Shown here: in pieces, positions 1 to 64,000 of the stretch
How positions within the stretch are numbered: the first letter of the stretch is position 1
Layout: the number at the start of each line of letters is the position of its first letter
IMG/VR virus record: IMGVR_UViG_3300035696_000002
From: a virus
Taxonomy: Duplodnaviria; Heunggongvirae; Uroviricota; Caudoviricetes
DNA: 64,000 nt
Reading direction: 5' to 3' (one strand)
Translations under genes and position numbers: made by a program
The notes under the pieces: model-generated
Seen by the model: only the letters and a program-made list of their open reading frames with translations
Databases searched by the model: none
Told to the model about the DNA's origin: nothing

Positions 1-1683
1 GCCATACGCACGGGCGATCTGTTGCTTGTACGGTGATTGCTGGAATGGATCGGAAACACCTGTCCCGGTCGTATCGTCGATCTGGCTGATGGCAGAAATA
101 GATTGCGACACGCGAGCAAACCATTCGCGGACAGACATGTTCGACATTTCGATGGATGGCGGATCAACAACCACATCCCGCACTTCAGAACGCGGCGATA
201 GATCGAGTGTGGGCCGCTGCCGCATAATCTGCCCGATCATACGCCCAGCGATATCTTCCTTTTTCTGCAAGGCAAGGAAATCTGTGGGGCTGACGACCTT
301 CAAATTTACAAAACCGCAAGTAAGCGGGCCGTTCTGGATGGATTCGTAAACCGCGTTGGTGCCGGGGTCTTGAATGACTGTCGAGAACATCGCGTAGAAC
401 TCATCGGCGTTAACGGCTGTGAGCGGAATATCGACTGTGCTGTAGCTGACGTTCTCCACCGTCTGGGTGTTCGTCACAATAGTGGTCGAGACCACACTGG
501 AAGCGACACCAGTATCCGCAGTAGCGGGATACGTCCCCGAGTACACGAAGCTCGCAACAAATTGTGTGCTTGTCGCTGAACTGATAGTGACCGTTTGTCC
601 GTTTAGGAACGTTGCATTCGTCAGTCCGGCGAGGGTGACAACGGTGCCCTGCGAGAAAGTGCTGTTCGCAGTGATTGTCAGAATATTGTTTGATACCGCA
701 ACCTGAGTGATTAAAGCCGTGGGTACGGTATTCGTCGTGGTGGTGTTTTCCGCAATGACCACGGTTGAGGTGCTGCTGACATCACCGATCAAACCACCAT
801 ACTGGGTGAACGGAGGGTTGATGCCAGCCGGGTCAGTTGAGATCATGACGCGGACACCGACGAATCCGTTAAAATTTGGGGTTACCCATTGCAGCAAGCA
901 ATCGGTCTGATTCTTGAAGGCCTGAAGTCCTGTCGGGGGGCCGATGATCGTTGCAAGGCCGCTGGCGAAAAACAACAAGTTGAACTGAATCGTGGGTGTG
1001 ATTGCTGAGACGCCCAGATTGGCCCAGACAACAGAACCATCCGCTGTGGTAGCGGAAGCCTTCCCTGTGTCTGAGGTCGCCGGATAATCGTTGTGCAGGA
1101 ACCCGGCTGTAAATTGTGTGCCCGAAGCAGAGACAACGACCAAGGCCTGATTGTTCAGGAATGCCGCATTCGTCAGCCCAGTCAGAAGAACTGTCTGGCC
1201 AATCGAGAAGGTGTTGTTCGCGATAATCGTTACAACGTTGCTGGTAAGCGAAACATTTGTGATAACCGCAGGGGCGACAGCCGGGAATGCTGGCTGATTT
1301 GGCCCAGTGCCCGACTCGCCCGCCGTGATGACGCTCTCAACATAGCCGTTGTTGTCGATAAACGTGTAGCCGACAGCAAACTGCGTCAGCGGCGTCCATC
1401 GTCCGGCTGGGTTGTAGTTTCGGCCCACAATCGAGACTGAGGTCTCCTGCACCGTGGGAACCACAGCAATGCTGGTCGAATACTGATTTTCGCCACTAAC
1501 AACCGTAGGCGTCGTGAGAACGGTCAAAGCACCATAGGCCGAGATTTCAATGCGAGCCGTGTTCTCGTCAGCATTCAGAATGATCGGGAGTACGGTGGAG
1601 TCGATAGACAAGGTTCCACTGCCCACGGCGAGAACCGGGGTGACCAGTTGTAGCGGCGTCAATGTCACTTGCGGCGTAGGCAT
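1..1683 (-). CDS. Baseplate wedge protein, J/gp6-like, with N-terminal beta-rich domains (partial, runs off window start)
   Basis: Not in ORF track. ATG at 1683 overlaps the upstream TAA (TAATG). Starts MPTPQVTLTPLQLV; near the window edge reads IGQIMRQRPTLDLSPRSEVRDVVVDPPSIEMS, resembling baseplate-J N-termini; follows a gp25-like gene. Confidence 0.6.
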   Translation of the reverse strand, partial: MPTPQVTLTPLQLVTPVLAVGSGTLSIDSTVLPIILNADENTARIEISAYGALTVLTTPTVVSGENQYSTSIAVVPTVQETSVSIVGRNYNPAGRWTPLTQFAVGYTFIDNNGYVESVITAGESGTGPNQPAFPAVAPAVITNVSLTSNVVTIIANNTFSIGQTVLLTGLTNAAFLNNQALVVVSASGTQFTAGFLHNDYPATSDTGKASATTADGSVVWANLGVSAITPTIQFNLLFFASGLATIIGPPTGLQAFKNQTDCLLQWVTPNFNGFVGVRVMISTDPAGINPPFTQYGGLIGDVSSTSTVVIAENTTTTNTVPTALITQVAVSNNILTITANSTFSQGTVVTLAGLTNATFLNGQTVTISSATSTQFVASFVYSGTYPATADTGVASSVVSTTIVTNTQTVENVSYSTVDIPLTAVNADEFYAMFSTVIQDPGTNAVYESIQNGPLTCGFVNLKVVSPTDFLALQKKEDIAGRMIGQIMRQRPTLDLSPRSEVRDVVVDPPSIEMSNMSVREWFARVSQSISAISQIDDTTGTGVSDPFQQSPYKQQIARAYG

Positions 1684-2480
1684 TATTGGTTCATCCTCAA
1701 CGTGAGGTTAAGCGGGGCGGTCTGATTGGAGTAGTTGGAAACACTCACCGACAAGTTCACAGTCGTCGGATCGGTTGGGTCAACATTGGCTACCACGCTA
1801 ATCACGTCCTTTAGAATTTCATTCGGTTCAAGAGTCTGCACAGTCTGTTGTGCCTGCTGAACCTGCATCATCTGCGTCAAGGCATCTATCACCTGAGACT
1901 CGATGTCGCTCCCTGTAATGGAAATACCGAGTTTTCGGCCAACATAATTTTTGATGAGGCAGATGAATGTCGGGTAGAATGGGCACGTCGAAGTCAGAAT
2001 CCACTTGAAGCTTTTCTGTACCAGCTTCGTCGTTCCCGTAACGTGCAGCAAACTACCGGAATTTGCCTGCTTAAAATCATTCAACACACCCAGCGTGCTG
2101 CACTTCAGGCAATACCCCTGAAGCGTGATGTACGAAACCTCGATCAAAGGCAGTACGATACGCACAGGTTTGTTGAACACGATCTTGTAAAACTGGCCTG
2201 TGTTGTCCGTAGCAGCATCGGCCCGTAGCGGGTCGAGAACGAATGACCAACCATACGTCGGGTCGTTCTGCTGTACCTGCTCGTCGCTGATCCACATCTG
2301 CACGTTGCTTTGCCCGTTGATCGGGGCACGCATATTCAACACCGGATTCGAGGCGTAATGCAGCGTGCGGAAATTGGTGCTGTCAACGATGTACCGCTCA
2401 AAGCTCTGCTGATGGTCGCACGCACCGATAGGAGCATTCGTGAACGGGTCATTCGTTAGTACGTTCCAGTCGTAGCTCAT
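1683..2480 (-). CDS. Baseplate wedge subunit, gp25/gpW-like C-terminal domain
   Basis: 265 aa; CLKC motif then KLVQKSFKWILT...YPTF...DIESQVIDAL...EILKDVISVVANVDPTDPTTVNLSVSV; precedes J-like gene. Confidence 0.6.
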   Translation of the reverse strand: MSYDWNVLTNDPFTNAPIGACDHQQSFERYIVDSTNFRTLHYASNPVLNMRAPINGQSNVQMWISDEQVQQNDPTYGWSFVLDPLRADAATDNTGQFYKIVFNKPVRIVLPLIEVSYITLQGYCLKCSTLGVLNDFKQANSGSLLHVTGTTKLVQKSFKWILTSTCPFYPTFICLIKNYVGRKLGISITGSDIESQVIDALTQMMQVQQAQQTVQTLEPNEILKDVISVVANVDPTDPTTVNLSVSVSNYSNQTAPLNLTLRMNQ

Positions 2481-3148
2481 TACGTCTCGGTCGGCTCCTT
2501 AAGATTGATTGGCCCGCCCGGCGTTGTACGTGCAAACTGTTCATACTCATACTGTGTCGGGACATCCAATTGGTGGACACGGAACCGGGGCTGCGTCGTT
2601 CCGGTTGGGTACACATCCGATTGATCCATCACTAAAGCGGCTTGGTATTCTGGACTGCTGAAATAGCCGTTGATCTTTGTGATGAGTGCGGCGATGGAGT
2701 TGTCCGGGTGATTGAGAGCGTAGTAGGCTTTTTGAGCCTTATCCTCATTCTTTTCAATCAGATTGCGAAGCTGATTCATGTGGAAAACGCTTTCATCCTG
2801 ACGATTAAGCTGTTCCCGCATGTAGCCCTTGATTTTTCCCATGGCGACCATAGGGAGGTGGTCATCACGCCACGCATACCCGAGGTGCCCCTGCGGGCCG
2901 GGCTTCCACGCCTGCTTTTGAAGTGTCGGGGCCAGCTTATCATCGTTGATGTTGGCGTAGTAATTCTCAAGGACGCCAGCCGTCTTACGAAGCTGCTGGG
3001 CTCTGATCTGGTAGTGAAGCTGGATCGCAGGAAAGTTTTTGGTGCGAGCGTTTACCCACGCATTGAACGCTTGCTGCTGAGTCGTGCAGAAATGTCCAAG
3101 GAAGTTGAACGGAGGCCCTGTATAGCCGTATTTGAACCCATTACCCAC
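2480..3148 (-). CDS. Hypothetical protein (virion module)
   Basis: 222 aa ORF with GAGGGAG RBS, coupled to downstream gene. Confidence 0.6.
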   Translation of the reverse strand: MGNGFKYGYTGPPFNFLGHFCTTQQQAFNAWVNARTKNFPAIQLHYQIRAQQLRKTAGVLENYYANINDDKLAPTLQKQAWKPGPQGHLGYAWRDDHLPMVAMGKIKGYMREQLNRQDESVFHMNQLRNLIEKNEDKAQKAYYALNHPDNSIAALITKINGYFSSPEYQAALVMDQSDVYPTGTTQPRFRVHQLDVPTQYEYEQFARTTPGGPINLKEPTET

Positions 3149-3160
3149 ACATTCTCCCTC

Positions 3161-6121
3161 TTATGCTACCGTCGTAACGTTGTGCACAACCAGACCATTC
3201 GCGAGCGTGTAGCTGTGCTCCGTGTCGAGTGCGGTACCGTCATCATCTGGATCGCAAGTGATGTGCAGATTATGAATCGTGCCCTTGTAGTGAACAACCG
3301 GGAATCTATCCAAATCCTGCATAGGCTTCCATGCCCCGTTGTCCTTCACGTGATGAGTTGTGGTAGAAAGTTCTCCATCACCCATATCGAGCATCAGTCC
3401 GTCCCACTTGAGGCTTGTGACGTACTCGACAACGCCCCATGTACCGCGTGCAGTTGGCACCAAATCACCGGGCTTAACGTCGATGATCGCGAGATCGCCG
3501 CGTTGAGTTTTGACCTTGGTGTTCGGGCTGAAGCAGACCGCAGCCTTGTTGTGTGCGATGTCGCCGTTCCAAAGAATGTAGTGCTTGTCTTCCGGGTTAG
3601 CCGACAACACGTGAGCGTTGTAGACCGTGCCCTCGAACCACACACGATTCGCTGTCGGATATTTCTCTTCGGCAGTAAGCCATTCGGTGCCGACCTTCAT
3701 CTCGTGATCGAGCGTGACGAGCTTACCGGGGGCAATTTCCAACATCCAGCCTTTGTAGTTTTCGTGGACAAGGAGTTGTGCCCAGTGAGTGCCTGTCTCG
3801 TTCACAAGCTCAAACTTTTCGGGCAGCGAAGCGAGTTCCACATCCCCGTAAGGTGTCTGAATTGCGACATTACCTGTGAAGCACGTGATAATAATCACTG
3901 GAGCGGAGTATAGTGTCGTGCTGAACCAAGGATCAGGAACGGTGTGCAATCCGCTTGCCTGATCGGTGACACTGAATCCGAGGTAGAAGCTCGCATCACC
4001 GTCAACAACGGCTACCGAACCCGTGAACGTCTTGAAATAGACGGTCTTCCCGGAGATGGTTCCGGTACTGCTGTTTGTCAACGTACCTGCCCCAAGCGAT
4101 GTAGTAGTTGAGCCTACCTTCTTTTGGAAGGTGAGAACAACGTTGTCATTCGTGGTGGTATAAATTTGTGCCGTAATCGCAGTTGAACCCGCAGGCAGAG
4201 ACGGCCCGGCTGGAGTCGTGGAGAAAGCGTACTCGACTGGATTCGTGAAACTGGTTCCGGTCAAAACGATGGTGCCCGGAATCGGCGTGGTGCCGGGGTA
4301 CGGGTTTCCAGTAGTGAAGGTGTTGCCGCTCAAATAAGTCAGTGTGCCAGAGAACGACACGGACGCCGTAGAATTGACGTTCGTAGAAGACACAGGGGCG
4401 GTTACGTTCACGTTGTAGCCAGTGATGAAGCCGCTGGATACAATCGGCGTCACGGAGGTGACTGAGATACCACCCGTGAAAGTGAACGTCGGGTTAATCG
4501 AGTTGTTGACACCGTACTGGCTCGCCCCCTGCTGCTGCGGGGAGATCGGCTTGGCCAGAGTTGCGACGAATGTCTTTGCTCCGCCGTCAGCCGCGAGGCC
4601 AGTCAGTGGCGAAATGCTGGTGATTACAGGCTTGACCATGTAATCGACGTTAATCTGGTAGAGCACACCACCAGTGCCACTCGACGGAGTGAATAGATCG
4701 AATGTGGCAGGGTTTGATCCAGCCGCAGGGCTGTACCACGCAATGTCATCTTGCTGAATGCTCAGAAGAGTGGAGGCCGTCCCGGAGACGAATGCCCCAC
4801 CATTATAGGCAAGGTTGAAGGCCGAACCTACAGCGGTCACAGCAAACAAACCGTTCCATGCGTTGTTATCAACACCAGAAACGCTGATGACCTTGCTCGT
4901 GGCGGCTGCGGTCAAATTCACTGCACCACCGGGGAATGCTGGCAGAGAGTATGTGTTCAACGTTGGACTGTTGTAGACATTGAGATTTCCCGCTGTTCCC
5001 TCATACACCGGAATGTACGACTGCGTGGCGTAGTGGATGTTCTGCACCGTGACAGTCATCGTGTAGCTGGTGCCCTGCAACGACACAACACCGCCAGTCG
5101 GGGTCAACAGCAGGTTGCCGCTTCCCGGACTGCTAACAGGAGGAACACTCACAATTGAAACTGGGAAGAAGGTCGGCGTTCCAGCAACGTTATCGCCTTC
5201 ATTGTTGTACTGAGTCTGCTGCCCGGCGAGGTATGTAAGCTGGAAATAACCGTTGTTGTCGCCGCTGAACTGCACCGGATTACGCTGGTTGTAAACGATC
5301 TCGATTGGGTACTTGCCCGCGACCGGGAAGTTGATGTACGAACCACGAGTGCCGCCGTACAAGCCGGGGTCTTCGTTGTTCGCACCCATCAGCACGCTGC
5401 TGGTCGGAGTCTGGGCATTCCAGAAAGCAGTGTTCGGCCCAGTACCCGGAAATGGGTTGGCTCCTCCGTTTACGATCTGGTTGGTTGAAAGCAGGGTCGC
5501 TCCGCCGCCGATCCAGAAGGCACACTGGCTGACGTTTGCGAAAACCATGTAGACGGTATAAGTGCCCGGCGTCTTGACGACGAGTTGGCCCGTCATATCG
5601 AGGATGAATGGGTTGCCTGTGCTACCTGATCCCGACCCCGGAATCGGGAGGCTGCTCGCATACTGGCCAGTTGCAGTCTGTTCAACGAAAACAGCAGGAA
5701 TCAATTTGTAACCGCCGCCCGGCCCAATGTTGGTCGGCTGACTGTTGAATCCGTTGATCGGCGTGTTCTGATCGACTTGGTTGATGACGCAGGAATTCGC
5801 CGTCAGTGTGCCTTGTAAGCCCCCACCGAACCCGGCCCAGCCCGGAACCTGCCCGGAGTTGCCGTAGACGGACACAGCCAACGGGCCGATGGCAATCGCA
5901 CCATTGACCTGCTGCCACGCCAGTTCGGCGTTATTCGAGGTGAGATTCGAACCAGCGATGGTCGCCGACGCCTGATAGGTGTCCGTACCCGCGTTGGTGC
6001 CCGTGAACGCAACCGTGCCTGTGCCGCTGCCGTTCGTTGGGCTTACGTTGATCTGGATAGTCTTGGTCGCCCCTGCGTTGGCTCCCGACTTATCCGTTAT
6101 TGTAATCGTCTCAATTGGCAT
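3161..6121 (-). CDS. Tail fibre/adhesin-like protein with PA14-like region and two tandem C-terminal Hint domains
   Basis: 986 aa G/S/T/N-rich; MTGQLVVKTPGTYTVY...AGKYPIEIVYNQ (PA14-like); Hint1 CFTGN..TLDH..AHN and Hint2 CFSPN..TTTH..VVHN. Confidence 0.75.
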   Translation of the reverse strand: MPIETITITDKSGANAGATKTIQINVSPTNGSGTGTVAFTGTNAGTDTYQASATIAGSNLTSNNAELAWQQVNGAIAIGPLAVSVYGNSGQVPGWAGFGGGLQGTLTANSCVINQVDQNTPINGFNSQPTNIGPGGGYKLIPAVFVEQTATGQYASSLPIPGSGSGSTGNPFILDMTGQLVVKTPGTYTVYMVFANVSQCAFWIGGGATLLSTNQIVNGGANPFPGTGPNTAFWNAQTPTSSVLMGANNEDPGLYGGTRGSYINFPVAGKYPIEIVYNQRNPVQFSGDNNGYFQLTYLAGQQTQYNNEGDNVAGTPTFFPVSIVSVPPVSSPGSGNLLLTPTGGVVSLQGTSYTMTVTVQNIHYATQSYIPVYEGTAGNLNVYNSPTLNTYSLPAFPGGAVNLTAAATSKVISVSGVDNNAWNGLFAVTAVGSAFNLAYNGGAFVSGTASTLLSIQQDDIAWYSPAAGSNPATFDLFTPSSGTGGVLYQINVDYMVKPVITSISPLTGLAADGGAKTFVATLAKPISPQQQGASQYGVNNSINPTFTFTGGISVTSVTPIVSSGFITGYNVNVTAPVSSTNVNSTASVSFSGTLTYLSGNTFTTGNPYPGTTPIPGTIVLTGTSFTNPVEYAFSTTPAGPSLPAGSTAITAQIYTTTNDNVVLTFQKKVGSTTTSLGAGTLTNSSTGTISGKTVYFKTFTGSVAVVDGDASFYLGFSVTDQASGLHTVPDPWFSTTLYSAPVIIITCFTGNVAIQTPYGDVELASLPEKFELVNETGTHWAQLLVHENYKGWMLEIAPGKLVTLDHEMKVGTEWLTAEEKYPTANRVWFEGTVYNAHVLSANPEDKHYILWNGDIAHNKAAVCFSPNTKVKTQRGDLAIIDVKPGDLVPTARGTWGVVEYVTSLKWDGLMLDMGDGELSTTTHHVKDNGAWKPMQDLDRFPVVHYKGTIHNLHITCDPDDDGTALDTEHSYTLANGLVVHNVTTVA

Positions 6122-6130
6122 CTTTAGTCC

Positions 6131-9100
6131 TTACTGACCCGGAATCAATTGTGTTGGAATCGGGTTAGTGGCCGCTAGGCGAATAGCGGTATCGCTATAG
6201 ACCCTCCACTTGAAGGAACCCGTAACGTTTACACCCGAATCCGTTACCGAAAGGGATAGGGTGTTGTCTCCAATGACTCCTGAGGAGAAACTACCGTTCA
6301 ATTCAATCAAACATGTGCCAGTACCCGTATCCAAACCACCGGACGGGATTGACGCCGTAATGCCTGACGTTCCAACCGAAAGGGTGATCTGGCTCGGGTT
6401 GGTGGAAACAACCCCCGTGGCGACGACGAAGAATGAGTCGTTTGGACGCGGCGTGATCGAACTCACGCTGCCCTGTGCCACGAAGCCGATGTATCCATAG
6501 TTCGTGCTGTCCACGTAATCCGGCCCGGCCTGAAGCGTAAGCCCGGCGATGACCTGCAAGTTCAAGCTCTTGTCCACGTGAGCACCGATGTTGTCAGTGA
6601 CACGGAAGATGATCGGCTTATTGAAGCCAGTCAGACTCGTAGTACCTGTGATCGCACCCGTCGATGGATTCAATGCAAGGCCCGTGGGCAGGTTGTTTGC
6701 CGAGGACGGGGAGATCGACCATGTGTACGGAGTCGTACCACCAGTTGCAGCCAGCGTAAGCGAGTACGGACGGCCCGAGGTTGCGTTCGGCAATGTAGCC
6801 GTCGTAATAGTCAACGACGAGGACTGAATCTGGAATTGCAAAGTTGCTGATGCAGTATCCGCAGGTGACAGAGCATCCGCGACGTGCACGGTAAGCTGTC
6901 CGGTGTACGCGGCTGGCGGGTTCGCGGCCAGCAACAGACCTGAACTGGAGATTGAAATTGTGGCCAAATCTCCTGCGGGCAGTGCCGGATTGAAATCGCC
7001 TGCGACGACGTTCGACCACACGAACGGCTGCACCAGTGCAGGCTGACCGTTGCTGGTTGCCGTAAGCTGTGTCGAAGTTGAAGCCCCGATAATCGCGGGC
7101 GGTAGCGTCGTTGTCGTCACCTTCAGACTGCTCGTGGTTGTCAACAGCAGAATAGCCTGAGCAGAGTTTCCGTTCTTGTCCACCGCAATGACCTTCACCG
7201 CGAGAGGATTGCTTGGCGGAATCTGTCCGGTGTATACGCCAGAGATGGTTGCAGTCTGACCATTGTTTGTTGCAGTCGCCTGAAGCACCAAGCCTGCCGG
7301 AAGCGGGTTTGGTGAGTCTGACGTAACCTGCCACGACACTGGCGTAGTGTACGGGCCAGACAACGACAAGGTACCAAGATACGAAGCACCACGATCAATC
7401 GGGCCGACGCCACTGGTGACGATGAGCATGCCTGTAGCAGACCCGGTCTGTAGGGTGTACGTCTGTGTTGCAGTGTGTACCCCGGAATCGTGCACAGTGA
7501 CTTGCAATGGCGTGGTGAATCCAGTCACGCTGGTCACACCTGAGAACACGCCCGTCGAACCGTCGAAAGCGATGCCCGACAACCCAGCAATCGGGAAAGT
7601 CGGCACGGTCGTCCACGTATAGGGCGGTGTTCCACCAATCGCCGTCATGGCGAACGTGTAGCTCTGCCCCGGAACAATCGTCGGGATAGCCTGTGTCGTA
7701 ATCGTCAACGTATCATTGACGGCAACAGTCAGAACGGCCTGCGTCGAAGCTCCACGAACATCCGTGAGGATGAATGTGTCGTTTTCCGTGGTCGTATCCG
7801 GTGCAGTCGTTGTGCCGGAGATCAGGCCACTGGAACTCAGAGTCAGTCCGGGGAACGTTGGGTTCAGACCGCCCGGCCACTGTGGCGAAGACCAAGTGTA
7901 CGGCTGAATGCCGCCTGTGCCTTGTAGCAAGAACGAGTAGGGAACCCCCGTGATGAGTGTAGGAATCTGCGTGGTTACGATGCTCAACGGGCTCACGTAG
8001 TCCACAAAGAGACGGTGATACAAGTACGAATGGTGCCCGTTTGTGTCGGGAACGTTGAACCACAGATCGAAGTACCCAGCCTCAGTCGGGGTGCCAACGA
8101 TGTCGATACCCAGACCCGAGATGTCCACCTGAAGTGTCAAGCCCTGTGGCAGGCTGCCGTACAGGAGCGTGGGCGGAGCCAGCGGCACTGTGGCCGAGGA
8201 CACCAAGGCATTCGTTCCGTTGATCGGGGCACCAATCTGCGGAGCAGGCGTGATGTTGTTGATGTTGTCGATCAACAGGTAGTCGTTGCTGACTGTCGTC
8301 CAGTTGATTGTGACTGTGCCGTGAACCGTGCCAGTTGAATCAATATACTGAATGGTGCTCTGGGGAACTCCGGTGCCGACAAGCGTGCCGTAGATCAAGC
8401 CAGTGTTGGAGTCCAGTGAGAGACCGGGCGGCAAGGACGAGCCCGGAGCCACGATGACACTGTAGGCCGTGTTCTTCGCAATGTTTGGCGAGTTGAAATA
8501 TGGCTTCTGGGGATTCAACCCAACGAAATCGCCGACCACATACGGACGAGTGTAGGTGTTGACGATTCCAAGATCGCCGGGGACTGCCTGATCGTCGTGG
8601 CACACGAAGGTGTACTCGCGGGAGACCTGTCCCACGTTGACGCTGCCCTGCTGGAGAACGAGCGGGATGCGGAACTGTGAGTTGCGGAACGTCGAACTCA
8701 GGGCTGGCGGATTCCCCGGAGGCCCAGCAACTTCGACGATTTGGTTGACGTTATCGACCGAAACCGTTAGACCGTTCGGTAGCACAACAGGCTGCTGCGG
8801 TGCCAGAGTCAAACCGTTGAAATTTCCAACGACTGGGAAAATGATCGAAGTCGTATCGTTGTAGTCCCAGTAGTGATCGAAGAAAGCCTCTTCGATTCGG
8901 ATGCTGCTTACGGTCGGCTGCACCTGATAACTGAACTGCTGGTTCACCGTTGTACTGTTTGAGTCGCTGGCAGTCAGAGTGAACGTGTGAGTCCCGGTCT
9001 GAAGATCGTTCGGGTCTACCATGACCTCGACCTGACCATCCACCAGCTTCACAGCCTGTGTGGCAGGAACCTGAATCACGAGAACCTTGGATACCGAATT

Positions 9101-9610
9101 GTTCAAAGCATCGGTCGCCTTGACACCAATTGTCCACGAACCGACTACCGGGATGGAGAAGTTCAATGTGCTTCCGCCAGTACCCGTGAGCGAGGCTTGT
9201 GTAACGCCCGGCATCGTCGTCGCACTCTGAATGATCGTCCACGTAATCGGGGTCACACCGCCGCTGGAAAGCAACGGCATGGAAACCGCGAGCGGGAACG
9301 CTGCGGGCTCGTAGTTCTGACTGGTGTTCAGGATGTTGAAGATGCCCGGATCGACCACAACAACATTGATGATGCTGTCGTCGATATTCGATGCAGTGTC
9401 AATAAGCTGGAAATGCACCGTGTAAGTGCCCGGAGAGACCCCAGCCGCATTCAAAGTGAACTGTAACGGGCCATTCTGCGTGACCGTGCCGCCAGCAGGG
9501 ATGAACGTCGTGTTGTACGGCGGGTCAGGCGGAGACACTACGACGGCATGGTATGGGGCTGTTCCACCCACTCCGGTCAGCGTAATCGTCGTTTGTGTAA
9601 GAGGCGGCAT
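6131..9610 (-). CDS. Ig-like (He_PIG-type) repeat virion protein
   Basis: 1159 aa; repeated LxATGGxxPYTWS...LPxGLxLxxxTGxISGT units. Confidence 0.8.
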   Translation of the reverse strand: MPPLTQTTITLTGVGGTAPYHAVVVSPPDPPYNTTFIPAGGTVTQNGPLQFTLNAAGVSPGTYTVHFQLIDTASNIDDSIINVVVVDPGIFNILNTSQNYEPAAFPLAVSMPLLSSGGVTPITWTIIQSATTMPGVTQASLTGTGGSTLNFSIPVVGSWTIGVKATDALNNSVSKVLVIQVPATQAVKLVDGQVEVMVDPNDLQTGTHTFTLTASDSNSTTVNQQFSYQVQPTVSSIRIEEAFFDHYWDYNDTTSIIFPVVGNFNGLTLAPQQPVVLPNGLTVSVDNVNQIVEVAGPPGNPPALSSTFRNSQFRIPLVLQQGSVNVGQVSREYTFVCHDDQAVPGDLGIVNTYTRPYVVGDFVGLNPQKPYFNSPNIAKNTAYSVIVAPGSSLPPGLSLDSNTGLIYGTLVGTGVPQSTIQYIDSTGTVHGTVTINWTTVSNDYLLIDNINNITPAPQIGAPINGTNALVSSATVPLAPPTLLYGSLPQGLTLQVDISGLGIDIVGTPTEAGYFDLWFNVPDTNGHHSYLYHRLFVDYVSPLSIVTTQIPTLITGVPYSFLLQGTGGIQPYTWSSPQWPGGLNPTFPGLTLSSSGLISGTTTAPDTTTENDTFILTDVRGASTQAVLTVAVNDTLTITTQAIPTIVPGQSYTFAMTAIGGTPPYTWTTVPTFPIAGLSGIAFDGSTGVFSGVTSVTGFTTPLQVTVHDSGVHTATQTYTLQTGSATGMLIVTSGVGPIDRGASYLGTLSLSGPYTTPVSWQVTSDSPNPLPAGLVLQATATNNGQTATISGVYTGQIPPSNPLAVKVIAVDKNGNSAQAILLLTTTSSLKVTTTTLPPAIIGASTSTQLTATSNGQPALVQPFVWSNVVAGDFNPALPAGDLATISISSSGLLLAANPPAAYTGQLTVHVADALSPADTASATLQFQIQSSSLTITTATLPNATSGRPYSLTLAATGGTTPYTWSISPSSANNLPTGLALNPSTGAITGTTSLTGFNKPIIFRVTDNIGAHVDKSLNLQVIAGLTLQAGPDYVDSTNYGYIGFVAQGSVSSITPRPNDSFFVVATGVVSTNPSQITLSVGTSGITASIPSGGLDTGTGTCLIELNGSFSSGVIGDNTLSLSVTDSGVNVTGSFKWRVYSDTAIRLAATNPIPTQLIPGQ

Positions 9611-9625
9611 CTATTTATTCAGTCC

Positions 9626-12600
9626 TTAGCTGATTATCACTGAAACGTTTGCGGTTCCAGAGCTTGTGATTCCATTGTTGTCGATCACCTGATACGTCAC
9701 GGCGATCACATACGTACCCGCAGTCGGGTTGGCCAGTGTCGGCACCACAAACGGGCCAGCCGAGTTCAGGTGTCCATCCACGTCAAATACCGTAGCCGGA
9801 GACCCGGAGTTGAAAGCAATGACACGCTGCGACGGCAGGATTTGCACGTTCTGTCCCACACCGCTGCTCAACAAACCAGCGGGCAGCGTGATGTTCGTCA
9901 CGTTGTACGTCACTGGCAAGTGGGCAAGCTGCACCGTCACACCATTCGTCGGCATCACCAAGGAATAAACTCCCGGTGTAGTGATAACCGGAGCCGGGAA
10001 CGTCTGGTTGTTGTACAGAACTGTGATGTACGTTTCCTGACGGATCGTGATCGTCAAAGTACCTGACGCACTCGCCATCTGCGGCGAACCCTCAGTGTCA
10101 GAAACCGTAACGGCGATCTGAGCACTCACCGTCGTACCCGGCGTAAATGCGTTCACCGAAATCTGAATCTGAGCCGAAGCCGTGTTGTTGTTGATGACCG
10201 TGAACCGTGCGTCGCTAGTGGACACGTTGTACACATACGAGCCGTTACCGCCTGAGACTGTGATTGGCAGCGGGAACGTACCCGTCGTAGCGTACTCGCT
10301 GACAGTCTGCGAAACCGTAGTCCCAATCGCATTCAGCGTGGCATACACGTCGTTGATCGTGAGCGAGTCAAGGATCGGCCCGATGTTCGTGTACTGCAAC
10401 GTGATGGAATCGGTTCCAGACACGGTCGGGATGTAGTCGTAATCCATGATGAAACCGCTCGGCGTGACTGAACGAATTCCCGTTGAAGTCTGACCACCGA
10501 TGAGCAAGCCCGGTGCACCAATCTGATTGCCCACAACCGTGTTGAACAGCGTCGGCAGATTTGGACTCGTCGGCTGATATCCGGTGTACTGCACGGATAA
10601 CAACACATTGTTGTTGATGACACGATACTGCGTGCCAACAATAGCAGTGCCCGGCGAGTGTGGCGGAGCATTCGGGGCGATGATCTGAGCCGTCTGAGCG
10701 TTGATCGTCAGCGGGAACGACTGTGTCGCCGTTGTGCCGAAGGACACCGAGGTAGCCGTGATGTTTACCGTAAACACACCCGCCGCTGTCGGAGTTCCTT
10801 GCAGGTACACACGAGTACCCGGAGCCGTGGAGAGTGTGACGCCAGCAGGCAACCCTGTCGCCGTCCAATTCGCTACGAGATCGGAATCCACGTAGTACGT
10901 CTGGGCCGGGATCGGGTTGTTCGCGAACAACGATGCAGGCATCGTGTTGTCGAGAATGTGGATCGGTTGTGTAGTAGACTGACCGATTTGAACCGGAATA
11001 GTGACCGGGGCGGAAGTGGTGCTGCCGCTGTCGGTCGCCGTAACGATGACATTATAGGAGCCTGTGATCGTTGTCGCAGATGCGAAAGCTGGTTGACCAT
11101 TAACCGTGGTCAATACCACACCCGGCAGCGTAGACCCGCTCAAAATGTTGAAGGTGTACACTCGCGTACCACCCTCGGCGATCAGCGGGAAGGCCCATGA
11201 ATAGGTTCCAGCCGAGTTGGCCACAACTGTGTTCAAGTCGATATGGATGCCCTCGATTGAGGTGATGACAACCACAGGCGTTGTGCCGGAAGCTGGCGGT
11301 TCCATGACGACGATACTCTGACGGGAGACGGCCTTCACCAGCGTCGCAGTCGGGCTGGTGATGTTTGCGAATTCTGTTTCAAAACTGTACCCACCGTCGA
11401 TGGATGCAACACCAGTCGGCGATCCCGTGAGCAACACAACAGCGTCAGCCCCGGTTCCGGCAATCGTGTTACCAGAAACCGCACTCATACCGGGCGGTAG
11501 ATCACCGAGGTACGGGGCGAGAATCGGGCCAAATGGGCACTCAAAGGTGACATCCGGGCCGGGCAAGCTTACACCGCTCAACACAGGCGTCGGCGTCGGC
11601 AGTGTGTTCTTGTACAGCACAACTGCGTAATATGTGTTCGCTCCGCCCGGACTGTAGGCGTTATTACGTGCCGCATTCGGGAAACCGGACGGCAATGGGG
11701 AGATAAGCCATGTGGCTGGGTTGCTCGGCGTCACGGCATTGATCGTGCTCGGAAGCACAATGAATGGGACGGACGCGGCAGGCGGAGCCTGCTGCTGGAC
11801 AGCGATGCTCAGAGTCTTTGACGTGCTGTGCCCAGCGGAGTCGATACACTTGACCACCGCAGTGAACGGGTTGGCTGGATCAGAATCAGCCGCAGGCGTG
11901 CCAACCAGTAGGTCACCGTAAACGATGGCCCCCGGCAATGTGCTCGTTGCAGTCGGGTCGATGAAGAACTTGTAACCAGTCCCAACAGGCAGGCCAGCAT
12001 TCGAAGGCACACCGCCACTGGCGGTCAAGGAAACTGAAATAGACTGTGGATACGGGTCAGGGAAGATTTCCTGATCCGGCGTCAGGATCGTCAATGTCGG
12101 CGGGACGATACCAGCGACAACTTCAATCTGTACCGGATTGACAACCGCCAAGCCACTACCCACCACAGCAGGTGGAGTTTCAGTAAAGCCCAGCAACGTG
12201 TACGGAGACTGACCACCGAAAATCGGAATCGTCAGTTTGAATTGGTTGTCCGCGAAGATTGACGGTTGGTTCACTGCTGGAGAGAAACTGAGAGTAGCTG
12301 CCGACAATGTGATCGTGTACGTCTGGGTGTTGATGGCACCGATAGCGTCCTGCACCTGAACCGTCGCCGTGAATTTCTTGGTGAAGTCCGTGGTGGAATT
12401 GTAGGTCACCGGGTAACCGGAGAGCAGGCCAGTGTTCGGATTGATGCTGATGCCAAGCGGGAAAGCCCCAGCGGCGATGCTCCACGTGTACGGAGCAAGA
12501 CCACCAGTGTTTGACATCTGGAACTGGTATTGTGTGCCGACCTGAGCGTTCGGTGGTGCACCCGCACCGGAAACCGGAGTCGTAATCAACAGATCAGTCT

Positions 12601-15600
12601 GCACGACAACAGAAATCGTTGTCTCATCAACGTAGAACGGCACGCTGCTATCCTGCACGGCAAAGTTGACCGAGAACACACCCAACGAAAGCGGCGTGCC
12701 AGTCAAAGCACCGCTGGTGCTGAGATGAACGCCAGCCGGAAGATCGTTGCTGCTCCACAGATACGGCGTGTTGCCGCCTTGAGCCTGCAACTGGAACTCA
12801 GGCATCGGCTTGCCGACGATCAGAGCCGGGAAGTTTTGGGTGCTGGTCGTGATCGAGACCGGAACCGAGGAGGACAGCGGGTTCGGCATCAGGGTGTAAG
12901 GATCAATCAGTTCCTTAGCCTGCGGGCGACCCTTCAACGGGAACACGTCCAAAGCCATCGTGCCCAACAGGGACGAAGCGTTGGAGAACCGTGAAGTCGC
13001 AATCAATTCCTTGATTTCGTTCGTCTGCATATCGCGGACGAGTGTGCGGGCGATCATTTCATACGGCTGCGGAACTGCCAATCCGGTTGTGGCATTGACA
13101 ATCTCGAACAACTGCTGACCGCCGATACCCAGTGTGCCAGTCAAGGCCCCCTGTGCGGCTGCCTGTGGGTTGTACTGCTGGTTTACCACAAAGACAGGGA
13201 CAACGAGCGTGCGACGCAATTTGACAGGCGGAGTGGCCGTGCTGAAGTCGTTTTCGACTTGCACCGTGATGTTCTGCGGGCCGGGCGTGTTGAACACCTT
13301 GCCGACAACAGCGGAGCTTAACGGCAGTGCCCCTGTGTTGGTGTTGTCTGGCCAGAACACCTGCCACGTGTCAGCACCGGAGTAGTTCGAACTCAAGGTT
13401 AAGGTCAAAGGCTGACCCAACTCAAGCGATGTGGCACTCAGCGTGACTGAGGTCGCAGTCAATGCAGTCGGGAACTGATGAGGATTATCCCAGTAGGGGC
13501 TGTCCAACGCGAGAGCGTGATTGTTGGAGATCGCCTGCATGTTGAGCAGGAAATTTCCAGCCGTAAGCGTCTCAGTGAAGATGCGGGCCGATACCGTTTC
13601 CCCAGCATTCAGCGGTGACGATGGCTTGAAAATGGTCTGAGCGACGTTCGGTGGGGCAGGCAACAGGGTTGTCTGAATGTTCCACCCGGCGTAAATGTTG
13701 TACGCTCCGCCGAACTGGGCGGGCTGCCAGTTTACTGTCAGGTCGTTGTTCTGGTCGATGATGCCAATCGTCGGGGCAGGTAGCAGTTGAGCACCCTGTG
13801 CGACAGAGCTTGACAGAACGATGATCGGAATGCCATAAGCGGTACCGTAGAAGCTGGTGCCGTAGATGTCGTAGACGCAAGTACCGTTTTGGTTGATGAC
13901 AATCGAGCCCGTACCCGCAACAGATGGGAATGATGTCGGTGTCGGCTGCTGAGCCAAGGTAAGCGTGAAGTGCGGATCGGTATTGCCGCCGCCAGAATAG
14001 CTCCACAGGACGTTAAACGGAGTGTTGTTCGGGATGAGTGAAGCACTCGAACTCACACTCGTAATCTGAAGCGGGACAGCAACAGTAGTGACGGTCAGTG
14101 TGATGTTTGCACTGTAGCTGCGGGCAAACCCTGATGCCGAAGCGTCGATGGCGAACGTGTACGAACCGGGCTGAAGTGCGTTGCCGACAAGAGCAAAATT
14201 GCCGCCCGTGTTCTGAATGAACAGACCATCCGGGGCACCTACCAATTCATACGTCACATTTGCGACTGGCTGATGGTAGTTCACCGAATTTGGATTGTTG
14301 TTGATCGCAACCAGTGAAATCGGCGTAATTACAGAACCAGTGTTTGAAGCAATCGAGACCGGAGGCAGATGAGCGGGTACTCCATCCGTCGTGATGAGGA
14401 GCGGCGAAGAGCCGTTCGACTCGATCAAAACTTCTGCAAAACCTGTACGGGTTGCCCCGTTGTTGGCGGCAATCTGCAAAACCCACTTCTCACCGATTGC
14501 GGCTCCGGGCGGAATAGTGATGTGCACCGTTGTCGTCGGCGAGCCAGTGTTGATCGTCACAGGTGCGGGGTTAGGGATGGCAGGCTCCAAACCAGAAGCA
14601 GGAACCACCGTGAAGATCAGGTTGATATTTTCAGCCGGGTTGAATGCCGGAGATGTCGTAGATTCCTGTGAGACAACGATTGGAATCACATCACCGATGT
14701 ACCCCTGCACAAAGTCGGGCAGCCCGCCCACAATCGTGGAAGACGTGGCGACCTTGATGGCGTTCGAGCCTAACCAGCTTGCACCCGCGTTCGAGACGTT
14801 GAACGGCCCAATCGTGGTAACCGCGAGGTTGTTTGCCAGTGCATCCTGAATCGTCAGGGTGACTGTAGCACTGACGTTCAAGCTGTTGATGCTGTAGTAA
14901 GCGAAATCATTGCCCGCCCCACCGCCAGAAGACAGGGTCAATCCAGCAGAAGGTGTCCACGCAAACTGGAAGGGCAGATGCACGGGAGCGTTGTTCTTTT
15001 GAAGCAAGCCCTGAAGGACATCAACTGCGTTGTGTGCGTCGAACTTCAGCGTACCAGCTACGGTGTCATAGAACACACCGAGGCCGTAATCCAGTGTCCC
15101 CTGTTTTGCCGTGAGGGACTGGAGCGTAAACGGTTGCACGAATGCACGATTCGGTTGATCGTAAAAAGCTCCCGGCTGATAAGCTGCGACCGTGAGCGTG
15201 ACCTGTTCCGGGCTGGTCGTATACAACTTCAGACCGCCAGCAAGATCACGAGTCGGAGTAAATCTCGGGTCAGCAACACGCAGGATTAGCTGATTTTCGT
15301 TCGAGGTGACCCAGTTCAGGCCGGGGAATGAGCCCAGACCACCACTCGGGAGGACAAAGTTAACGTCCGGTACCGGGGTTTGTCCGGCTAGACCGACGCC
15401 CTGAATGACAATGTCCTGTACCGTATCATCGTAGGACGGTACGGTTAGCGTTGCACCGCTGACAACCGGGTTCGAGGCGTTTGCTTGAATCGAGAGCGGA
15501 GGTTTGACTTCCAGCAGGAAGGGGAAGTTCAGTGTCGTGACGCCATCAGTAACAGTGATCCAGAACTCGTAAGGATTCGGGTTCGGAACCGCAGCGGCAA

Positions 15601-15844
15601 ATGCAATCGTTGTGATCGTGTTCGTCGGGTCTTGCGACATGGTGACGAACGCCGGGGCGTTTGTCATAGTCCACGCGAGCGAGCCAGCAGCACCACTGGC
15701 CGTCAAGGTTCCCAATGTGCCAGCCAACAAGGAAGCCACACGCACGGCCAACCCCGTCGTGTTAGACGGAACCGGAGGTGCAGGTGCCAGAGGAAGCACC
15801 AAGTTGACCTGATGTGTGAAATTCGCTGATAGCGACAGTGCCAT
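9626..15844 (-). CDS. Giant Ig-like (He_PIG-type) repeat virion protein
   Basis: 2072 aa; repeats such as AQGGNTPYLWSSNDLPAGVHLSTSGALTGTP and GGLAPYTWSIAAGAFPLGISINPNTGLLSGYP. Confidence 0.8.
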   Translation of the reverse strand: MALSLSANFTHQVNLVLPLAPAPPVPSNTTGLAVRVASLLAGTLGTLTASGAAGSLAWTMTNAPAFVTMSQDPTNTITTIAFAAAVPNPNPYEFWITVTDGVTTLNFPFLLEVKPPLSIQANASNPVVSGATLTVPSYDDTVQDIVIQGVGLAGQTPVPDVNFVLPSGGLGSFPGLNWVTSNENQLILRVADPRFTPTRDLAGGLKLYTTSPEQVTLTVAAYQPGAFYDQPNRAFVQPFTLQSLTAKQGTLDYGLGVFYDTVAGTLKFDAHNAVDVLQGLLQKNNAPVHLPFQFAWTPSAGLTLSSGGGAGNDFAYYSINSLNVSATVTLTIQDALANNLAVTTIGPFNVSNAGASWLGSNAIKVATSSTIVGGLPDFVQGYIGDVIPIVVSQESTTSPAFNPAENINLIFTVVPASGLEPAIPNPAPVTINTGSPTTTVHITIPPGAAIGEKWVLQIAANNGATRTGFAEVLIESNGSSPLLITTDGVPAHLPPVSIASNTGSVITPISLVAINNNPNSVNYHQPVANVTYELVGAPDGLFIQNTGGNFALVGNALQPGSYTFAIDASASGFARSYSANITLTVTTVAVPLQITSVSSSASLIPNNTPFNVLWSYSGGGNTDPHFTLTLAQQPTPTSFPSVAGTGSIVINQNGTCVYDIYGTSFYGTAYGIPIIVLSSSVAQGAQLLPAPTIGIIDQNNDLTVNWQPAQFGGAYNIYAGWNIQTTLLPAPPNVAQTIFKPSSPLNAGETVSARIFTETLTAGNFLLNMQAISNNHALALDSPYWDNPHQFPTALTATSVTLSATSLELGQPLTLTLSSNYSGADTWQVFWPDNTNTGALPLSSAVVGKVFNTPGPQNITVQVENDFSTATPPVKLRRTLVVPVFVVNQQYNPQAAAQGALTGTLGIGGQQLFEIVNATTGLAVPQPYEMIARTLVRDMQTNEIKELIATSRFSNASSLLGTMALDVFPLKGRPQAKELIDPYTLMPNPLSSSVPVSITTSTQNFPALIVGKPMPEFQLQAQGGNTPYLWSSNDLPAGVHLSTSGALTGTPLSLGVFSVNFAVQDSSVPFYVDETTISVVVQTDLLITTPVSGAGAPPNAQVGTQYQFQMSNTGGLAPYTWSIAAGAFPLGISINPNTGLLSGYPVTYNSTTDFTKKFTATVQVQDAIGAINTQTYTITLSAATLSFSPAVNQPSIFADNQFKLTIPIFGGQSPYTLLGFTETPPAVVGSGLAVVNPVQIEVVAGIVPPTLTILTPDQEIFPDPYPQSISVSLTASGGVPSNAGLPVGTGYKFFIDPTATSTLPGAIVYGDLLVGTPAADSDPANPFTAVVKCIDSAGHSTSKTLSIAVQQQAPPAASVPFIVLPSTINAVTPSNPATWLISPLPSGFPNAARNNAYSPGGANTYYAVVLYKNTLPTPTPVLSGVSLPGPDVTFECPFGPILAPYLGDLPPGMSAVSGNTIAGTGADAVVLLTGSPTGVASIDGGYSFETEFANITSPTATLVKAVSRQSIVVMEPPASGTTPVVVITSIEGIHIDLNTVVANSAGTYSWAFPLIAEGGTRVYTFNILSGSTLPGVVLTTVNGQPAFASATTITGSYNVIVTATDSGSTTSAPVTIPVQIGQSTTQPIHILDNTMPASLFANNPIPAQTYYVDSDLVANWTATGLPAGVTLSTAPGTRVYLQGTPTAAGVFTVNITATSVSFGTTATQSFPLTINAQTAQIIAPNAPPHSPGTAIVGTQYRVINNNVLLSVQYTGYQPTSPNLPTLFNTVVGNQIGAPGLLIGGQTSTGIRSVTPSGFIMDYDYIPTVSGTDSITLQYTNIGPILDSLTINDVYATLNAIGTTVSQTVSEYATTGTFPLPITVSGGNGSYVYNVSTSDARFTVINNNTASAQIQISVNAFTPGTTVSAQIAVTVSDTEGSPQMASASGTLTITIRQETYITVLYNNQTFPAPVITTPGVYSLVMPTNGVTVQLAHLPVTYNVTNITLPAGLLSSGVGQNVQILPSQRVIAFNSGSPATVFDVDGHLNSAGPFVVPTLANPTAGTYVIAVTYQVIDNNGITSSGTANVSVIIS

Positions 15845-15855
15845 TTTCTAGTCCC

Positions 15856-18800
15856 TTACGATAACTGCGTCACAATGCTTGAGGATACGTCAGCCTGAAC
15901 ACCATTTGTCCCGAGGGTTCCGAGGAACGGTGAAACACTGACAGTTCGTGCCAATACCGAGTTTGCTTGCAAAACGCATGACCCGGCAGTTTGAAAGTCC
16001 GCTGTAACAACAATACTGGAATTAAGCTCTGCTTCTGCAATCACCATGGTTCCAGTGATGTTGATTTCCTGTGTCGTTGTCGGTGCGTGAGTCTGTAAGT
16101 TGATGGCAGACTGACGCTCAGCGACAAAGAACGGCCCCGGTGCAGCCCCAGCCGGGCTCACTGCCAAAATGACGCCTGAGGCAGTAATCTCAGACTGAAC
16201 TCCGACGTGGCCGACGCCGCCCGTTGGCAGCGTGATCTGACCGCCATCCAGCACCACACCACAACCTTGCTGATAGGCTCCGGCCTGCACGTTGTTTATC
16301 CAGTTACAATTCACATACTCGATATCAGAGTTGATACCCATGATCGTCGGGCTCGTGAAGCCTTGGAAGTTGATGTTGTTGAAAATCACACGGGTCGTGT
16401 CGCAGAAAAACGCCACGGTCGGCCCGTCGCCGAACCCGGCGAATCCAGTTGCGTCGATGAGAACATTGCCTGTAGTGCCGGGGGCCGTAGTAATAACCAA
16501 ACGGCCTTCGTCCTGAATGACGCGGGACGCATTGCCGAGGCAGTAAACCTTGGACGTGACGATCTGTCCGTCGCCGAGGGCAACCGTATCAAGGTTGTTC
16601 TGCAACAGGTTCAAATTGAAACTCAGTCCAGTGTTGATAAGCTGAATGCTGCACGGGTGCCGGAGCACAGGCGGCAACAAGGCAAGAGCCGCTGGAATAT
16701 TCTTCAGGGCCTCTGCTGGACTCAAACCACTCTGATCGTCATTACCGTTCTGATTGTCCACGTACAGGATGATCGGAGCGATTGTCGATTGCAAATTCTG
16801 CCCCAGCACAGTACGCGGCGTCGGTGGGGCGATGGCGAAACCAATGTGCGGGATAGCCGTCGCGAAACCACGCTGGCCTGTGGTCAAGAACTGGACGATC
16901 TTACGGATGTCACGGTTCACAGGCTGGATGAAATCGTTCGTGTGCATCGGTGCAAGGAAAACTGTTTCAACGTCGTTCTGCCGCATTGCGACATAGTTGC
17001 TGTCGAAGAATGTAGCCAACGCTTCGTTGTTCAACCCGGCGTCATTCCAAGCAAGCTGGGCGGGTAACTGTGTGATAATCGGAAGTTCGCGGTTATACGG
17101 ATACACATCCGAAAGACCGATGACCGGGGCCGCACCCGTGCCGTTCGTCGTGAGGAGGACATTGTCTTCCCAGTGGATAATCTCGTAATCACGATTCAAC
17201 ACGCCTTCACCCTGATAAGGCACATACTCGATTTCAACCGTCATGGTCGAAGCCGAAGCAAATGCCGGGAGGATCGAGCCGACAAAGAAGAAAGGCTGAG
17301 CATTTGTTCCTGTGAGAGTGACGGTGCCGGGCACAACGACCGTGATGATACCGTTTGCGAAGCTCAGGCTGTTGACTTGAACGGCAGTCAGGTTTCCCGA
17401 CACCGGATCAAGAACCCAGATAAGCCTGTTCAAGTCGTCGCCTGCTACACCTTTGATGGTGCATCCACCATTCAATTGCGTGAGATCAGGCTGCTGGGCT
17501 GCAAGCACGACGTTAGTGACGTTGTTCACCGCATCGAAACCGATTGAGACTACCGAGACCCGTGAGTCCATGGGGAGCGTCGAGTTCGCTGTGTAGTTGC
17601 CGAACAACACCGTCTCCTCAATCGTAGTGATACCTTTGACCGGGGCGTTGTAAGCGAACTGGCACGTGTTCTGGGCCATCATGGAAAGAATCATCGTGGA
17701 TGATGGCGGCACGATACCCTGTATTGACAAAATGAAGTTGCCCAGCGGAGCAGAGACCGTGGGTTGGGTGATGGCTCGCCCAGTAATGGGGTAGAAAGCA
17801 TTCGTGACAGAATCCCACGCACGCACGCCATACAAACCATTCAGATTTCCGCTGATCCCATTTCGCGGGATAATGAATGTGGTAGTAGTGTTTCCACCGA
17901 CAGTTTGCTGCACACCCTGAGAACCCGGAATCTGTAACCAAATTCTGGTGCCGAGGATGGTGTCGGAGTACTCGGGACTAATGGCCCACTCTGCGTTGAC
18001 ACCAACACCCGCAGTGACCAAAGCCGAGTTGGATGGGGGCAGAGCAACCTGCGAAGCCTGCACATCGTATTCGGAGATGCCGAACGCGGCAACCTGCAAC
18101 CCAGAGGTGCTGTCGAACACGATTCCGCCATCAACAGCGAACGGAACATGGTGAAGATCAATACCGGAACCAGCCGGATATTGAACACCGAAGGTCACGT
18201 AGATCGGGTTCGGGCCGGGATCGAAAGCAGTGTTGACCAAGTTCGCCGAGATCGTCACAGACACAGCCTTGGTGCCAAGACCGTTGATTGAGACCTGTCC
18301 TTGAAGTAGGGCAGCCGGAGCCTTTGTCCCATTGATCTGGTTTGAAACCAGTGCCGTAACGTTGAGTGCACTAATGACAGCGGTCGAAGAGTTCGGCAGT
18401 GAAATCGTGAACTGGTCGCCCTGTACCCAGTTGCCCGGTGCACCGACCGATTTCTGACTGGTCGTCACCGCGATGGTCGAGAAGAAGACCCGCTGATCGG
18501 AACTGAAACCGTTGGCGTAACCATCCCAACTTCCAACCGTGTTTGTGTTTGGAATCGGAGTGGTAGACATCGACACGTTGTAGGCCAACGTTGAACCAAG
18601 AGCCTCGGGTTTGTTACCCGGCGACTCGCCACGGCCAATAGCCTGACGACTGTTGCCCATAACGATGTCGGCAAAACTTTCACGCATGATCCGGTCGTAA
18701 TCCCAACCATCCAGCTTTACAGTCAGACGGGTGTCAACTACATCATCAGGGAAAACTTGGTCGGCCAGCTTGGAGTCGAAACGACCGGAGACGCCGGAAG

Positions 18801-19791
18801 ACAACAGGCCATTGATTCCACCGTTGACTCCGACTGGGAAGCTGGAGCTTGCACAACCAAACAGGTTGTTTACGATGTCAAAGTTTCCGGTGTTGCGTTG
18901 GAAAACAACAGCGATTGGCATCGCGTAGCTGTAACCGTCCATGGTGCCGAGGCTGTTGTTCACATTGCCGTCGCCCGCACGCCACAGACCTGTGTCACCA
19001 GTGATTGCTCCCATGTTTGTGAACTGATAGGTTGTGACACCGAACAGCGGCGACACGCCGGGCGAAGTGCTCGGCAAACCAGCCTGAGCGTAAACGGCCT
19101 GAGTGACCAACGTACCGGGATCAAGCCCGAAGCGGTACTGCGTAAAATTGTACGAAGGAGCGATGCTCTGCACGTTCAGACGCCACTGAATCTGAGCACG
19201 CTCGGTGGTGAACAATCCCTGATATGGGTCAATGGAATCGTCGGGCAAAAGTTCTGCATTGGGGACGTTGTTCGGATTGTTTCCGTTCGGCGAGGTGCTG
19301 GGGTTGACGCCGCCATACGGATAGAAATACCGCAGGTTCGTGATCGGGTCTTGGAAGTAGCCCTGCCCGGTGATCGGATTCAGAAGTTGATACCAGAGTT
19401 CCAAGAAAACAACGTAGATGTAGCAGTCGGGAGCATTCAGGCCAACCGTCCAGAATTGCGGCTGCGGGAGAACCACATTGTTCAACGTCACATCCGTGGA
19501 GTTGGTTCCAGCGACAGTGACGACTTCTCCGTTGAAGAGCACATCAAATGCTGGGATGGTGAAACTGTTGCTGATGGAGGTGTTGAACTGCATCGGCATG
19601 TAAGTCAGGCAGCCCGAGGTGCATTGGGTGTCGTTGACAAGCCGTGTACGCTTTAAGTCCTGATTATCCTGAATCAGGTTGATGTCGGCGTCGGTAAGCT
19701 GGTGGTCGTGGAGGCCGACAATGGTGACGATGCTTTTATTTGTCGGATCGAGCGTTCGAGAAACTGCTACAGGATATGTCTTCTGACCCAT
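15856..19791 (-). CDS. Large baseplate/tail-fibre structural protein with probable beta-helix C-terminus
   Basis: 1311 aa; YVVFLELWY motif near N-terminus; LYVDNQNGNDDQSGLSPAEALKNIPAAL resembles beta-helix entry motifs. Confidence 0.6.
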   Translation of the reverse strand: MGQKTYPVAVSRTLDPTNKSIVTIVGLHDHQLTDADINLIQDNQDLKRTRLVNDTQCTSGCLTYMPMQFNTSISNSFTIPAFDVLFNGEVVTVAGTNSTDVTLNNVVLPQPQFWTVGLNAPDCYIYVVFLELWYQLLNPITGQGYFQDPITNLRYFYPYGGVNPSTSPNGNNPNNVPNAELLPDDSIDPYQGLFTTERAQIQWRLNVQSIAPSYNFTQYRFGLDPGTLVTQAVYAQAGLPSTSPGVSPLFGVTTYQFTNMGAITGDTGLWRAGDGNVNNSLGTMDGYSYAMPIAVVFQRNTGNFDIVNNLFGCASSSFPVGVNGGINGLLSSGVSGRFDSKLADQVFPDDVVDTRLTVKLDGWDYDRIMRESFADIVMGNSRQAIGRGESPGNKPEALGSTLAYNVSMSTTPIPNTNTVGSWDGYANGFSSDQRVFFSTIAVTTSQKSVGAPGNWVQGDQFTISLPNSSTAVISALNVTALVSNQINGTKAPAALLQGQVSINGLGTKAVSVTISANLVNTAFDPGPNPIYVTFGVQYPAGSGIDLHHVPFAVDGGIVFDSTSGLQVAAFGISEYDVQASQVALPPSNSALVTAGVGVNAEWAISPEYSDTILGTRIWLQIPGSQGVQQTVGGNTTTTFIIPRNGISGNLNGLYGVRAWDSVTNAFYPITGRAITQPTVSAPLGNFILSIQGIVPPSSTMILSMMAQNTCQFAYNAPVKGITTIEETVLFGNYTANSTLPMDSRVSVVSIGFDAVNNVTNVVLAAQQPDLTQLNGGCTIKGVAGDDLNRLIWVLDPVSGNLTAVQVNSLSFANGIITVVVPGTVTLTGTNAQPFFFVGSILPAFASASTMTVEIEYVPYQGEGVLNRDYEIIHWEDNVLLTTNGTGAAPVIGLSDVYPYNRELPIITQLPAQLAWNDAGLNNEALATFFDSNYVAMRQNDVETVFLAPMHTNDFIQPVNRDIRKIVQFLTTGQRGFATAIPHIGFAIAPPTPRTVLGQNLQSTIAPIILYVDNQNGNDDQSGLSPAEALKNIPAALALLPPVLRHPCSIQLINTGLSFNLNLLQNNLDTVALGDGQIVTSKVYCLGNASRVIQDEGRLVITTAPGTTGNVLIDATGFAGFGDGPTVAFFCDTTRVIFNNINFQGFTSPTIMGINSDIEYVNCNWINNVQAGAYQQGCGVVLDGGQITLPTGGVGHVGVQSEITASGVILAVSPAGAAPGPFFVAERQSAINLQTHAPTTTQEINITGTMVIAEAELNSSIVVTADFQTAGSCVLQANSVLARTVSVSPFLGTLGTNGVQADVSSSIVTQLS

Positions 19792-19793
19792 CG

Positions 19794-20192
19794 TTATGCC
19801 TCACAACCGCAACTTGTAACTTTGCCGCTCGTAAGCAGCCCACCCCGAACCGGGATGACTTTTCCACAATCGCACTTGCACGTCCACACAGAGTGGGAAG
19901 AGGTGCCTGATTTTACCGACCCGGCCCGCAAAACCACCCACAAACGCCCAAACCTCTTGTTCACGAGGCTGAATCGCTTTTCCATTTTCGACTTCTTGAA
20001 GCGATTCGTTGCACAGCCACAACTTCTAACTCTGCCGGACAGAAGGGCGTCCTCGCGGATCGGCTTCTCGGTGCCGCAAATGCAGTGCACCGTCCAAGTC
20101 TGGCGGCGACGGGTGCCTTGGGGCTCTCCGTTGCCTTTGACAACCAAAAGCCCAAAACTCATGCCAATCAAGCTATCGGGTGCAGTTCTCAT
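19794..20192 (-). CDS. Small protein with two Cys-rich zinc-ribbon repeats (CxCG...SCGC), type found in phage HNH/AP2 proteins, no nuclease domain
   Basis: LIGMSFGLLVV...HCICG...SGRVRSCGC and LVNKRFGRLWV...CKCDCG...SGKVTSCGC. Confidence 0.7.
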   Translation of the reverse strand: MRTAPDSLIGMSFGLLVVKGNGEPQGTRRRQTWTVHCICGTEKPIREDALLSGRVRSCGCATNRFKKSKMEKRFSLVNKRFGRLWVVLRAGSVKSGTSSHSVWTCKCDCGKVIPVRGGLLTSGKVTSCGCEA

Positions 20193-20267
20193 CTACCCTG
20201 AGAACGATAGTTGGGAAACTTCAAATCGGCGAATTTTTAGCCTATTCCTCCCCTTTACAGGGGAACC

Positions 20268-21011
20268 ATGGCCTACGATTACATCGACCAAGACATTCTT
20301 GCTTCGGCCCTAATCCTGCCGAAGAACAACGATTCCTTCTATAACCCTGCCAGTTCAGCACATACGGGCTTTGGCTACGACGGGCAACTCTACAATGCCG
20401 GAGCCATCGTCACACCCCCGTCGATCACACAAGTCGCTGTGGCAGCCGGGCTTGCAACCTACACAGCACTGAATTCCTTCACGGCGGGACAGTACGTGAA
20501 CATTCAAGGCCTAGCCCATACTGCTTTGAACATCTCCGGGCCGATCACCTTCGCGAATGCCACGACCTTCCAGCTTGCTACCACGGCGGCGACACTCGCC
20601 CCCGTTGCCGACAGCGGCGTAGCGACGCCTGTAGCTTCGTGGTACTCCGAGTACATCAACGGCGGCGATGCTTACCGCGACGACGCCGCGACATTCCCGT
20701 TGGCCGGGCTGATTTTGCTGTCACCCGTCTCTCTTGTAATACTGAATGAAACGACCGGAGCGTTGAATCTCTGGATGCAATTTTTGCTGGCTGACTCCTT
20801 CGCCTTGGCAAACAACTTCAACGGCTCGAATCAGGGCTTCTATCCTCAGGCTCTCAACTACGCGGACGGCGTGATCTCGGTGACGTACACCCCCGACCCC
20901 GGCAACCAGCCGCCGCATCCGGTGCCGCTTCCGACCGACCCGGCTCAATCCCACATGGTGGTGACAATGGATTTCGTGCAAGACAAAGTCTACTTAGACG
21001 TTGCTTTATAG
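20268..21011 (+). CDS. Hypothetical (probably structural) protein
   Basis: 247 aa, RBS AGGGG, composition like neighbouring virion proteins. Confidence 0.6.
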   Translation: MAYDYIDQDILASALILPKNNDSFYNPASSAHTGFGYDGQLYNAGAIVTPPSITQVAVAAGLATYTALNSFTAGQYVNIQGLAHTALNISGPITFANATTFQLATTAATLAPVADSGVATPVASWYSEYINGGDAYRDDAATFPLAGLILLSPVSLVILNETTGALNLWMQFLLADSFALANNFNGSNQGFYPQALNYADGVISVTYTPDPGNQPPHPVPLPTDPAQSHMVVTMDFVQDKVYLDVAL

Positions 21012-21020
21012 GAGTGATTT

Positions 21021-21806
21021 ATGCTGGATGACAAGAGTTTGCTTGAGTTGTGTTTGAAAGTTTCTGGTGGGTTTGAATCTGGAGGCGGAGCCAGCTATAC
21101 TTCGCTGACGGGAAATTTCGACGGCCAAGGTCTGTCCGCTGGCGTGCTGCAATGGAACGCCGGACAAGGAACGCTACAGGCCCTCGTCACCGCTATCGGC
21201 AACGCCATGGGGTGGGATAAGGCAAAGACTTTCTTCTCGTCCGACATCCAGCAGTTCTCCACACTCAAGGGACAAGCAGCGATTCAGTGGTGCCTCGATC
21301 ACTACATCGAGAACGGCACCACAAACATTGATCCCGGTGCAAAGGCGAAGTGGGTAACCTTCCTGAGTCAGCCGGAGTCAATCGCGGCACAGGTGCAGAT
21401 TGCATCGAACGGCGTGCTGGGGCATGCGAAGCGTGAGGTCGCGGCCTACTGCCCGGACTACGCTGACCGCAACCGCCCGTATGCGTTCTTTTTCGATCTC
21501 GTCACGCAGGAGGGCGGGATGACAGTTGGGCATCAAACCGTTCCCCCGGTGCCATCGGGCACGACGCCAGACGTTTCAGATGCGTTGAATTTCGCGGAGA
21601 CAAACAATCCCCGGTGTGCGGTGATCTGGCAGCAGAACATCAATGGGGATAATCTGGCACAGCTTCTCTTGCATTACGCCTACTCGCGTGCCATGCTGGC
21701 CAATCCGACGTATGCGTGGGACACGTGTTCACGCCGGGGCACTATCGCGTGCCGGGGCGGGGTTGTGCACGCGGCCACGATCAACTTCACTTCGACTCTC
21801 GATTAA
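21021..21806 (+). CDS. Putative endolysin / lysozyme-fold peptidoglycan hydrolase
   Basis: 261 aa; SGGFES...GNFDGQGLSAGVLQWNAGQGTLQ and FFDLVTQEGG motifs; RBS AGGAG. Confidence 0.6.
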   Translation: MLDDKSLLELCLKVSGGFESGGGASYTSLTGNFDGQGLSAGVLQWNAGQGTLQALVTAIGNAMGWDKAKTFFSSDIQQFSTLKGQAAIQWCLDHYIENGTTNIDPGAKAKWVTFLSQPESIAAQVQIASNGVLGHAKREVAAYCPDYADRNRPYAFFFDLVTQEGGMTVGHQTVPPVPSGTTPDVSDALNFAETNNPRCAVIWQQNINGDNLAQLLLHYAYSRAMLANPTYAWDTCSRRGTIACRGGVVHAATINFTSTLD

Positions 21807-22075
21807 GCGTCGCGGTATTCCGCAGAGTGCTTGTAAGCATCCGGGATATTGTGCGGCTCTGGCAATTCTGTCGGAGTTTGCCCGGCCTTGTCGTCGGCGA
21901 CTGCCGCCTGAGCCTTCTTGAGTTGATTGGGGTCAATGTGAACGGCCTTGGTGACCGAGTCCCATAGCTGGAACACGGCCATCCCTTCGGTCGGATCAAC
22001 ACCCATCCCTGAGTGCCGCTTGAGAACGTGAAGCAGGTATTCGTGTAGCTCGTCTGTCAACTGAATGATCTTCAT
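21803..22075 (-). CDS. Hypothetical protein, probably leaderless
   Basis: MKIIQLTDELHEYLL...; ATG 8 nt after a GTATT motif. Confidence 0.55.
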   Translation of the reverse strand: MKIIQLTDELHEYLLHVLKRHSGMGVDPTEGMAVFQLWDSVTKAVHIDPNQLKKAQAAVADDKAGQTPTELPEPHNIPDAYKHSAEYRDA

Positions 22076-22088
22076 ACCCACATAATAC

Positions 22089-22634
22089 CTAGTTCTTAGG
22101 CAAAAGATCACCATCAAACTGCAAAATTGTCAGGTCAGCCTGAACACCCAAATCCTGAATGGAAGGCGGTACTGGCTCCTCCACCTGCGGGAGCAAGTAC
22201 GTCCCCAACGTGGTATTGGGCGTCACGCCGAGTTCTTTGGTTACGATCTTGACCCATGGACGCCAGTTCCCGGCGTACCGTTTCGCAACCTGTGCGAAGG
22301 TCATGTCGGCATTGAAATGTTTCGACCGCCCGTCAACCATCTTGGCGATCTGATCTTTCAGGGCAGCCCAACCTGCGGCGTCGGACTTGAACACGACGTG
22401 ACCGCCCTTGCCGATGGACTTCTGGCCGGGCAGCTTCGCGGCGGCGGGGATGGTCTTTAAGTCGCCGGGGTTATGGTACCGCGTCGGGATGACGCCACGG
22501 ACGCCGAAGCCCTCAGCATCAGCGATAGCGGACGCCAGCGAGTTAACACGCTCCGGGGCCGGGGCGGACTGGGCAAACGCACCAGCCGTCAGGACGAGAA
22601 TGAGTAAAGCTACAGCAAAATTGATTGTTTTCAT
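22089..22634 (-). CDS. Secreted lysozyme-like protein (RxxNPGxL motif family)
   Basis: Signal peptide MKTINFAVALLILVLTAGAFA; AIADAEG...TRYHNPGDL...VFKSDAAGWAALKDQI...YA. Confidence 0.55.
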   Translation of the reverse strand: MKTINFAVALLILVLTAGAFAQSAPAPERVNSLASAIADAEGFGVRGVIPTRYHNPGDLKTIPAAAKLPGQKSIGKGGHVVFKSDAAGWAALKDQIAKMVDGRSKHFNADMTFAQVAKRYAGNWRPWVKIVTKELGVTPNTTLGTYLLPQVEEPVPPSIQDLGVQADLTILQFDGDLLPKN

Positions 22635-22701
22635 AGCGAGTTCGTTTCGTACAACCAACCGATCTGCTCGTAAAAACTCCTCGTTCTAAGCCTCCCCCTA
22701 T

Positions 22702-22731
22702 ATTCTACCGGGTTTCAAGGCAAATTGGCCA
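22702..22731 (-). promoter_or_regulatory. Class A promoter TGGCCA-N18-TAGAAT
   Basis: Same architecture as copies at 46131, 46987, 59354, 61487. Confidence 0.55.
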
Positions 22732-22889
22732 CTCATAAAACACTGAGGGCACAGGAGTTAGCTGTGCCCGTTTGTTCTAAAAGATCGAAAGGGAACTCCA
22801 GCAGGCTTTGACACCTTCCGGGTTCCCTCTCACTTTATACTTGATATTGGGAAAACTTGCAAGGAAAAACAGCAAGTCTATTGTTTTGT

Positions 22890-25856
22890 TTACGGTAGCG
22901 TGGTTGGAACGTGCGGTTCAAAGACGAAAGAGTCGGCTGAAATCGCCCGGCCAACCACCACGACCCAGTTCACGCCGGACGTGATGAGCGTGGCATAATC
23001 CTGCGTCAAGGCCCCGCCCAGCCCGGCATAGATCAGACCGCCGACCGTGAAGCTGGCTCCAAGAATCTGGAACACGCCGCCGAAGGTGGTGCCAACCTCT
23101 AACGGCTGCCCGGTCTCGCCCGCCGCCAAGGCGATGCCGTCCACTATCGGGGTAGCGGCTGGCGGAATGGCTGGCGGATGAACCGGGATCGGGATCGTCG
23201 GATCGACCGGGATCAGGTCGCCATTCGCGTTGAAGTAAACCGCAGTCCCTATCGGGAAGTTGGCCCCGGCAACGAACGCCTTGGCTGCGGTATTGGCGTT
23301 AGTCGGAACCTGTAAGCTGGCACTGGGGGAGTCGAACTGCACCATGCTGAACTGGCTGCCCGTCAAAATGGTCTGGGGCGTTGCTAGATCGTCCGTGGCT
23401 GAGACGGTGAACACATCGCCAACGTTAACCCCGTTCAGCGTGGTAAAGAACGGTAGCGTGATTGGCCCAGCCGTACTCGGATCGGTCGAAATGGTGAAAA
23501 CTGAGTTTCCGTTCTGGTAAATCGTCACTGTGCGGGTGCCAACGTCACCCGGCCCCCAGAGTAGCTGGCCGGAAATTGTGTACGCCCCGGCAGCCTGAAT
23601 GGTGAACGTGTTCGGACTTGTGACATTGTTCGTGACATCAAAATCAATTTTGTCGAACGAGATGGTGTTACCCTGATTGCCGGGCAGCACCGAAGTTGTA
23701 TCGACAGAGGACTCGACCTGAAACCCAAGCTGCTGGGCTTGAGCAAGGGCCGTCTGGGCCTGCGAGATGGATGATTGGATCGCGGCTTGGGCCTGATCGC
23801 GAAACTGCAAGATGCCCTGATAGCTCAGGTTCGTGCGGAGCATCGCGATCTGCACTGGAATCGGCTGAGCCTGAATATCGGGCCGTGACAAGAATGCTGT
23901 CGGATTGAAAGTGTTGCCCGTCCAGCCGCTCGTCGTATCGTCCGGTGCCGTGTTGTTTTGGAATGCCACGGCAGGGGTGACTGGAATTGGTAGCAACGGC
24001 GTGCCCGGCGTCCACTGACGATTACGAGTCGCGGCGTCAACCGTGATCGTGTTGTAGTCGAGCGGATTCCCCAGTGGGTCTACCGCTGAATCTAATGAGC
24101 CAACATAAGTGACCACGAACTGCACAAGGTATGGGTCTTGCACAAGCAGAGCTTGCAGGTTGGCATTGAAGTCACGCCAGAACTGACTGAAACGATCCAC
24201 CTGAGTGGCAGTGCCGAACTGGTCGAAGGTGAAACGGTTCTGAGCCCGTGGGGACTGATACGTCGTTGCCAGATTGATGTTTGCTGTTGCAATGGCGATT
24301 ACCTGATTCAAGACGGCCTGAATTGCATTTGGGTACGTGCATAAAACTGGAAACTCCGCAACGCCCTCACCAAGCTGGACGGTGGTTGTCTGTGACGGAT
24401 TGATCGCCGTAGGTTTGTAATCCGTGTCCGTCCCGGTGAAGCTCGACAGATACGTGTTGTCTGCATACGCATCCCATGTCGCGTTGCGGGTGTACCCAAG
24501 GAGGCCAGCCTCCACATACGAAAGCTTCCACAGGATGTTGCCTTGTGCAAGCGGCGTGGCTGCGGTCAGTGTGTCGATCAACGGAATGTCGGTGGGCGTG
24601 TTCTGAAGACCGGGGCCGTCAAGATAGTTGTTCCACGGCACGGCGTTGTCTGCAAATGAAGTCAGCGTGGGCTGGATGTACTGCGTGTACGCTCCCTCCA
24701 GATTGTTGATCCAGTTTCCACCACGAGACATACGTGTGAGGCCCAAGTAAAACACCCACGCCGAGGTGATGTACGGATCGAAATTTGAAGCCACAACCGC
24801 ACCCAGATTGATATTGTGCACCAGAGCCGCACGCAAGTTCGACTGCCGGACGGTGAGGTTCGGGTTAGCGTAATCCGCATCAGTCGGCTCAATAGTGTTG
24901 TCCCGCAGGGCCGGAACGATTGAGACGATATTGGCTGCATACGTTGCGGCAGGCATCTGATAATCCGAGATGATCGTGTTCGGATCAGGTACGGCACCAA
25001 GCATTGACGAGTTTGGATTGAACGGTGTTTGTGTACCACCAGTTGACGAATTGGCCGGAAGATAAACTGGCGTGGCCGTCGTGCTCTGCATCTGGCTGAT
25101 GAACGTCGGGTCAGTGTAATCCTGATTCGCTGGCGGCACAGTCCCACCCAGCGGCGGGACAAACGATGTCGTGCCGAGGGTGTTTCCACTGTACTGAGTC
25201 ACCATGGTGGGTTGATTGGTAAAGATGTTGCCGTAACCCGGAAGCTGCGGAATGCACTGGCTGAACGAGAAATTTGTATTGAATGTGAGGTTCGGCTTCA
25301 GGGCCGCGAACGCCGCCAAGGGCGAAAAGTTGAACCCGTTCCAGTGAAAAATAGAATCCGGGATCAAATTTGGAATCGACGGCAAACTCGGTAGACCCCA
25401 GTTACAAATGTTGTTCATCAGGAGGGCGATGGACTGTAGGTTCGCGTTCACCATCGCCAACAGGTTGGTCTCCATTGACTGAAGTTGACCAATATTTGAC
25501 TGAACTGCTGAGATGATTCCTGTGATCTCCGATTGAAATTGCTGAACCTCCTGCAAGAACTTGATGCCATCAGCAATGTACAGGAAGACACGGACACGAT
25601 GCTTGTTCTGTCCGTCTGCGGCGAGGATCGCCGAGTCGATCTTCTGTTGAATCTTTTCCTGCAAGTCTTTCTTGCGTTTCAACAGGGATGCATTTGCATC
25701 GCCAATGCTGCTTTCAAGGAAGCGGCCATCTTCCATGGCCTTCTGATAGTACTGCTGGACGGTCGGGTCGTCGGCGAACTGGTGCCGCTGCACCGCACCG
25801 AGGGCTCGGATCGGCCAAATTTGAGCGTTCTGTAAATCTGACGGTAGGCTTCCCAT
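22890..25856 (-). CDS. Large virion structural protein
   Basis: 988 aa; N-terminal coiled coil, C1q-like segment (ISFDKIDFD...FTIQAAGAYTISGQL), cement-like C-terminus. Confidence 0.55.
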   Translation of the reverse strand: MGSLPSDLQNAQIWPIRALGAVQRHQFADDPTVQQYYQKAMEDGRFLESSIGDANASLLKRKKDLQEKIQQKIDSAILAADGQNKHRVRVFLYIADGIKFLQEVQQFQSEITGIISAVQSNIGQLQSMETNLLAMVNANLQSIALLMNNICNWGLPSLPSIPNLIPDSIFHWNGFNFSPLAAFAALKPNLTFNTNFSFSQCIPQLPGYGNIFTNQPTMVTQYSGNTLGTTSFVPPLGGTVPPANQDYTDPTFISQMQSTTATPVYLPANSSTGGTQTPFNPNSSMLGAVPDPNTIISDYQMPAATYAANIVSIVPALRDNTIEPTDADYANPNLTVRQSNLRAALVHNINLGAVVASNFDPYITSAWVFYLGLTRMSRGGNWINNLEGAYTQYIQPTLTSFADNAVPWNNYLDGPGLQNTPTDIPLIDTLTAATPLAQGNILWKLSYVEAGLLGYTRNATWDAYADNTYLSSFTGTDTDYKPTAINPSQTTTVQLGEGVAEFPVLCTYPNAIQAVLNQVIAIATANINLATTYQSPRAQNRFTFDQFGTATQVDRFSQFWRDFNANLQALLVQDPYLVQFVVTYVGSLDSAVDPLGNPLDYNTITVDAATRNRQWTPGTPLLPIPVTPAVAFQNNTAPDDTTSGWTGNTFNPTAFLSRPDIQAQPIPVQIAMLRTNLSYQGILQFRDQAQAAIQSSISQAQTALAQAQQLGFQVESSVDTTSVLPGNQGNTISFDKIDFDVTNNVTSPNTFTIQAAGAYTISGQLLWGPGDVGTRTVTIYQNGNSVFTISTDPSTAGPITLPFFTTLNGVNVGDVFTVSATDDLATPQTILTGSQFSMVQFDSPSASLQVPTNANTAAKAFVAGANFPIGTAVYFNANGDLIPVDPTIPIPVHPPAIPPAATPIVDGIALAAGETGQPLEVGTTFGGVFQILGASFTVGGLIYAGLGGALTQDYATLITSGVNWVVVVGRAISADSFVFEPHVPTTLP

Positions 25857-28264
25857 TAGCTATTCTCGTCCGTACCCGCTGTGTTCTGGGTACCTTGGTT
25901 GTTCAAAATGTCTGGGGCTTCCACAGTATGGCGTGTCAAAGACGCATCAATGGATTTCTGTTGCGTGAAGACGCGGTCGGTCTTGGACACATGCCGCCAC
26001 GAGGTGCACTCTGTGATCCAGTCACCTGTCGTGTTGTAGTGCAGGTTTCCTTTGTGCGAGATGTCGATGTCCCCTTCAAGCTCAATACGCAGGGCCTTAC
26101 CCTGATTGTTGGCCTTGATGACGATTTCCACACCGCCGTCGAAGGTCGCGGTGAGTGAGCGGCCCTGTTTATCAGAGCCGATAGTTGCGACTAGCCCGCC
26201 CGCAGTGTCCAATAAAATCGACTGCCCAGAAATCGGATTGCCGCCAACGCGAACAAGGATGTCACGAACCGCGTGGAGATCAAGCGAAAGCCCATGCTGA
26301 TCCATAGGTGAATTCGTCAGGTTTGAATCGCCGGGCACCGGAGTTCCGCTCCATGCCGCCGCGTTAAATGGGGCAAGACCAAGTTGTGGTAGGCCCGCCT
26401 GCGTCAGGTCATGGACGTTGCCAGATGATCCTGACAAGGCGTATTTTGAGTCCCCGGCACCATAGTTCGGGCGTCCGGGCGAGTGGGAGTCAATTCGACT
26501 TGCATCACCAACCGCATACGGTGTCACACCGGGGCCGTCTTTATAACCGTTCACCAAGTGACGACGGAGGGCCGCAGGATTACGAGCACCGAGACGGAGC
26601 ACTGCTGCACCGTCAAACGCTGCGGTGAGCGAAACACTCTCTGCTCCCGTCTTGTTGTAGCCTTGCATGTTCACGCCGGAGTCGCCGGGCTTCAATTTAA
26701 CGCCTGATGCCGTCCAGTACTGCAACTGGCGAGCTTGCGGAGCATCACTCTTACTTCGCAACTGAGTCAGGACGGTACGCCGGGCATTCGGCAATGCGGT
26801 GTCGTCGGCACCGAGGCGGATGACTGCTTGACCGAGGGCCTGAAGATCAATCGCGTCTTCCTCATCTCTGTTCTTACCGACCACCATCTTCATCGAACCC
26901 ACAAGGTGGGCTTCAACGGAACGGCCCGCACCGTGGGGATACTCATAAGGCGTCGTGCCATTGTTGAGTGGGATATTTTCTTTCGGTAATGTGGCACCGA
27001 TTTCAAACGTCAGCAAGCCTTCCTTGGTGATATCGAATCGCGTCGTGTTCTGATCGAATGGGAACCGCGTTGCACAAGCGGAGGCCGCAAGACGGGCTTC
27101 AACGTGATCCGGCGAATCCACAACGGGCAGGTAGCCCGAGGAAATGTCCGCACCGAAACGGCCCTGACTCACGTTTGTAGTCGCGGAAATCGACAGTGTT
27201 GGCTTCAATACGTAGCCATACGTCATCGTGTCAAAACGGTTGTATCCAACCAGCGTGCCTGCTACAGCTTCCTTGATGAATGCACGGCGTTGCGGCGTCG
27301 GGCCTTCATTCAACGTCGGGCCAACGGCAGTCTTCCCAGAGTTGATCGGGTTATCCCAGCCCTGATTGACGACCATGAATGTTTCGGAATCATAAGCCGT
27401 CTGTCCGCTTGGGGCTGTGACAGTCGTGCGTGCCCATGGATCGGCTATCGTACCGAGGATCGTGTCGAATAGGGTGGTCTGGATAATCTCGGCAGGCATC
27501 GGGTAGTCGAGCGAGTATTCCTGCACGAAGTCCGTGTGTTCCGCAAACGGAATGACATCTGGTTTCCCGGAGACGTAGCGATCCTGAAGTTGGGCACCGG
27601 GCTGAAGGTAGACGATGTACTCCGAACTTCCGTCAGGCAGAATTGCTGGCGTCAGGTTTGAAGCATTAGGCCGATTGATCGGCCCGGAGAACGATAGCCC
27701 AGCGTCAGTGTAGCCGACCCGGCGTCCAGTGATCTGGGTGCGTGTCCGACGTTCAGCGTCAACACGGTCACGGCTGAAATCAGCAGTGAGGGTATCCCAG
27801 CCAGTGTCCAGCTTTTCGCTGAACCCACCAGTCATGATCGTGGCTCGCTGTGCTGGGTAGGCCTTACGATAACCGCCACGGATGCGGTCGCTCCAGCCTT
27901 GAATTTCGTTGTTCTCAATCGGACGGATAGCAATGCTGTCTTGTCCGGTGATCGTGTCCATGAGCGTGTAAGACAAAATCACCACAGAGGTAGAGCCTCG
28001 CTCGTACCAGAGGTGAGCACACACGCAGTGCGTACCCTGCTCAGGCATGGTGACATCACTGCTTTCATACGAGGAGTAGTGGGCAGGGAACGCAAGAACG
28101 TCCATGTAGATGGACTGGTCGCGTGTGTCCTCAAGAGTGAGAACTTTTCGCTCGTAATCTACCGTGACAACTTTGGCCAGAAAGATTTGGAACTGCTGTT
28201 CCGTTCGATTCCGGTCAAACTTGCCGGGGCGATACAACCCCGAATTATCCTTGATGATTCCCAT
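25856..28264 (-). CDS. Baseplate spike protein, gp5/gpV-like
   Basis: 802 aa; N-terminal OB-like FLAKVVTVDYERKVLTL...MPEQG; C-terminal beta-repeat segment; follows hub gene. Confidence 0.55.
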   Translation of the reverse strand: MGIIKDNSGLYRPGKFDRNRTEQQFQIFLAKVVTVDYERKVLTLEDTRDQSIYMDVLAFPAHYSSYESSDVTMPEQGTHCVCAHLWYERGSTSVVILSYTLMDTITGQDSIAIRPIENNEIQGWSDRIRGGYRKAYPAQRATIMTGGFSEKLDTGWDTLTADFSRDRVDAERRTRTQITGRRVGYTDAGLSFSGPINRPNASNLTPAILPDGSSEYIVYLQPGAQLQDRYVSGKPDVIPFAEHTDFVQEYSLDYPMPAEIIQTTLFDTILGTIADPWARTTVTAPSGQTAYDSETFMVVNQGWDNPINSGKTAVGPTLNEGPTPQRRAFIKEAVAGTLVGYNRFDTMTYGYVLKPTLSISATTNVSQGRFGADISSGYLPVVDSPDHVEARLAASACATRFPFDQNTTRFDITKEGLLTFEIGATLPKENIPLNNGTTPYEYPHGAGRSVEAHLVGSMKMVVGKNRDEEDAIDLQALGQAVIRLGADDTALPNARRTVLTQLRSKSDAPQARQLQYWTASGVKLKPGDSGVNMQGYNKTGAESVSLTAAFDGAAVLRLGARNPAALRRHLVNGYKDGPGVTPYAVGDASRIDSHSPGRPNYGAGDSKYALSGSSGNVHDLTQAGLPQLGLAPFNAAAWSGTPVPGDSNLTNSPMDQHGLSLDLHAVRDILVRVGGNPISGQSILLDTAGGLVATIGSDKQGRSLTATFDGGVEIVIKANNQGKALRIELEGDIDISHKGNLHYNTTGDWITECTSWRHVSKTDRVFTQQKSIDASLTRHTVEAPDILNNQGTQNTAGTDENS

Positions 28265-28269
28265 TTACT

Positions 28270-31035
28270 TTAGGTCGCTGGCCCCTGATATTGGTCAAGC
28301 TCCGTCGAATCTTGCGTCGGCGTGCTACTGACTGTTGGGGCATTCTGTACAGTTACAGTGTTCAAGCCCTGCACTGAAGGCACAGTCGGAACTGGTGTGA
28401 TCGCGGCGGCGAAGGCCTCCTTGACCGCATTCGTCGGGGCAACCTGCCCACTAACTAATACGTCAATCATGTTCACTTCGGTAACTTGAGAATTCGTAAG
28501 TTCCGAGGAGATGATGCGGTTCTGGGTATCTGGCTGAGCCGTATTGAGAAGCTGGGAATCATTCGACTGCCCCGCGTTGTACTGCAACACGATGACCGTG
28601 TCGTTGATCGCGGCGTTCTGAACGTCGGATAACGCAGTAATAAGCTGATTCGCCGACTGGGCCGTGGCTGTTGGCGTTCCCAGACCCGCGAAGACGAGGG
28701 CTTCCTGATTGTTCACAATCGTGAGATCGGGCGGCGGGGCCGGATTCCCGTTTAGATCGGTGGTTGCCGTGATGTAACCGTCGCTGGTGAATTCCAGCAA
28801 AGCTGTCCGAAGGTTTTGCCAACGACCCCATGGCAGCACGCCGACAAGCTCATAACCCTTGTCATCCGTGTACGGAATGGTCTTTCGAGTGTCGTTGATG
28901 TACGACTGGTCAACAAGGCGTGGCTTGCTGTTGTTCGGGTAGGTTCCCGACTTCCCGAAGGTCTGAGCCGTGTCGTTCTGGGCCTGCCAGCTAGATGAGG
29001 TTGTGTCCTGCTGCGTTCGGAAATCGCAAGCACGGGTGCTCTCACTCCAAGTCTTGATGATGAGTTGATGGTCGGTAGCGACGAGGCTCTGCCCGCTCTG
29101 CGGTGAAGTGTTCATCGAGTTCGGCGTCGCCGGGAGCGGGGTGGTAGCCACACCCATCGGGTTCGCGGGATCGTCCACATCCGGCTGCGAATTACCCGTC
29201 TGCCCATACTGCACCTGATTGCCTTGTGTCAACGTCTGGTACCAATCTTGGAAGTAGCCGTAGTTTGTTCCCGGAGACTGGTTCGGGTTCGGGCCGTTTT
29301 GCGGAGCCCCTTTGACATACTTGTAGACAAGATTCGGGGCACTCGTATACGCCGTGTATTTGGTGCCGTCCGCCGTTGTCTGCTCAGTCGGTAGGAGTAC
29401 GCGACGACGCAGGCCCACAAGCGTGAGACTCATCGTGGCCGTCGAACCAACCTGATAGTTCAACTGAATCGACTTGATGTAGCCGTACATGTCCTTGTGC
29501 GGAATGAAACACGGGAAGCCGACCTTAAGCTCAGGCCGCATTGGGATCGTGACCGTGTATGTGCGGTATGCGAGATTCGCTCGCGATAATTCAGTCACAG
29601 CGTAAGCCCACAGCGTGAACATGTCGCCGTTCCGCACCCACGGCAGGGTAATGGCGGGCTCTTCGCGGAGGCCAAACTGCTTCAACTTTTGCACGTCGAT
29701 GTAGTCAACAACAGCCATCACATCGTTCTGCTGCACACCCGGAAATCCGGGGTTGAAAATGCCGTTGCAAGTGATACGGGTCTTTCTGATCGCCGCCTGA
29801 TCCTCCGTCTCCTGCTCAGTCAAAATCTCAGACAGGTTGATGATGAATGGGTTTGTCTGCGGATTGATCGCCGTCAGCGGGTTGACGATGGAATAGTAGT
29901 TCGATCCCACCTGTTGCTGATTGCTCGTCGTTGGCCCAGCCTTCGTGTCACGAGGCCCAAGCTCTGTAACGTCGAGGTTATAGAGCGGCGGCTTGATGAT
30001 AATCAGGCCGTCAACGTCCTGATACGCTTCGAAGTTAATCAAGCCAACATAGTGCCGCAGGATTTCCATGCGGGACATGATTTTGTTGTTCAAATTTGTG
30101 ATCGGACTGACGATGTTGTCCGGCAAATACTGCCGAATTTTCTGGTAGTAGATGTGCTTCTGTGCCGTGACTTCGTTGTACACGGAGTGGTACGTCTGAG
30201 CATCAGGCAACTCATCCTTGTGCATGACGCCCTTTACCTCAGACTTCTTGAACAGTTTGGTGAACTGGGCCTGATCCTTGAACTGGACGCCGTAAAGGTG
30301 GACATCGTTGGCGAGATTCGCGAGGATTGACTCCCACTTGGAGATGTACCCCTTCTCCACTGACTGACCGAACAACCCAGCCGAGACCTTGCCTTGGTTG
30401 ATTGAGTTGATGTCAAACCCAGAAGCCCCTTGGAACCCCAGCAAGAAGACACCCGCGATGATCTGATACGGATCGAGACCGTGGAAAATGCTCTGGTATT
30501 CCTGAGCATGGACTTCTTTCGTGCCGTTGTGGATGTTGGCCGGGGCAAGGTTGATCTGCATCAACTCAAGGAAGTGCAGCGAACCATAGCAATGCAACTG
30601 GAGTTCAAGAATCTTACCGTTGTCGGCGTAGGAAATACCCGACACAAGCCCCTTGAAGACCCGGCGATAAACAGTGTCGCCGGAATTCGACATGTAGTAG
30701 CCCTTGGCAAAAACCTGCACTTGCATCATGCTCTGGATGAGGTTGTTGCCGCCCGGCATGACGAATAGGTGCTTCAGGAAGTTCGGCACTTCGAGGCCAA
30801 TGCTGGCACTGGGGATCAAACTTTCCGTATCGTAGCTGCAATTGAACGACGTGACGTAATCGTTAAAATTGACGATGGTGAAATCGTTCCCAGAATTCGG
30901 ATCGTCGATAAAGTAGTTGATGAGGTACGGGAAGCCTTCCAGATACACGATGAGATCGGGGGCTGTCTTAACAATCTCGCGTTCTTGAACAGTCTGCGAG
31001 ACGAACCGGATTTGATTGTTGTTCGGGTTAGTCAT
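28270..31035 (-). CDS. Baseplate hub protein (gp27/gpD-like)
   Basis: 921 aa; YRRVFKGLV, FEAYQDVDGLIIIKPPLYN, QFGLR, TIPMRPELKVGFP, YIKSI motifs. Confidence 0.7.
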   Translation of the reverse strand: MTNPNNNQIRFVSQTVQEREIVKTAPDLIVYLEGFPYLINYFIDDPNSGNDFTIVNFNDYVTSFNCSYDTESLIPSASIGLEVPNFLKHLFVMPGGNNLIQSMMQVQVFAKGYYMSNSGDTVYRRVFKGLVSGISYADNGKILELQLHCYGSLHFLELMQINLAPANIHNGTKEVHAQEYQSIFHGLDPYQIIAGVFLLGFQGASGFDINSINQGKVSAGLFGQSVEKGYISKWESILANLANDVHLYGVQFKDQAQFTKLFKKSEVKGVMHKDELPDAQTYHSVYNEVTAQKHIYYQKIRQYLPDNIVSPITNLNNKIMSRMEILRHYVGLINFEAYQDVDGLIIIKPPLYNLDVTELGPRDTKAGPTTSNQQQVGSNYYSIVNPLTAINPQTNPFIINLSEILTEQETEDQAAIRKTRITCNGIFNPGFPGVQQNDVMAVVDYIDVQKLKQFGLREEPAITLPWVRNGDMFTLWAYAVTELSRANLAYRTYTVTIPMRPELKVGFPCFIPHKDMYGYIKSIQLNYQVGSTATMSLTLVGLRRRVLLPTEQTTADGTKYTAYTSAPNLVYKYVKGAPQNGPNPNQSPGTNYGYFQDWYQTLTQGNQVQYGQTGNSQPDVDDPANPMGVATTPLPATPNSMNTSPQSGQSLVATDHQLIIKTWSESTRACDFRTQQDTTSSSWQAQNDTAQTFGKSGTYPNNSKPRLVDQSYINDTRKTIPYTDDKGYELVGVLPWGRWQNLRTALLEFTSDGYITATTDLNGNPAPPPDLTIVNNQEALVFAGLGTPTATAQSANQLITALSDVQNAAINDTVIVLQYNAGQSNDSQLLNTAQPDTQNRIISSELTNSQVTEVNMIDVLVSGQVAPTNAVKEAFAAAITPVPTVPSVQGLNTVTVQNAPTVSSTPTQDSTELDQYQGPAT

Positions 31036-32169
31036 TTACTTCACCCCATTCCAGAAATTGGTGTACTGCGGCAGCCCCGGATAGAGTAAATTCAGCGTTG
31101 GGGATGAGTCCAACGAGCACGGATCGGTGTCCGGCAGCAATTGATCCTGAGCGGCAACCGTAGTAGCCGGAGCCACGACCGGAGAATTCTGCACTGGCGG
31201 AGGAGTCGGCTGGGTAGGCACGCCAATCTGCGGCTGACTCGCGGTTGTAGGTGTCTGCGTAGTTGCCGTCGAAGACTGTGCCGAGGATGCCCACGCCGTG
31301 TACGAATGGCCGCGTTGTGTATCGTTGTGAATCGTGTCTGGATAGGGCGATCCCGAACGGAAGCGTTCCTTCCAAGCAATGAAAGTCAACTGGAAGTTGG
31401 CGATCCACGGCTCTTCCGCACTCTGACTAACCGTCAAGCTTTCGAACATCCCAAACCACCAGAAGTTGCCAACGATCAATTCCACGTCCTGATGCATCTT
31501 GATGCGGCGGCGAGTGAAGTCTGCGGCCAGCGGGCCTTCGCCGAGGGCTTCTCCCTCAAACCAGTAGCCATTGTTTTCAAACACCATCTGAAGTTGAAGC
31601 AGGTTGCGGTAGGACTCAGTGAAGGGCATGTAGGTGTCCGTGATACCGAATGACCAGTACTGTCCAGCCGTCTTTCCTGTCAGGTTGATTTGAATGACAT
31701 CTTCACCCCATACACCGATCTGCCAGCCCGCACGAGTCATCGACTGTGCGTCGAGGGTAGTACGGTTGACCTCGACCTGTGCCGGGTTGATGAGGAAGCG
31801 GTAGACAGCCGGGGCTGTGGCGTCTGGCTTACCATTTGCGTCCACACCACGATTTGGGATGCGGATGATAACGTAATCAACAAAGGGCTCAAGGGCGAGG
31901 GCCTTATAAAAGTCGTTCTGTTGCACCAACTGCTGACGGCCTGCTCCACCTTGCGTGCCATAACCCGGCACCTGATCGGCAGGAACTTGTCCGCCGCCCG
32001 GTGTCTTGACTTGGTCAATGCTCTCGAATGTACTATTCAGATCATTCGGATCGACCGGGCAGGGGATGACCCTCTTCTCACCACGGATGGGAAGTTGCGT
32101 CGGCGTAAGTTCAGGAGAAGTGTTTGGCCGGACATCACTGATGTTATTTACATTGCTGTCGTTAGCCAT
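31036..32169 (-). CDS. Tail tube initiator-like baseplate protein
   Basis: 377 aa; RFLINP...TRAGWQIGVWGE...FGMFESLTVSQSAEEPWIANFQLTF. Confidence 0.55.
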   Translation of the reverse strand: MANDSNVNNISDVRPNTSPELTPTQLPIRGEKRVIPCPVDPNDLNSTFESIDQVKTPGGGQVPADQVPGYGTQGGAGRQQLVQQNDFYKALALEPFVDYVIIRIPNRGVDANGKPDATAPAVYRFLINPAQVEVNRTTLDAQSMTRAGWQIGVWGEDVIQINLTGKTAGQYWSFGITDTYMPFTESYRNLLQLQMVFENNGYWFEGEALGEGPLAADFTRRRIKMHQDVELIVGNFWWFGMFESLTVSQSAEEPWIANFQLTFIAWKERFRSGSPYPDTIHNDTQRGHSYTAWASSAQSSTATTQTPTTASQPQIGVPTQPTPPPVQNSPVVAPATTVAAQDQLLPDTDPCSLDSSPTLNLLYPGLPQYTNFWNGVK

Positions 32170-33689
32170 TATGCGTTCGCCTCCTCATCAGTGATTTGTT
32201 GTGCTTGCCCAGATGTTAGTACGCCGCTGTTATTGCCGCCCGCTCCCGCCTTAGGGTTGAACAGTTGTGTGTACGTGCGTTCAACTTGGAACGAGAACGA
32301 GAACTTCCATTGGAATGGGTTCTCTGCGTCTAGTGTCCAGTTGAGCGACTTGAAATACCCCTGATACGAGTTGTTCCTGTACCGCATCACGATACCGCCG
32401 CGAGAGTAGACATCGTTGTTGCGGGCGTTTTGCTGGAAAGTGCTGGTGCCTGTTCGCGGCGACCACCCGGTTGGCGTGGATTGCGTTTGCCCATTGAGGT
32501 ACCCATTCGATGACGGATTGTAAAACCACACGTTGCCGTTCATCTTGAACATAGACAGGAATTCAACGAAAGCATCCTGTGCTGCCACGCGGAAAGCCGT
32601 AGACGGGTCAATGTTGCTCCCACCAAACCCCTGCGTCTGCTTTGCAAGGATAGTGTTGAACATGGTCTCGTTGTTCACGAAACTCGGAAACACCTGCCCC
32701 TGTGTGCCTGTTGAATAAGCAAACCCGCTCGTCACAAGCTGCTTGATGTCGTCCGTTACATTGGCTACGCTGAAAAAATCCGTCAGGCCAAACCTGTTCA
32801 GGAAAACTCCGGTAGACCCGCTACCTGAAATGAGATCAGGTTCCATCCCCCAAAGGGTGATGTGAACCCCCGTGCGTGAGGGTGTGTGACTCCAGACATG
32901 CTTGCTCGCGATCTCGAAGTCGGTCATGGAGGTGTTCAATTCCAGAACGATTGGCTGATTCGTGTCTGGGTTTGTTAGCGGCTGTCCGGTCTGCTGACTC
33001 AGGAAAATCTGGAAAGTCACAGGCTGAACGTTTCTACGCACACGCGGGTTGCCCGTCAGGAGGCCAGAACCCGGATCGTACCACGGCGTAGGATTCAAAC
33101 CCGTGTCGATCTGCAATTGCTCATACAGCGAGGACTGGAATCCCGCAGACTGCTGTGTATCCACAACCGTTCCTTGCGGCGGCGTGTAGTTTCCCGCCGT
33201 CAACTTAAACGAGGACGCGGCAGCCGACGTACCTGCGTCAAACAGGGACGCACTCTTCAGCGTGGCCTGTTGCGAAACATACGGGCAGCCAGCTTTTGCT
33301 GCCAGCGAGGTCACGTTATAGACAAAATTCTGGATAAGCGGGAGCGGTGGGACACCATCATAGAACTCAACCGTATCCGCATCCGCATAGTAGGCAGCAA
33401 TAGCGAGGGCGTAGTTCCCGCCGAAATTCTCAAGTTGTGTGTGCAGGTAAGCCGCCCCAGCCAAAATGTTTTGGGACTGCTGGGTCACATCAAAGCCCAG
33501 AGCGAGCCCAACCTCTGGCGTAACGGACATCACCCCAACCGCCCCCGTGCTGGAAACATAATCCTGTGCTCCACCGGAACCCACGGCGGCAATCGCCTCC
33601 ATCACGCGAGCGTCTACGCCGTACTGAAGGGCGGCACTTTGAATCGCGTCCACCACTGTCGGCGTCAATTGAATCGAAGTCGCTGGCAT
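32169..33689 (-). CDS. SLT (lytic transglycosylase)-like domain fused to tube-initiator-like domain
   Basis: 506 aa; QYGVDARVMEAIAAV-GSG...SSTGAVGVMSV...NILAGAAYL...FGGNYALAIAAY; C-terminus paralogous to 31036..32169. Confidence 0.7.
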   Translation of the reverse strand: MPATSIQLTPTVVDAIQSAALQYGVDARVMEAIAAVGSGGAQDYVSSTGAVGVMSVTPEVGLALGFDVTQQSQNILAGAAYLHTQLENFGGNYALAIAAYYADADTVEFYDGVPPLPLIQNFVYNVTSLAAKAGCPYVSQQATLKSASLFDAGTSAAASSFKLTAGNYTPPQGTVVDTQQSAGFQSSLYEQLQIDTGLNPTPWYDPGSGLLTGNPRVRRNVQPVTFQIFLSQQTGQPLTNPDTNQPIVLELNTSMTDFEIASKHVWSHTPSRTGVHITLWGMEPDLISGSGSTGVFLNRFGLTDFFSVANVTDDIKQLVTSGFAYSTGTQGQVFPSFVNNETMFNTILAKQTQGFGGSNIDPSTAFRVAAQDAFVEFLSMFKMNGNVWFYNPSSNGYLNGQTQSTPTGWSPRTGTSTFQQNARNNDVYSRGGIVMRYRNNSYQGYFKSLNWTLDAENPFQWKFSFSFQVERTYTQLFNPKAGAGGNNSGVLTSGQAQQITDEEANA

Positions 33690-36600
33690 TAGCGTTTAAC
33701 TCCTGAGAGTCCGGGCGGGTTACCTGAGCCCGGCTGCGGCGGCGTTGGCCCGGCCCCGCCAGTCGTAGCGGAGTCATCCGTCGATCTGAAACTGCTGGGA
33801 TCAATCGGAGAGATGTGGGAAATGTCCGCACTGTACTGATTGATCGTGATCTGATACATCTTCTGGCCATACATGCCCGTAACAGGCTTCGCCGTGATCT
33901 GACCCGTACCCTGAAGTTTGTTGAGAGCATCCACGAGGTCTTGATTGCCCGCAAGGTCTTGGTTCTTGAACGTCAGGGTGTTGATGCCACTGCCCATGGC
34001 TCCGGGCATCGCAGAGACGGCCTTGTAAACATCCATGGAGCTAACCATGTTGCCGCCCTTGGTGACTTCAGCAATGGCTTGCTTCCGGTCGTTGGCTTTT
34101 TTGTCTTCCGTATCGACGTACTTGGAGTACAGCTTATTAAGCTGATCCTTCATGTCAGACGTGAGGGTCGAGGATGAAAGCTCACCGAGGCCGTCATTAA
34201 CATCGGACAATTCTTGATGGGCCGCTGAAAGCTGTTTCTTCTGATCTTCACTGAGATCACCAATCTTTTCGAGTTGGTCGATCTGCCCCTGCAACGCAGC
34301 TTTCTGATCTTCCAAAGCGACAGACAGATTTTCCAATCCCTTGCCTTTGTCTTTCGCTGCAAGGTCTTTCAACATTTCTGAGGCTGGCTTGGCTTCACCA
34401 ATCTTTTTGAAGATGCCGCCAGTGTAATCAACGAGGCGATTCATCCACGTCGAGAATGCGTTTGCAACCATGTCGGCTGAGGTCTGAGTCAGGCGGGCAA
34501 CCTTAGCCGCTTGATCGCGAGCGGCGTTCTTTTGTGCTTGTGTGGCTTTTGTATCAGCAGCCATCTGGTTGACCAACAAATCGTTCATCTGGTCGGAGGC
34601 CGCTAAGCTCAACACGGAGTTGCCGAGGTTCTTTTCGTTGTCCTTCAGGAATTTCTTCAGGTAGACACCGTAGTTGGAGATGCCCTTAACCTGAATCGGA
34701 ACACCCTGCTTGTGCAGTCCTTCGACGATGAGCTTTGCCTGATCTTCCGGCAGGGCACCCTCTTGGGCCGACTTCAAGAAACCACGAGCACCGCCCATCA
34801 AGGCGTCGCGTTGCTTCTGGGCATAGGCTTCTGGGGTTTCACCGAACACTTTAGCGACGCCGGACAAGGTACCGAGAGCATTATCCGAGAGGGCCTTCCC
34901 CTGCAAGAACTGCTTCATATCCATCCCGGATGTTGAAGCGGCCTGCTGCAATGCAGTTCGAGCTACGATGGTCGAAGCGACCGGGCTCTTGCCGTACAAT
35001 TCCTGATAGAACGCACCACCGACACCGCCGCCTGCACCAGCACGGAGGCCCTGCAACTGCGTCATCATCTGTGTCAGCTTCTCAAGGTGCCCAGTCCACA
35101 ACTTCTTTTGCTCATCAGGAAGCTCCGACGCGGCCATCGTCATACTTTGGATAGCCTCGGTCATCTTCCCAGCATCACCACTTTCAAACGCACCACGAAC
35201 CGAAGCAACGTCAATATTCAACGGGGGCAGCCCGCCCTTTTCCGTTGGGATACTCATCTGGCCGAGGACTTCAGCCGCGTTTGCCGCGAGTTGTTTCTGG
35301 AATGTGCCGGAGGCCTTCTTAAACTCGGGCTGGGCCTTGTCGATGATGTAAGCTTCAGGTGCGATATCACGTTTCGTGCTGGCACCAGTGAGGGTGTCCA
35401 AGTACTCTTGCAGGTCGTCAGCCGTATCAACACCCGTCTTCCCCAGAACCATCAAAACATTTGTGACCTGTTCGATGGACTTGTTCATGCGGGTAAAGTG
35501 TTCCAACACACCGTCAAGGAGGGAGATGTATTTCGTGTAGCTAAGGCCCGCTGCCTTGGCCCCCTTCTGAACTCCAAGGAAGAAATCGTCCGTCTGGTCA
35601 AGAGCAACCTGATATTTTGTCAGGAGCTTCATAATCTGCTCAACTGACTGCACATCGCTCATGCCAAGAAGACGGCCAGTCGTCGCGGCAGTACGCTGAA
35701 TCATACCGAAAGAGCCGGGAGCAAACTGATTGCCCGCCAATTTCTGGGCGTTCTCGCCGCCGACTTCAGGCAATGCGTACCCTGATTCGCCAACGGCCTG
35801 AGCCATTTTCATGTTTCGCTCAAAGCTCAAACCTAACTGGGTGTACCCGAGACCACCGGGCGTCAGAGCCGCACGGGCATTAGCGAAACCCTCAGCACCG
35901 GGGGCGTAGCCAAAGAGGCCAGCATTACCTAGACTCTCTTCCATTTTTTGCCGCTGTTGAGCGAGAGCATCCCACGCCTTAACCGCATACTCAGCGGCCT
36001 TTTTCAACGCGATAATGTAGGGGGCGGCTTCCATGGCAGCATCGGCAACGCCGCTGAGCCCGCTTTCGACGGCACCCATCACGCCTGTAGTCTCACCGCC
36101 AGCCAAAGCTTCATACGCCTTCGTCGCACCCTCAACGTCGGCTCCCTCAGGCAAAAGCCCGGCCTTGGCCATTTCACCTTGCTTGAAAATCTGGGCTTTC
36201 TTACCCGTCAGCCCCATCTCTTTTGCCACAGCTTCGATGCTATCCGAAGTTACTTCTTTTCCTCTGAGGCCTAGTTTTGTGATCGCAGCGGACTTCTGTC
36301 CCTTAAACTCTGCACCACGCTGTCTCTGTGTGTCTTCGATGGCAGTCTTAACATCGGCAGATCGTTTCTGGAGGTCTTGAATTTCTTTGAGGAATTTGGG
36401 GTTGACACCCATAGCACTCAGGGTTTTGCTGATCCCATCCAACTCACGGGAGAAGCCCTTCAACTCCAGCTTCTTTGCCACGTCAACAAGCTTACCCATA
36501 CCAATCGCACTGCGTTGAATCGAGCGGCCATACTTCTCCTGCTCATCCGCAGTGTACTTCGTTTCTTTGGCCAACTCAGCCTGTTCCTCTTTCAGTCGAG

Positions 36601-37015
36601 CAACTTCTTGAGTGAGTGCGGCTTGCTGTCTGTGAGTAAGCTTACCTGTTGCGAGGAGTTCTTCCGAGGACGCAATGATTTCTTGGTAGGCCTGCTGCAT
36701 ACCAGCCAAACCAGACTTCGCCCCCATTGCTGCTTTTGTCACATTTTTCGTGTGAGTAGCAAGGGCCTTGATGCTCTCTTCTGCCTTCTCCGCTGTATCA
36801 AGAAGCGTTCGAAACTCAAAACGCGAGCCACGGACTTTGCCCGCGAGGTCATTAGCCTCACGGACAGTCTGTGCCATGTTGTCCTTGATAGCCTCGGTCG
36901 CTTCCGCCATTCGCCGGATATTTTCGGCGAGAGTTGGATCGAACGGAGGCCCGCCCCCACCGGGAGGTGTTCCGGGTGGTGCCCCACCACCGGGCGGCAT
37001 TGGAGGTGTTGCCAT
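33689..37015 (-). CDS. Tape measure protein
   Basis: 1108 aa helical A/K/E/G-rich protein upstream of SLT and hub genes. Confidence 0.7.
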   Translation of the reverse strand: MATPPMPPGGGAPPGTPPGGGGPPFDPTLAENIRRMAEATEAIKDNMAQTVREANDLAGKVRGSRFEFRTLLDTAEKAEESIKALATHTKNVTKAAMGAKSGLAGMQQAYQEIIASSEELLATGKLTHRQQAALTQEVARLKEEQAELAKETKYTADEQEKYGRSIQRSAIGMGKLVDVAKKLELKGFSRELDGISKTLSAMGVNPKFLKEIQDLQKRSADVKTAIEDTQRQRGAEFKGQKSAAITKLGLRGKEVTSDSIEAVAKEMGLTGKKAQIFKQGEMAKAGLLPEGADVEGATKAYEALAGGETTGVMGAVESGLSGVADAAMEAAPYIIALKKAAEYAVKAWDALAQQRQKMEESLGNAGLFGYAPGAEGFANARAALTPGGLGYTQLGLSFERNMKMAQAVGESGYALPEVGGENAQKLAGNQFAPGSFGMIQRTAATTGRLLGMSDVQSVEQIMKLLTKYQVALDQTDDFFLGVQKGAKAAGLSYTKYISLLDGVLEHFTRMNKSIEQVTNVLMVLGKTGVDTADDLQEYLDTLTGASTKRDIAPEAYIIDKAQPEFKKASGTFQKQLAANAAEVLGQMSIPTEKGGLPPLNIDVASVRGAFESGDAGKMTEAIQSMTMAASELPDEQKKLWTGHLEKLTQMMTQLQGLRAGAGGGVGGAFYQELYGKSPVASTIVARTALQQAASTSGMDMKQFLQGKALSDNALGTLSGVAKVFGETPEAYAQKQRDALMGGARGFLKSAQEGALPEDQAKLIVEGLHKQGVPIQVKGISNYGVYLKKFLKDNEKNLGNSVLSLAASDQMNDLLVNQMAADTKATQAQKNAARDQAAKVARLTQTSADMVANAFSTWMNRLVDYTGGIFKKIGEAKPASEMLKDLAAKDKGKGLENLSVALEDQKAALQGQIDQLEKIGDLSEDQKKQLSAAHQELSDVNDGLGELSSSTLTSDMKDQLNKLYSKYVDTEDKKANDRKQAIAEVTKGGNMVSSMDVYKAVSAMPGAMGSGINTLTFKNQDLAGNQDLVDALNKLQGTGQITAKPVTGMYGQKMYQITINQYSADISHISPIDPSSFRSTDDSATTGGAGPTPPQPGSGNPPGLSGVKR

Positions 37016-37019
37016 TTAG

Positions 37020-37649
37020 TTAGCTTACCCTTCCTTCGACAGGCGGTATGGCCTGTGCGTCGAATATCTGTTCGGTCTCATCGACAATCGCTTTTTGCTG
37101 AGTAGTCTCGACGTACTTCATCGCCTGCTCAAACAACCGACGTTCAACTTCCGTCATGATGGCCGAGTCCGGGAACTCTTCCTTCAACCGATCCTCGATC
37201 TTCTGCGAGTGCACCATGAGGACACGCCACAAAACCTCTGTGACTTCCTCACCCCACGTCAGCATCAGATTGCGGAGGACAACCTGCACGTCCTTCAGCA
37301 CACCCTTGTCTGTCGGGTCGGGCACGAGCCGTTGCTGCGTAGTCAACCCACGGAGGCTCTTGCCGCCGATCCATGAAATGGATCGGGAAAGAATTTCAAT
37401 CTTCACCCGCTTAATCCACAGGTAGCCCTTATACTCCTCGGCTGCCATCAAAGCGTCCATCTCGTCGGCTGTCGGGATGTTGGCGATTCGGACGTTGACC
37501 GTGTATCCCTTGGACTTCAGCGAGAGGATGTCTTCCACCTCTTCAACTCCGAAGCCGCGTAGCCCGGCAATCACCTCTTCAAGCGACTGCGGGGTTTCTT
37601 GCACTTGAGAAGCAAGCTCGTCTTTCGCCTGCTGTACCTTCTCTTCCAT
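37020..37649 (-). CDS. Putative tail assembly chaperone
   Basis: 209 aa directly upstream of tape measure; RBS AGGAG. Confidence 0.5.
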   Translation of the reverse strand: MEEKVQQAKDELASQVQETPQSLEEVIAGLRGFGVEEVEDILSLKSKGYTVNVRIANIPTADEMDALMAAEEYKGYLWIKRVKIEILSRSISWIGGKSLRGLTTQQRLVPDPTDKGVLKDVQVVLRNLMLTWGEEVTEVLWRVLMVHSQKIEDRLKEEFPDSAIMTEVERRLFEQAMKYVETTQQKAIVDETEQIFDAQAIPPVEGRVS

Positions 37650-37761
37650 AAAACACTCCTAAATGCTGCTCTTTCTATGAGTTACTTACAACAGCCCGAA
37701 GGCCGTTTAATTTGGGTGCCCCTACAAACTTGGTCTACAGCCAAGGAAGCGGAAATCACTG

Positions 37762-38835
37762 TTATTGATACCGCTTAAGGCGATCCAAAATACTGGGTTG
37801 AACTTCCCGTTCTTCGCGGGTCGGCTGAGGTTTGGCTTTCGGCTGATTGCCCTGCTTGATGGCTTTCTGCCGCTCTTTGACCTCGGCGTCTGTGAGGATT
37901 TCCATCCGCTGGGTGATGCCCGGCCCGCCACGCTCGCGATGGATAGCCTCCAGTTTCTTTTTCTGGGTGTCAGCTTCAGCTTCCATCTGCTTCTGCCAAG
38001 CCGCCATCAAACGTTCGTGTTTATCGTTGGCGAGCATGCCTTTCATTTCACGCAACAGGTCAGCCTCAGAGTCCCCAGCGTGAGCCCATCCATCCGTGAC
38101 ATCAACCTCTGGGGCGATACGAACAACCTTCTCCCATGGCTCAAGCGAATCCGTTTCCAATTGCCGGGCGACATTCATCAACTCATTGTGAACAGGATCA
38201 GCACTTTTGCCTGCCGTTGGTCGCACCACAAACAAGGCGTTGAAATTGTCGTCGAGACGGCGTTTCGCATCGTCGCGATAGTGACACAAGCTCGCCCACG
38301 CACGGGCGTGATCTGGCGGCAGGACGATGGTGATCGTCTTCTCATCCGGCAGCGTCACGATCCGATTTTCATAGGAGGACAAGCCCTCTCCCCGGCTATG
38401 CCACATATTTTCCGAGGATTGGGTTGTGACATAAGCCGCGAGGTATGGGTAGAGTGAGGCGTCATAATCAGACATCTGCTTCACAACTTCGGCCAGACTG
38501 CGAAGCTCAATCGACGACAGTGCCTCGATCTCTGGTTTGGAAAACGTCGTTGCAATGTTCAGGATTGTCGCGATGAAATCGTTGGGGTCTTTCACCCAGC
38601 GTTTGAACATCTTCCGCTCGTGGGCATGCACTCCACGCACCCAACCGACCCGCTTGTTGTCAACCATGAGCGGGCGAATGCGGGCTCCCACCTCGATAAG
38701 CTCCTCACAGTTCTCGCTGATCTTGTCCTTGATTTCCTCAACATACTCAAGCGGAGCCATTTTAAGCTCGCCTGCGTTGATCTTCCGCATCAAGTCCTTA
38801 CCGGAGGGGGCGATTATGGTTCGATTAGCGGCCAC
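37762..38835 (-). CDS. Hypothetical protein (possible tail chaperone)
   Basis: 357 aa charged helical protein; position near tape measure. Confidence 0.5.
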   Translation of the reverse strand: MAANRTIIAPSGKDLMRKINAGELKMAPLEYVEEIKDKISENCEELIEVGARIRPLMVDNKRVGWVRGVHAHERKMFKRWVKDPNDFIATILNIATTFSKPEIEALSSIELRSLAEVVKQMSDYDASLYPYLAAYVTTQSSENMWHSRGEGLSSYENRIVTLPDEKTITIVLPPDHARAWASLCHYRDDAKRRLDDNFNALFVVRPTAGKSADPVHNELMNVARQLETDSLEPWEKVVRIAPEVDVTDGWAHAGDSEADLLREMKGMLANDKHERLMAAWQKQMEAEADTQKKKLEAIHRERGGPGITQRMEILTDAEVKERQKAIKQGNQPKAKPQPTREEREVQPSILDRLKRYQ

Positions 38836-39427
38836 GGGGTTTGCCCTTCTTCTCCATCTCCTGAACTTCTTCCTCGGTCAGGATGCGTGTTCGCTCGCGA
38901 ATCTCCCCTTTCGGGGCTTCAGTTGTTGGGGCCTCGGGCTTCGACAACTCGATTGGTAAATCCGGCGACGGTGCCGTACCGCCGCGAAGCTTGGAGCCTT
39001 CGAGGATTCTACGATCCAACTCTCGGGCCTCTCGCACCTCTTGGGCACCGAATTTGTTAATCATCTCCCGCTCAAGACGGTCACCGATCTCATCCCGCTG
39101 GGCCTCAGCTTCATCCAGCGTCTTGCGGAATTTATTCGGTTCCGGGGCTTGATACAAACCAACAGTGTGAAAAATGCGGGGGGTTGGGGATTGTCCCTTG
39201 AAAATCAACAGGATTCTCTCTATGATCGTGGATGGAATGGCTTCCATGACACGGTACCCATCGTCGCAGTTTTTGATCGGCAGGCCGGACACTTCGACCA
39301 GAGAGGCTGCCAGAATCGTTCGCAGACGATCTCTGTTCTTTTCGAATTTGATGGTAAATTCCTCACGCCACGTAAGCGGTTTGAAACGAAAGGAATAGTG
39401 GGCCAGTTTGATGTCGATAGTGTCCAT
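38825..39427 (-). CDS. Hypothetical protein (possible tail chaperone)
   Basis: MDTIDIKLAHYSFRFKPLTWREE start; overlaps downstream gene. Confidence 0.5.
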   Translation of the reverse strand: MDTIDIKLAHYSFRFKPLTWREEFTIKFEKNRDRLRTILAASLVEVSGLPIKNCDDGYRVMEAIPSTIIERILLIFKGQSPTPRIFHTVGLYQAPEPNKFRKTLDEAEAQRDEIGDRLEREMINKFGAQEVREARELDRRILEGSKLRGGTAPSPDLPIELSKPEAPTTEAPKGEIRERTRILTEEEVQEMEKKGKPRGR

Positions 39428-39594
39428 GCAATTTAGGGCGGAAAAATCCAGATGAGCGAAATCGCCGCCGACACTCTTCAATACGGCAAAATTGCAGTAT
39501 TAAACAATCACGCGACCCGGACTCAATGAGTTTGGGGATGAGGGCGGGCACGTCCCACCCGCCTTCATCAAAAATTTAGGGACGATGGGATTAC

Positions 39595-41211
39595 ATGGTT
39601 AAGCCGCTGGACGTTCTCGTCTACCGCTGCCTTCATGAGGACTTGCGGGACGTAATTGGAAAGTATGAGGCCCCGTTACGGTGGGCCATCAAACAAGCTA
39701 CCCGAGAGCCAGCCCGGCTCATTGATCCCAAAGGTGATGCTGGTGTACCATCCGAGATGCCTTCCTACAAGGCTCTGGATGCGATTCTCGAATACTACGG
39801 TCGCCTGAAAAAGCTCCCCAACCCAGACTCTCTCGACGCATTCTTCGATGTCGCTGATATGGAACTGCGTGACAAGAGAAAAGAAATCATGGCGACCGTG
39901 CAAGCGTTGGAGACTACCGTCACCGCTGAGCATATCAAAAAGCGTGGTGAGCCTGAGATTCTGTGTGAGAAAGTTTCAGACACCGCCCAAGAGCAGTTCT
40001 ATTACTACATCGCAGCCGAGACTGACAAAATCATCACCGCTGGACGCGGTATGCGGCAAGCAGACCGGGACGCCGGGGCCAAGGGCGGCAAAGAGGATGC
40101 CAAGAAGTTTATCCTCGAAATGATTTCCGACGATTACGCCGGGAACGTTGTCGAGAAAATCTCCGGTGTCTGGCAGGACAACGCGGAGAAAACTATTACC
40201 CGGCTGGAGAACCAACTACACGGCCAAAAGACTCAAATCCTTCTCGGCTTCCCCACCATCGACGAAGCCTTAGTCATGCAGAAGGGTGAAATCCTCACCA
40301 TCGCAGGCTACACGGGTGACGGTAAAACCATGTTGCTGATGTCGATCATCTACAACATGCTGAAAAATGGGGAACGTGTTCTCCTGAATAGCCTTGAATT
40401 TGACGCTGAAACAGTGTGGGATCACATGGCCTTTCTATACGCCGGGGAGTTTGGTGTCTCCGCGATGCTGGGCACACCGCTCGACTGGAAACGGCACAAC
40501 GAGACGGCCAATCCCCCTGTCATTACCGTGTCACCGGAACAAGAAGCGAATATGAAAGCACTAATCCGGCGATACAAAACGTATGATGGGGTGCCGGGGG
40601 CTCTCGATGTCTGTTCGGAACGTGACTTCGAAAAGTTTAAGATGTACTACGAGATTGGTGATGTGAAGCACAACTACACCGTTGTCGTGATTGATTTTGT
40701 GGACTTCCTGAACACCCCGGATGCACGCGGCCCAGCCGACCAGATGCACGCCATGGATTTACAGACGAAACGGGTTATCGCTTGGGCCAAGGACAAGAAA
40801 AAATTCCTGTTCGTCACCCCGGCTCAAATCAAGAAAAGCTCCTACGACAAGGTCACAGCCGATTATGAGAAAAGTACGACGAACGGGTTTTATGAGCGTA
40901 CCTGTCTGAGTTACGCCAAGGCCCTGACGGAGCTTGGGGACTGGATGATCTCAGTCTTTTCCCCGGTAGGAATGCGTAAGGAAGGGAAGACCCGCGTCCA
41001 ATGCCTGAAACACCGTGGCGGACAATTTGACCCTTTCGAGGCACAGGTGGATGGCTACGCCGGGTACGTCACTGATCCCTTTGCCCTGACAAAGAAAGAC
41101 AGATCGAGTATTGAAGAGGGTAGGACTTCGCGGCAGCCCGTGTTGGCATCAAGTAGCAGTATCGAAGACCTGCTTTGTGCCAACCCTCAAGAACCGGGGT
41201 TCTACTTATAA
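39595..41211 (+). CDS. DnaB-like (SF4) replicative helicase
   Basis: LGFPTIDEAL, Walker A IAGYTGDGKT, LLNSLE, Walker B VVVIDFVD, TPAQ, LKHRGG. Confidence 0.85.
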   Translation: MVKPLDVLVYRCLHEDLRDVIGKYEAPLRWAIKQATREPARLIDPKGDAGVPSEMPSYKALDAILEYYGRLKKLPNPDSLDAFFDVADMELRDKRKEIMATVQALETTVTAEHIKKRGEPEILCEKVSDTAQEQFYYYIAAETDKIITAGRGMRQADRDAGAKGGKEDAKKFILEMISDDYAGNVVEKISGVWQDNAEKTITRLENQLHGQKTQILLGFPTIDEALVMQKGEILTIAGYTGDGKTMLLMSIIYNMLKNGERVLLNSLEFDAETVWDHMAFLYAGEFGVSAMLGTPLDWKRHNETANPPVITVSPEQEANMKALIRRYKTYDGVPGALDVCSERDFEKFKMYYEIGDVKHNYTVVVIDFVDFLNTPDARGPADQMHAMDLQTKRVIAWAKDKKKFLFVTPAQIKKSSYDKVTADYEKSTTNGFYERTCLSYAKALTELGDWMISVFSPVGMRKEGKTRVQCLKHRGGQFDPFEAQVDGYAGYVTDPFALTKKDRSSIEEGRTSRQPVLASSSSIEDLLCANPQEPGFYL

Positions 41212-41214
41212 GCC

Positions 41215-42309
41215 ATGGCTGACTACAACAAAACTAACGGGAACGGTGAAGGGGCTGGGTACATCTGGTTCAAGTTTTACTTCAACGACTGGCGTACCGA
41301 CCCCTGCGTCCTACAGATGTCCGGTACTGAGACTGGCGTCTACATCGACTTGCTCGCCCTTCAGGCCGACACCGATTATCTCCCGGAAGATTTTGAGGAC
41401 ATTGCCCGGTTGCTTGGGGGCAAATACGACCGCCGAACTGTGCGTAAATTCCTCGAACGGTATGCTGATGTCTCTGGAAATTACGGGAAATCTCTGGAAA
41501 CTTCTGGAAAGTTACGGAACTTCTCTGGACTTTTCCCGAGACTTCCCGAAGACTTCGGGAAACGTGCTAACGCCAAGCTATTAGAATTGCAAGTAAAATC
41601 GGGAAAAATCGCATCCCCTAAAAACACAGAAGAGAATAGAGGAGAAGAGAAGAGAGGAGAACAGAATTATTCAGTCGGTGGGTCGGTTCCAAGCCAAGTT
41701 ACTGACGCTGAAGTGGTTGTGGAAGAACCATCAGACTCACCTTCGGTGGAGGAATCTAAGCCTTGGAAGGCCCGGCCCCCTCGGCCAAAAAACCCCGCTT
41801 CGGGGGTTGGAACATTCGTCCCAGACCTCACTCAGAAACCCTCCGGTGCTCCACCAAACCCCGAGGTTGAGGTTCTGTGCAAGAAGGTTGCTTCCCTCCT
41901 CGGGAAGAGTGTTCACCCATCGTGGGCGGTTCATGCCGAACGGCTCCTGAGTAAGACCCCGTTGGATGAAGCTATCGCCATCGCTCAGTGGGCTTTGGCT
42001 GAGACTCCAAACCCATTCTGGCGTGAGCACACTTTCAACATGAAGAATTTGGCTGACCACATCGCGACCGGGGATATCGTAGAGCAACGGAATAGCTGGC
42101 TGAAGAAACAAGACGTGAACAAGCGGCTTACCCCTGTCGGCGAGGATCGGAGCCAATCCGAGTATCGGGACACCACGAAGTACTCATCCAAGGCGTGCTG
42201 TGATTGCCATGAAGAGTTCAGTTATGAGTGGTTCCAGACAGGAAACGTTCGATGTGAGGCATGCCTTGAAAAGGCCAAGGCTGAATTAGCAGCAGAGGAG
42301 ACAGTATGA
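41215..42309 (+). CDS. Replication initiator (YdaU/DUF1376-like N-terminus)
   Basis: WFKFYFNDWRTDP..MSGTETGVYIDLLAL; internal DNA repeats; next to DnaC-like gene. Confidence 0.7.
   Translation: MADYNKTNGNGEGAGYIWFKFYFNDWRTDPCVLQMSGTETGVYIDLLALQADTDYLPEDFEDIARLLGGKYDRRTVRKFLERYADVSGNYGKSLETSGKLRNFSGLFPRLPEDFGKRANAKLLELQVKSGKIASPKNTEENRGEEKRGEQNYSVGGSVPSQVTDAEVVVEEPSDSPSVEESKPWKARPPRPKNPASGVGTFVPDLTQKPSGAPPNPEVEVLCKKVASLLGKSVHPSWAVHAERLLSKTPLDEAIAIAQWALAETPNPFWREHTFNMKNLADHIATGDIVEQRNSWLKKQDVNKRLTPVGEDRSQSEYRDTTKYSSKACCDCHEEFSYEWFQTGNVRCEACLEKAKAELAAEETV
41471..41562 (+). repeat. Iteron-like ~10-bp repeats, candidate replication origin
   Basis: TCTCTGGAAA TTACGGGAAA TCTCTGGAAA CTTCTGGAAA GTTACGGAAC then inverted TTCCCG copies, inside the initiator gene. 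Confidence 0.6.
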
Positions 42310-43166
42310 AGTACCACTACGAACGCCGCGATCTAATGTTCTCCGGTTGGTCGGATGAGCAATACGCCTACTTCGACGAACGGGCACAGGCCTTGGTCAC
42401 GCGATGTGCGGTCTGTCACGGGGAAGGGTTGGTTGACATCTACGTCCCACTCCTCGACAAAACCAGCAAGGGGCCGTGCAAGCTCTGCTCACGAAATATT
42501 GAATGCCTCAAGTGGGTCACCCACTATTTCTTCCCGAACGTTGGGCGGAATTATCGTCAGTTCCGGCTGCCGATGCGAGCCTACACAGGCAGCACCGTGC
42601 CGATCCCGGTACAGAAAACAGTGTTCAAAATGGCTGACGAAGCTGCCTCGTCTGGTAAAGGTATTTTCCTGCTTGGCCCATCCGGCACCGGGAAGACGGC
42701 CCTGTTGAGTGCCCACTACCTCCATGATCTGGTCACCATCATTGAGTCCTACGTGGATCACCACAAGACAGGACTCTCATCGCTGCCCATCTTCAAACTC
42801 ACAGCCAAGAAAGCCATTGACGAGAACATTGATTTCAAGCGGAACGAGCCCCAATACAACGCCGATGGTGAGATCGTGCGGAAGGGTGCCGCCGTGCCAA
42901 CCGTTTCAGCGGACAAGATCAAAGACCTGTCGAATCAGGGGCACACGGTGATCTGGTACCTCGACGAACTCGACAAAACAAAAATCTCTGAGACAGGATT
43001 CAGCTACCTTTTCGACGCAGTGCGTGAGCTTGAAGAGCAACGCGGGCGGCTCTCCTGCGGCACGAATGAGACGTGGGAAGTGTTGCAGGCCCGCTTCGGT
43101 GATGAGTTCATGAACCGCATCAGACGAATGACGGTTGTGATCGACCTCTTCAAAATGCTGAAGTAA
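42306..43166 (+). CDS. DnaC/IstB-like AAA+ helicase loader
   Basis: CAVCHGEG..CKLC zinc motif, GIFLLGPSGTGKT, YLDELDK, TN, RFGDEFMNRI. Confidence 0.8.
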   Translation: MKYHYERRDLMFSGWSDEQYAYFDERAQALVTRCAVCHGEGLVDIYVPLLDKTSKGPCKLCSRNIECLKWVTHYFFPNVGRNYRQFRLPMRAYTGSTVPIPVQKTVFKMADEAASSGKGIFLLGPSGTGKTALLSAHYLHDLVTIIESYVDHHKTGLSSLPIFKLTAKKAIDENIDFKRNEPQYNADGEIVRKGAAVPTVSADKIKDLSNQGHTVIWYLDELDKTKISETGFSYLFDAVRELEEQRGRLSCGTNETWEVLQARFGDEFMNRIRRMTVVIDLFKMLK

Positions 43167-43376
43167 TCGAAAATTGCAGGCCCACTGCGAAAAAACAAAC
43201 ACCGTGTTTTTTCGTCACCGAGAGAATCCCCAAGAAATAAGAAAAATCTTCAAGGTCGATTGTGAATTGTTTGTGAAAAAGTTTCCCTTCTGCGTATTAC
43301 ATAGTTGTCGGTAGAAGAATCGAAACCGCTTGAAAGCACTCCTGTAAGGATTCAAGAGAGAAGGATCGTACACACC

Positions 43377-45284
43377 ATGGCAGAATTGTCGCCATACCAG
43401 AGTTATATCCATAAATCGCGGTACGCCCGCTGGATGCCAGATCAACAACGAAGAGAAAATTGGGACGAAACCGTCCACCGCTACATCAACTTCTTTTCCC
43501 CTAGAATCCCTAAAGCCGACCGAGACGCCACTGTAAGCGAGATCGAACAAGCCATCCTCAACATGGACATTATGCCCTCGATGCGGGCGATGATGACCGC
43601 AGGCCCCGCACTGGAGAAAGACAACTGTGCCGGGTACAATTGTTCCTACATCGCAGTCGATGACCCGCGTGCATTCGATGAAGCCATGTACATTTCGATG
43701 TGCGGCACCGGAGTAGGCTTCTCCGTCGAACGGCAGTTCGTAAACAAGATGCCTTACGTTGCGGAGAATTTCTACGACACCGAGACCGTCATCAAGGTGC
43801 GTGACTCAAAGATAGGCTGGGCCTCAGCCTTCAGGCAACTCGTGAGCCTTTTATACGGGGGCCTCGTGCCGAAATGGGATACAAGTTCCATTCGTCCGGC
43901 AGGAGCAATCCTTAAGACCATGGGCGGACGAGCGTCCGGCCCTGAACCCCTCGAACGCCTCTTCAAGTTTACCGTTGAACTCTTCAAAAAAGCCGCAGGA
44001 CGCAAACTCAATTCAATCGAATGCCATGACCTGATGTGTATGATCGCCGACATCGTTGTGGTCGGCGGCGTGCGTCGCTCTGCTATGCTTTCCCTTTCAA
44101 ATTTATCTGACGAACGCATGAGGAATGCCAAGAACGGGCAGTGGTGGATCGACTATGACTACCGCCGCTTGGCGAACAACTCCGTCGCTTACACCGAAAA
44201 ACCAGACGTTGAGATTTTCATGAAGGAGTTCCTAACCCTCATTGAGTCGAAGTCTGGTGAACGTGGGCTGTTCAATCGTGAGGGAGCCCGCAAGCACATC
44301 AACAAAATCGGACGCCGCCTTACGAAGATTGGCGACGACTATATTGAGTTCGGCACCAACCCGTGCGGAGAAATCCTTCTCCGGCCTAAAGGGTTTTGCA
44401 ACCTTTCAGAGGTTGTGATCCGCCCGTGGGACACCAAAGAAACGATCAAGGAAAAAATCCGGCTGGCCACTATTGTCGGCTGCTTGCAGGCCACACTTAC
44501 GGATTTCCGCTACCTCCGCAAAGAGTGGCAGAAAAACGCCGAGGAAGAGCGGCTGCTGGGTGTGAGCCTCACCGGGATCATGGATCATCCGTTGATGTTC
44601 ACCAATGGCCCGGAGCTTGCCGCCCTGCTTGATGAGTTGCGTTTGCATTCCATCGCGGTTGCAACAGAATGGGCCGAGAAGCTGGGTATTAACGTACCAA
44701 CGGCGATTACTTGTGTGAAACCATCCGGCACCGTCAGCCAGTTGGTGAACTGTGCTCCCGGCATCCACACTCGTTGGAGCCGCTATTACGTCAGGGCTGT
44801 GCGTGAAGACCGGAAGAGCCCGGTCAGTGCATTCCTGAAAATGACCGGAGTACCGAATGAGCCTGAAGCAGCAAAGCCTAACGACGTGGATGTCTTCTAC
44901 TGGCCGCTGGAATCGCCCACTACAAGCCGCTGTCGCAACGACCTCAACGCTATCGAGCAGCTTGAGCTTTACCTCACATACAAACTGCATTGGACGGAGC
45001 ATAATCCCTCATGCACGATCTACATCAAACAGCATGAGTGGTTGGATGTCTGTGCATGGGTCTACAAACACTTCGACATCATTGGCGGAGTTTCGTTCCT
45101 CCCACACTCAGATCACGTTTACAAGCAGGCCCCATACACCGATTGCACAGAAGCGGAATACCTCAAGCACCAAGAAAAGGTTCCGGTCGTGGATTGGACA
45201 ACTCTGCCACAGTTTGAAGTCGAGGACATGACTACTTCGACGCGAGAACTCGCGTGCTCTGCTGGCGTGTGTGAGTTAGTGTAA
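43377..45284 (+). CDS. nrdJ: Class II (adenosylcobalamin-dependent) ribonucleotide reductase
   Basis: KSRYARW..RRENWDETV, MPSMRAM, YNCSY, GGVRRSA, TNPCGEI, TCVKPSGTVSQL, C-terminal CSAGVCE. Confidence 0.92.
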   Translation: MAELSPYQSYIHKSRYARWMPDQQRRENWDETVHRYINFFSPRIPKADRDATVSEIEQAILNMDIMPSMRAMMTAGPALEKDNCAGYNCSYIAVDDPRAFDEAMYISMCGTGVGFSVERQFVNKMPYVAENFYDTETVIKVRDSKIGWASAFRQLVSLLYGGLVPKWDTSSIRPAGAILKTMGGRASGPEPLERLFKFTVELFKKAAGRKLNSIECHDLMCMIADIVVVGGVRRSAMLSLSNLSDERMRNAKNGQWWIDYDYRRLANNSVAYTEKPDVEIFMKEFLTLIESKSGERGLFNREGARKHINKIGRRLTKIGDDYIEFGTNPCGEILLRPKGFCNLSEVVIRPWDTKETIKEKIRLATIVGCLQATLTDFRYLRKEWQKNAEEERLLGVSLTGIMDHPLMFTNGPELAALLDELRLHSIAVATEWAEKLGINVPTAITCVKPSGTVSQLVNCAPGIHTRWSRYYVRAVREDRKSPVSAFLKMTGVPNEPEAAKPNDVDVFYWPLESPTTSRCRNDLNAIEQLELYLTYKLHWTEHNPSCTIYIKQHEWLDVCAWVYKHFDIIGGVSFLPHSDHVYKQAPYTDCTEAEYLKHQEKVPVVDWTTLPQFEVEDMTTSTRELACSAGVCELV

Positions 45285-45494
45285 GGGGAGATCGGTCTCG
45301 TCTACTTCTTCCGATTCGATGTCTTCGTCCGCAAGACGAAATACCACGTAGTCCTTTGAGATATTGCGGCCCACCACGGGTACGCCTTCATACATCTCAA
45401 ATTCTGCACGGCTGATGACGGCCTCCCCACCGAGTCGGTCGAGAAGGCAAGCAAGGATTTGCAGAAGAGTGTCTACGCTCTGGGGATCGTCCAC
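45276..45494 (-). CDS. Small acidic hypothetical protein
   Basis: 72 aa, AGGAGG RBS. Confidence 0.6.
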   Translation of the reverse strand: MDDPQSVDTLLQILACLLDRLGGEAVISRAEFEMYEGVPVVGRNISKDYVVFRLADEDIESEEVDETDLPLH

Positions 45495-45531
45495 GAGAAA
45501 TCCTCCTCATGAACGTAATGGGAATTCCGTT

Positions 45532-45792
45532 TTATTCGAAATCTTCGTCGTCAGGATCGTTGTCGAGGGGCCAGTTCTCGTCTGGGTGAAAGTGCTCACC
45601 AAAAATCGCCCGGAGAAGTCGTTCCTCCGGGCTCAGATTTTCCATTAGACTGGGGTAAAAGAAACGTTCCATGTAGCAGCACACGATGACGAGTTCTCCA
45701 TCGACTTTAATTTCCCGGAGATTGTCTGACATGTGGCAGTCGCCGCAGCACTCAACGTTTGTGTAGGCGAAGTCGTCGCAATTTTTCATCAC
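45532..45792 (-). CDS. Small Cys-rich hypothetical protein
   Basis: 86 aa; CCGDCH...CC. Confidence 0.55.
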   Translation of the reverse strand: MMKNCDDFAYTNVECCGDCHMSDNLREIKVDGELVIVCCYMERFFYPSLMENLSPEERLLRAIFGEHFHPDENWPLDNDPDDEDFE

Positions 45793-45812
45793 AAACGAAC
45801 TGGGTAGTTCGT

Positions 45813-46085
45813 TTAGACGATCAGACCGGACTTGCCCTCGGGCGGCTTAGGAACTTCGCCCGGCTGGGCGATGACGATGGACGGAACTTCAACTTCAACT
45901 TCCTCGATCATCTTGGCCGTCAGGAGGCGGAACTTGTTGCCGTCCTTTTTGACCATGCCCATGTTGGCGTATTGCAGGAACATGTCGCGAACAGCTTGGG
46001 CGACCTGCTCAGGTGGGACGGGCAATTCCTGTGTTTCGATCTTGCCGTCAACTCTCTTCAGAACGAACGTCAGCTTGTTTTCCAT
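45813..46085 (-). CDS. Small hypothetical protein
   Basis: MENKLTFVLKR..., GAGG RBS, upstream GTATT motif. Confidence 0.6.
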   Translation of the reverse strand: MENKLTFVLKRVDGKIETQELPVPPEQVAQAVRDMFLQYANMGMVKKDGNKFRLLTAKMIEEVEVEVPSIVIAQPGEVPKPPEGKSGLIV

Positions 46086-46130
46086 AGAAACCTCTGTATT
46101 CAATACGGCGAAGGCCGGGAAAATCGTAAC

Positions 46131-46160
46131 TAGACAAAACGCCCCTGAAACCCGTATACT
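46131..46160 (+). promoter_or_regulatory. Class A promoter TAGACA-N18-TATACT
   Basis: Sigma70-like hexamers with 18-nt spacer. Confidence 0.65.
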
Positions 46161-46177
46161 GTAGGGACGAGGTATCC

Positions 46178-46957
46178 ATGGAGCCAGTAACGCCCTACGC
46201 AGTCGGCACTAAGGTCGTCAACAAGATCACCGGGGTCAAGGGAAAAATTGAATCCTTCGATCCTGTGAAGCTCACCTACGAGGTCGTATACGCCAACAAA
46301 GTCGGTCTCCGCCGCAACCAGCCGCACGCCACAATCGAGCCAATCAAGTCCACAAAGAAAATCCGCCTCGCCTCTTACAACGGTTTCATCGGGAAAGTTT
46401 TCCCTTACCTGCAATATGAGGGCAACGAAGCCCTCTTCGGTCGCCGCAACTCCCTGTCGTGGGAGAACCACGATTGCGTCCGGGAACTGGCGTGGCTCGT
46501 GGGTTGGGTTACCCTCCGTGGCTTCATGGTGATCTGGACTACCGAACAGCACAAACCCCGCGTGATTGCAGACGCCGCGAGGCAGAACGTGAATCTGGAC
46601 GGCGTCATGTTCGTTGGCGAGAAATCTGACTCGACTGCGTATCACTGCAAATTCATGAACCCCGGCTACGCCAAGCTGGATGTCATTCTCGGAAAGTTTT
46701 TTGATCCATGGGGCGGCGGTGGTTCCGGTCTCGAAATCAACAGCCGCAACTTCTACGACATCCTTGCCGATATCGGGCACCCACTACGCGAAGGCGTGAT
46801 GCCGACTGAGGATGACCTGAGGGCGATCCGGTCGCGGGTGGTCTCGGCTTTGGAACAGCAAGCCGGGCTGGCGGTCACCGAAGTGATCCGGTACTACGAC
46901 AAGGGCGTCGCCGGGATTCTGCCGGAGGATGCAGTCGGAGTGCCAGAAGAAGAGTAA
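46178..46957 (+). CDS. Hypothetical protein
   Basis: 259 aa, RBS GAGG, own promoter. Confidence 0.65.
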   Translation: MEPVTPYAVGTKVVNKITGVKGKIESFDPVKLTYEVVYANKVGLRRNQPHATIEPIKSTKKIRLASYNGFIGKVFPYLQYEGNEALFGRRNSLSWENHDCVRELAWLVGWVTLRGFMVIWTTEQHKPRVIADAARQNVNLDGVMFVGEKSDSTAYHCKFMNPGYAKLDVILGKFFDPWGGGGSGLEINSRNFYDILADIGHPLREGVMPTEDDLRAIRSRVVSALEQQAGLAVTEVIRYYDKGVAGILPEDAVGVPEEE

Positions 46958-46986
46958 CCCCAAGGGCCGCAACGATTTCCAATCAC

Positions 46987-47016
46987 TGGCCAAAACCCGT
47001 TTGGAATCGGTATACT
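46987..47016 (+). promoter_or_regulatory. Class A promoter TGGCCA-N18-TATACT at start of RNA island
   Basis: Identical hexamers and spacer at 59354 and 61487. Confidence 0.7.
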
Positions 47017-47184
47017 CTAAGTGTTGAGCGTTGCTAACCTTGATCCGCTCGACAGGCTACGGCCTCTAAAACAACATCAACCATCAACCTTTGCTGGCTT
47101 ACCTGCGAGTCAGGTAAGTTTAGGCGGTGTAAACCGTACATCAAAACGGGACGAAGCCGCCACTTCATCCCCCATGGAGGAAGC

Positions 47185-47391
47185 ATGACGCTGACACTGG
47201 CAAAGGCACGCGAACTGAATTTGGATTGCTACTTTTACGGCAGCGAGACACAGCGGACGGAGCATTTGACAACCTTCGCTGAGGTCACTGGCCGGGAGAC
47301 TTTCGAGTTCGAAGAGTTCGTCCACGGATTCAGGCTCATCGTCGGAGCAGTTACACCGAGGCCCCGGCCCGTAGTCACCGTGGTTGAATAG
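47185..47391 (+). CDS. Small hypothetical protein
   Basis: 68 aa, GGAGG RBS. Confidence 0.55.
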   Translation: MTLTLAKARELNLDCYFYGSETQRTEHLTTFAEVTGRETFEFEEFVHGFRLIVGAVTPRPRPVVTVVE

Positions 47392-47550
47392 TGCTGTTGT
47401 ACCGTCTGTGCTCGTGCATTCTGTCTGTGCGTCGGCATCCACATAAATCCGAGCGTCGTGGAACGACAGGCATGGGGCTTCTAAACCGCTGCACCGGGAC
47501 GCTGGTGCGGGGTGCACTGAGCACGGACGAGACAGCAGCAATGATTGCTT

Positions 47551-47647
47551 AGCGGCTTGCTGGAGAGCGGGTTCGTATGTGAGCAGGGTAGGCCACTCTC
47601 CACTACACGCGGACAAGGCGTGAGCATACGTGCTCCAGCCGCCCGCT
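47551..47647 (+). ncRNA. Candidate structured RNA (nested long stem)
   Basis: AGCGG/CCGCT, GCTGGAG/CTCCAGC, CGTATGT/GCATACG nested pairings; no credible ORF. Confidence 0.35.
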
Positions 47648-47868
47648 AAACAATCAAAGTTTTGTCAGTAGACTCGGCTGCTATAAACGCCATGACCCCA
47701 ACCGAGGCACGGATGGTCACACAAGTGGGCTGTCACTCCGCAAGAGGGTGATGCGTGCCAGAGTTCGGACGGGGAAACAGGTAAAGGGGCGGACTGACCG
47801 AGACGTGCCCGTCCCTGAGGATTCTATGCAAGGAGTGGTAGGGACTCGTTGCAGTGTTGTTGCGATGA

Positions 47869-48002
47869 GCCCCCGTCGTCTAGTGGTTAGGACGCCATGG
47901 GCTACAAACGTTGCTCTGGTTCTAGGCCGGGGCACAGGAATTCTAGGCATCCTGAGTTTGTGGTAAGTGGATACGCGAGTTCGAATCTCGCCGGGGGCAA
48001 CA
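47869..48002 (+). ncRNA. tRNA-like RNA with anticodon loop replaced by a branched two-hairpin insert
   Basis: Acceptor GCCCCCG/CGGGGGC, D arm GTCTAGTGGTTAGGAC, T arm GCGAG-TTCGAAT-CTCGC; ~70-nt insert; ends AACA, not NCCA. Confidence 0.7.
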
Positions 48003-48223
48003 TACCACGAGGGAACGAGGCGTTTGAAACCACGCCTACCTTGCGAACAAGCGTGGCCGACTATCCGGGTCGGGGATTGAAAAAGTTCGTCGTCCCGTAG
48101 GGACGATGTCCAGTGAATGTCCCTCCCGGTGGAGAGCGGCTATCAAGGCGTAGCAGAAGCAGAAACGTAAATGGGTCGCGACCATTGAAACTGGCGACGC
48201 AGCTACGCTGAGAGTTTAGCAAC

Positions 48224-48330
48224 ACGGTCGGCGGGGATGCACGACACGTCTAATACAGCGTGCCCCAAAGTTTGGTCGAACGGTCGGAGGGGATCGTGCC
48301 GGATTGAGCAATTCCGCCCCAAAGCTTGGT
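48224..48330 (+). repeat. Tandem pair of ~52-nt motifs ACGGTCGGnGGGGAT...GCCCCAAAGyTTGGT
   Basis: Copies at 48224-48276 and 48280-48330 with conserved ends and different hairpin interiors. Confidence 0.55.
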
Positions 48331-48404
48331 GGGCTATTTTCACCGTGCCGCCAGCAACACGCTGGATTTGCCGTGAACCTCCCATGACGGGACATAGCCC
48401 ACCA
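48331..48404 (+). ncRNA. tRNA-sized RNA with acceptor-like stem and ACCA end
   Basis: GGGCTAT/ATAGCCC + ACCA, 74 nt, internal hairpins CCAGC/GCTGG and TCCC/GGGA; no canonical D or T loop. Confidence 0.4.
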
Positions 48405-48423
48405 AACAATTTTCAGTTCGCTG

Positions 48424-48453
48424 TTGACAAAAGTCTGAGAACTACAGTATTCT
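48424..48453 (+). promoter_or_regulatory. Promoter TTGACA-N18-TATTCT
   Basis: Consensus -35, near-consensus -10. Confidence 0.7.
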
Positions 48454-48612
48454 CTTAATGTAAGCCTGCGATTGACCGCTGCTTGCCCTTAGTGGAGAAA
48501 CAGCCCAGAGGGCGAAAGGGTGTGAATAGCCCCGAGCATGTCCCGCAGCCCCCGCTTCCGGTTGAATATTCACTGACGCCGGAAGTCGCGATTGTAGGGG
48601 GACAACAATTTT

Positions 48613-49052
48613 AGGCCGGGAAAGCAGTATCGGCCAACAAGCGTGATCGGCTATGCCAGCCCTTCCTTCTAAACCTTGACTGCTTATCAAATCTAGGTCT
48701 GGCGATTTCTGATCCAAAAGCCACGGGGAGTGACGGCACTGGAGTAATGGTGCGGATTCGTGGTTGCAAGCAGCCGAAGGGGCTTCTCATGTAGAGCCTC
48801 TGAGATGGGGACGTTCTGGACTTGCAAGCGGCGTCGCGTAGCAACTGAAACGCGACAGACGAGGCCCCCGGCTCATTCCCTGATTAAGAATGGGGTAGAG
48901 TCTCGAAAGAGAAAGCACCTTAGATCAGTGCGGCGGCTCTGCCGGAGAAACCCTCTGCCCCAGTTAGTAATCCTGTGCAGGGTAAACCGCCGTATGACGT
49001 GAAGCTGCGGCGAGGAACGGATAGCGGTTATTGGCGAAGAGCCTACTGCACA
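48613..49052 (+). ncRNA. Candidate large structured ncRNA (~440 nt)
   Basis: Dense nested helices (GCCCTTC/GAAGGGGC, CTGCTT/AAGCAG, AGCCACGGG/TTCGTGGTT, TCGCGT/ACGCGA, GCTCATTC/GAATGGGGT, TGCGGCGG/CCGCCGTA); no credible ORF. Confidence 0.5.
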
Positions 49053-49062
49053 AAGTTTTTGC

Positions 49063-49091
49063 TTGACAGTTCGCCAGCAGTCGTATAGGCT
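49063..49091 (+). promoter_or_regulatory. Promoter TTGACA-N17-TAGGCT
   Basis: Consensus -35 and TAnnnT -10, ~19 nt before the tRNA-like RNA at 49110. Confidence 0.5.
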
Positions 49092-49109
49092 GGATTCTGA
49101 TATAGAAGG

Positions 49110-49260
49110 GCTGCCCGTCGTTTAAGCGTGGACTCGTTGTTGCAACAGCGACCCACACGGTAAGACGCCGGGCCTAAGGCGAAAGCCTCGATGGAAACGT
49201 CGTCGCAGCAATGCGGCACTCCCTCAGCGGGGATTGGGTTCAACTCCTGACCGGGCAGCT
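49110..49260 (+). ncRNA. Expanded tRNA-like RNA (hairpin in D loop, three GNRA hairpins in place of anticodon loop)
   Basis: GCTGCCCG/CGGGCAGC, D stem GTTT/AGAC with GGT, T loop GGGTTCAACTCC; no CCA. Confidence 0.6.
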
Positions 49261-49292
49261 TCTTCTTGTAATTCAAAATTTTCGAAATACCG

Positions 49293-49298
49293 AGTATT
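49293..49298 (+). promoter_or_regulatory. Class B (GTATT) promoter motif upstream of leader ORF and tRNA array
   Basis: AGTATT after an AT-rich tract; same motif precedes four leaderless-looking genes. Confidence 0.5.
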
Positions 49299-49320
49299 AC
49301 TGTAGAGACACCGAGGAAAT

Positions 49321-49452
49321 ATGAACTTCAACCTGACCAACGCGACCGCCGTAGCAACCACTGGCGGAGTTGTGTGTGCAGGTGAAGCTGGTACGGTCGC
49401 CGCTGGAGCGGCGGTCGAAGATACCATGTCCTCGGAGAATGATTTCGATTAA
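49321..49452 (+). CDS. Putative attenuator leader peptide, 43 aa: MNFNLTNATAVATTGGVVCAGEAGTVAAGAAVEDTMSSENDFD
   Basis: GAGG RBS; 22 of codons 8-34 are GNN; 3' end overlaps antiterminator; below ORF-track size cutoff. Confidence 0.75.
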   Translation: MNFNLTNATAVATTGGVVCAGEAGTVAAGAAVEDTMSSENDFD

Positions 49453-49481
49453 ATAAAACGAAATCAGAGACTTCCGGGGAC
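49428..49481 (+). promoter_or_regulatory. Antiterminator hairpin
   Basis: GTCCTCGGAG(49428-37)/TTCCGGGGAC(49472-81) plus TGATTTCG(49440-47)/CGAAATCA(49459-66); shares 49476-81 with the terminator. Confidence 0.7.
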
Positions 49482-49508
49482 GCCGAAAACGGCGTCCTTT
49501 TTGTTTTT
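49476..49508 (+). terminator. Intrinsic terminator directly before the first tRNA
   Basis: GGACGCCG-AAAA-CGGCGTCC followed by TTTTTGTTTTT. Confidence 0.9.
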
Positions 49509-49584
49509 GCACTGTTAGTTCAGCGGTTAGAACGCTTGCTCGACAAGCAAGAGGTCGGAGGTTCGAATCCTCCACGGTGCACCA
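49509..49584 (+). tRNA. tRNA-Val(GAC)
   Basis: Cloverleaf, loop TC-GAC-AA (C33), CCA encoded. Confidence 0.92.
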
Positions 49585-49590
49585 AGTTTC

Positions 49591-49665
49591 GCGGGCTTAG
49601 CTCAGTGGTAGAGCGGTACCTTGCCAAGGTACAGGTCGCGGGTTCGAGCCCCGCAGCCCGCTCCA
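49591..49665 (+). tRNA. tRNA-Gly(GCC)
   Basis: Cloverleaf, TT-GCC-AA, TCCA end. Confidence 0.95.
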
Positions 49666-49681
49666 TTTTGAAGGGTTGACC

Positions 49682-50395
49682 ATGGAACAACTGTACGGTG
49701 TCAACGGGTTGATTTTCTGGACGGAGCGAGAGATCGCGACCCGCAAGCTGGTTGAAAGTCATTTGGTTCAGGCGTTGAAAGACAGCCTGAAAAAGATGAA
49801 CCGGGCGTGGGAGTTCTTCCAAGTGGAGGCCCCAATTTTGACGCCGAGCGAGTTTGTGAACAAGAACTACTCGAAGGATGACATGTATGCCGTCGAGCAG
49901 AAGTTTGGCGACACGTTACAGGAAGCGAACAACCCGGCAGTGCAGTTGATTGCCCGGCCAGAAACAACGATGGGCTCGTATGAGTTCGCAAGATACTTGC
50001 TGAACCCGCACAACGAGCAGAAAGTGCGAATGCCCCTCGTGGTTTGGCAACATGGCAAAAGTTTTCGCCGGGAGCAGGATCAGCCGACGAAGTTCATGCG
50101 GTTGAAAGAGTTTTACCAGTTGGAGTTTCAATGCATTTATTCTCCAACGACCGGGATGGATTACGCGGCACATGTGATCCCGGATATGGCGGCAGCGATG
50201 CAGCAGTTGGTCGGCGAATGTAAGATCGTGGCCAGTGATCGTTTGCCGGATTACTCAGAATGCACGATGGATATTGAGCACAACAGTGGTATGGAACTTT
50301 GCTCGATCTCGTTGCGAAAAGATTTTGAAGGTGCGAAGGTTCTGGAGATTGCAGTCGGAACTGATCGCGTGGTGACAAAGTTTTTGGGGCTATAG
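49682..50395 (+). CDS. Class II aminoacyl-tRNA synthetase catalytic core, GlyRS (alpha2-type)-like, no anticodon-binding domain
   Basis: 237 aa; APILTP, RPETT, motif 2 QHGKSFRRE...MRLKEFYQLEFQ, ELCSISLRKDF, motif 3 LEIAVGTDR then stop. Confidence 0.8.
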   Translation: MEQLYGVNGLIFWTEREIATRKLVESHLVQALKDSLKKMNRAWEFFQVEAPILTPSEFVNKNYSKDDMYAVEQKFGDTLQEANNPAVQLIARPETTMGSYEFARYLLNPHNEQKVRMPLVVWQHGKSFRREQDQPTKFMRLKEFYQLEFQCIYSPTTGMDYAAHVIPDMAAAMQQLVGECKIVASDRLPDYSECTMDIEHNSGMELCSISLRKDFEGAKVLEIAVGTDRVVTKFLGL

Positions 50396-50462
50396 CTCAG
50401 TCTGGGAGAGCGGGTGCTTTGCAAGCATCAGGTCGTCGGTTCGAGCCCGACTAGCTCCACCA
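50386..50462 (+). tRNA. tRNA-Ala(UGC)
   Basis: G3-U70, TT-TGC-AA, ACCA; overlaps last 10 nt of aaRS-like ORF. Confidence 0.95.
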
Positions 50463-50474
50463 AGTTTACAATGC

Positions 50475-50551
50475 GGGGCCGTGGTGTAGAGGCCTAACAT
50501 GCATCCCTGTCACGGATGAGATCGCGGGTTCGAATCCCGTCGTCCCCGCCA
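50475..50551 (+). tRNA. tRNA-Asp(GUC)
   Basis: CT-GTC-AC, GCCA. Confidence 0.93.
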
Positions 50552-50649
50552 AATTTGATCGTGCCGTCTCGGACGGCGATAGCAGCCGGAGGCCAAAAGG
50601 CCTACGGTGTTGGGGCGGCTGGCCCCTTGAGCATCCGAGCTAAATTTCT

Positions 50650-50726
50650 GGTGCGGTAGCCAAGACGGTAAGGCGTCTGCCTGCAAAGCAGATCATGCGT
50701 CGGTTCGATTCCGACCCGTACCTCCA
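50650..50726 (+). tRNA. tRNA-Cys(GCA)
   Basis: CT-GCA-AA, TCCA. Confidence 0.93.
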
Positions 50727-50731
50727 AGTTT

Positions 50732-50806
50732 GGGCCAGTAGCATAACTGGGAATGCATCTCGCTTGCAACGAGAAAGAACGGGTTCGAATCCCGCTGTGT
50801 CCACCA
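50732..50806 (+). tRNA. tRNA-Ala(UGC), atypical acceptor stem
   Basis: CT-TGC-AA, G3-U70, ACCA; bulged acceptor GGGCCAG/CTGTGTCC. Confidence 0.8.
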
Positions 50807-50894
50807 ATTCGAGGGTGCCTGCGAATAACCCCAAATAAGCAGGTCTGTGAGAGCAATTCGGCGTATGTCTCACACCCTCTCACCGTTCGATGTA

Positions 50895-50969
50895 AGCGGC
50901 GTAGCCAAGTGGTAAGGTAGAGGTCTGCAAAACCTTTAGTCGCGGGTTCGATTCCCGTCGCCGCTTCCA
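50895..50969 (+). tRNA. tRNA-Cys(GCA), second copy
   Basis: CT-GCA-AA, TCCA. Confidence 0.9.
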
Positions 50970-50975
50970 AGTTTT

Positions 50976-51292
50976 GTGCCGAACCGGATGATCGCCGCCT
51001 GTTTCAGCAGGGGGAGGAAAGTCCGGGCTCCATAGAACAGCGTACCGGATAACGTCCGGGCATTCGTGAAGCGAAAGCGGATCGGGTGACGATTAGAGCT
51101 ACAGAGACGAGTCGGCGAAAGCCGGGTGAAACGAGCAATCTCTACGCGGAGCAATCTCAAATAGGCCGTGAGCCTCTGTTCGGGGCGTTATCAAACGGCG
51201 GGTTGAGAGCTTGAGCCAATCGGCAACGGTTGGCCTAGACGAATGATCGTCGCGTCGCAAGACGTACAGAACCCGGCTTATAGGTTCGGCAC
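50976..51292 (+). ncRNA. rnpB: RNase P RNA, compact bacterial type A-like
   Basis: P1 GTGCCGAACC/GGTTCGGCAC, GAGGAAAGTCCGGGCTCC, ACAGA, GGTGAAAC, GGAGCAA, ACAGAACCCGGCTTAT. Confidence 0.95.
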
Positions 51293-51302
51293 AAATTTTA
51301 AC

Positions 51303-51378
51303 GCGGACATCGCCTAGCGGCTATGGCCTCTGCCTTCCAAGCAGTTGATCGCGGGTTCGAGTCCCGCTGTCCGCTCCA
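51303..51378 (+). tRNA. tRNA-Gly(UCC)
   Basis: CT-TCC-AA, TCCA. Confidence 0.92.
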
Positions 51379-51439
51379 TATCCAGACGCCATAGGCTTGT
51401 TCGGTTGGCGGCATCCGGTGGAAGCCCGGAAACAAGTTT

Positions 51440-51515
51440 GGGGTCGTAGTTCAGTTGGGAGAACGCTTCCATGGCATGGAAGAGGTCAGGGGTTCAACTC
51501 CCCTCGGCTCCACCA
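51440..51515 (+). tRNA. tRNA-Ala(GGC)
   Basis: AT-GGC-AT, G3-U70, ACCA. Confidence 0.95.
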
Positions 51516-51520
51516 AAATT

Positions 51521-51619
51521 AACATCTGCCTATAAGCCAAGCGGCGAAAGCCGGGGCAGAGACCGACCGAAAGGCGTTCACCCATGAGTGAACATACTGA
51601 AGAGTCCTTGGCAGTTGTT
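51521..51619 (+). ncRNA. Candidate multi-hairpin RNA between tRNAs
   Basis: Closing AACA-CTGCC/GGCAG-TGTT; CGGC-GAAA-GCCG, CC-GAAA-GG, GTTCAC/GTGAAC. Confidence 0.45.
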
Positions 51620-51620
51620 T

Positions 51621-51698
51621 GGCCCGGTCGTCTACGTTCGGTTAGGACATCAGCCTTTCAAGCTGAAAAAAGGGGATCGTCGCCCCTGCGGGCTACCA
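51621..51698 (+). tRNA. tRNA-Glu(UUC), atypical T loop
   Basis: CT-TTC-AA, T loop ATCGTCG, ACCA. Confidence 0.85.
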
Positions 51699-51701
51699 AA
51701 T

Positions 51702-51837
51702 TTGTGTGATCCACGCGGACTCCCTTGAGTGGGTAGAAAAGCGTCGTAGCTGCGGCTGCGAGATTCGATACCGAGAGGTCGTTGGTTCCGGGAAACCCGA
51801 ATCAATCGTGGTGAAAGCCGACCGACTGGGACACACA
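51702..51837 (+). ncRNA. Candidate multi-hairpin RNA
   Basis: Closing TGTGTG-ATCCA/TGGGACACACA; TCGTAGC/GCTGCGA, GGTCG/CGACC, TTGGTTC-CGGG/CCCG-AATCAA. Confidence 0.45.
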
Positions 51838-51871
51838 GTTTTCGATTGCAGGGGGATGCTATGACACAGCA

Positions 51872-51987
51872 GGACGCTATTGGTCGTGTCCCGGTTGCGG
51901 GGTACGTCGAGAAATAAAAACCGGAGAACGACGGCACATCCGTTTTCTTCGCAGCAAGAAGAAACGGCTCCGTAAGAAGTGGCGTCC
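51872..51987 (+). ncRNA. Candidate multi-hairpin RNA
   Basis: Closing GGACGCTATT/AGTGGCGTCC; GTCGT/ACGAC, CCGGTT/AACCGG, CCGTTT-TCTT/AAGA-AAACGG. Confidence 0.4.
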
Positions 51988-52181
51988 GACTCACGAGGGC
52001 GGTTCGGAGAGGTACTGGCGAACTGTTGTTTTCACACCTAAGTGGGTGTGGTGCTGGCGTCTCACTTGTCAGGTACGATTTGAAGTGAAGTGGTTGATCG
52101 AGTGTGGGCTCACTGGGAATGAGCCGTTGCCGTTTGGCGAGAAACTGAATCGCTACACCGATCCAGATTCAGATTTGTAAT

Positions 52182-52257
52182 GCGGGAATAACTCAGTTGG
52201 TAGAGTGCTTGCTTCCCAAGCAAGATGTCGCGGGTTCGAGTCCCGTTTCCCGCTCCA
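52182..52257 (+). tRNA. tRNA-Gly(CCC)
   Basis: TT-CCC-AA, TCCA. Confidence 0.95.
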
Positions 52258-52323
52258 AGATTTAGGGGAGGCTCCGTTGTTGGACGGAGGTCAAAACTGG
52301 AGTCACGCCCATCCTCCCCAATT

Positions 52324-52401
52324 GCACTGTTAGCTCAGTCCGGTTAGAGCGTTCGCTTCACACGCGAAAGGTCGCAGGTTCGAGTCCTGCACGGTGCACC
52401 A
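52324..52401 (+). tRNA. tRNA-Val(CAC)
   Basis: TT-CAC-AC, ACCA. Confidence 0.93.
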
Positions 52402-52407
52402 AGTTTC

Positions 52408-52483
52408 GGGGCTGTAGCTCAGTTGGGAGAGCGTTCGCTTCGCACGCGAAAGGTCACGGGTTCAACTCCCGTTAGCTCCACCA
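52408..52483 (+). tRNA. tRNA-Ala(CGC)
   Basis: TT-CGC-AC, G3-U70, ACCA. Confidence 0.93.
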
Positions 52484-52484
52484 G

Positions 52485-52614
52485 TTTCGGTCTGGGCGGC
52501 GTATGCCGCAGCGGTCATAGGCGACCGTAAATAGGAAAGCACCCAAGGTTGGAAAGGCCCGTTCGATTCGGGAGAAGTTGCTTCTGGGGATGGTAAGACA
52601 ACCTACGACCGAAA
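52485..52614 (+). ncRNA. RNA with circularly permuted tRNA-like domain (YrlA-like layout)
   Basis: Terminal stem TTTCGGTC/GACCGAAA; AGGTTG/CAACCT encloses T arm CCCG-TTCGATT-CGGG, hairpin AGAAG/CTTCT, D-like TGGTAAGA. Confidence 0.5.
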
Positions 52615-52621
52615 ATTTTTA

Positions 52622-52683
52622 GGGCGGGTCACGGCGGGTAGCCAATGTGCACAACGCGGGTTCGATTCCCGTTCCGTCCACCA
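52622..52683 (+). ncRNA. 62-nt mini tRNA-Ala-like RNA lacking a normal anticodon arm
   Basis: GGGCGGG/TCCGTCC (G3-U70), ACCA, canonical T arm GCGGG-TTCGATT-CCCGT. Confidence 0.7.
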
Positions 52684-52721
52684 AGTTTCTAGCCTTTGCC
52701 GCAGTGCTGGAATTTTCAAAT

Positions 52722-52776
52722 GGGCGACCTAGTGGTAAGGCGGCTTAATGGGGTGCCGATTCCCCATCGTCCACCA
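52722..52776 (+). ncRNA. 55-nt mini tRNA-Ala-like RNA with no anticodon arm
   Basis: GGGCGA/TCGTCC (G3-U), ACCA, D arm CCT-AGTGGTA-AGG, T-like arm TGGGG-TGCCGATT-CCCCA. Confidence 0.65.
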
Positions 52777-52783
52777 AGTTTTT

Positions 52784-52859
52784 ACGCGGGTAGCTTAGCG
52801 GCTAAAGCGGTGCCCTTACAAGACACTCATCGTGGGTTCGAGTCCCACCCTGCGTACCA
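52784..52859 (+). tRNA. tRNA-Val(UAC)
   Basis: CT-TAC-AA, ACCA. Confidence 0.9.
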
Positions 52860-52863
52860 AGTT

Positions 52864-53043
52864 ATGAACGAAGAGCAGGTCTGGAAGTTTTACGCAGAGA
52901 GGTTTTGGACGCCCTGTCAGCACGTGAGACAATGCGTCGGCCTGTGTGCCCTCTGCTTGGAACAGACCGTGAAGATGTACGAGAATTTCGTTCCACAGGT
53001 TGTTTCGATAGGCTGTCCGGGGAATACGTCGAATACCCGGTAG
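52864..53043 (+). CDS. Possible small Cys-rich protein (59 aa)
   Basis: MNEEQVWKFY...CQH..C...CALC; no RBS; 3' part overlaps hairpins. Confidence 0.3.
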   Translation: MNEEQVWKFYAERFWTPCQHVRQCVGLCALCLEQTVKMYENFVPQVVSIGCPGNTSNTR

Positions 53044-53161
53044 GACTGATGGAGGAGACGGCTGCAACCGCGAGACCATTCAGTGTTGGCAACGACCTAG
53101 ATCGAAGCGATTGCATAATGCCGCCCGCTTGCAGGTGGGTTGAAAAGCAATCGCAGAGTTT

Positions 53162-53239
53162 GGCCCTGTCGTCTACGGAAGGCTAGGACACGACCCTCTC
53201 AAGGTTGAAAACCGGGTTCGACCCCCGGTAGGGCTACCA
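53162..53239 (+). tRNA. tRNA-Glu(CUC)
   Basis: CT-CTC-AA, ACCA. Confidence 0.9.
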
Positions 53240-53245
53240 AATTTC

Positions 53246-53322
53246 GGGGACGTAGCTTAACTGGTTAGAGCGTCATCCTGTCACGGTGAGAGGTACGGGT
53301 TCAACTCCCGCCGTCCCCGCCA
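53246..53322 (+). tRNA. tRNA-Asp(GUC), second copy
   Basis: CT-GTC-AC, GCCA. Confidence 0.92.
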
Positions 53323-53535
53323 TTATCCGAAGATCAACCGCACGAGCAGCACAACCGCTACCACCTCCCAGATATCAAGTTCACCACCTCCGGCGTCGAA
53401 CCAGCGACGCACGCGAATCTGCCATGGCACTGGCGGCGGATTTTCCATCGCCCGTATCGCGGCAATTCGGGTGTCCCACATGAACTGGTGAAGGTTGCAC
53501 ATCTTGTCCGGCTGGCAATCTTTGCAATCTGGCAT
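53323..53535 (-). CDS. Small membrane protein with N-terminal CxxC...CxxH
   Basis: AGGAGG RBS before MPDCKDC; hydrophobic C-terminus; stop abuts tRNA-Asp CCA. Confidence 0.55.
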   Translation of the reverse strand: MPDCKDCQPDKMCNLHQFMWDTRIAAIRAMENPPPVPWQIRVRRWFDAGGGELDIWEVVAVVLLVRLIFG

Positions 53536-53621
53536 ACGGCCTCCTACCATATAAACGTTTGAGCCGGGCATTTCTCTGCACCTGAGCAAACTTTATTTTG
53601 GTAAACTGAGTATTCTCTACT

Positions 53622-54359
53622 ATGCGTCTCCAGCTAATCAGCGACCTTCATACCGAGTTCTACGAGAACGTGCTCGAAATGTGTTTGAGCATCGAGATCG
53701 TGCCTGATCTTGATTTTCTCGTCATCGCCGGAGACCTCGTATCCGGGATGCAGTCCCTTGAGGAAGTGCGAGCCGCTTTCTCATTCTTCGCCAAGAAAGC
53801 CAAGCACGTGCTCTACGTGTACGGCAACCACGAATATTACAACAGCAGTGGCCCGGCTACGGAATTCAGAATCAAGTCCGTGGTGCCCGCGAACGTGCAC
53901 ATCTTGGACAACAACGAGATAACGCTTGAAGGAATTCATTTCTACGGCGGGGCGATGTGGTTCACCCGCGTCATCAACCCACTGGATGATCTCAACAAAT
54001 TTGGCATGTCCGACTTCACTCTGATTCAGGGCCTTGAGTCGTGGGTGTACAAGACCAACGCCCAGTTCACTGATCGGGGCCGGAGTCTTGTCAAGCCGGA
54101 AACAATCGTTATCACGCACCACCTGCCGCACCCGCAGAGCATCAATCCACGCTTCCGTGGCAGCAGCCTCAACCCGTGGTTCCTGTGCGACCAGACACGA
54201 ATGATCGCGATCAACAAGCCACGATTCTGGTTGCACGGGCACACGCACGACGCCTGCGATTACTTCGTCTACAACACGCATGTGATCTGCAACCCCTACG
54301 CCTACCCGCGTGAGCGAATGATGAAGGGAGTGTACAAACCTGTGGTGATCGAAGTATGA
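53622..54359 (+). CDS. Calcineurin-like metallophosphoesterase
   Basis: SDLH, AGD, GNHE, THH, HGHTH motifs. Confidence 0.92.
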   Translation: MRLQLISDLHTEFYENVLEMCLSIEIVPDLDFLVIAGDLVSGMQSLEEVRAAFSFFAKKAKHVLYVYGNHEYYNSSGPATEFRIKSVVPANVHILDNNEITLEGIHFYGGAMWFTRVINPLDDLNKFGMSDFTLIQGLESWVYKTNAQFTDRGRSLVKPETIVITHHLPHPQSINPRFRGSSLNPWFLCDQTRMIAINKPRFWLHGHTHDACDYFVYNTHVICNPYAYPRERMMKGVYKPVVIEV

Positions 54360-54793
54360 AACGGCAACAGGTAGTTCCGAACGGCCCGGTCATCGTGATT
54401 GCTTCGCTGCTGAAGAAGTTTGGTGTTAGAATACCCGGAGGTGGTTACGAGGTGACGCTCTCGAACGACGAGATCAACGCCATCACCACAACCGGGAAGA
54501 TCGAGGAAGCCGCAGACCCGGAAAAGAAACACGTCAAGCTGCAATACTTCCCAAACATCATAATCGAAGGGCAGGGCACATTCGTCGATGATCGACCCAC
54601 ACAATCTCCCAGCGGGGAAAATGAACAGTTGGTATCTGGAGGAGTGGATTCTGTTCGGGATTCTGGTAGCGAACAAGCCAGCGGTGCGGACAGCGGAGAA
54701 GCTGGAGGGATTCCTGAAAGACCTGAGGGAGAACGTGGTGACGCGGATTCGAGCGAACCAGCCGCCTCGGAACCGCCTGCTGAGCCCGTTTGA
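54356..54793 (+). CDS. Hypothetical protein with acidic tail overlapping next gene
   Basis: ATGA-coupled to phosphoesterase; last 206 nt overlap 54588..55202. Confidence 0.45.
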   Translation: MKRQQVVPNGPVIVIASLLKKFGVRIPGGGYEVTLSNDEINAITTTGKIEEAADPEKKHVKLQYFPNIIIEGQGTFVDDRPTQSPSGENEQLVSGGVDSVRDSGSEQASGADSGEAGGIPERPEGERGDADSSEPAASEPPAEPV

Positions 54794-55202
54794 GTTGGTT
54801 TTCACGACACACTGTTTGGGCGTCCTGCCCGAATATCTCAAGAAGCACCGCTTTGGTCAGTACACCCGGCTGAGCCGGGCACTCCCACAGGCAGCCTCGA
54901 CTTTGCCGACCGTGGGCAAGAACCCCGGCCTCACGATAGAAAAGCTTGAAGCCATCCCCGGCATCGGCATGAAGACTGCCCGGATGCTCATGCTCTACTG
55001 GAAACCGGAAACCATGGCCGTTCCTCTCGACACCCACGTGCTGAAATACCTCGGAAAACTGGGATATGACGTGCCCAAAAACACACCCACCGGACGCCGC
55101 TATCTTGAACTGGAGCAAGCCTTTATCAAGGAAGCCCGGAAGCGTCGCTTAAGCGTCATCGAACTCGACAAGAAGGTCTGGCAGGCTGCCGCCATTCGCT
55201 GA
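54588..55202 (+). CDS. HhH-GPD family DNA glycosylase/AP lyase
   Basis: LEAIPGIGMKTARM helix-hairpin-helix and PLDTHV catalytic Asp. Confidence 0.85.
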   Translation: MIDPHNLPAGKMNSWYLEEWILFGILVANKPAVRTAEKLEGFLKDLRENVVTRIRANQPPRNRLLSPFELVFTTHCLGVLPEYLKKHRFGQYTRLSRALPQAASTLPTVGKNPGLTIEKLEAIPGIGMKTARMLMLYWKPETMAVPLDTHVLKYLGKLGYDVPKNTPTGRRYLELEQAFIKEARKRRLSVIELDKKVWQAAAIR

Positions 55203-55229
55203 CTTTGGCTTTCCTTTACAGGAGAGCCC

Positions 55230-55904
55230 ATGCCCGCAGGTCGTTTACCCGTTCTAAAACTCGCCGCGTCCGCCGTCGCACCGCTGAACACCCCGGCGAT
55301 GAACTCCGCCCTGTTTCAGTGGGGTGCGACTTGGCCGCAGGACGTGAGTTATCTCCGCGACACCTACAACGAAATCCAGACCATCTGGGAACGACTGAAG
55401 GAACCGAATCAGGATCAGGAGCTTTACACTGAGACCGAGCCCCGGCTCCGCGAGCTTATCGTCGGGCTGGGCGATGTGGCGAAGGAACTGACCACCCGCA
55501 CAGACATCTACCAGAGCGTCAACAACGCTGAACATGATTTCAACACCTCCACCAGCTACGCAGCCGCACAAGACTACGCGACCGCGACCATTTACCAGTC
55601 TTATGCCCTGATGAAAATTCACAACATGCTCGACACGTTGACGAGCTTCGCCAACAAACGTCTTCGGCAGGCGTCGTTCGAGAAACTGGGGTACGGGTAT
55701 GACATCAGCGGCGAGCAGAGCAACTACGGCGGCACCAGCGGGCAGGATAACAACGTCCGCGACTTGGCAAACCCACAGAACGGTTGGGAGACCTCCAAGA
55801 ACAAAACCAATTTTTACAGCGTAGATGGTGAGGCCGAGCAGGACTTCCCGGAGTTGGCGGAATTCAAACATAAGCGGATTCATTGGCCCGCGAGGACACG
55901 ATAA
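55230..55904 (+). CDS. Hypothetical protein
   Basis: 224 aa, AGGAG RBS. Confidence 0.65.
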   Translation: MPAGRLPVLKLAASAVAPLNTPAMNSALFQWGATWPQDVSYLRDTYNEIQTIWERLKEPNQDQELYTETEPRLRELIVGLGDVAKELTTRTDIYQSVNNAEHDFNTSTSYAAAQDYATATIYQSYALMKIHNMLDTLTSFANKRLRQASFEKLGYGYDISGEQSNYGGTSGQDNNVRDLANPQNGWETSKNKTNFYSVDGEAEQDFPELAEFKHKRIHWPARTR

Positions 55905-56986
55905 TGTCGCAAACACTACTGGCACCACCTCTCGTTGCGGTCTTGGCCCAAGGGCCTGCGGTTGCTCTACAGACTGGTCTGCTCGATCCGCAGCAGAGCG
56001 TCGCGGTTGCGGGATCGGCAACAGCCTTTGCTCCGGTCGTTCTCAACCAGAATGGTCAACTCGACCCATCACTCATCGGCCTCGGCACTACCGCCGTCGC
56101 TGGAGCCGCCCTCTCTATCGGCCAGCTTGTGAATCTGTACAGCGTCGGCGGAGCCTTGACGGCTCAGCCCGCAACGGCTGGAACAAACCCGCCGCTTACG
56201 CCTAACACGCCTGCGGGCGTAACAGGCCCCGGCCCGTTCCCAGCCCCAGTGCAGGGCTTCGCTACGGCGAACGCAGTTCAAGGCGGATCGGTTTCCATTT
56301 CCTTCACGGGCGTCTTCAACTACATCGACCAGTTCTCTGAGTTCAGTGCTGGGAACGTCGGTGCTGAAGTGTACCTGCGGGCAGACACGACAGAAGCGAC
56401 TGGCGGCATCACGCTCACCCGGCCTTCCGGCCCCGGCCAACTGGATCAGACAGTCGGTACGGTGATTGGCTTCACCTCACCCAATATCGTGTCGGTCGCC
56501 TTCAGTGCCAGCTTCAACGATTTCTCCCGCATCTCCGGCGTTGTGGCAATCAGCCAAGGCGGCACCGGGGCAACGACGGCGGCACAAGCCCTGATAAATC
56601 TGGGCACCACGCAGAGTGCAAACACGTTTTGGGCAGGCCCGGTAAGCGGCGTCCCGGCTGCACCCAGTTTCCGGCTGCTGGTTCTTACCGATCTGCCTTC
56701 TGGCGTAGAACTCACCTCGCACTACCAGTCGATTCGCTTCTCTGCCGGGTCGATCACCGCTGGCACATTGGGCGGGCCGTATGCGGTCAACTTTACTCCG
56801 GCTTTCGCCGACAACAATTACACGGTCGAAGTCACAGCAGTGGTGGGCGAGGCGATGAGCACCGCACCATGTTACGTCGGCGGCGTGCAGCAAACGGGCA
56901 CTGGGACTGGCGTCAACGTCTGGGTCTCAAACGACGATTCAATCAATCACACCGTGTTTGTCCACGTTATAGCACGTCACGACTAA
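55904..56986 (+). CDS. Virion decoration/fibre-like protein
   Basis: TAATG-coupled start MSQTLL; ISQGGTGATTAAQALINLG fibre motif. Confidence 0.6.
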   Translation: MSQTLLAPPLVAVLAQGPAVALQTGLLDPQQSVAVAGSATAFAPVVLNQNGQLDPSLIGLGTTAVAGAALSIGQLVNLYSVGGALTAQPATAGTNPPLTPNTPAGVTGPGPFPAPVQGFATANAVQGGSVSISFTGVFNYIDQFSEFSAGNVGAEVYLRADTTEATGGITLTRPSGPGQLDQTVGTVIGFTSPNIVSVAFSASFNDFSRISGVVAISQGGTGATTAAQALINLGTTQSANTFWAGPVSGVPAAPSFRLLVLTDLPSGVELTSHYQSIRFSAGSITAGTLGGPYAVNFTPAFADNNYTVEVTAVVGEAMSTAPCYVGGVQQTGTGTGVNVWVSNDDSINHTVFVHVIARHD

Positions 56987-56995
56987 TGAGGAACT

Positions 56996-58471
56996 ATGAG
57001 CAACCTTCGTAAATGGGCGGGCGATTTTCAGGTTGGCGGAACAGCAAGCATCACCACGCTGATCGTCGGCCCCTCGGGCACAGCGATCTCTTCCCTTGGC
57101 GGAGTCAATCCGCAGACTGGAACATCCTACAGCCTTGCTCCGAGCGACTATGCGAAACTCGTTACCGTCAGCAACGCAAGCCCAGTCGCAGTTACACTCA
57201 CGAGCACGCTTGGCTCAACATTCTTCTGCTCAGTCTCCAACCTCGGTGCGGGCACAGCAACACTGACCCCGTCCTCCGGCACGATTGATGGCCAAGCCAA
57301 CCTCGCACTGACTCAGTACCAAGGCGTCTTCGTTTACTTCGATGGCACCAACTGGGAGACGGTTCGCGGCGTTGGCGGCGGAGGCGGCGGATCAGGCACC
57401 GTTGCCAGTGGCACAGCCGGGCAGTTGACATGGTATGCGTCCTCAGGAACGACGGTCAGCGGGAATGCGAATGCTACGATATCGAGTGGAGCCCTTACAC
57501 TGGGGCAACCCAACTCGGTTCAAGGTCAGGTAAAGTTCTCGGGTGCAACGAGTGGCACGGTCACCCTCACGGCATTGGCCGCAGCAGGCACATGGACATT
57601 CACGCTGCCATCGAACGCGGGATCAGGAGGACAGTTCCTTCAGACTGACGGTTCCGGCAATACAAGCTGGCAGACGGCGGCTGGCGGGAGCCCCACGTTC
57701 AACAACATTCTGACAGGCACCAACACTACCGGGCAGACACTCACGGTTGGCAGCACGTCCTCATTGACGTTCACGGGCACAGGTGTGGTCAACGCCAATC
57801 AGGTGTACGGTGTTGCTGTCAGCAGCACGCCGCCGACGACTGGACAGGTGCTCACGGCTACGAGTGCGACAACCGCGAACTGGCAGACACCTGCTGGCGG
57901 CGGAGGAAGCGTCGCAGGCAAAAATGTTGTCGTTGGGGCGAACATCGCATCCGGGCAAAGTTGGGGCAGCAACACCTCGTGGGCGAACTACTCCATCTTC
58001 GTCAAGCTATCAGGGTCTATCATTTTGACTCCCTGCAACTCGTGGAATTTCACGATGGGTTTCACGCAGGGAACATCAGCCGTCCTTGGCAATGCATACC
58101 TGTTCCAAGCCCCGCTGAATTCCCCGGCAGGCACTACATGGACACAGATGGCACAAATTCTCTGGGGCGGAGTTGGTGCTCCAACGTTCACTCTCACGGG
58201 TGAAAGCGGAACTGCACCAACTTTCTTCACGACAGATACCATCAGCGTTCCCCTCGATACGACTCATGATTGGTACCTTGTGATTTACTTCACGAGTGCC
58301 GCAGCTAACAGCACCATGGGGTTCATCGAGCCGATTAGCAGCATACCTTATGGTTCCGGCTCCAACATTGTGACGGGGTACACAACGGGCGATCAGACCG
58401 GAACGACGGTTGTGCCTTCGATGTCACCAATCTCATGGAGTTTGATCTCCGCCGTCAACGCTGTTTCTTAA
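56996..58471 (+). CDS. Tail-fibre-like Gly/Ser/Thr-rich protein
   Basis: 491 aa; NPQTGTSYSL, GQFLQTDGSGNTSW, GQVLTATSATTANW motifs. Confidence 0.65.
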   Translation: MSNLRKWAGDFQVGGTASITTLIVGPSGTAISSLGGVNPQTGTSYSLAPSDYAKLVTVSNASPVAVTLTSTLGSTFFCSVSNLGAGTATLTPSSGTIDGQANLALTQYQGVFVYFDGTNWETVRGVGGGGGGSGTVASGTAGQLTWYASSGTTVSGNANATISSGALTLGQPNSVQGQVKFSGATSGTVTLTALAAAGTWTFTLPSNAGSGGQFLQTDGSGNTSWQTAAGGSPTFNNILTGTNTTGQTLTVGSTSSLTFTGTGVVNANQVYGVAVSSTPPTTGQVLTATSATTANWQTPAGGGGSVAGKNVVVGANIASGQSWGSNTSWANYSIFVKLSGSIILTPCNSWNFTMGFTQGTSAVLGNAYLFQAPLNSPAGTTWTQMAQILWGGVGAPTFTLTGESGTAPTFFTTDTISVPLDTTHDWYLVIYFTSAAANSTMGFIEPISSIPYGSGSNIVTGYTTGDQTGTTVVPSMSPISWSLISAVNAVS

Positions 58472-58480
58472 GGAGCCATT

Positions 58481-58636
58481 ATGCCCAACGCTATAATTCA
58501 AATCGGAATCACGTACAACATTCAAGGGGGCGGAACTGCTCTGGTGTTGAACATCAATTACCAAAATCAGACTGCTGTCGTTTGGACAAACGGAGCATCG
58601 GCCCCGTCTGTTGTTCCTCTGGCGAGTCTTTCCTAA
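58481..58636 (+). CDS. Small protein (51 aa, MPNAIIQIGITYNIQGGG...)
   Basis: AAGGAG RBS; fills gap after fibre gene; below ORF-track cutoff. Confidence 0.55.
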   Translation: MPNAIIQIGITYNIQGGGTALVLNINYQNQTAVVWTNGASAPSVVPLASLS

Positions 58637-58657
58637 GCCGATTCAGTATTAGTCTGT

Positions 58658-59326
58658 ATGAAAGTTGAGTTTGAATCATACGGACTCCCGCGACGAGATT
58701 TCTACGACCTCCGAGCGGAACTTATCGACGACGACAAAAAGTTCGAGTCGAGTCACCTCCGCCTGCTTCCCTACGATCAACTTCACCTCTGCTGCATTGG
58801 CAATGCCGGAGCCGCTGCCTGTACGCCGCGTCTTGTCCAACAGGAGAAGGCCCATCGCCGGGAGCGGTTTCTTGCTATGGAGCCGGAGGCTTTTCAACGC
58901 TGCGAAAAATTCCTGCGGGTCGAAGGAATGTACGATGATGTCGTGGAAGCACGGGCGGGAATCGGCTCCCCGGCGTGGGATCATTTGAATTCTCGGCAGC
59001 AAGTCTGGGCAAAATTGAACTGCCTCTACAATCACATCGACGATCCGGCCCAGCGAGTGACCGAGGCGATTGAGCTTTTACGAGAGAGTTCGAAGGCCAT
59101 GAAAGGCGGGCTGCCGCTGGATGTCGCGACGCACTACATAGGCCGCTTGAAAGGCCTGTCCAGCGTGTATCCGGGCAAGATCGGTGACGCCCTGTTCCGC
59201 CAACAGATCGAGGAATACCGCGATAGCATCTATGATTTTCTGGAAGAGAACGAACGGAATATCTGCGAAAACGAGCAGATCAGGGATTACCGTTGTACCT
59301 CGGATTGCTTCCGAGTGCTGGTTTAA
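58658..59326 (+). CDS. Hypothetical protein, probably leaderless
   Basis: 222 aa; GTATT-N7-ATG. Confidence 0.6.
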   Translation: MKVEFESYGLPRRDFYDLRAELIDDDKKFESSHLRLLPYDQLHLCCIGNAGAAACTPRLVQQEKAHRRERFLAMEPEAFQRCEKFLRVEGMYDDVVEARAGIGSPAWDHLNSRQQVWAKLNCLYNHIDDPAQRVTEAIELLRESSKAMKGGLPLDVATHYIGRLKGLSSVYPGKIGDALFRQQIEEYRDSIYDFLEENERNICENEQIRDYRCTSDCFRVLV

Positions 59327-59353
59327 CCCATGTATTTTCAGTAGGTTAGGCTC

Positions 59354-59383
59354 TGGCCAAAACACCCCTGAGACCAGTATACT
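59354..59383 (+). promoter_or_regulatory. Class A promoter TGGCCA-N18-TATACT
   Basis: Repeated motif upstream of helicase. Confidence 0.7.
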
Positions 59384-59406
59384 ATAAGTGGAGAGAAGAG
59401 GAGAAC

Positions 59407-61179
59407 ATGGGAGACAGCCTAGTTCAGATTAAATCGGGCGACGGAACGGTGACCACGGTTACAGCCACGGAAGCCATTGCCGCCATGGACACCACGTTCG
59501 CGAACATCAGCAACGCCAACACCGAACGCTCCACGAACATTCACGATCACTTCCCGCGTAACCCTAGCTTCGGCCCGGAACGCCCGAAACAGACTGAGGC
59601 GTTGGATGCCATTCAGGATGCGTTCGCGGTTCAGAAGAAAAAGTTTGTCATCCTTGAGGCTCCGACTGGTGCTGGTAAATCCGGCATCGGTATGGCCGCT
59701 GCCTCATGGGCCAAGACCCTCCCGGTCATCAATCCCGAAACGCAACGCGGTGCCTACATCATGTCGCCGCAGAAAGTTCTCACCAAGCAGTACATGCGGG
59801 ATTTCGAAATCAACGGCCTCGTGGAGTTGAAGGGCCGGGCGAATTATCCCTGCGACACTTTCGATACGGACTGCGAAGCGGGTGCCCTGCTCTGCGGCGG
59901 CGATGCCGATATGTGCCCGTCCTGCCCGTACAAGACCGCGAAGGCCATCTTCATGGAGCGTCTTGTCGGCACTGAGAACTTCGACTACTACCTGAACGAG
60001 TCGATCTACGCTGGCCAGCTTCCCAATCGCACGATGCTGATCTGCGACGAAGGCCACAACCTTGAGCAGAAAATTCTTGGCTTCACCGATACCGAACTGA
60101 CGCAGAAAAAGTGCGACGAGTACGGTGTGAAGGAAAAGCTGCCCATCTTCAAGCCGAACCACACTCAGGAAATCGTCGAGTGGTTGAGTAACGTGTTCAT
60201 GCCAGCCGCCAGCCGCTACCGGATGTTGCTCGACGAACAGCTTGCCGATGCGAAGGAAGAGGGCAACATCGAGAAGCGTGCGGAAGTCGCCAAGAAGCTG
60301 AACGGCGTGAAGCAATTTCTGGTTCGCGTCAACCGCTTCCTGTCCACCACGACCCCGGACGAGTGGTTCGCATATTCTGACTGGAACCCGGACAAGAAGT
60401 ACAACAAGGGCACTGGCAACCTGATTATTAAGCCCCTGACCGCCCGGCTGTTCGCGAACGACTTGATGTTCAAGAACGCTCAGCACATTCTGATTATGTC
60501 CGCGACGATTCTGGACTTCAACACGTTCATGCGGAATCTTGGAATCGACCCGAAGGATGCGGTTTGCATCCGCATGGACAGCGAGTTCCCGATTGAGAAT
60601 CGTCCGATCTTCTATCTCCCGGTCGGTAACATGGGTTACCGCACGAAGCAAGCGACCCTGCCGAAGATGGCCGCGTTCATCGGCAAGCTGCTGGCGAAGT
60701 ACGCGAAGGTCAAGGGCCTCGTGCACACTCAGTCGTTCGACAACAACGAGTACTTCATCAATTTCTTGACCGAATTCCAAGACCGCATTCTGACCCACAA
60801 GAGCACCTTCAAGGGCTCACGTGAGAAATGCGTAGAGGAACATTCTTCAACGTCCGAGCCGACCGTCCTCTTCTCTCCAAGTATGGCGGAAGGCTTGGAC
60901 TTGAAGGATGATCTCGCCCGGTTCGACATCATCACGAAGGTTCCGTACCCGGCTCTTGACCCTTACGTCAAGGCCCGGCTGGATCGCGACCCGAAGTGGT
61001 ACGCTTGGATGACGGCTCTGGTCATGGTGCAGCAGACTGGCCGCACCAACCGTCACCGCAACGACCGTTCGCACCACTACATTCTGGACGAAGGCTTCGC
61101 GGATTTCTTCAACCGCAACCGTGAAATGTTCCCGAAGTGGTGGACTGATTCGATCATTTGGCCGGGGGACGAACAATGA
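59407..61179 (+). CDS. DinG/YoaA/Rad3-family SF2 helicase
   Basis: Q motif RPKQ, EAPTGAGKS, KGRANYPC..C..C..CPY cluster, DEGHN, MSAT, EGLDL, QQTGRTNRHRND. Confidence 0.9.
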   Translation: MGDSLVQIKSGDGTVTTVTATEAIAAMDTTFANISNANTERSTNIHDHFPRNPSFGPERPKQTEALDAIQDAFAVQKKKFVILEAPTGAGKSGIGMAAASWAKTLPVINPETQRGAYIMSPQKVLTKQYMRDFEINGLVELKGRANYPCDTFDTDCEAGALLCGGDADMCPSCPYKTAKAIFMERLVGTENFDYYLNESIYAGQLPNRTMLICDEGHNLEQKILGFTDTELTQKKCDEYGVKEKLPIFKPNHTQEIVEWLSNVFMPAASRYRMLLDEQLADAKEEGNIEKRAEVAKKLNGVKQFLVRVNRFLSTTTPDEWFAYSDWNPDKKYNKGTGNLIIKPLTARLFANDLMFKNAQHILIMSATILDFNTFMRNLGIDPKDAVCIRMDSEFPIENRPIFYLPVGNMGYRTKQATLPKMAAFIGKLLAKYAKVKGLVHTQSFDNNEYFINFLTEFQDRILTHKSTFKGSREKCVEEHSSTSEPTVLFSPSMAEGLDLKDDLARFDIITKVPYPALDPYVKARLDRDPKWYAWMTALVMVQQTGRTNRHRNDRSHHYILDEGFADFFNRNREMFPKWWTDSIIWPGDEQ

Positions 61180-61520
61180 GTTTCGAGCAACGGCGACGAT
61201 GGATCATCAAATGGTTGAGGGCACAGCCCGAGGGTTCTTGGGCCGATGTCCTCAACGCCCACTTTGTGGACGCCTACCTTGAGGAGTTCAAGCCGCGATT
61301 CGCGGAAATGCCCTTTGGAGCCCACAAGTGCCCACAGCTTGGCCGCGATCTCACGCGGATGCACCGGGAAGGCACCCTGACCCGGAGCACGTCCGGTATC
61401 TCAGGCATGGCCGGGATGGGGTTCCCGCGATGGGTTTACACCTACAAACTCAGCCCCTATATGACTGCAAATAAAGAGTTTACCAGTGGCCAAAGGGACG
61501 CCGAACTCGGTATACTGTAG
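61176..61520 (+). CDS. Hypothetical protein (possible winged helix)
   Basis: ATGA-coupled to helicase; 114 aa. Confidence 0.6.
   Translation: MSFEQRRRWIIKWLRAQPEGSWADVLNAHFVDAYLEEFKPRFAEMPFGAHKCPQLGRDLTRMHREGTLTRSTSGISGMAGMGFPRWVYTYKLSPYMTANKEFTSGQRDAELGIL
61487..61516 (+). promoter_or_regulatory. Class A promoter TGGCCA-N18-TATACT; ATG 6 nt after -10
   Basis: Repeated motif; implies leaderless mRNA. Confidence 0.7.
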
Positions 61521-61522
61521 GT

Positions 61523-62179
61523 ATGACCACGACATCAGGCCTCAGCTACGAGGAACGCCGGGCGATTGAAGTCGCCGAAAAGCAAGCCGCCCTCGCCGCC
61601 CTTGAAACCCTTCGCACCGATCTCGCACGCATCCTGAACTTCAAGTATGTCACCTTCCCGGCAGCCGAAGAACGCGAAGGCTACCTCGTGACGCCCGAAG
61701 GTGCACGGGTCTACGTTTCCTACGAAGGCTACAACCAGTACGAGCGTGTCTCCGTTTCTGGCTACCTCAACATCGGCAAGAACAACCAGTACGTGGAAGC
61801 CTACGACCCCGCGAACAACAATCAGCGTGTTTCCCTTGAGAGCATCAGCGTGGCCGTGAAGCGTGGGGCCGAAGTGATCGCCAAGGAAATCACCCGCCGC
61901 TTCCTGCCGCAGTATCTCCGTATCTTCGCACTGGCTCAGGCCCGTGTCCGTCGCGATGTCGAGTATCAGAGCAACGTGCGTCGCAACCTTGTCACCTTGC
62001 TGCCCCTGATCGGTAAGACCGAAAAAGACCTGCGGGAGGATTACAGCGAGATCAGCTACTACACCGAGGGCCGGGGCTACGGCACCATCCGGTCGCATGA
62101 GGATTCCGTCACCCTCACCCTGAACAGCGTTTCCGTCGAGAAGGCGAAGCAAATTCTGGCGATACTGGAGATCAAGTAA
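61523..62179 (+). CDS. Hypothetical protein
   Basis: 218 aa. Confidence 0.7.
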   Translation: MTTTSGLSYEERRAIEVAEKQAALAALETLRTDLARILNFKYVTFPAAEEREGYLVTPEGARVYVSYEGYNQYERVSVSGYLNIGKNNQYVEAYDPANNNQRVSLESISVAVKRGAEVIAKEITRRFLPQYLRIFALAQARVRRDVEYQSNVRRNLVTLLPLIGKTEKDLREDYSEISYYTEGRGYGTIRSHEDSVTLTLNSVSVEKAKQILAILEIK

Positions 62180-62769
62180 TGACGATCAAGACTCTGGACA
62201 AAGTCACCCTCGGTTTGCTGCGTACCGCCATCAACTCCGCCCTTGAGCAGGTGGGCAAAGAACACGGCGTGAAGATAAGCCTCGGCAAGTGCACGTTCCT
62301 GCCGGAGAACGCGACGTTCAAACTCGAAGTCGCGACGATTGGCGAGGATGGCGACGCGAACATCAGAATGGTCGCCGACTTCAAGAACTACTGCGAGAGC
62401 TACGGCCTCAAGCCGGAACACCTTGGAGCGAAGATCACGTTCGGTGGTGAGCAATACGAACTCGCCGGGCTGGCCTCTGGCCGTTCGTGGAAGAACCCGT
62501 TCATCCTCCGGCGTCCGTCCGATGGCAAACTTTTCAAGGCAGGTGAATCTGCGGTCGAGAGCCTGACCGGGAAGTCCAAGACCCCGGTGGTTCACCGCGA
62601 CATCCTGCGGGGCTACTGCCAGCACCGCCTCGCGAACGGCAACATGTGTGAGAACCAGTTCACCACAATTCGCAAGGTCGGCAAGAAAGTGCTCAACATG
62701 TGCGACGGCTGTGCGGAGTTGCACGACGAAGCCGTGAAGCAGCTACAGGCCCAAGGCCTGATGGCGTAA
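62179..62769 (+). CDS. Hypothetical protein with C-terminal Cys cluster
   Basis: 196 aa, TAATG coupling; CQH..C...CDGC. Confidence 0.7.
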   Translation: MTIKTLDKVTLGLLRTAINSALEQVGKEHGVKISLGKCTFLPENATFKLEVATIGEDGDANIRMVADFKNYCESYGLKPEHLGAKITFGGEQYELAGLASGRSWKNPFILRRPSDGKLFKAGESAVESLTGKSKTPVVHRDILRGYCQHRLANGNMCENQFTTIRKVGKKVLNMCDGCAELHDEAVKQLQAQGLMA

Positions 62770-62816
62770 ACAAGATTCCTCCCCCGCCCTCCCCACATTT
62801 TTGAACAGGAGAGAAT

Positions 62817-62966
62817 ATGCCGCCGACAGGGGATCGCCGCAGCCGGGAACGTTACGGACTGATCGACAACTACACGACACTGGCGTATAATGCTCTGAGA
62901 CGCCACATGCCGGAAACCATGGACGAGCCTGAGCAGGAAGAGAAAGCGATGGCGGCAGCGGCATGA
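62817..62966 (+). CDS. Small protein (49 aa, ends AMAAAA)
   Basis: AGGAG RBS, ATGA-coupled to next ORF. Confidence 0.45.
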   Translation: MPPTGDRRSRERYGLIDNYTTLAYNALRRHMPETMDEPEQEEKAMAAAA

Positions 62967-63160
62967 GAGTTGACATCAAAGCGATCCTGCGTGACCCGGT
63001 GCAGCGTCGGCGGTTGATGATCGGCTGCATTATCGCGACTCAGGCACGAGAAGGAATCGTAACTACGCCGGAGCAAGCGGCTGCGGCGTATGACAAAGTT
63101 CAGCAGCACAGTAAGCGTGATGGGTACTCGCGGACTCGGAAGAGTCTTAAAAATGCTTGA
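62963..63160 (+). CDS. Small hypothetical protein
   Basis: 65 aa. Confidence 0.55.
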   Translation: MRVDIKAILRDPVQRRRLMIGCIIATQAREGIVTTPEQAAAAYDKVQQHSKRDGYSRTRKSLKNA

Positions 63161-63185
63161 ATAACCTGCGACTGATCTGCTGCTT

Positions 63186-63214
63186 ACGCCCCGGTCACAA
63201 GCCGGGGCGTTTTC
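63186..63214 (+). terminator. Probable intrinsic terminator
   Basis: ACGCCCCGGT-CACAA-GCCGGGGCGT-TTT. Confidence 0.6.
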
Positions 63215-63228
63215 ACGTATTAGACATC

Positions 63229-63519
63229 ATGCGAAAACGAGTCCCCAAGGCAGCCGACATCAATCTCGCCCTAAACGCGGTGAACGCAATCCCCGTGGAC
63301 GAGAAGAAAGCTTCCGGTTGGCGAGAATCGCTGCAAGGCACCCCTAACTACCGCGTCTCCGGCGTCACCAACGAACTCCGCTGGTCGGTGGACATCTACG
63401 CCAATTCGTACTACATCGTGCTGGTCGGCTCACGCCCGGCTGAGGAATGCCGTTCGCTGCGTTCTGTGATGGCTTATCTGTACCGTATGCTTGGGGTTAA
63501 GCCCAAATCCAAGAAGTGA
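63229..63519 (+). CDS. Small basic protein, probably leaderless
   Basis: GTATT-N7-ATG; MRKRVPK... Confidence 0.55.
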   Translation: MRKRVPKAADINLALNAVNAIPVDEKKASGWRESLQGTPNYRVSGVTNELRWSVDIYANSYYIVLVGSRPAEECRSLRSVMAYLYRMLGVKPKSKK

Positions 63520-63541
63520 GGCCGCTACTGAATTCTTTGGT

Positions 63542-64000
63542 ATGGAAGACACGCTGATCCCAATTCGCACCATGGATGAATTGAAGAAAGTTCTGTTCAT
63601 CCAAAAGACGGTATCGAGCCGGGCTAAGGCAGAGATGCTGGCACTGGCGGGAGATGGCGAGACCCCGATTAACCCTGAGAAATTTTTCGCAGATATGCGT
63701 CGGCTCGTGAACAAGTATGCGTCCTACCCCACGCTGACTGAGATGAAAGATAATCCGCAGATCGCGAACGAAATGAAGTGGGGCTCAACTTTCGGAGTCG
63801 CGGTTCTCGTCGGCGGATTGGTTCTGGACGAAGCGAAACAACAGCACCCGCATTTTGATTCGGTGATCCGGCAGATGTTCGTGAAGCTGCTCGTCGAAAT
63901 GAACAGCCCCAAACACAAGTACCTCGTCGAACCGCTGGAGGAGGCGATCAAAGTTAAGATCACCACGGTGAATGGAAAACCTGTCACCGAGGAACAGGCC
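63542..64000 (+). CDS. Hypothetical protein (partial, runs off window end)
   Basis: Open from ATG 63542 (MEDTLIPIRTMDELKKV...) to window end. Confidence 0.6.
   Translation, partial: MEDTLIPIRTMDELKKVLFIQKTVSSRAKAEMLALAGDGETPINPEKFFADMRRLVNKYASYPTLTEMKDNPQIANEMKWGSTFGVAVLVGGLVLDEAKQQHPHFDSVIRQMFVKLLVEMNSPKHKYLVEPLEEAIKVKITTVNGKPVTEEQA

Follow-up and report, generated by a model that had tools for sequence, protein, structure and literature searches.

A predicted codon-matched leader-peptide attenuator upstream of a GNN/Cys tRNA array in a huge phage genome

The window analysed here, a stretch of 64,000 nucleotides, corresponds to bases 254836-318835 within one 463,033-bp phage contig (genome G000), which carries 69-71 tRNA genes in separate blocks in addition to a tmRNA gene and a bacterial-type RNase P RNA. 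The tRNA blocks are grouped by codon family. One such block lies on the plus strand in a unit spanning 49509-53322, which comprises 16 tRNAs, the bacterial-type RNase P RNA (50976-51296) and an open reading frame (ORF) resembling the core of a class II aminoacyl-tRNA synthetase (aaRS; 49676-50395). The unit starts with a tRNA-Val gene at 49509, and its tRNAs cover all 12 GNN anticodon types, together with two copies of tRNA-Cys. A tRNA-Glu(UUC) at 51621-51695 was detected by Rfam only, and owing to its presence the GAA codons of the leader described below are also read by the array. Inside the unit, neither a promoter-like site nor a strong terminator was found.

Immediately upstream, a promoter, a ribosome-binding site, a short ORF, an antiterminator and a terminator are all packed within 240 nt that abut the first tRNA gene. 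An earlier note on this DNA, made from the letters and their open reading frames, had proposed that the region acts as a codon-sampling attenuator gating the array, and had pointed to a GTATT promoter motif, a GAGG ribosome-binding site and a 43-codon ORF, all of which were recovered here. The GTATT motif is contained in a sigma-70-like promoter at 49272-49300 on the plus strand, consisting of a -35 element TTCAAA (49272-49277), a 17-nt spacer and a -10 element TATTAC (49295-49300). This promoter belongs to a family of six, the other members of which precede four of the five other leaders found in the genome and the tmRNA gene; the leaders with a family promoter, including the present one, are the five on the plus strand. 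A weight matrix built from the six promoters scored only these six above 39 bits in 463 kb, the next best site reaching 18 bits. Within the family, the -35 element of the present leader is the weakest, with 3/6 matches.

The GAGG site occupies 49313-49316 on the plus strand, 4 bases 5' of the ATG, and the leader ORF, which is predicted to be translated, runs on the same strand from 49321 to 49452 with 43 sense codons and a TAA stop. Its regulatory run, codons 8-34 (49342-49422, plus strand), has the composition reported earlier, namely 22 GNN codons among 27, the remainder being one Cys and four Thr codons, and the ORF as a whole does use 14 of the 16 GNN codon types, with 25 GNN codons in total and with GAC and GGG absent. 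Codons read by the array account for 26 of 42 in the leader vs 15.6 expected (binomial p = 0.001, with tRNA-Glu(UUC) counted), an enrichment that is only moderate because GNN codons make up 37% of the codons of the phage. Cycling of the ORF through synonymous codons, also claimed in that note, was not supported for this leader alone, as its 15 distinct codons are the number expected from genome usage with the peptide fixed (P = 0.31). With the six leaders of the genome pooled, synonymous diversity amounts to 54 vs 46.6 expected (P = 0.001).

Six Thr and four Asn codons of the leader, for which the earlier note had seen no matching tRNA in the window, match tRNAs of other arrays of the genome, and stalls on these 10 codons would thus cross-induce the GNN array. 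A ribosome stalled on any of the last six matched codons would cover the antiterminator strand described below, which leaves 20 of the 26 matched codons at which the strand is kept free. The ORF further contains a hairpin of its own at codons 23-36 (49389-49426, plus strand; -18.8 kcal/mol, z = -2.9). The core of this hairpin is nearly invariant and is kept even at synonymous sites in two orthologous leaders (L002 and L060, see below), and the hairpin is a candidate RNA polymerase pause hairpin, a role that it may play during transcription of the leader.

Downstream of the codon run, two structures share the same stretch of RNA. The predicted intrinsic terminator (49477-49508, plus strand) consists of a 9-bp G+C-rich stem (49477-49485 paired with 49490-49498; -17.2 kcal/mol), a 4-nt loop and an 11-nt T-rich tract. 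The T-run extends to 49508 and tRNA-Val begins at 49509, which bears out the earlier description of a strong terminator whose U tract ends just before this gene. Strong terminators are infrequent in the 463-kb genome, with 26 over both strands, five of which are leader terminators; two others with similar stems, at 320708 and 322273 of G000, were considered and found to be ordinary gene-end terminators. The antiterminator hairpin (49428-49481, plus strand) is composed of an outer helix (49428-37 with 49472-81) and an inner helix (49440-47 with 49459-66), and the stop codon (49450-52) is located in its loop. It had been proposed as an 18-bp hairpin capturing the 5' strand of the terminator, and both parts of this proposal stand: the hairpin is the minimum-energy fold of 49426-49483 (-24.1 kcal/mol, z = -5.9, with 0/200 shuffles as good), and six bases, 49476-49481, are common to both structures, the folds of which are mutually exclusive.

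When the full leader including its 5' UTR is folded, the two states are nearly isoenergetic, at -82.9 kcal/mol with the antiterminator forced and -83.5 kcal/mol with the terminator forced, that is, 0.6 apart. In the full-length fold, the region of the ribosome-binding site (49311-49317) pairs with the antiterminator 5' strand (49429-49435), and for an untranslated leader the folds predict read-through unless this pairing forms. Neither of the two orthologs retains this pairing, and both a classical anti-antiterminator and the default state of the untranslated RNA are therefore uncertain in the GNN leader. In the full-length folds of the Ser, Tyr and Thr leaders of the same genome, the codon run itself pairs with the antiterminator strand, similar to the classical 1:2 helix.

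Via the aaRS-like gene, two related phages with the same array and with orthologous leaders were reached, G001 (locus L002) and L060, in which the neighbouring gene is 72-74% identical. The orthologous ORFs are located at L002:3666-3806 and L060:2266-2385, and in both cases a terminator abuts tRNA-Val. Conservation of the leader in relatives, which had been put forward as a check, was found in both: each retains the ORF, the GNN-rich run, the antiterminator and the terminator. None of the three leaders has lost the single Cys codon, and all three arrays include tRNA-Cys. The antiterminator pairing is likewise conserved, with the expected covariation. In the outer helix, 30/30 cells are paired across the three orthologs, and 3/10 pairs show compensatory double changes, with 2 additional compatible single changes; 9/500 shuffles reach the observed values, sliding of the partner strand leaves 33-77% paired, and a consensus fold of the three orthologs recovers the helix unaided. 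The sequence of the inner helix differs wholly in each ortholog with complete complementarity in each, and compensatory changes are seen at the top of the terminator stem as well. Pair counts are limited to the outer helix, since MAFFT misaligned the inner helix and the terminator.

G001 further carries orthologs of the Tyr/Leu and Pro leaders, in which Leu, Tyr, Pro and Phe are retained at their positions and the residues between them vary. Across 48 metagenome loci with the aaRS-like gene, the leader was present only on L060, most of the contigs being short and ending before the leader, and in L003-L009, which carry more distant relatives of the gene, no leader adjoins it.

A search for matched leaders upstream of further tRNA arrays in the genome had been proposed in the earlier note, and such leaders are present at all five other arrays that are gated in this way. 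Short ORFs lie just upstream of these arrays, starting at 62866, 87720, 341324 and 346044 on the plus strand and at 236873 on the minus strand of G000, and the arrays encode Ser (plus Leu-UAA), Trp/His/Arg/Asn/Gln/Lys, Tyr/Leu/Phe, Pro/Met/Phe and, on the minus strand, Ile/Thr/Gln tRNAs. The Ser leader contains all six Ser codons and the rare TTA, which makes up 2% of Leu codons and lies within the Ser run, and the gene for tRNA-Leu(UAA) is located in the Ser array. The leader of the second array uses Lys, His, Asn, Arg (all four CGN), Gln and Trp codons, and its array consists of exactly those tRNAs. The Tyr/Leu leader includes five Leu codon types together with Tyr and Phe codons, the Pro leader combines Pro, Met and Phe codons, and the minus-strand Ile/Thr/Gln leader has all four Thr codons as well as Gln, Ile and Lys codons.

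Using wobble rules and the codon usage of the phage itself as background, codons of the own array are enriched in 6/6 leaders, with p ranging from 5e-6 to 0.02 (Fisher 3e-13). The pairing of leaders with arrays is specific, the true assignment being the best of 720 permutations with 81 matches and the next best having 73. A strong terminator follows all six leaders except the Pro leader, where a canonical terminator is absent in both G000 and G001 and where the Met codons are not conserved. Upstream of a further block on the minus strand (239667-238747 of G000), containing three CUA-anticodon tRNAs and a tRNA-Lys, no leader was found.

For the eight leaders with canonical terminators, namely GNN (three genomes), Ser, Trp, Tyr (two genomes) and Thr, the geometry was compared, and folds were computed for RNA ending at the terminator loop in which the bases under a ribosome footprint were masked. 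The antiterminator 5' strand starts 1-4 codons past the matched run in all eight, the stop codon is enclosed by the antiterminator in 8/8 at a distance of 47-58 nt from the terminator 3' end, and the antiterminator (-22 to -36 kcal/mol) is in every case stronger than the terminator (-14 to -21 kcal/mol). The proposal that a ribosome reaching the stop codon melts the antiterminator agrees with the constrained folds, in which, once a footprint is placed on the stop codon, no more than 2 bases of the terminator 5' arm pair upstream in 8/8 leaders. With an early or middle stall, or with no ribosome, the arm is predicted to be held in the antiterminator, again in 8/8. Modelled in this way, the leaders allow the antiterminator to form when the ribosome stalls and keep it from forming when the ribosome has reached the stop codon.

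Similar arrangements occur in distant phages. Among 22 loci of other huge phages, reached via a HisRS-like gene of another array, two leaders were picked out by eye, both of them missed by an automatic ORF-plus-terminator finder. In L115, a locus from a 578-kb contig, a 30-codon ORF with 13 consecutive Ser/His/Tyr/Cys codons precedes a Ser/Cys/Tyr/His array, and 16/29 of its codons are array-matched vs 3.9 expected (p = 1.5e-7). On L118 (31% G+C), an ORF with 14 consecutive Lys/His/Ser/Phe/Trp codons precedes a Lys/Arg/Trp/Ser/His/Phe array (p = 0.002), and the antiterminator strand begins directly past the run. As both leaders fit their own, differing arrays, leader composition tracks array composition across lineages. 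L086, a low-G+C relative, has an ORF, an antiterminator and a terminator before a Pro/Tyr/Trp/Asp/Cys/Gly array and matches in architecture only; it was rejected as a codon-matched case (15/55 vs 11.6 expected, p = 0.17).

We consider it likely that the GNN/Cys array sits behind a ribosome-mediated (leader-peptide) transcription attenuator, and each tRNA set is probably made only when ribosomes decode the codons of that set slowly. In the sequence of events that we infer, transcription would start from the sigma-70-like promoter and the 43-codon leader would be translated as the RNA emerges, with the ribosome coupled to the polymerase. Rapid passage through the run, with its Ala, Val, Gly, Asp, Glu and Cys codons, would bring the ribosome to the stop codon and, since this codon lies inside the antiterminator loop, a ribosome there would keep the antiterminator 5' strand unwound. 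With the antiterminator blocked, the terminator would fold and transcription would end at 49499-49508, short of tRNA-Val. If matching charged tRNA were scarce, the ribosome would instead stall in the run, the antiterminator (49428-49481) could form behind it and lock six bases of the terminator 5' arm, and the polymerase would continue into the array. Read-through would yield the 16 tRNAs, the RNase P RNA and the product of the aaRS-like gene, and once tRNA supply was restored the switch would close again, which amounts to negative feedback.

The direction of this response is likewise something we infer, and its physiological trigger may be any of several causes of slow decoding, including cleavage of host tRNAs by anticodon nucleases, tRNA decay at host shut-off, and rarity of host tRNAs relative to phage codon usage. 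Extra tRNA cannot relieve a stall due to amino-acid starvation, and the selective signal is therefore unclear. On a wider view, which we put forward tentatively and with somewhat less than even confidence, huge phages may run their tRNA genes as autonomous, self-limiting supply circuits with one codon-index leader per array, each block being switched on only when decoding of its codons slows and off once decoding is restored. Such circuits could serve both as inducible counter-defence and as homeostasis, and could be widespread in unrelated huge phages.

Other readings of the same features have to be weighed. The one that survives best, though we regard it as improbable, accepts the switch as real and has it set by something other than codon-specific stalling, such as an uncharged tRNA bound directly in the manner of a T-box, an RNA-binding protein of phage or host origin, or the overall rate of elongation, with the ORF being incidental. 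Near-isoenergetic folds could indeed be tipped by any ligand, and conservation of the in-ORF hairpin at the nucleotide level implies that some of the conservation of the ORF could be at the level of RNA. However, in a search of 46900-53700 and of the five paralogous leaders against Rfam, the leaders gave no match to a leader family, to the T-box covariance model or to any other family at E up to 1. Further, the in-frame enrichment for own-array codons in 6/6 leaders would be needless for a ligand-binding RNA, and the orthologs stay GNN-rich despite sequence change and keep both the frame and the position of the stop codon in the antiterminator loop.

Still less probable is the reading of the ORF as a plain small-protein gene that has a promoter and a terminator to itself. 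The array would then owe its transcription to constitutive leak-through or to initiation elsewhere, and the match in codons would be a by-product of a small peptide rich in Ala, Val and Gly. Short peptides rich in Ala, Gly and Val are common, and gene callers did call the leader ORF, the identical 43-aa peptide being recorded as a called gene on 8 contigs, all of the same phage (the contig returned by an exact-protein look-up of the peptide is identical DNA). The GNN leader alone is, moreover, enriched at only p = 0.001. Yet the five other ORFs of the genome, as well as those of L115 and L118, are of quite different composition and each fits its own array, and a protein gene would leave unexplained the covarying helix that overlaps the terminator 5' arm. 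In a protein search, the 43-aa peptide had no homologs beyond itself, and outside the structured parts the peptide is poorly conserved between orthologs. An independent promoter for the array, which the earlier note had named as an observation that would speak against attenuation, was not found, with nothing promoter-like between the terminator and the array.

The least probable alternative is an attenuator of opposite sign, in which a stall would uncouple ribosome and polymerase and bring about termination, e.g. via Rho, so that the array would be made only during smooth translation; uncoupling-dependent polarity is well known in bacteria and would suit the Pro leader, which has no intrinsic terminator, but an intrinsic terminator with an overlapping antiterminator gives the classical sign in 8/8 constrained-fold sets, and a stop codon within the antiterminator is the arrangement that turns completed translation into termination.

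The ribosome-mediated attenuator that we favour has close parallels in enterobacteria, where leaders such as trpL, hisL, leuL and pheL are known and where those of ilvGMEDA (Ile/Leu/Val codons) and thr (Thr/Ile codons) are multivalent. Like the ilv and thr leaders, the phage leaders combine a short ORF carrying a cluster of sensed codons with an intrinsic terminator and with an antiterminator that overlaps it and is the stronger of the two, the stop codon being placed so that finished translation blocks the antiterminator. The spacing between stop codon and terminator in the trp leader is similar to the 47-58 nt of the phage leaders. By analogy, the phage leaders would function like the Rfam leader families Thr_leader, His_leader, Leu_leader and Trp_leader, without membership of these families by sequence. 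Unlike the leaders of amino-acid operons, the phage leader would control tRNAs, RNase P RNA and an aaRS-like gene rather than biosynthetic enzymes, and with such products the output feeds straight back on the sensor. A single phage leader also samples up to six amino acids and at least 12 anticodons, and one genome contains six leaders, one for each array.

Attenuation of a component of the translation apparatus, as proposed here, has precedents in pheM-pheST, where a leader peptide controls Phe-tRNA synthetase, and in the hisS paralogs of bacilli controlled by a His leader (PMC2965389); in those systems the target is a synthetase for one amino acid, with no tRNA genes, and they are not in phages. 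T-box riboswitches similarly place a terminator/antiterminator switch before translation-related genes and report the state of a particular tRNA. The T-box binds uncharged tRNA directly, by means of its specifier codon together with the T-box motif, and requires no ORF, whereas the phage leader has one, and each T-box reads one tRNA whereas the phage GNN leader samples many.

Why large phages carry tRNAs has been debated for decades; among the proposals are that they compensate for codon usage, stand in for degraded host tRNAs or allow escape from defences that cleave tRNA. Phage tRNA clusters are viewed as replacing host tRNAs that are in short supply, degraded or cut by defence nucleases (PMC10264068; PMC11555353). 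Our literature search found no description of demand-dependent control of such clusters, for each of which a codon-matched sensor is proposed here, and it returned leader peptides for amino-acid operons and synthetase genes and none for tRNA genes or phage tRNA arrays. A codon-matched attenuator per array implies that a tRNA set is made upon slow decoding of its codons, and reporters, tRNA-cleaving toxins and starvation thereby become direct means of testing the purpose of phage tRNAs. Such an attenuator would also extend leader-peptide attenuation beyond amino-acid operons and a few synthetase genes to RNA genes with products that act back on their own sensor, to phages and to multi-isoacceptor leaders. 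The leaders can, further, be used as compact codon-specific sensors of decoding capacity, and for helping to predict the functional tRNAs of an array and their grouping.

In addition to the loci above, several short patterns were searched. A 17-nt exact motif common to the GNN and Thr leaders gave one chance match in a coding region and was dropped. The 16-nt core of the in-ORF hairpin gave 31 matches in viral contigs, of which those in L023 and L035 alone are real, both belonging to the G001 lineage, and a longer pattern of the same hairpin returned the same two contigs. The corresponding search with a Tyr-leader pattern identified G001 as its sole match.

The promoter family that precedes the leaders in this phage's 463,033-bp genome also extends to its tmRNA gene (genome positions 242851-243227, minus strand), where the promoter is present without a leader ORF. 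Since the tmRNA gene and the leaders share it, this promoter family is the mark of a small set of transcription units devoted to the translation apparatus. Codon-matched leaders ahead of tRNA arrays were also found in two unrelated huge phages, at 1063-1303 of a locus from a 578-kb contig (L115) and at 857-1098 of a locus from a 155-kb contig (L118), the former carrying a tandem pair of terminator-like hairpins. Among ten leader ORFs from this phage and two related ones (G001 and the metagenome locus L060), nine end in TAA and one, in G001, ends in TGA.

The Pro/Met/Phe leader, located at genome positions 345941-346043 and at 74877-75051 in G001, may act by a different route, for example via processing. 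In both phages, its stop codon is enclosed by a long hairpin and there is no T-run terminator ahead of tRNA-Pro; base pairing between the 3' strand of this hairpin and the tRNA's 5' end is possible.

Two further elements lie upstream of the GNN leader promoter. The first (window 48424-48615) comprises a sigma-70-like promoter with 10 of 12 matches and, after it, an approximately 170-nt noncoding element, which is 74% identical to a counterpart located directly 5' of the GNN leader promoter in L060 (2039-2214). This noncoding element had no match in Rfam, and its consensus fold, based on the window and L060 sequences only, includes 34 pairs and 0 compensatory changes. The second, a structured RNA-like stretch just 5' of the GNN leader promoter (window 49108-49262), folds into a multibranch structure closed by a 10-bp stem (-67 kcal/mol, z = -2.7) and received no tRNA, tmRNA or Rfam call. 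The 3' portion of this stretch resembles a T-arm and acceptor strand.

Within the GNN array itself, a 239-aa ORF (window 49676-50395) encodes only the core of a class II aminoacyl-tRNA synthetase, matching PF00587 at 28.5 bits, slightly below the cut-off, and lacking an anticodon-binding domain; many huge phages carry relatives of this ORF, frequently within tRNA arrays. A tRNA-like gene at window 47869-47999, with an insertion of approximately 55 nt in the anticodon arm, scores 44.8 bits as a tRNA in Rfam, and ARAGORN, with introns allowed, gives a doubtful call of Leu(gag) with a 52-nt intron.

Outside the window, no leader was found ahead of three tRNAs with the amber-reading CUA anticodon (genome positions 238747-239065, minus strand). 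These amber-reading tRNAs, which adjoin tRNA-Lys genes, suggest that TAG is read as a sense codon at some stage. Elsewhere in the genome, approximately 330 nt of degenerate short G-rich repeats (96815-97140) are followed by a strong terminator just 3'.

Follow-up and report, generated by a model that had tools for sequence, protein, structure and literature searches.

A phage tRNA operon that groups the G row of the codon table behind a candidate leader-peptide attenuator

Phage tRNA arrays normally mix amino acids, as a first-pass annotation of the locus described here had stated and as a more distant relative (L008) agrees. Within the 463-kb genome of an uncultured phage from a peat source, 16 plus-strand tRNA genes comprise two for tRNA-Cys and a full set of the 12 anticodons with G, U or C at position 34 that belong to the G row of the codon table. 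Why would a phage keep the decoders of one codon-table row together? The array lies at positions 49509-53322 of the window, the whole stretch of 64,000 nucleotides that was analysed and to which all coordinates refer. The locus as a whole appears best explained as an attenuator-gated, leader-matched operon of G-row and Cys tRNAs that is co-transcribed with an RNase P RNA and an aminoacyl-tRNA synthetase (aaRS)-like gene, a reading to which we assign a probability of roughly 60%.

A codon-table row in a single array

ARAGORN and Rfam confirmed the tRNA list that had been read from the letters alone: Val GAC/CAC/UAC, Ala UGC (twice), GGC and CGC, Asp GUC (twice), Glu UUC/CUC, Gly GCC/UCC/CCC and Cys GCA (twice). 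ARAGORN called 15 plus-strand tRNAs at default settings; the sixteenth, Glu-UUC, was obtained from Rfam (33.2 bits, gathering score 29) and from ARAGORN at a relaxed threshold. The near-exclusive GNN composition also held, since neither a permissive Rfam scan of 49509-53322 nor relaxed ARAGORN on its gaps returned a further decoding tRNA. The genes and two tRNA-like elements are as follows.

49509-49584, + strand: tRNA-Val GAC, with C33 in place of the usual U33
49591-49665, + strand: tRNA-Gly GCC
50386-50462, + strand: tRNA-Ala UGC, with G3:U70 and A73
50475-50551, + strand: tRNA-Asp GUC
50650-50726, + strand: tRNA-Cys GCA, with U73
50732-50806, + strand: atypical tRNA-Ala UGC (47 bits), acceptor stem weak but G3:U70 retained, also found in L002 and L017
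50895-50969, + strand: tRNA-Cys GCA
51303-51378, + strand: tRNA-Gly UCC
51440-51515, + strand: tRNA-Ala GGC
51621-51698, + strand: tRNA-Glu UUC, T-arm degenerate
52182-52257, + strand: tRNA-Gly CCC
52324-52401, + strand: tRNA-Val CAC
52408-52483, + strand: tRNA-Ala CGC
52622-52683, + strand: tRNA-like element without anticodon, with acceptor stem (G3:U70, A73), T-arm and CCA
52722-52776, + strand: second tRNA-like element without anticodon, with G3:U70, A73 and CCA
52784-52859, + strand: tRNA-Val UAC
53162-53239, + strand: tRNA-Glu CUC
53246-53322, + strand: tRNA-Asp GUC, the final gene of the array

All 16 genes encode CCA and together span 3.8 kb, a density of about 4.2 per kb; their identity elements agree with their anticodons.

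Genome-wide, about 69 tRNA genes are spread over six or seven clusters, such that the complete tRNA set of the phage is split into six or seven operons. All the other arrays are likewise sorted, although they mix anticodon classes. No GNN tRNA was found elsewhere in the 463-kb genome, all 14 GNN decoders being inside this array (gene-level hypergeometric P = 7.8 × 10−13). The permutation check that the first-pass annotation had called for was run by shuffling whole amino-acid families across operons, so as to account for the clustering of isoacceptors, and gave P = 9 × 10−5 for a pure G row and P = 1.8 × 10−4 for any row or column of the codon table. A row-pure operon is unlikely to arise by chance (P about 10−4 at the amino-acid-family level).

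One proposed reason for the grouping was a shared vulnerability, in which a host nuclease or modifier recognises C36, C36-A37 or the acceptor stems and the phage replaces the target set as a block. That phage tRNAs can substitute for nuclease-cleaved host tRNAs is an established concept, and odd anticodon loops do exist, with C33 in Val-GAC of the window and of L020 and in Val-UAC of L012. The abstract of PMC13096335 names Septu and tRNA-Tyr. The CpA step that had been noted in every anticodon loop is literally there in the window but is uninformative as a signature, because A37 occurs in 63 of 67 tRNAs genome-wide; several G-row tRNAs of relatives carry G37 (both Asp tRNAs and Val-GAC of L011, one Asp tRNA of L012). 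Moreover, the acceptor stems follow ordinary identity rules, the phage holds a complete tRNA set, and every one of its arrays is sorted, across different anticodon classes. We know of no nuclease with C36 specificity or with the whole G row as its target set, and we consider a shared vulnerability very improbable. The narrower label of an anticodon-nuclease counter-defence set was rejected because the array spans an entire codon row in a phage with a full tRNA complement and the CpA step is not conserved.

A candidate attenuator upstream of the tRNAs

The other reason that had been proposed, co-regulation through a leader peptide, is supported in silico by leader composition, conserved layout, complementarity and the same design in other operons. 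The following elements precede the first tRNA.

49272-49300, + strand: sigma-70-like promoter of the operon (-35 TTCAAA, 17-nt spacer, -10 TATTAC)
49321-49452, + strand: leader ORF of 43 codons, with a GAGG ribosome-binding site 5 nt upstream
49428-49437, + strand: proposed 5′ strand of the antiterminator, within leader codons 36-39
49471-49481, + strand: proposed 3′ strand of the antiterminator, overlapping the first 6 nt of the terminator 5′ arm
49476-49508, + strand: intrinsic terminator with a 10-bp G+C-rich stem, a 4-nt loop and a U-tract

A generic consensus scan did not flag the promoter at 49272-49300, and its spacer carries a motif that is common to the promoters of the other tRNA operons of the phage. 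A regular-expression scan of the genome gave 10 matches, including the promoters of five tRNA operons and a further site at window position 48424. The terminator ends 1-9 nt 5′ of tRNA-Val.

The leader peptide is rich in the amino acids that the array serves, with V/A/G/D/E/C making up 26 of the 42 residues after Met1 (background 0.365) and 14 of 15 residues in the best 15-residue window (p = 6.6 × 10−4). Its 25 GNN codons cover 14 of the 16 possible ones, and there is a single Cys codon; the array does not serve the remaining 16 of 42 residues, including six Thr and four Asn.

These elements suggest the following model. When aminoacyl-tRNAs for the leader codons are plentiful, the ribosome would reach the leader stop codon and cover the 5′ strand of the antiterminator, so that the terminator would form and transcription would stop. 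Scarcity of any such tRNA would stall the ribosome between codons 8 and 34, the GNN/Cys run, so that the antiterminator could pair with the terminator 5′ arm and RNA polymerase would go on to transcribe the tRNAs and the RNase P RNA. The G-row tRNA set would thus probably be made only when ribosomes run short of it.

The proposed antiterminator duplex has an RNAduplex energy of -18.1 kcal/mol compared with a mean of -11.3 for shuffled sequences (p = 0.03). In folds with a ribosome placed on the leader stop codon, the full terminator stem forms in every lineage, and the untranslated leader RNA is predicted to adopt the ON state. In minimum free energy folds of the window, L002 and G003, the terminator persists in some stalled-ribosome contexts without a clean switch, so that complementarity and kinetics carry the case for an attenuator. 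Complementarity between the last 12 leader codons and the terminator 5′ arm region holds in five of five lineages (p = 0.0005-0.03), the four relatives giving p = 0.0005-0.008 with differing sequences; because the five lineages are homologous, p-values across them are not independent.

The layout of promoter, leader and terminator is kept in all five lineages. Homologous leaders in L002, L011, L012 and G003 have cores that are 84-95% V/A/G/D/E/C, with exactly one Cys codon each, and leader peptides conserve composition more than sequence. In the Tyr/Leu and Pro/Met/Phe operons of relatives, leaders likewise mirror their arrays. The more distant L003 and L005, which are without leaders, have single-amino-acid mini-clusters only.

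The same design recurs in the other tRNA operons of this phage. Among 720 permutations of leaders and arrays the true pairing ranked first, and each leader was enriched for its own array (p between <5 × 10−6 and 0.014). Complementarity between leader and terminator arm was also present in four other operons, and intrinsic terminators with U-tracts lie downstream of five of the six leaders. The matches are imperfect for Cys: the A6 leader contains Cys and its array has no tRNA-Cys, while the A2 array contains tRNA-Cys and its leader has no Cys. Because the leaders of other operons match their own tRNAs, a sorted composition is what would be expected of a regulon with matched sensor and output, and the array is most likely, judging from these sequence features, one of six supply-sensing tRNA regulons.

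The leader ORFs could also be real and act in another mode, through Rho-dependent polarity, through protection or processing of the precursor coupled to translation, or through functional peptides. An ambiguous thermodynamic switch in three of the five lineages and a leader without a canonical terminator in the A6 operon would both fit such a mode. The U-tract terminators that follow the other leaders, the conserved terminator-arm complementarity and the drift of peptide sequence under a kept composition argue against it, and we regard this alternative as improbable.

Five lineages, with flanking proteins 45-74% identical, share the membership of V/A/D/E/G plus Cys in shuffled gene order, so the random mixing at this locus that would have spoken against a sorted array was not seen among them. 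Under the attenuator model, the match of sensor and output would hold membership constant while gene order drifts. Alternatively, the grouping could be purely historical and functionless, having arisen by tandem duplication and anticodon change or by one-time capture of a block, with an incidental leader composition. Isoacceptors in the array are indeed mutual nearest relatives (Val GAC/CAC 0.81, Gly GCC/CCC 0.78, Ala GGC/CGC 0.78), G-row anticodons lie a single step apart at position 35, and one step also separates Cys GCA from Gly GCC. However, sharing an array does not make tRNAs of different amino acids more similar (0.532 within arrays versus 0.519 between them, p = 0.105), the two Asp copies and the two Cys copies share only 61% identity, and identity elements fit the anticodons. 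Nor does history alone predict six leaders that mirror their arrays, a conserved single Cys codon, or constant membership with shuffled order across five lineages, and we find this explanation unlikely.

The attenuator model accounts for the keeping of a grouping and not for the choice of the G row. Demand-matched co-transcription could complement it and explain that choice: each transcript delivers equal copies, tRNAs of similar per-gene codon demand would be grouped, and the G row would be the class of highest demand. G-first codons are 35% of all codons of the genome, and this set has the highest, and uniform, codon usage per tRNA gene (Asp 2.79, Glu 2.73, Gly 2.61, Val 2.53, Ala 2.23), compared with values near 1.0-1.4 for the Arg/Lys/His/Trp array and near 1.6 for the Ser/Leu/Tyr arrays. 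Against this, Cys (0.39 per gene, two copies in the array) is off the pattern, as are Asn and Gln elsewhere, and Ile and Thr are in equally high demand yet are housed in another operon. The permutation test gave p = 0.37 with Cys and p = 0.017 only after post hoc removal of Cys. As the explanation of the array in its own right, demand matching is conceivable but doubtful.

RNase P RNA and a synthetase-like gene between the tRNAs

The first-pass annotation of the interval had overlooked an RNase P RNA, a class II aaRS-like ORF and the two anticodon-less tRNA-like elements listed above.

49676-50395, + strand: stand-alone paralogue of the class II aaRS catalytic core, 239 aa, inside the operon
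50976-51296, + strand: bacterial class A RNase P RNA, 321 nt, 208.2 bits against a gathering score of 100 (RF00010)

The RNase P RNA covers model positions 1-367 and lacks only P13/P14. It has tRNA neighbours at a spacing of 6 nt on both sides and is kept directly 5′ of Gly-UCC in L002, L011 and L012, the three relatives scoring 162-181 bits. No match to RnpA (PF00825) was found in the 463-kb genome at E ≤ 0.1, so the RNA would need a host protein.

The aaRS-like ORF has a GlyRS-like motif 2 and no anticodon-binding domain. It scores 28.5 bits against PF00587, slightly below the cut-off of 29.3, matches GlyRS in the PDB with E = 6 × 10−4, and has seven homologues at 54-76% identity; its predicted fold is a generic class II core (pLDDT 67). 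Assignment as a glycyl-tRNA synthetase was rejected, as the GlyRS equivalog model gave 38 bits against a cut-off of 312 and only the catalytic core is present.

Comparison with known systems

Ribosome-mediated leader-peptide attenuators of transcription are known for amino-acid operons and pheST (trpL, hisL, leuL, thrL, the ilv leaders and pheL); PMC3082878 deals with pheL. The phage operon resembles them in its promoter, its short ORF that would report on the product, and its intrinsic terminator with an overlapping alternative pairing, and it resembles the ilv and thr leaders in being multivalent, with several amino acids sensed together. It differs in that the regulated genes would be tRNAs, an RNase P RNA and an aaRS-like gene in a phage, in that 14 different GNN codons take the place of a one-codon run in the leader, and, compared with the trp attenuator, in a predicted default without translation that is ON. 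Literature searches found no published case of codon-mirroring leaders or of leader-peptide attenuation of tRNA genes.

The RNase P RNA resembles E. coli M1 RNA and RF00010 in its full-length match, intact P4 core and catalytic domain, whereas, compared with bacterial class A RNAs, it is phage-encoded, sits between tRNAs at 6 nt, and is without P13/P14 and without an RnpA gene. A phage-encoded RNase P RNA was not found in deposited phage genomes or in the literature searched.

Units called tRNA arrays are defined by minima of 20 tRNA genes and 2 such genes per kb (PMC4758250) and are described from bacteria, plasmids and mycobacteriophages (PMC4758250, PMC5966550), together with cyanobacterial L-arrays (PMC8421152). 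With 16 genes the phage array falls short of that count, and at about 4.2 per kb it exceeds that density. Such arrays are likewise dense same-strand tRNA runs, located on accessory or mobile DNA and with a supposed role in buffering translation during stress or defence, but they mix amino acids in one block, whereas here operons of fixed membership each have a matching leader and one operon is a whole codon-table row.

For huge phages, as many as 67 tRNAs in one genome are reported (Al-Shayeb et al. 2020, PMC7162821). The present phage resembles them in genome size (>200 kb), in its origin in an environmental metagenome and in encoding a tmRNA, aaRS-like genes and dozens of tRNAs; RNase P and leader peptides have 0 occurrences each in PMC7162821. 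What sets this phage apart from them is that its approximately 69 tRNA genes are sorted into what appear to be regulons.

Composition of the array and of the other tRNA clusters

ARAGORN called 15 tRNA genes on the + strand at 49509-53322, and a 16th, Glu-UUC at 51621-51698, was called at a relaxed threshold and scored 33.2 bits against an Rfam gathering score of 29. ARAGORN and Rfam recovered the same 16-tRNA set that the first-pass annotation had listed: Val GAC/CAC/UAC, Ala UGC (two copies)/GGC/CGC, Asp GUC (two copies), Glu UUC/CUC, Gly GCC/UCC/CCC and Cys GCA (two copies). CCA is encoded by every array tRNA gene, and the discriminator bases and the G3:U70 pair of the Ala tRNAs agree with the anticodons. 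The annotation's further claim, that the array holds nothing but G-row (GNN-decoding) tRNAs apart from Cys, was borne out, as neither a permissive Rfam scan nor a relaxed ARAGORN search over every gap found another decoding tRNA in this interval.

The 16-gene array contains every one of the 14 G-row genes found in the genome (hypergeometric P = 7.8e-13). Because isoacceptors cluster anyway, permuting amino-acid families among operons is the fairer null. This permutation test of clustering, which the annotation had called for, gave P = 9e-5 for a pure G row and P = 1.8e-4 for any codon-table row or column. A 'tRNA array unit' is defined in PMC4758250 as comprising at least 20 tRNA genes; the present array exceeds the density which that definition asks for and falls short of its 20 genes.

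The spacer motif CCA-AGTTT occurs at tRNA 3′ ends on the + strand at 49582, 50460, 50724, 50967, 52399, 52681 and 52774. Seven of its nine matches in the window fall in the array, where 2.0 are expected by chance, and the motif may serve as a common signal for processing between genes. Separately, C33 replaces the near-universal U33 in Val tRNAs of three lineages (window 49509-49584, Val-GAC of contig L020 and Val-UAC of contig L012).

The source record is a single 463,033 bp genome, complete according to CheckV, without rRNA and present in peat metagenomes. The data sets listed as containing the locus included no RNA run; those of DNA come from peat metagenomes, and two of them may be the sample from which the record derives. 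The genome encodes a tmRNA, approximately 69 tRNA genes and three CUA-anticodon tRNAs; this number of tRNA genes is at or above the highest reported for huge phages, which is 67 (PMC7162821). The tRNA genes form six or seven clusters, each of them sorted.

tRNA clusters of the genome
Ser + Leu-UAA
Trp/His/Arg/Asn/Gln/Lys (+ one Cys)
CUA/Lys group
Ile/Thr/Gln
G-row array (49509-53322)
Tyr/Leu/Phe
Pro/Met/Phe/Gln

Some unusual tRNA genes lie outside the array. The three CUA (amber-reading) tRNAs form a leaderless cluster outside the window, at genome C1 238747-239065 (-), beside tRNA-like genes with odd anticodon loops. Genome-wide TAG recoding was rejected as an explanation for them, since long frames under code 11 already cover 94.6% and 66 of 384 long frames terminate in TAG. 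The Tyr/Leu operon contains a 90-nt long-arm tRNA with anticodon AAA (genome C1 342299-342388, +, also outside the window), which has the appearance of a Leu-type body fitted with a Phe anticodon. Within the window, a tRNA-like gene at 47869-47999 (+; Rfam 44.8 bits) has good Glu/Gln-type acceptor, D and T arms, approximately 52 extra nt in the anticodon region and no CCA.

Using the in-array protein, the downstream metallophosphoesterase and the RNase P motif as probes, we recovered four more lineages among related phage contigs (L002/L017, L010/L011/L019, L012/L013 and L020), with flanking proteins 45-74% identical to those of the window. Each lineage has 12-17 tRNAs, all for Val, Ala, Asp, Glu or Gly plus one or two for Cys, so that the relatives, which the annotation had named as a check, carry sorted and not randomly mixed arrays. 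Gene order varies from lineage to lineage, and membership is kept in all five. A 'Leu-AAG' called at relaxed threshold in the L020 array lacks CCA, has a mismatched stem and finds no Rfam match, and we regard it as a remnant or a false call. Among more distant relatives, the clusters of L003 and L005 are small and each serve a single amino acid, and L008 carries one mixed array of 33 genes; no leaders were found in these three.

Leaders of the tRNA operons

The array is preceded by three elements that are homologous in all four related lineages.

Elements upstream of the array
49272-49300, +, sigma-70-like promoter
49321-49452, +, leader ORF of 43 codons, preceded by a ribosome-binding site
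49476-49508, +, strong intrinsic terminator, ending one base before tRNA-Val

After Met1, 26 of the 42 leader residues are V, A, G, D, E or C, against a proteome background of 0.365, and the best 15-residue window holds 14 such residues (empirical p = 6.6e-4). Of the 16 GNN codons, 14 occur in the leader, together with a single Cys codon. In the related leaders, the cores consist of 84-95% V/A/G/D/E/C, with exactly one Cys codon apiece; this single codon parallels the position of Cys as the one non-G-row tRNA of the array.

The other tRNA operons of the genome have leaders of their own, and the complete tRNA complement is partitioned into modules with matching leaders.

Leaders of the other tRNA operons
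Ser/Leu operon: Ser run
Trp/His/Arg/Asn/Gln/Lys operon: rich in exactly those residues
Ile/Thr/Gln operon: Thr/Gln/Ile
Tyr/Leu operon: Leu/Ser/Tyr
Pro/Met/Phe operon: Met/Pro/Phe

When the leaders were compared with the amino-acid sets of the arrays in a 6 x 6 matrix, the true pairing was the best of 720 permutations, with p-values for the enrichment of individual leaders from <5e-6 to 0.014. The Tyr/Leu and Pro/Met/Phe operons of relatives likewise have matching leaders. A distinctive promoter with a conserved spacer is common to the tRNA operons, and 5 of the 10 sites in the genome that match this promoter are tRNA operon promoters. A second promoter-like site of this type lies at 48424 (+), followed by approximately 800 nt up to 49268 without a convincing ORF; a conserved structured RNA in 48455-49268 was considered and rejected (fold z-score -0.84, no conservation in relatives).

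Predicted attenuation and the membership of the array

In predicted folds, a ribosome placed on the leader stop codon leaves a full terminator of 8-12 bp in every lineage. The 5′ arm of the terminator, together with the bases just upstream, can pair with the final 12 sense codons of the leader, to which it is complementary (49428-49437 with 49471-49481 in the window). This complementarity exceeds that of shuffled controls in the five lineages (p = 0.0275, 0.0005, 0.008, 0.0005 and 0.0065), and the paired sequences differ from lineage to lineage. Similar complementarity is found in four other operons of the genome (p = 0.0005-0.03); no canonical terminator was found at the Pro/Met/Phe operon. 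For L011 and L012, the minimum-free-energy folds contain a clean antiterminator. The terminator persists in some stalled-ribosome contexts in the window, in L002 and in the related contig G003, so the switch there would have to be kinetic.

The data establish the anatomy of the leader element, its compositional match to the array, its conservation and its complementarity to the terminator, and to this extent the co-regulation through a leader peptide suggested in the first-pass annotation stands; ribosome stalling, antitermination and feedback on tRNA supply are further steps that we infer. Judged from sequence, the most likely reading, to which we assign a probability of roughly 60%, is that the array is an attenuator-gated G-row tRNA regulon. 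On this model, a tRNA that ended up behind a leader lacking its codons would come under the wrong control, and membership would for this reason stay fixed while order drifts. The regulon model accounts in this way for fixed membership; it does not account for the coincidence of one module with the G row.

The annotation had offered another explanation, named there first, a vulnerability shared by these tRNAs to a nuclease or modifier recognising C36 or the CpA step. Because A37 follows the anticodon in 63 of the 67 tRNAs of the genome, C36-A37 is the ordinary look of any G-row tRNA here and has no value as a signature; nor is it conserved among the relatives, where G37 occurs in both Asp tRNAs and Val-GAC of L011 and in one Asp tRNA of L012. 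The other arrays are equally sorted though their anticodon classes are mixed, and what the phage replaces is the complete set of tRNAs rather than a single class. The tRNA sets and loops of the genome and its relatives gave no support for a row-specific nuclease target, and the earlier interpretation is half right, in that its leader idea is supported by the sequence and its nuclease idea is not.

Two other explanations of the grouping were considered. Local duplication with anticodon change found no support, as cross-amino-acid similarity was 0.532 within vs 0.519 between arrays (p = 0.105); the duplicate Asp and Cys genes share just 61% identity. The five G-row amino acids, which with 2.2-2.8% of codons per gene form the highest class, hint at grouping by demand per tRNA gene, but Cys fails to fit, and the overall p = 0.37 is not significant and falls to 0.017 only after Cys is dropped post hoc.

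Non-tRNA genes of the array and comparison with known attenuators

Genes and elements in and beside the array
49676-50395, +, 239-aa ORF, stand-alone class II aminoacyl-tRNA synthetase (aaRS)-like catalytic core
50976-51296, +, RNase P RNA, class A, 321 nt
52622-52683, +, anticodon-less tRNA-like element
52722-52776, +, anticodon-less tRNA-like element
53622-54359, +, calcineurin-like metallophosphoesterase (phrog_1649), directly 3′ of the array

The first-pass annotation had listed neither the 239-aa ORF nor the RNase P RNA nor the two tRNA-like elements. The RNase P RNA (208 bits) is near full-length, with only P13/P14 missing. It lies 6 nt from tRNA-Cys on one side and 6 nt from tRNA-Gly on the other, so tRNA processing could cut out its ends. 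Its counterparts in relatives (L002 8890-9240, L011 3831-4153 and L012 4039-4436) share approximately 65% identity and an intact P4 core and always lie directly 5′ of Gly-UCC. No RnpA protein gene was found in the phage genome, and a search of deposited phage genomes for the ribozyme gave no phage match, its sole hit being a Salmonella chromosomal rnpB.

In the 239-aa ORF all three class II aaRS motifs are present, motif 2 being GlyRS-like; it lacks an anticodon-binding domain and is 54-76% identical over seven phage contigs. In size and fold it also resembles the minimal PylRS catalytic domain, and a connection with the three CUA tRNAs of the genome would be conjecture; assigning a specificity from the predicted structure (pLDDT 67) failed, as Foldseek matched PylRS, PheRS and GlyRS alike with TM ~0.5. 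Both anticodon-less elements consist of an acceptor stem, a T-arm and CCA, and with Ala-type acceptor stems, G3:U70 and A73 they carry the alanine identity set. Truncated elements also occur in relatives (L011 6499-6556 and L012 6484-6551). The position of the metallophosphoesterase, which may be an RNA-end-healing enzyme, is kept in L010-L013.

A wider picture, which we hold tentatively and at a little under even odds, is that this peat megaphage clade splits the code into six independently regulated decoding modules, the G-row module including the RNase P ribozyme and a minimal GlyRS-like enzyme, and so exerts closed-loop, codon-block-specific control of translation capacity. Each module would consist of a tRNA operon and, controlling it, a leader-peptide sensor made up of the codons that the module decodes, and stalling on the G row would raise tRNA synthesis and processing, perhaps also charging, together. 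If the leaders work as predicted, the virus gauges decoding speed per block of the code and tops up the matching tRNAs. Phage tRNA arrays would then be regulated supply modules whose gene order and membership carry meaning, conserved composition despite drifting order would be explained, a phage RNase P ribozyme would be tied into the same feedback loop, and the sensor, of approximately 240 nt, would be compact and portable. That one module corresponds to a whole codon-table row raises the question of how tRNA sets are organised.

Leader-peptide attenuation is a classic bacterial means of sensing charged tRNA in amino-acid and synthetase operons; to our knowledge, it is not known for tRNA genes themselves. 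The literature that we searched contained no account of tRNA genes controlled by leaders, of an RNase P RNA encoded by a phage or of phage arrays sorted by codon. Three sequence-level features of the leader-peptide attenuator family, a leader ORF, enrichment of cognate codons and an intrinsic terminator, are found here; on a fourth, a mutually exclusive pairing, the observations diverge, with complementarity to the terminator arm in all five lineages and, in three of them, folds that keep the terminator in some stalled states. The layout is that of the multivalent attenuators of the ilv/thr type. The predicted state of the RNA without translation is ON, in contrast to the trp attenuator. The element also differs from known attenuators in what it controls, which here are tRNAs, a ribozyme and an aaRS-like gene, and in residing in a virus.

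What the first reader, a model, noticed from the sequence alone, without database searches (positions are those of the whole stretch)
49682..50395. Catalytic-core-only GlyRS-like enzyme embedded in the tRNA array
Seen: a 237-aa class II aaRS with motifs 1-3 and GlyRS-type RPET and R..EF.Q.E signatures, ending a few residues after motif 3, so no anticodon-binding domain. It starts 17 nt after tRNA-Gly(GCC). Inference: an anticodon-blind ligase that may charge by acceptor stem only, which would suit the anticodon-less RNAs nearby or damaged tRNAs; alternatively it makes Ap4A-type nucleotides or transfers Gly to a non-tRNA acceptor.
Basis: partly seen in the sequence, partly recalled or inferred. 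Interest (0 to 1): 0.72.

Follow-up and report, generated by a model that had tools for sequence, protein, structure and literature searches.

The report
Phage mini glycyl-tRNA-synthetase core
A 463-kb phage encodes, inside one of its tRNA gene arrays, an intact 237-residue enzyme that is only the catalytic heart of a glycine-charging tRNA synthetase; it belongs to a large unstudied phage family and may load glycine onto tRNA without reading the anticodon, which is not yet shown.

Summary
Window 49682-50395 (+) encodes a 237-aa class II synthetase core that starts 17 nt after tRNA-Gly(GCC). It ends 8 residues after the motif 3 arginine, and its stop codon lies inside tRNA-Ala.

- **Family:** over 1,100 protein clusters, nearly all 215-250 aa, in jumbo and huge phages. 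These include cultured Caulobacter, Brevundimonas, Sinorhizobium and Xanthomonas phages.
- **Closest relative:** alpha2-type GlyRS, by both profile and fold. The ATP site and the three-glutamate glycine pocket are 94-100% conserved.
- **Structure:** a confident model (pLDDT 93.6), and a predicted dimer through the usual motif 1 interface.
- **No missing partner:** the complete genome has no HGTP anticodon domain, no GlyS and no tRNA_bind domain. No neighbouring gene is conserved across the family.
- **Parallel case:** a HisRS-like core of the same design sits directly before two tRNA-His genes.

Best reading (0.45): a stand-alone glycyl-adenylate-forming enzyme that charges tRNA-Gly through its acceptor end only. 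Glycine transfer to a non-tRNA acceptor remains open.

I found no glycine-type mini-RNA in this genome and no real link to suppressor tRNAs. The searched literature does not describe the family. This scan has met the family before on other DNA, with the same verdict.

The parts
49682..50395 (+). CDS for the 237-aa stand-alone GlyRS-like class II catalytic core (P0001); TAG stop at 50393-50395
49670..49675 (+). GAAGGG, a likely Shine-Dalgarno sequence 6 nt upstream of ATG 49682
   Evidence: read directly from the sequence
49817..49846 (+). Motif 1 region (residues 46-55, including E49 and P51); centre of the predicted dimer interface
49952..49969 (+). GlyRS-type (L)RPETT block (residues 91-96). 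E94 is invariant and aligns with the RPE glutamate of solved GlyRS
50054..50131 (+). Motif 2 (residues 125-150): GKSFR.E ... R..EF.Q.E.Q, including R129 and E148
50237..50323 (+). GlyRS-specific block (residues 186-214): DRLP.YS..T.DI ... E..S.S.R.D. It aligns only with alpha2 GlyRS
50345..50368 (+). Motif 3 (residues 222-229): E.A.G.DR, with E222 invariant and R229 in 52 of 53 sequences
49591..49665 (+). tRNA-Gly(GCC) immediately upstream, with G1-C72, C2-G71, G3-C70, U73 and encoded CCA; candidate substrate
51303..51378 (+). tRNA-Gly(UCC) in the same array; candidate substrate
52182..52257 (+). tRNA-Gly(CCC) in the same array; candidate substrate
50386..50462 (+). tRNA-Ala(UGC), whose first 10 bases overlap the last codons and the stop codon of the CDS
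   Evidence: the same arrangement occurs in relative L011
49509..49584 (+). tRNA-Val(GAC), the first gene of the co-transcribed array
49476..49499 (+). Terminator-like hairpin with a T run, just upstream of the array. No sigma-70-like promoter lies between it and the CDS, so the CDS is probably transcribed together with the tRNAs

Best explanation
The gene encodes a stand-alone, probably homodimeric enzyme that is only the catalytic core of an alpha2-type (class IIa) glycyl-tRNA synthetase. All insertion domains and the C-terminal anticodon-binding domain are absent, and this is the native state of a large phage family, not a truncation. Shown here: the gene is real and conserved; its fold and signature motifs are those of GlyRS; the residues that bind ATP and the glycine amino group in GlyRS are kept; and the genome encodes no detectable anticodon-binding partner. 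Inferred: it binds glycine and ATP and forms glycyl-adenylate (about 0.85). It then transfers glycine to the 3' end of tRNA-Gly, either the phage's own three isoacceptors, the host's, or both, recognising only acceptor-end features (G1-C72, C2-G71, U73) through the retained motif 2 loop. That would add glycylation capacity independent of the host's unrelated alpha2beta2 GlyRS during infection. It is made from the same transcript as the tRNAs it would serve. The overall confidence of 0.45 refers to the tRNA-charging step.
For: 1. Real, selected gene. 1,119 clusters at E<=1e-3, all 130-415 aa by search design and in practice 224-250 aa, on contigs up to about 490 kb. An exhaustive HMMER pass over 1.84 billion representatives found 232 relatives, nearly all 215-250 aa. 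80 IMG/VR loci lie on contigs up to 608 kb. Cultured jumbo phages of Caulobacter, Brevundimonas, Sinorhizobium and Xanthomonas carry it.
2. GlyRS origin. The family profile against PDB sequences gives alpha2 GlyRS E 1e-19 (8u2q, 8sld, 8t5n), N. equitans 1.5e-16 and T. thermophilus 1e-13. The next classes are PylRS 9e-6, ProRS 2e-5 and HisRS 6e-5.
3. Fold. The AF2 model has pLDDT 93.6 and pTM 0.90. The Foldseek top hit is GlyRS 8t5n at E 5.8e-13. VIA-align gives 5z5e Z 21.8 (rmsd 3.8, 228 aligned) and 2pme Z 20.0 (rmsd 2.6, 216 aligned), both over model residues 1-237.
4. Active site kept across 53 sequences down to 24% identity. E94 53/53, E148 52/53, E222 53/53, R129 52/53, R229 52/53, Q123 53/53, R212 and D214 53/53. 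E94 and E148 align with the RPE and QxE glutamates of solved GlyRS. Their role as the glycine pocket, and the equivalence of E222 to the third pocket glutamate, come from my knowledge of T. thermophilus GlyRS (E188, E239, E359). The motif 2 loop keeps GlyRS length (alignment).
5. Dimer. Score 0.86 against a best control of 0.00. That mark was reached by 20 of 30 proteins solved as pairs of one chain and by 1 of 23 solved as single chains. The runs agree in at least 95% of contacts and the partner pLDDT is at least 86. The interface is residues 2-18, 46-55 and 126-143, the class II motif 1/2 interface. The pass may reflect memory of solved class II dimers.
6. tRNA context.
- Here the gene lies 17 nt after tRNA-Gly in the array that holds all three tRNA-Gly genes of the genome.
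- tRNA-Gly is the flanking tRNA in 4 of 15 dereplicated lineages that have a tRNA within 500 nt.
- The Gly share of neighbouring tRNAs is 10.3%, against 3/68 in this genome (p about 2e-4).
- One sub-clade places the gene in a cassette of Rnl1 RNA ligase, R2K ATP-grasp, CysRS, tRNA, the GlyRS-like gene and a Pnkp-like protein, with Pth nearby in phage Phosso.
7. Parallel case. A HisRS-like core (hisS E 2e-43) ends at the same point after motif 3 (hhalign 95% to the GlyRS-like profile). It sits between tRNA-Trp and two tRNA-His genes; the first tRNA-His, read directly, carries G-1:C73. Its family also has more than 4,000 uniformly short clusters.
8. Precedent. HisRS charges mini- and microhelices through G-1:C73, and glycine identity includes G1-C72, C2-G71 and U73 (PMC9976931). 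Far smaller GlyRS-B fragments show tRNA-Gly-dependent aminoacylation in vitro (PMC11602164).
9. Host contrast. The host of the Caulobacter phages has the unrelated alpha2beta2 enzyme: GlyS was detected in the Caulobacter vibrioides control genome.
Against: - No acceptor has been shown; every step after adenylate formation is inference.
- Canonical GlyRS uses C35 and C36 as identity elements (PMC9976931). From memory, not checked here, T. thermophilus GlyRS without its C-terminal domain activates glycine but does not charge tRNA.
- The GlyRS insertion domains that help hold the acceptor stem are missing.
- 42 of 80 related loci have no tRNA within 6 kb. Direct tRNA-Gly adjacency is only weakly enriched: p about 0.035 against the genome share, and not significant against the local share.
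- The family is acidic (median pI 5.7) and has no added RNA-binding appendage.
- Scores are far below the curated GlyRS equivalog cut-offs: 38 bits against 312.
Confidence: 0.45

Rival explanations
1. Glycine ligase for a non-tRNA acceptor. Like the amino acid:carrier-protein ligases, EpmA or AsnA, the core makes Gly-AMP and passes glycine to a protein, a carrier thiol, a small molecule or a nucleotide.
For: Every well-studied class II core-only paralogue (HisZ, AsnA, EpmA, aa:CP ligases; PMC9437257) works off tRNA. The aa:CP ligase 3mey is a strong structural match at Z 18.9. Half of the related loci have no tRNA nearby. In Caulobacter phage CcrBL9 the gene sits next to NAD-salvage genes and not tRNAs. 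An R2K ATP-grasp amidoligase recurs in the wider neighbourhood.
Against: No carrier protein or other acceptor gene is conserved beside it; the best neighbour family occurs in 13 of 84 loci. The motif 2 loop keeps GlyRS length. tRNA-Gly genes are enriched nearby. The parallel HisRS-like core directly abuts tRNA-His.
Confidence: 0.25
2. Anticodon-blind charger of unusual RNAs. It glycylates suppressor tRNA(CUA), anticodon-damaged tRNAs or anticodon-less mini-RNAs.
For: Ten related loci have a lone tRNA(CUA) next to the gene. This genome has three CUA tRNAs, and one of them (G000 238903-238977) has U73 and C2-G71. Some relatives place the gene among tRNA repair genes.
Against: The neighbouring CUA tRNAs mostly have G73 and Lys/Arg/Thr-like bodies, not glycine identity. 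At a flanking distance of 500 nt or less, only one dereplicated lineage at 70% identity carries the CUA link. TAG shows no genome-wide recoding signal here. No glycine-identity mini-RNA was found in this genome.
Confidence: 0.07
3. Nucleotide-signal enzyme. It uses the adenylate site to make Ap4A-type dinucleotides or another adenylylated product that manipulates the host.
For: Class II synthetases, GlyRS included, can make Ap4A (my knowledge, not checked here). The ATP-binding arginines are conserved.
Against: The three glutamates of the glycine pocket are as strictly conserved as the ATP site. That would be unnecessary for glycine-independent Ap4A synthesis. No Nudix or Ap4A-related gene is conserved next to it.
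Confidence: 0.08
4. Non-catalytic regulator or decoy. Like HisZ, it binds glycine, tRNA-Gly or a host factor without catalysis.
For: HisZ chains are strong fold matches, Z 19.0 and 18.3. The family scores below the GlyRS equivalog cut-offs.
Against: The catalytic motif 2 and motif 3 arginines and the whole adenylate site are 94-100% conserved down to 24% identity. A pure binder would not need this. No conserved partner gene was found.
Confidence: 0.05

Closest known systems
Alpha2-type (class IIa) glycyl-tRNA synthetase, e.g. M. tuberculosis 8t5n/8u2p, N. equitans 5z5e, T. thermophilus 1ati, human 2pme
   Same: Same catalytic fold. Same signature blocks: RPET, FR.E, R.EF.Q.E, the Y...T.DI block, E...R.D, and motif 3 G.DR. 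Same predicted motif 1 dimer interface. Best match by both sequence profile and structure.
   Different: No C-terminal HGTP anticodon-binding domain and none of the insertion domains: 237 aa against 440-690. About 18-21% identity. Far below the curated family cut-offs. Whether tRNA is charged is unknown.
GlyQ, the alpha subunit of bacterial alpha2beta2 GlyRS
   Same: A small class II catalytic-core-only polypeptide for glycine activation.
   Different: GlyQ is a different lineage: PF02091 was not matched at E<=1. It depends on the tRNA-binding beta subunit GlyS, and no GlyS exists in this genome.
N-terminal-domain-less pyrrolysyl-tRNA synthetases (M. alvus type, about 275 aa; PDB 6jp2, 6ezd)
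   Same: Natural, roughly core-sized class II synthetases that charge tRNA without reading the anticodon. Good fold matches with high coverage of the target, TM by target about 0.52.
   Different: A different amino-acid pocket and family. They keep a small C-terminal tail and a dedicated cognate tRNA.
Amino acid:[carrier protein] ligases (Bll0957, PDB 3mey)
   Same: Stand-alone class II cores, some of which activate glycine and transfer it to a non-tRNA acceptor (PMC9437257). Z 18.9.
   Different: They derive from methanogen-type SerRS, not GlyRS, and are encoded beside their carrier protein. No such neighbour is conserved here.
HisZ (regulatory subunit of ATP phosphoribosyltransferase) and the phage HisRS-like core in this same genome
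   Same: Class IIa cores without an anticodon domain. The phage HisRS-like ORF ends at the same position after motif 3 and also abuts its cognate tRNA genes.
   Different: HisZ is non-catalytic and works with HisG. The GlyRS-like family keeps all its catalytic residues.
GlyCA 'urzymes' (Patra et al. 2024, PMC11602164)
   Same: Minimal glycine-activating class II fragments, reported to show tRNA-Gly-dependent aminoacylation. This shows that a core can work without an anticodon domain.
   Different: They derive from the GlyRS-B alpha subunit, are much smaller (81 aa and up), come from a database oddity, and are not a conserved natural gene family.

Membership tests
Class II aminoacyl-tRNA synthetase catalytic domain (Pfam PF00587 tRNA-synt_2b) | Antiparallel beta-sheet core carrying motifs 1, 2 and 3 | tested here: met
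   Pfam E 1.9e-6, although 28.5 bits is just under the 29.3 cut-off for this sequence. Most homologues carry a precomputed PF00587 hit. Model pLDDT 93.6. The fold matches class II cores at Z 14-22 over residues 1-237.
Alpha2-type glycyl-tRNA synthetase (NCBIfam PRK04173 / TIGR00389) | GlyRS-specific sequence blocks and the acidic glycine pocket (three glutamates) | tested here: met
   The family profile gives E 1e-19 to solved GlyRS, with the RPET, FR.E, R.EF.Q.E, Y..T.DIE and E..R.DF blocks aligned. E94, E148 and E222 are conserved in 52-53 of 53 sequences. Placing E222 as the third pocket glutamate rests on motif position and my knowledge, not on a residue-level structural alignment.
Alpha2-type glycyl-tRNA synthetase (NCBIfam PRK04173 / TIGR00389) | C-terminal HGTP anticodon-binding domain (PF03129) | tested here: not met
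   No PF03129 hit in the protein or in any of the six frames of the complete genome. The model ends where the GlyRS catalytic domain ends. No longer family member has one.
Alpha2-type glycyl-tRNA synthetase (NCBIfam PRK04173 / TIGR00389) | Score above the curated equivalog cut-off | tested here: not met
   38.4 bits against a cut-off of 312 (PRK04173), and 26 against 243.3 (TIGR00389).
Alpha2-type glycyl-tRNA synthetase (NCBIfam PRK04173 / TIGR00389) | Homodimer through motif 1 | tested here: met
   Predicted only. Score 0.86 against a best control of 0.00. The mark was reached by 20 of 30 proteins solved as pairs of one chain and by 1 of 23 solved as single chains. Runs agree in at least 95% of contacts; pLDDT at least 86. 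The pass may reflect memory of solved class II dimers.
Alpha2-type glycyl-tRNA synthetase (NCBIfam PRK04173 / TIGR00389) | Glycine activation and glycylation of tRNA-Gly | not testable with these tools
   Needs ATP-PPi exchange and aminoacylation assays.
GlyQ/GlyS heterotetrameric GlyRS | GlyQ-type alpha subunit (PF02091) paired with the GlyS beta subunit (PF02092) | tested here: not met
   PF02091 is not among the Pfam hits at E<=1. PF02092 is absent from the genome, while the control genomes were detected.
Amino acid:[carrier protein] ligases | SerRS-derived core encoded next to its carrier protein | tested here: not met
   The sequence profile places the family with GlyRS, and SerRS scores only E 2e-4. 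No neighbour family is conserved in more than 13 of 84 loci, and none of the nine recurrent neighbours sent to Pfam is a carrier protein. The fold match to 3mey at Z 18.9 shows only the shared class II core.
HisZ | HisRS-like, catalytically inactive core that works with HisG | tested here: not met
   The catalytic arginines and the adenylate site are conserved. NCBIfam returns no hisZ hit for this protein at E<=1. A search for HisG in the genome was not run.

The most novel reading that the evidence does not exclude
Because it cannot read anticodons, the enzyme may glycylate any RNA that presents a suitable acceptor end. One candidate is the phage's own amber-suppressor tRNA with U73 and C2-G71 (G000 238903-238977). 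This would insert glycine at UAG, or would keep charging tRNAs whose anticodon loops have been altered. Together with the HisRS-like core it would form a phage-encoded, acceptor-stem-only charging system and the smallest natural aminoacyl-tRNA synthetases known.
Probability: 0.06. Interest if true: 0.9.

Novelty: new variant of a known kind. Interest (0 to 1): 0.6.

Why it matters
If these 220-250-residue proteins really charge tRNA-Gly, they would be the smallest natural aminoacyl-tRNA synthetases. They would also be a living example of acceptor-stem-only recognition (the "operational RNA code"), a question so far approached with engineered fragments.

They would show, too, that giant phages bring their own stripped-down charging enzymes, made from the same transcripts as their tRNAs. 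Those enzymes would be unrelated to the glycine enzyme of their proteobacterial hosts.

If glycine instead goes to a non-tRNA acceptor, this would be a new branch of synthetase-derived ligases, present in thousands of phages.

Either outcome is directly testable, because cultured Caulobacter, Brevundimonas, Sinorhizobium and Xanthomonas phages carry the gene. In those records it is annotated as hypothetical or misnamed, for example "serine-tRNA synthetase" in phage Phosso.

Tried and rejected
1. **Separate tRNA-binding partner.** PF03129 and PF02092 gave no match, and PF01588 gave only a 12-bit match at E 0.07. Neighbour clustering over 84 loci found no conserved partner.
2. **Fused or longer forms.** The 'longer' search gave one 421-aa protein. 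It and five members of 306-352 aa show no extra Pfam domain.
3. **UAG-to-glycine idea.** The CUA tRNAs next to the gene in 10 loci lack glycine identity and resemble Lys/Arg/Thr bodies. At 500 nt or less the link is confined to one lineage. TAG read-through gains no more open frame than TAA, and TAG ends 142 of 685 long ORFs.
4. **Glycine-identity mini-RNAs.** The strict scan found only full tRNAs. The relaxed scan gave scattered hits in coding DNA, with no T-arm except in fragments of known tRNAs.
5. **Motif 3 alone against PDB sequences.** Nothing meaningful.
6. **PHROGs.** No family for this protein.
Pfam E 0.06, no PDB hit, single-sequence AF2 pLDDT 34, hhalign probability 0.3% to the GlyRS-like profile. 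Not confirmed.
8. **Literature.** Eight full-text searches found no paper on this family.
9. **Basic surface as a sign of RNA binding.** The family is acidic, so this is uninformative.
10. **Truncation artefact or pseudogene.** Rejected, given the uniform length and conservation across more than 1,000 clusters.
Full report
**The gene and its setting.** The window is bases 254836-318835 of a 463,033-bp virus record that CheckV rates complete.

The reported ORF is real: ATG 49682 to TAG 50393-50395, 237 aa, with an alternative in-frame TTG at 49676. GAAGGG lies 6 nt upstream of the ATG. tRNA-Gly(GCC) occupies 49591-49665 with its CCA encoded, so the ATG is the 17th base after it. At the other end, tRNA-Ala(UGC) starts at 50386, so the last codons and the stop codon lie inside the tRNA.

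A terminator-like hairpin at 49476-49499 precedes tRNA-Val. No sigma-70-like promoter lies between that hairpin and the ORF. The gene is therefore probably transcribed as part of the tRNA array. That array also holds an RNase P RNA at 50976-51296 (208 bits).

**What the protein is.**
- **Single-sequence searches** give weak class II hits: Pfam tRNA-synt_2b E 1.9e-6, NCBIfam GlyRS PRK04173 6.8e-10, hisS 1.4e-9. All are far below the equivalog cut-offs.
- **The family is large and uniformly short.** There are 1,119 clusters at E<=1e-3, mostly 224-250 aa, with long contigs of 458-492 kb. An exhaustive HMMER pass over 1.84 billion representatives found only 232 relatives, nearly all 215-250 aa, and no full-length GlyRS among the best 150.
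- **A 53-sequence alignment (A1)**, reaching down to 24% identity, has invariant or near-invariant blocks: LRPETT, Q.GKSFR.E, R..EF.Q.E.Q, DRLP.YS..T.DI, E..S.S.R.D and E.A.G.DR.
- **The profile of A1** matches solved alpha2 GlyRS at E 1e-19 (Mycobacterium), 1.5e-16 (N. equitans) and 1e-13 (T. thermophilus). The next classes are PylRS at 9e-6, ProRS at 2e-5 and HisRS at 6e-5. The GlyRS-specific block after motif 2 is aligned.
- **The AlphaFold2 model** is confident: pLDDT 93.6, pTM 0.90.
- **Fold searches.** Foldseek ranks GlyRS first (8t5n, E 5.8e-13). The Foldseek-independent search gives GlyRS 5z5e Z 21.8 (rmsd 3.8, 228 aligned) and human GlyRS 2pme Z 20.0 (rmsd 2.6, 216 aligned). ProRS, HisZ, the aa:CP ligase 3mey, HisRS and ThrRS follow at about Z 19.
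- **Extent.** The alignments span model residues 1-237 against the catalytic domains only.

The protein is therefore a complete class IIa core of GlyRS descent, and nothing more.

**Active site.**
- E94 (53/53) and E148 (52/53) align with the RPE and QxE glutamates of GlyRS.
- E222 (53/53) sits in motif 3, where GlyRS has its third pocket glutamate.
- R129 (motif 2) and R229 (motif 3) are present in 52 of 53 sequences.
- That these glutamates form the glycine-ammonium pocket, and that the arginines bind ATP, is my knowledge of T. thermophilus GlyRS (E188, E239, E359). I did not find a citable source in the library.
- The motif 2 loop keeps GlyRS length.

Conservation of this kind argues for a working glycyl-adenylate-forming enzyme.

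**Dimer.** The homodimer prediction scored 0.86 against a best control of 0.00. That mark was reached by 20 of 30 proteins solved as pairs of one chain and by 1 of 23 solved as single chains. The runs agree in at least 95% of contacts, and the partner pLDDT is at least 86. The interface (residues 2-18, 46-55, 126-143) is the canonical class II one. The pass may simply reflect likeness to solved dimers.

- Six-frame HMM searches of the whole genome found no HGTP anticodon domain and no GlyS beta subunit. The tRNA_bind search gave only a 12-bit match at E 0.07. Controls worked in 14, 7 and 14 reference genomes respectively.
- The 'longer' search found one 421-aa relative. It and five members of 306-352 aa carry no additional Pfam domain.
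- Clustering the neighbours of 84 loci found no family present in more than 13 of them.

The protein works alone, or with something not encoded nearby.

**Context.**
- The genome has 68 tRNAs plus a tmRNA in five arrays. All three tRNA-Gly genes are in the array that holds this gene. All three have G1-C72, C2-G71, G3-C70 and U73, which are the bacterial glycine acceptor determinants (PMC9976931; PMC3990555).
- Of 80 IMG/VR loci, 38 have a tRNA within 6 kb and 30 have one within 1 kb. tRNA-Gly directly precedes the gene in L011, L052, L054 and L067.
- After dereplication at 70% identity, Gly is the flanking tRNA in 4 of 15 lineages that have a flanking tRNA. This gives p about 0.035 against this genome's 3/68 share, and is not significant against the local share. 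Gly makes up 10.3% of neighbouring tRNAs against 4.4% (p about 2e-4).
- The association is therefore real but modest. 42 of 80 loci have no tRNA nearby.
- In one sub-clade, which includes cultured Sinorhizobium phage Phosso, the gene sits in a cassette of T4-type RNA ligase 1, R2K ATP-grasp, full-length CysRS, tRNA(CUA), the GlyRS-like gene and a Pnkp-like protein, with Pth nearby.
- In Caulobacter phage CcrBL9 the gene lies beside NAD-salvage genes. In Xanthomonas phage XbC2 it follows tRNA-Ser.

**A parallel case in the same genome.**
- A 204-aa HisRS-like ORF (hisS E 2e-43, PF13393 7.8e-21) lies between tRNA-Trp and two tRNA-His genes. The first tRNA-His, read directly from the sequence, carries G-1:C73.
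- It is homologous end to end to the GlyRS-like profile (hhalign 95%) and stops at the same point after motif 3.
- Its family has more than 4,000 clusters of 144-226 aa, again on contigs up to 683 kb.
- HisRS is known to charge mini- and microhelices through G-1:C73 (PMC9976931).

Core-only class IIa enzymes placed beside cognate tRNAs are thus a recurring design in these phages. This is the strongest indirect argument for a tRNA-directed function.

**Ideas tested and dropped.**
- *Suppressor tRNAs.* Ten loci have a lone tRNA(CUA) next to the gene. Those tRNAs mostly have G73 and Lys/Arg/Thr-like bodies. At a flanking distance of 500 nt or less the link is confined to one lineage. This genome shows no TAG recoding signal.
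- *Glycine-type mini-RNAs.* The strict scan found only full tRNAs, and the relaxed scan added nothing credible.

**Comparison with what is known.**
- The closest family is alpha2 GlyRS, but two defining features fail: the anticodon-binding domain and the curated score. I therefore do not file the protein as a GlyRS.
- It resembles GlyQ in being a core only, but it belongs to a different lineage and has no GlyS.
- It resembles the N-terminal-domain-less PylRS enzymes in size and in ignoring the anticodon.
- It resembles aa:CP ligases, HisZ, AsnA and EpmA in being a domain-stripped paralogue, and every one of those works off tRNA (PMC9437257).
- Carter's GlyCA fragments show that glycine-activating cores can aminoacylate tRNA-Gly without an anticodon domain (PMC11602164).
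- Al-Shayeb et al. 2020 report up to 15 tRNA synthetases per huge-phage genome. They also report a phage CRISPR spacer aimed at a host GlyRS gene. They do not describe this family (PMC7162821).
- None of the full-text searches found a paper on it.
- GenBank records call it hypothetical, 'aminoacyl-tRNA synthetase', 'RNA synthetase class II' or, wrongly, 'serine-tRNA synthetase'.

**Earlier notes of this scan.** The scan has met the family on other DNA several times, and follow-up agents reached the same verdict. My tests were run independently on this window and agree.

**Verdict.**
- Most likely (about 0.85) this is an active glycyl-adenylate-forming enzyme.
- tRNA-Gly as its acceptor, recognised by the acceptor end alone, is the best-supported guess (0.45).
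- A non-tRNA acceptor is the main rival (0.25).
- Novelty: a new variant of a known kind, namely a domain-stripped synthetase paralogue.
- The gene is experimentally tractable in cultured phages.

Noticed in passing
G000:C1:87826-88440 (L006:1327-1941, +): A HisRS-like catalytic-core-only ORF (204 aa as called; hisS E 2e-43; no anticodon domain) lies between tRNA-Trp and two tRNA-His genes. The first tRNA-His, read directly, carries G-1:C73. The family has more than 4,000 short clusters, including some in Hahella and Massilia chromosomes that are annotated as HisZ.
   Followed up: partly
G000:C1:23262-24023 (L091:1763-2524, +): A 253-aa ORF with an FRNE ... KVE motif-2-like segment, flagged earlier as a third anticodon-less class II core next to a MazG/HisE-like gene. 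I could not confirm it: Pfam E 0.06, no PDB hit, AF2 pLDDT 34, hhalign probability 0.3% to the GlyRS-like profile.
   Followed up: yes
window 50384-50395 and L011:~6690-6702: The last codons and the TAG stop of the GlyRS-like gene lie inside tRNA-Ala(UGC). The same tRNA-Gly, ORF, overlapping tRNA-Ala order occurs in a relative at 74% identity. RNase P cleavage at the tRNA 5' end would leave the mRNA without a stop codon, and the phage encodes its own tmRNA (G000 242851-243196).
   Followed up: partly
window 50976-51296 (+): A bacterial class A RNase P RNA (208 bits, full-length model match) sits inside the tRNA array, between tRNA-Cys and tRNA-Gly(UCC).
   Followed up: partly
G000:C1:90563-91375 (L006:4064-4876, +): An R2K-clade ATP-grasp protein (270 aa) lies exactly between two tRNA-Lys(CUU) genes. 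R2K ATP-grasp genes recur near the GlyRS-like gene in relatives (L003, L053, Phosso).
   Followed up: partly
G000:C1:89445-89786 (L006:2946-3287, +): A 113-aa ORF that is only the C-terminal domain of initiation factor IF3 (PF00707, E 2.4e-19), inside a tRNA array. This is another domain-stripped translation factor.
   Followed up: no
G000:C1:238747-239349 (-): Three tRNA(CUA) amber suppressors with three different discriminator bases (G, U, A). Beside them is a tRNA(UUU) with U73, G1-C72 and C2-G71, which is unusual for lysine. The genome shows no general TAG recoding signal.
   Followed up: partly
L046, L049, L051, L053 and L092 (Sinorhizobium phage Phosso 167390-178127): A sub-clade cassette: T4-type RNA ligase 1, R2K ATP-grasp, full-length CysRS, lone tRNA(CUA), GlyRS-like core, Pnkp-like kinase/phosphatase, and Pth in Phosso. 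It looks like a tRNA repair and translation-rescue module. In Phosso the GlyRS-like gene is annotated 'serine-tRNA synthetase', which is probably a misnomer.
   Followed up: partly
window 53622-54359 (+): A metallo-phosphoesterase (phrog_1649, E 2.8e-41) lies just downstream of the tRNA array. The same family recurs near the GlyRS-like gene in 9 loci.
   Followed up: no

Follow-up and report, generated by a model that had tools for sequence, protein, structure and literature searches.

What are two short tandem elements, located inside a phage tRNA array, that carry the acceptor-end identity of an alanine tRNA and no anticodon arm? They lie in the window analysed here, a stretch of 64,000 nt corresponding to bases 254836-318835 of a 463,033-bp IMG/VR phage record (G+C 55%). 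To our knowledge, no synthetase except AlaRS needs only the acceptor stem in order to charge an RNA, which is why tmRNA is an alanine acceptor; tmRNA is also the only well-studied natural anticodon-less acceptor that we know of. Charging from the acceptor stem alone is established for minihelix-Ala and tmRNA, and a helix composed of acceptor and T arm with G3:U70 and A73-CCA is the minimal ligand of AlaRS, RNase P, the CCA enzyme and EF-Tu. The synthetic minihelix-Ala and microhelix-Ala of the Schimmel laboratory are reportedly AlaRS substrates of 24-35 nt. The two elements, called here mini-1 and mini-2, and their parts are as follows (positions in the window):

52622-52683, + strand: mini-1, an anticodon-less tRNA-like gene of 62 nt, read from the sequence
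52633-52643, + strand: D-like hairpin of mini-1, with a GGC/GCC stem and a GGGUA loop, present in the constrained fold
52647-52652, + strand: palindrome GUGCAC of mini-1, within the 12-nt linker that stands in for the anticodon arm
52656-52672, + strand: T arm of mini-1, with a 5-bp stem, a G49:U65 closing pair and the canonical UUCGAUU loop
52684-52721, + strand: spacer of 38 nt between the minis, with the AGUUU trailer at its start and the U-rich leader at its end
52722-52776, + strand: mini-2, an anticodon-less tRNA-like gene of 55 nt, read from the sequence and its folds
52731-52740, + strand: D-loop-like segment of mini-2, AGUGGUAAGG, with hardly any stem
52749-52766, + strand: T-like arm of mini-2, with a UGGGG/CCCCA stem and the non-canonical 8-nt loop UGCCGAUU

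The original prediction had described a 62-nt and a 55-nt element with the alanine identity set G1:C72, G2:C71, G3:U70 and A73 and without an anticodon arm. The coordinates and sequence features of both elements are confirmed in the sequence, and the identity set is present in both minis, neither of which has an anticodon arm. The acceptor of mini-1 is a perfect stem of 7 bp (G1:C72, G2:C71, G3:U70, C4:G69, G5:C68, G6:C67, G7:U66) and its 3' end consists of A73 and an encoded CCA. The coaxial acceptor/T helix comprises 7+5 = 12 bp, which corresponds to a full minihelix (12-bp helix, T loop and NCCA). The GG in the D-like loop resembles G18-G19 of tRNA. Mini-2 follows the minihelix only in part: its acceptor of 6 bp and T stem of 5 bp (or 5+6) give 11 stacked pairs instead of 12, and its T loop has 8 nt. 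About 7 nt separate its D-like segment from the T arm. The segment AGUGGUAAGG is an exact 10-nt match to the D loop of the phage tRNA-Cys, a similarity that is not significant (p about 0.05-0.07). We use the term alanine-type mini for an element of 45-66 nt in phage DNA which has a 7-bp acceptor with G3:U70, A73-CCA and a T arm, and which lacks an anticodon arm. Mini-1 shows every one of these features, and mini-2 all except the 7-bp stem and the canonical T loop. The 5-bp anticodon stem, 7-nt loop and NGC anticodon of a cloverleaf tRNA-Ala are found in neither. Neither mini is called by ARAGORN or by the Rfam tRNA model (RF00005: no hit at E up to 10; threshold 29 bits).

When the T arm and the 3' strand are given, random upstream sequence closes the stem of mini-1 in 2-3.5% of trials, and mini-1 is clearly non-random. 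The corresponding value for mini-2 is 9-13%; this element is non-random only once its context is added and is credible only jointly with that context. The fold energies alone are unremarkable (z -0.9 for mini-1 and -0.35 for mini-2), and for mini-1 the predicted MFE is an alternative fold, with the tRNA-like one 2.4 kcal/mol higher. The two minis agree at every position of the top five acceptor pairs and ACCA (14/14 nt), while the remainder can barely be aligned. This pattern, an identical AlaRS-read part in a divergent background, fits selection on the part read by AlaRS. The shared acceptor top could also reflect common descent, and since the minis are possibly paralogues, the G3:U70 common to both counts only once. 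Both carry the punctuation of most bona fide tRNAs of this phage, nearly all of which encode CCA, with a U-rich leader in front and usually a U-rich trailer of the type (A/G)UUU behind: each mini has a U-rich leader directly 5' and AGUUU after its CCA. Their C4:G69 pair differs from the G4:C69 of the canonical tRNA-Ala genes of the phage. The prediction that the elements are not random sequence is supported. The further claim, that they are not the product of random decay, is less secure: no relative examined keeps either mini and the T loop of mini-2 is defective.

The minis are located in a tRNA array together with all four tRNA-Ala genes of the phage:

49509-53322: GNN tRNA array with Val, Ala, Asp, Glu, Gly and Cys tRNAs
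49676-50395: class II synthetase core of 239 aa (PF00587; JGI label GlyRS), inside the array
50976-51296, + strand: RNase P RNA of bacterial class A, in the array (Rfam RF00010, 208 bits)
52408-52483, + strand: canonical tRNA-Ala(CGC), found by ARAGORN and Rfam, 138 nt upstream of mini-1
52484-52621, + strand: structured spacer of 138 nt between tRNA-Ala(CGC) and mini-1 (fold z -2.5)

The genome contains 68 tRNA genes and one tmRNA (ARAGORN), and its arrays are sorted by amino-acid group. Neither a sigma-70 promoter nor a + strand intrinsic terminator was found between the terminator at 49476-49499 and position 53691, so that the array is plausibly a single transcription unit. The RNase P RNA lies 1.3 kb upstream of mini-1 and belongs to a kit for tRNA handling and ribosome rescue that also includes a CCA-adding-enzyme family gene, a two-piece tmRNA and an ArfB-like GGQ protein. 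No gene for SmpB, AlaRS or Pth was found in the phage genome. Outside the window, the ArfB-like GGQ protein is encoded at 34041-34478 of the genome, the CCA-adding-enzyme family gene at 461074-461502, and three tRNAs with the amber-reading anticodon CUA at c238747-239065.

Several other elements of the array deserve mention. The RNase P RNA occupies the site between tRNA-Cys and tRNA-Gly(UCC), where a similar sequence of 333-365 nt occurs in the related phages L003, L324, L325 and L328. The GlyRS-like core lacks an anticodon-binding domain and has more than 1,000 homologues at E <1e-30, many of them on phage contigs of about 460 kb. The 138-nt spacer RNA is lineage-specific; a stem of 8 bp closes it, and a T-loop-like hairpin (CCCG UUCGAUU CGGG) lies inside. 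A structured spacer RNA of 66 nt (52258-52323) is identical over 60/60 nt in L328 (9163-9222), where the GlyRS-like protein is only 77% identical, and another of 98 nt (50552-50649) is found again in L003, L324, L325, L326 and L328, between tRNA-Ala(UGC) and the tRNA that follows. The tRNA-Ala(UGC) gene at 50732-50806 is itself non-canonical: it has G3:U70, its 3' acceptor strand contains a bulged U, and its T stem is 4 bp long. The bulge is retained with compensatory changes in L003 (7957-8031) and L326 (5698-5772), and at this position L324 and L328 have another, differently unusual tRNA-Ala(UGC). A public gene caller reports a gene immediately downstream of tRNA-Val(UAC) (52864-53043), an ORF of 59 aa with five cysteines; as a candidate partner protein it has no homologue among 5.8 billion proteins. 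A metallophosphoesterase gene lies 850 nt downstream of mini-2, and an identical protein is encoded on a 34.7-kb contig of the Logan assembly SRR9711195.

Our preferred reading, held tentatively and with slightly less than even confidence, is that the minis are processed, probably alanine-chargeable and non-decoding tRNA mimics in the GNN operon. They would be co-transcribed with the neighbouring tRNAs. By the substrate rules known for minihelices, RNase P, whose RNA the phage itself encodes, would cut the 5' end at G1, and the 3' end would be trimmed to CCA or repaired there by the phage CCA-adding enzyme. Mini-1 at least would be charged with alanine by the host AlaRS, which would read the acceptor stem only, and minihelix biochemistry suggests that the charged form can bind EF-Tu. 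The residual GG-bearing D-like segment of each mini could still form a tRNA elbow. Since they have no anticodon, the minis cannot decode and would act as non-decoding alanyl-acceptor mimics. As such they may engage the readers of the tRNA top half, i.e. AlaRS, EF-Tu and the CCA enzyme, and possibly the ribosome-rescue machinery.

Two known alanine acceptors can be compared with the minis. They share with minihelix-Ala the acceptor/T-arm helix, G3:U70, A73-CCA and the lack of an anticodon. However they are natural genes, keep a D-like/linker segment of 20-27 nt and have C4:G69. With the neighbouring phage tRNA-Ala(CGC) they share the operon, the punctuation and the identity elements at 1:72, 2:71, 3:70 and 73, and the T arm of mini-1 is canonical. 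They differ from it in the missing anticodon arm, the reduced D arm, C4:G69 in place of G4:C69 and the lack of detection by ARAGORN and RF00005.

The origin of the minis was addressed by comparison with the syntenic arrays of eight phages (L003, L324-L331). Relatives identified through the GlyRS-like protein include several phages of about 460 kb, with 75-79% identity. The compared phages have the same tRNA repertoire, with the same four full-length tRNA-Ala (UGC twice, GGC and CGC). The original prediction had named a full-length tRNA-Ala at this place in relatives as the mark of a recent deletion. We looked for one, and nothing occupies the place of the 300-nt block 52484-52783 in any of the relatives' arrays (8/8). 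As the relatives share the complete tRNA-Ala set and lack the block, the minis are additions to a full set and, on the evidence of these sequences, are not relics of the standard one. The absence of the block in all eight relatives also means that purifying selection over time is not supported. A DNA search for the minis in five whole related phage records returned only T-arm matches, and a pattern search in the same records returned only the insides of full-length tRNA-Ala genes. An origin from a tRNA or the tmRNA of the phage itself was considered and rejected: local alignments of the 5' parts of the minis are not significant (p 0.05-0.22), which argues that these are not fresh deletions of an extant gene.

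Two further unusual genes came to light during these comparisons. L326 contains at about 7693-7771 a divergent full-length tRNA-Ala(CGC) with G3:U70 and ACCA, unusual D and T loops and no ARAGORN call. A third mini, 57 nt long, lies outside the window between tRNA-Pro and tRNA-Gln (genome 347088-347144; L340 139-195). Its 7-bp stem contains A3:U70, its 3' end is G73-CCA, and where the anticodon arm would be there is the palindrome GUGUGGCCACAC; no relative of it was found in the five related records.

The first and main alternative is that the minis are non-functional by-products of tRNA-array rearrangement, i.e. internally deleted or chimeric tRNA copies that are still to be purged. We consider this somewhat unlikely. 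The array of this phage is rearranged with respect to its relatives, in which most tRNAs precede the GlyRS-like gene, and the 300-nt block is lineage-specific. Mini-2 has a short helix as well as its defective T loop, the internal GGCGGGUAGC of mini-1 reads like the 5' end of another tRNA, and the mini-1 family is too small for covariation to be read from it. However a perfect 7-bp acceptor such as that of mini-1 is not expected in a chimera of two genes, and no parent gene is recognisable in the genome. The identity of the acceptor top and ACCA in both minis, despite divergence elsewhere, also tells against by-products, as do near-identical helical cores in unrelated contigs.

These contigs were found in IMG/VR with a pattern anchored on GGGC...GUCCACCA and allowing a shortened body, after removal of the matches inside ARAGORN genes. 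The search gave 16 unique alanine-type minis of 48-64 nt, several of them within tRNA arrays, and a control pattern with G3:C70 only 3-4 sequences, at least one of which is a 3' tRNA fragment. Alanine-type minis recur in unrelated viral contigs of IMG/VR. The nearest to mini-1 is a 58-nt element in L099, L160 and L183, which has the same 5' acceptor strand, one change in the 3' strand, an identical T arm (17/17 nt) and GUGCAC as well. This element is solitary, preceded by a terminator and a hand-read -35/-10-like match and directly followed by an ORF. A 58-nt element in the metagenome sequence L202 also has the acceptor and the T arm of mini-1 (T arm 17/17 identical), with GCGCGC in place of GUGCAC. 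A pattern specific for mini-1 retrieved only L099, L160 and L183 from IMG/VR and L202 and the weaker L201 from metagenomes, and nothing from 185,579 reference genomes. The elements in L183 and L202 are followed by ORFs that have no relationship to one another and give no common partner gene. In a MAFFT alignment of 17 minis the 5' strands were not placed correctly. No relatives of mini-2 were found: a pattern for its T-loop variant in IMG/VR gave only chance matches, in unrelated sequence without a tRNA-like 5' half.

The frequency of anticodon-arm loss in general was assessed by a scan of IMG/VR contigs in which the acceptor was left free and a normal D arm had to be followed by a T arm within 5-14 nt. 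Among the matches listed (120 contigs, L341-L459), there are at least 96 unique elements, and in 82 of these 6/7 or more of the closing pairs form. The elements among the matches listed vary widely in their 3:70 pair and mostly lack CCA; only about 6 of the 82 possess an alanine-like acceptor, and G3:U70 occurs in none of the CCA-bearing ones (0/8). There is accordingly no enrichment of alanine identity among the matches listed, and the diversity of their acceptors indicates that alanine identity is no hallmark of the wider anticodon-less class. Like the minis, these elements (58-65 nt) have a closing 7-bp stem and a T arm and lack the anticodon stem-loop. They differ by a textbook D arm, by scores of 35-55 bits on RF00005, by mostly standing alone, often just upstream of an ORF, and by usually lacking CCA. 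As far as can be judged from sequence, loss of the anticodon arm is common among viral tRNA-like genes. We found no published description of viral anticodon-arm-less tRNA-like genes with a full D arm, and none of phage anticodon-less mini-tRNAs beyond the tmRNA reduced to its tRNA-like domain (TLD-only tmRNA).

This last type requires closer comparison, as the original prediction had proposed that the minis are tmRNA-TLD-like. The phage itself provides a reference:

genome c242851-243196, complement strand: phage tmRNA, permuted and in two pieces, with the tag ATAPKALAMAAAA

Its halves carry the TLD signature: the acceptor strand is followed by GGCUUCGACGG, and the T arm is preceded by GGAC. 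Both minis have G3:U70, A73 and a T arm without a coding region, the T loop of mini-2 being non-canonical. However the D-loop analogue GG(A/U)UUCGAC after the acceptor, which is present in the phage tmRNA, in mycobacteriophage DS6A and in L020, L046, L052 and L275, is absent from both. There is no P2a helix with GGAC/GAC before the T arm, and mini-1 has in this region only the unpaired palindrome GUGCAC followed by AAC. Mini-1 matches both ends of the Rfam tmRNA model with 14.1 bits, against a gathering threshold of 47, and mini-2 has no hit to this model. Positions 8-14 of mini-1 (UCACGGC) equal the 5' half of the phage tmRNA, a similarity that is not significant. The TLD-like reading was therefore abandoned. 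A bare tmRNA TLD is ruled out by the missing UUCGAC motif and P2a helix, and the phage has its own complete tmRNA. A permuted tmRNA made of the 3' half of mini-1 and the 5' half of mini-2 was likewise rejected: it reaches only 12.6-16 bits, and other tandem tRNAs of the array score alike.

Mycobacteriophage DS6A has a TLD-only tmRNA, listed as "standard, no CDS" (tmRNA Website; PMC4131195, PMC11915505). Its element (L339 179-261) is 83 nt long, with a GGUCGAC D-loop motif, a closed P2a helix and a CCA that is not fully encoded. It resembles the minis as a short phage RNA with G3:U70, A73 and a T arm, without an anticodon arm, and as a probably alanine-chargeable and non-decoding RNA. The minis are in contrast 55-62 nt long, encode CCA, have no TLD motifs and lie inside a tRNA array of a phage with a full tmRNA. 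Four IMG/VR elements of 66-69 nt (L020 4082-4147, L052 5242-5309, L046 10328-10396, and L275) carry the full TLD signature without a coding part. They contain GGAUUCGACG, form a closed P2a hairpin, have GGAC ahead of the T arm, and look like the TLD-only tmRNA of DS6A.

Derivation from tmRNA in a looser sense has also to be weighed. The minis would be tag-less, TLD-only tmRNA derivatives that, like the DS6A RNA, bind SmpB and either block host trans-translation or carry out rescue without tagging. The alanine acceptor, the T arm and the missing anticodon arm are as in the TLD, mini-1 scores better on the ends of the tmRNA model than on the tRNA model, and its positions 8-14 are shared with the tmRNA. 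TLD-only RNA has been reported to inhibit tmRNA in E. coli (PMC4131195, PMC11915505), and the phage also encodes the ArfB-like protein. We nevertheless regard this explanation as quite improbable in view of the motifs that the minis lack and DS6A and the four IMG/VR elements have, the low model score and the non-significant match to the tmRNA 5' half. Moreover the phage is without an SmpB gene, and titration of SmpB would disable its own tmRNA too. The minis thus fail the tests for membership that set TLD-only tmRNA apart, and they appear to be variants within a class that recurs in phages, distinct from a bare tRNA-like domain of tmRNA. They could nonetheless act on the same partners as a TLD-only tmRNA.

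A comparably small likelihood is given to the possibility that the minis are processing handles, i.e. minimal substrates for RNase P and 3' maturation that free the flanking 138-nt RNA, their charging being irrelevant. A handle of this sort is known for MALAT1, in the form of mascRNA. The array contains several structured spacer RNAs between its tRNAs, some conserved in relatives, and the 138-nt RNA that precedes mini-1 is well folded by prediction, with a 3' end that RNase P would generate by its cut at mini-1. The anticodon-less tRNA-like genes elsewhere have, among the matches listed, arbitrary acceptors and often no CCA, which is also compatible with handles. However the flanking real tRNAs would already do this job, and the tandem arrangement and the presence of G3:U70, A73 and CCA in both minis would be left unexplained. 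Finally, it is highly improbable that the minis are decoys for host toxins attacking the acceptor end or the aminoacyl group, or alanine donors for a non-ribosomal transferase: they keep exactly the parts that such enzymes read, and alanine identity is, from established AlaRS biology, the simplest route to a chargeable anticodon-less RNA, but the phage encodes no FemAB-type transferase, a decoy that acts stoichiometrically would do little against a catalytic toxin, and no link to defence or counter-defence genes was found in the window or the genome.

A last comparison concerns the bacterial Y RNA YrlA, whose tRNA-like domain is circularly permuted and tied to Ro60/Rsr. This domain (RF02553) is, like the minis, a tRNA mimic without an anticodon loop. 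Unlike YrlA, the minis are not permuted and give no YrlA hit, and the phage genome encodes no TROVE protein.

We return to the preferred reading of the minis as processed, non-decoding alanyl-acceptor mimics. A more specific version would make them a working chargeable class. An EF-Tu-delivered alanyl-mini might take part in the tag-free handling of stalled ribosomes together with tmRNA and the ArfB-like kit, or a charged decoy might neutralise host factors that read the acceptor end. We judge this version unlikely. TLD-only tmRNA and synthetic minihelix-Ala were known already, and no description of alanine-type minis in phage tRNA arrays was found in the literature; to these the present locus adds two different tandem minis inside an amino-acid-sorted tRNA operon. 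Caution is needed, as anticodon-less viral tRNA-like genes are common and, among the matches listed, mostly not of the alanine type, so that the alanine reading has to be tested and not assumed. If it is true, the minis would be a natural counterpart to the classic minihelix-Ala experiments. If phages maintain minimal alanine acceptors that are not tmRNA, these would represent an unexplored route to manipulate charging, EF-Tu, CCA repair and ribosome rescue. Should the chargeable-class reading hold, minimal alanine acceptors would have evolved in phages repeatedly and without descent from tmRNA.
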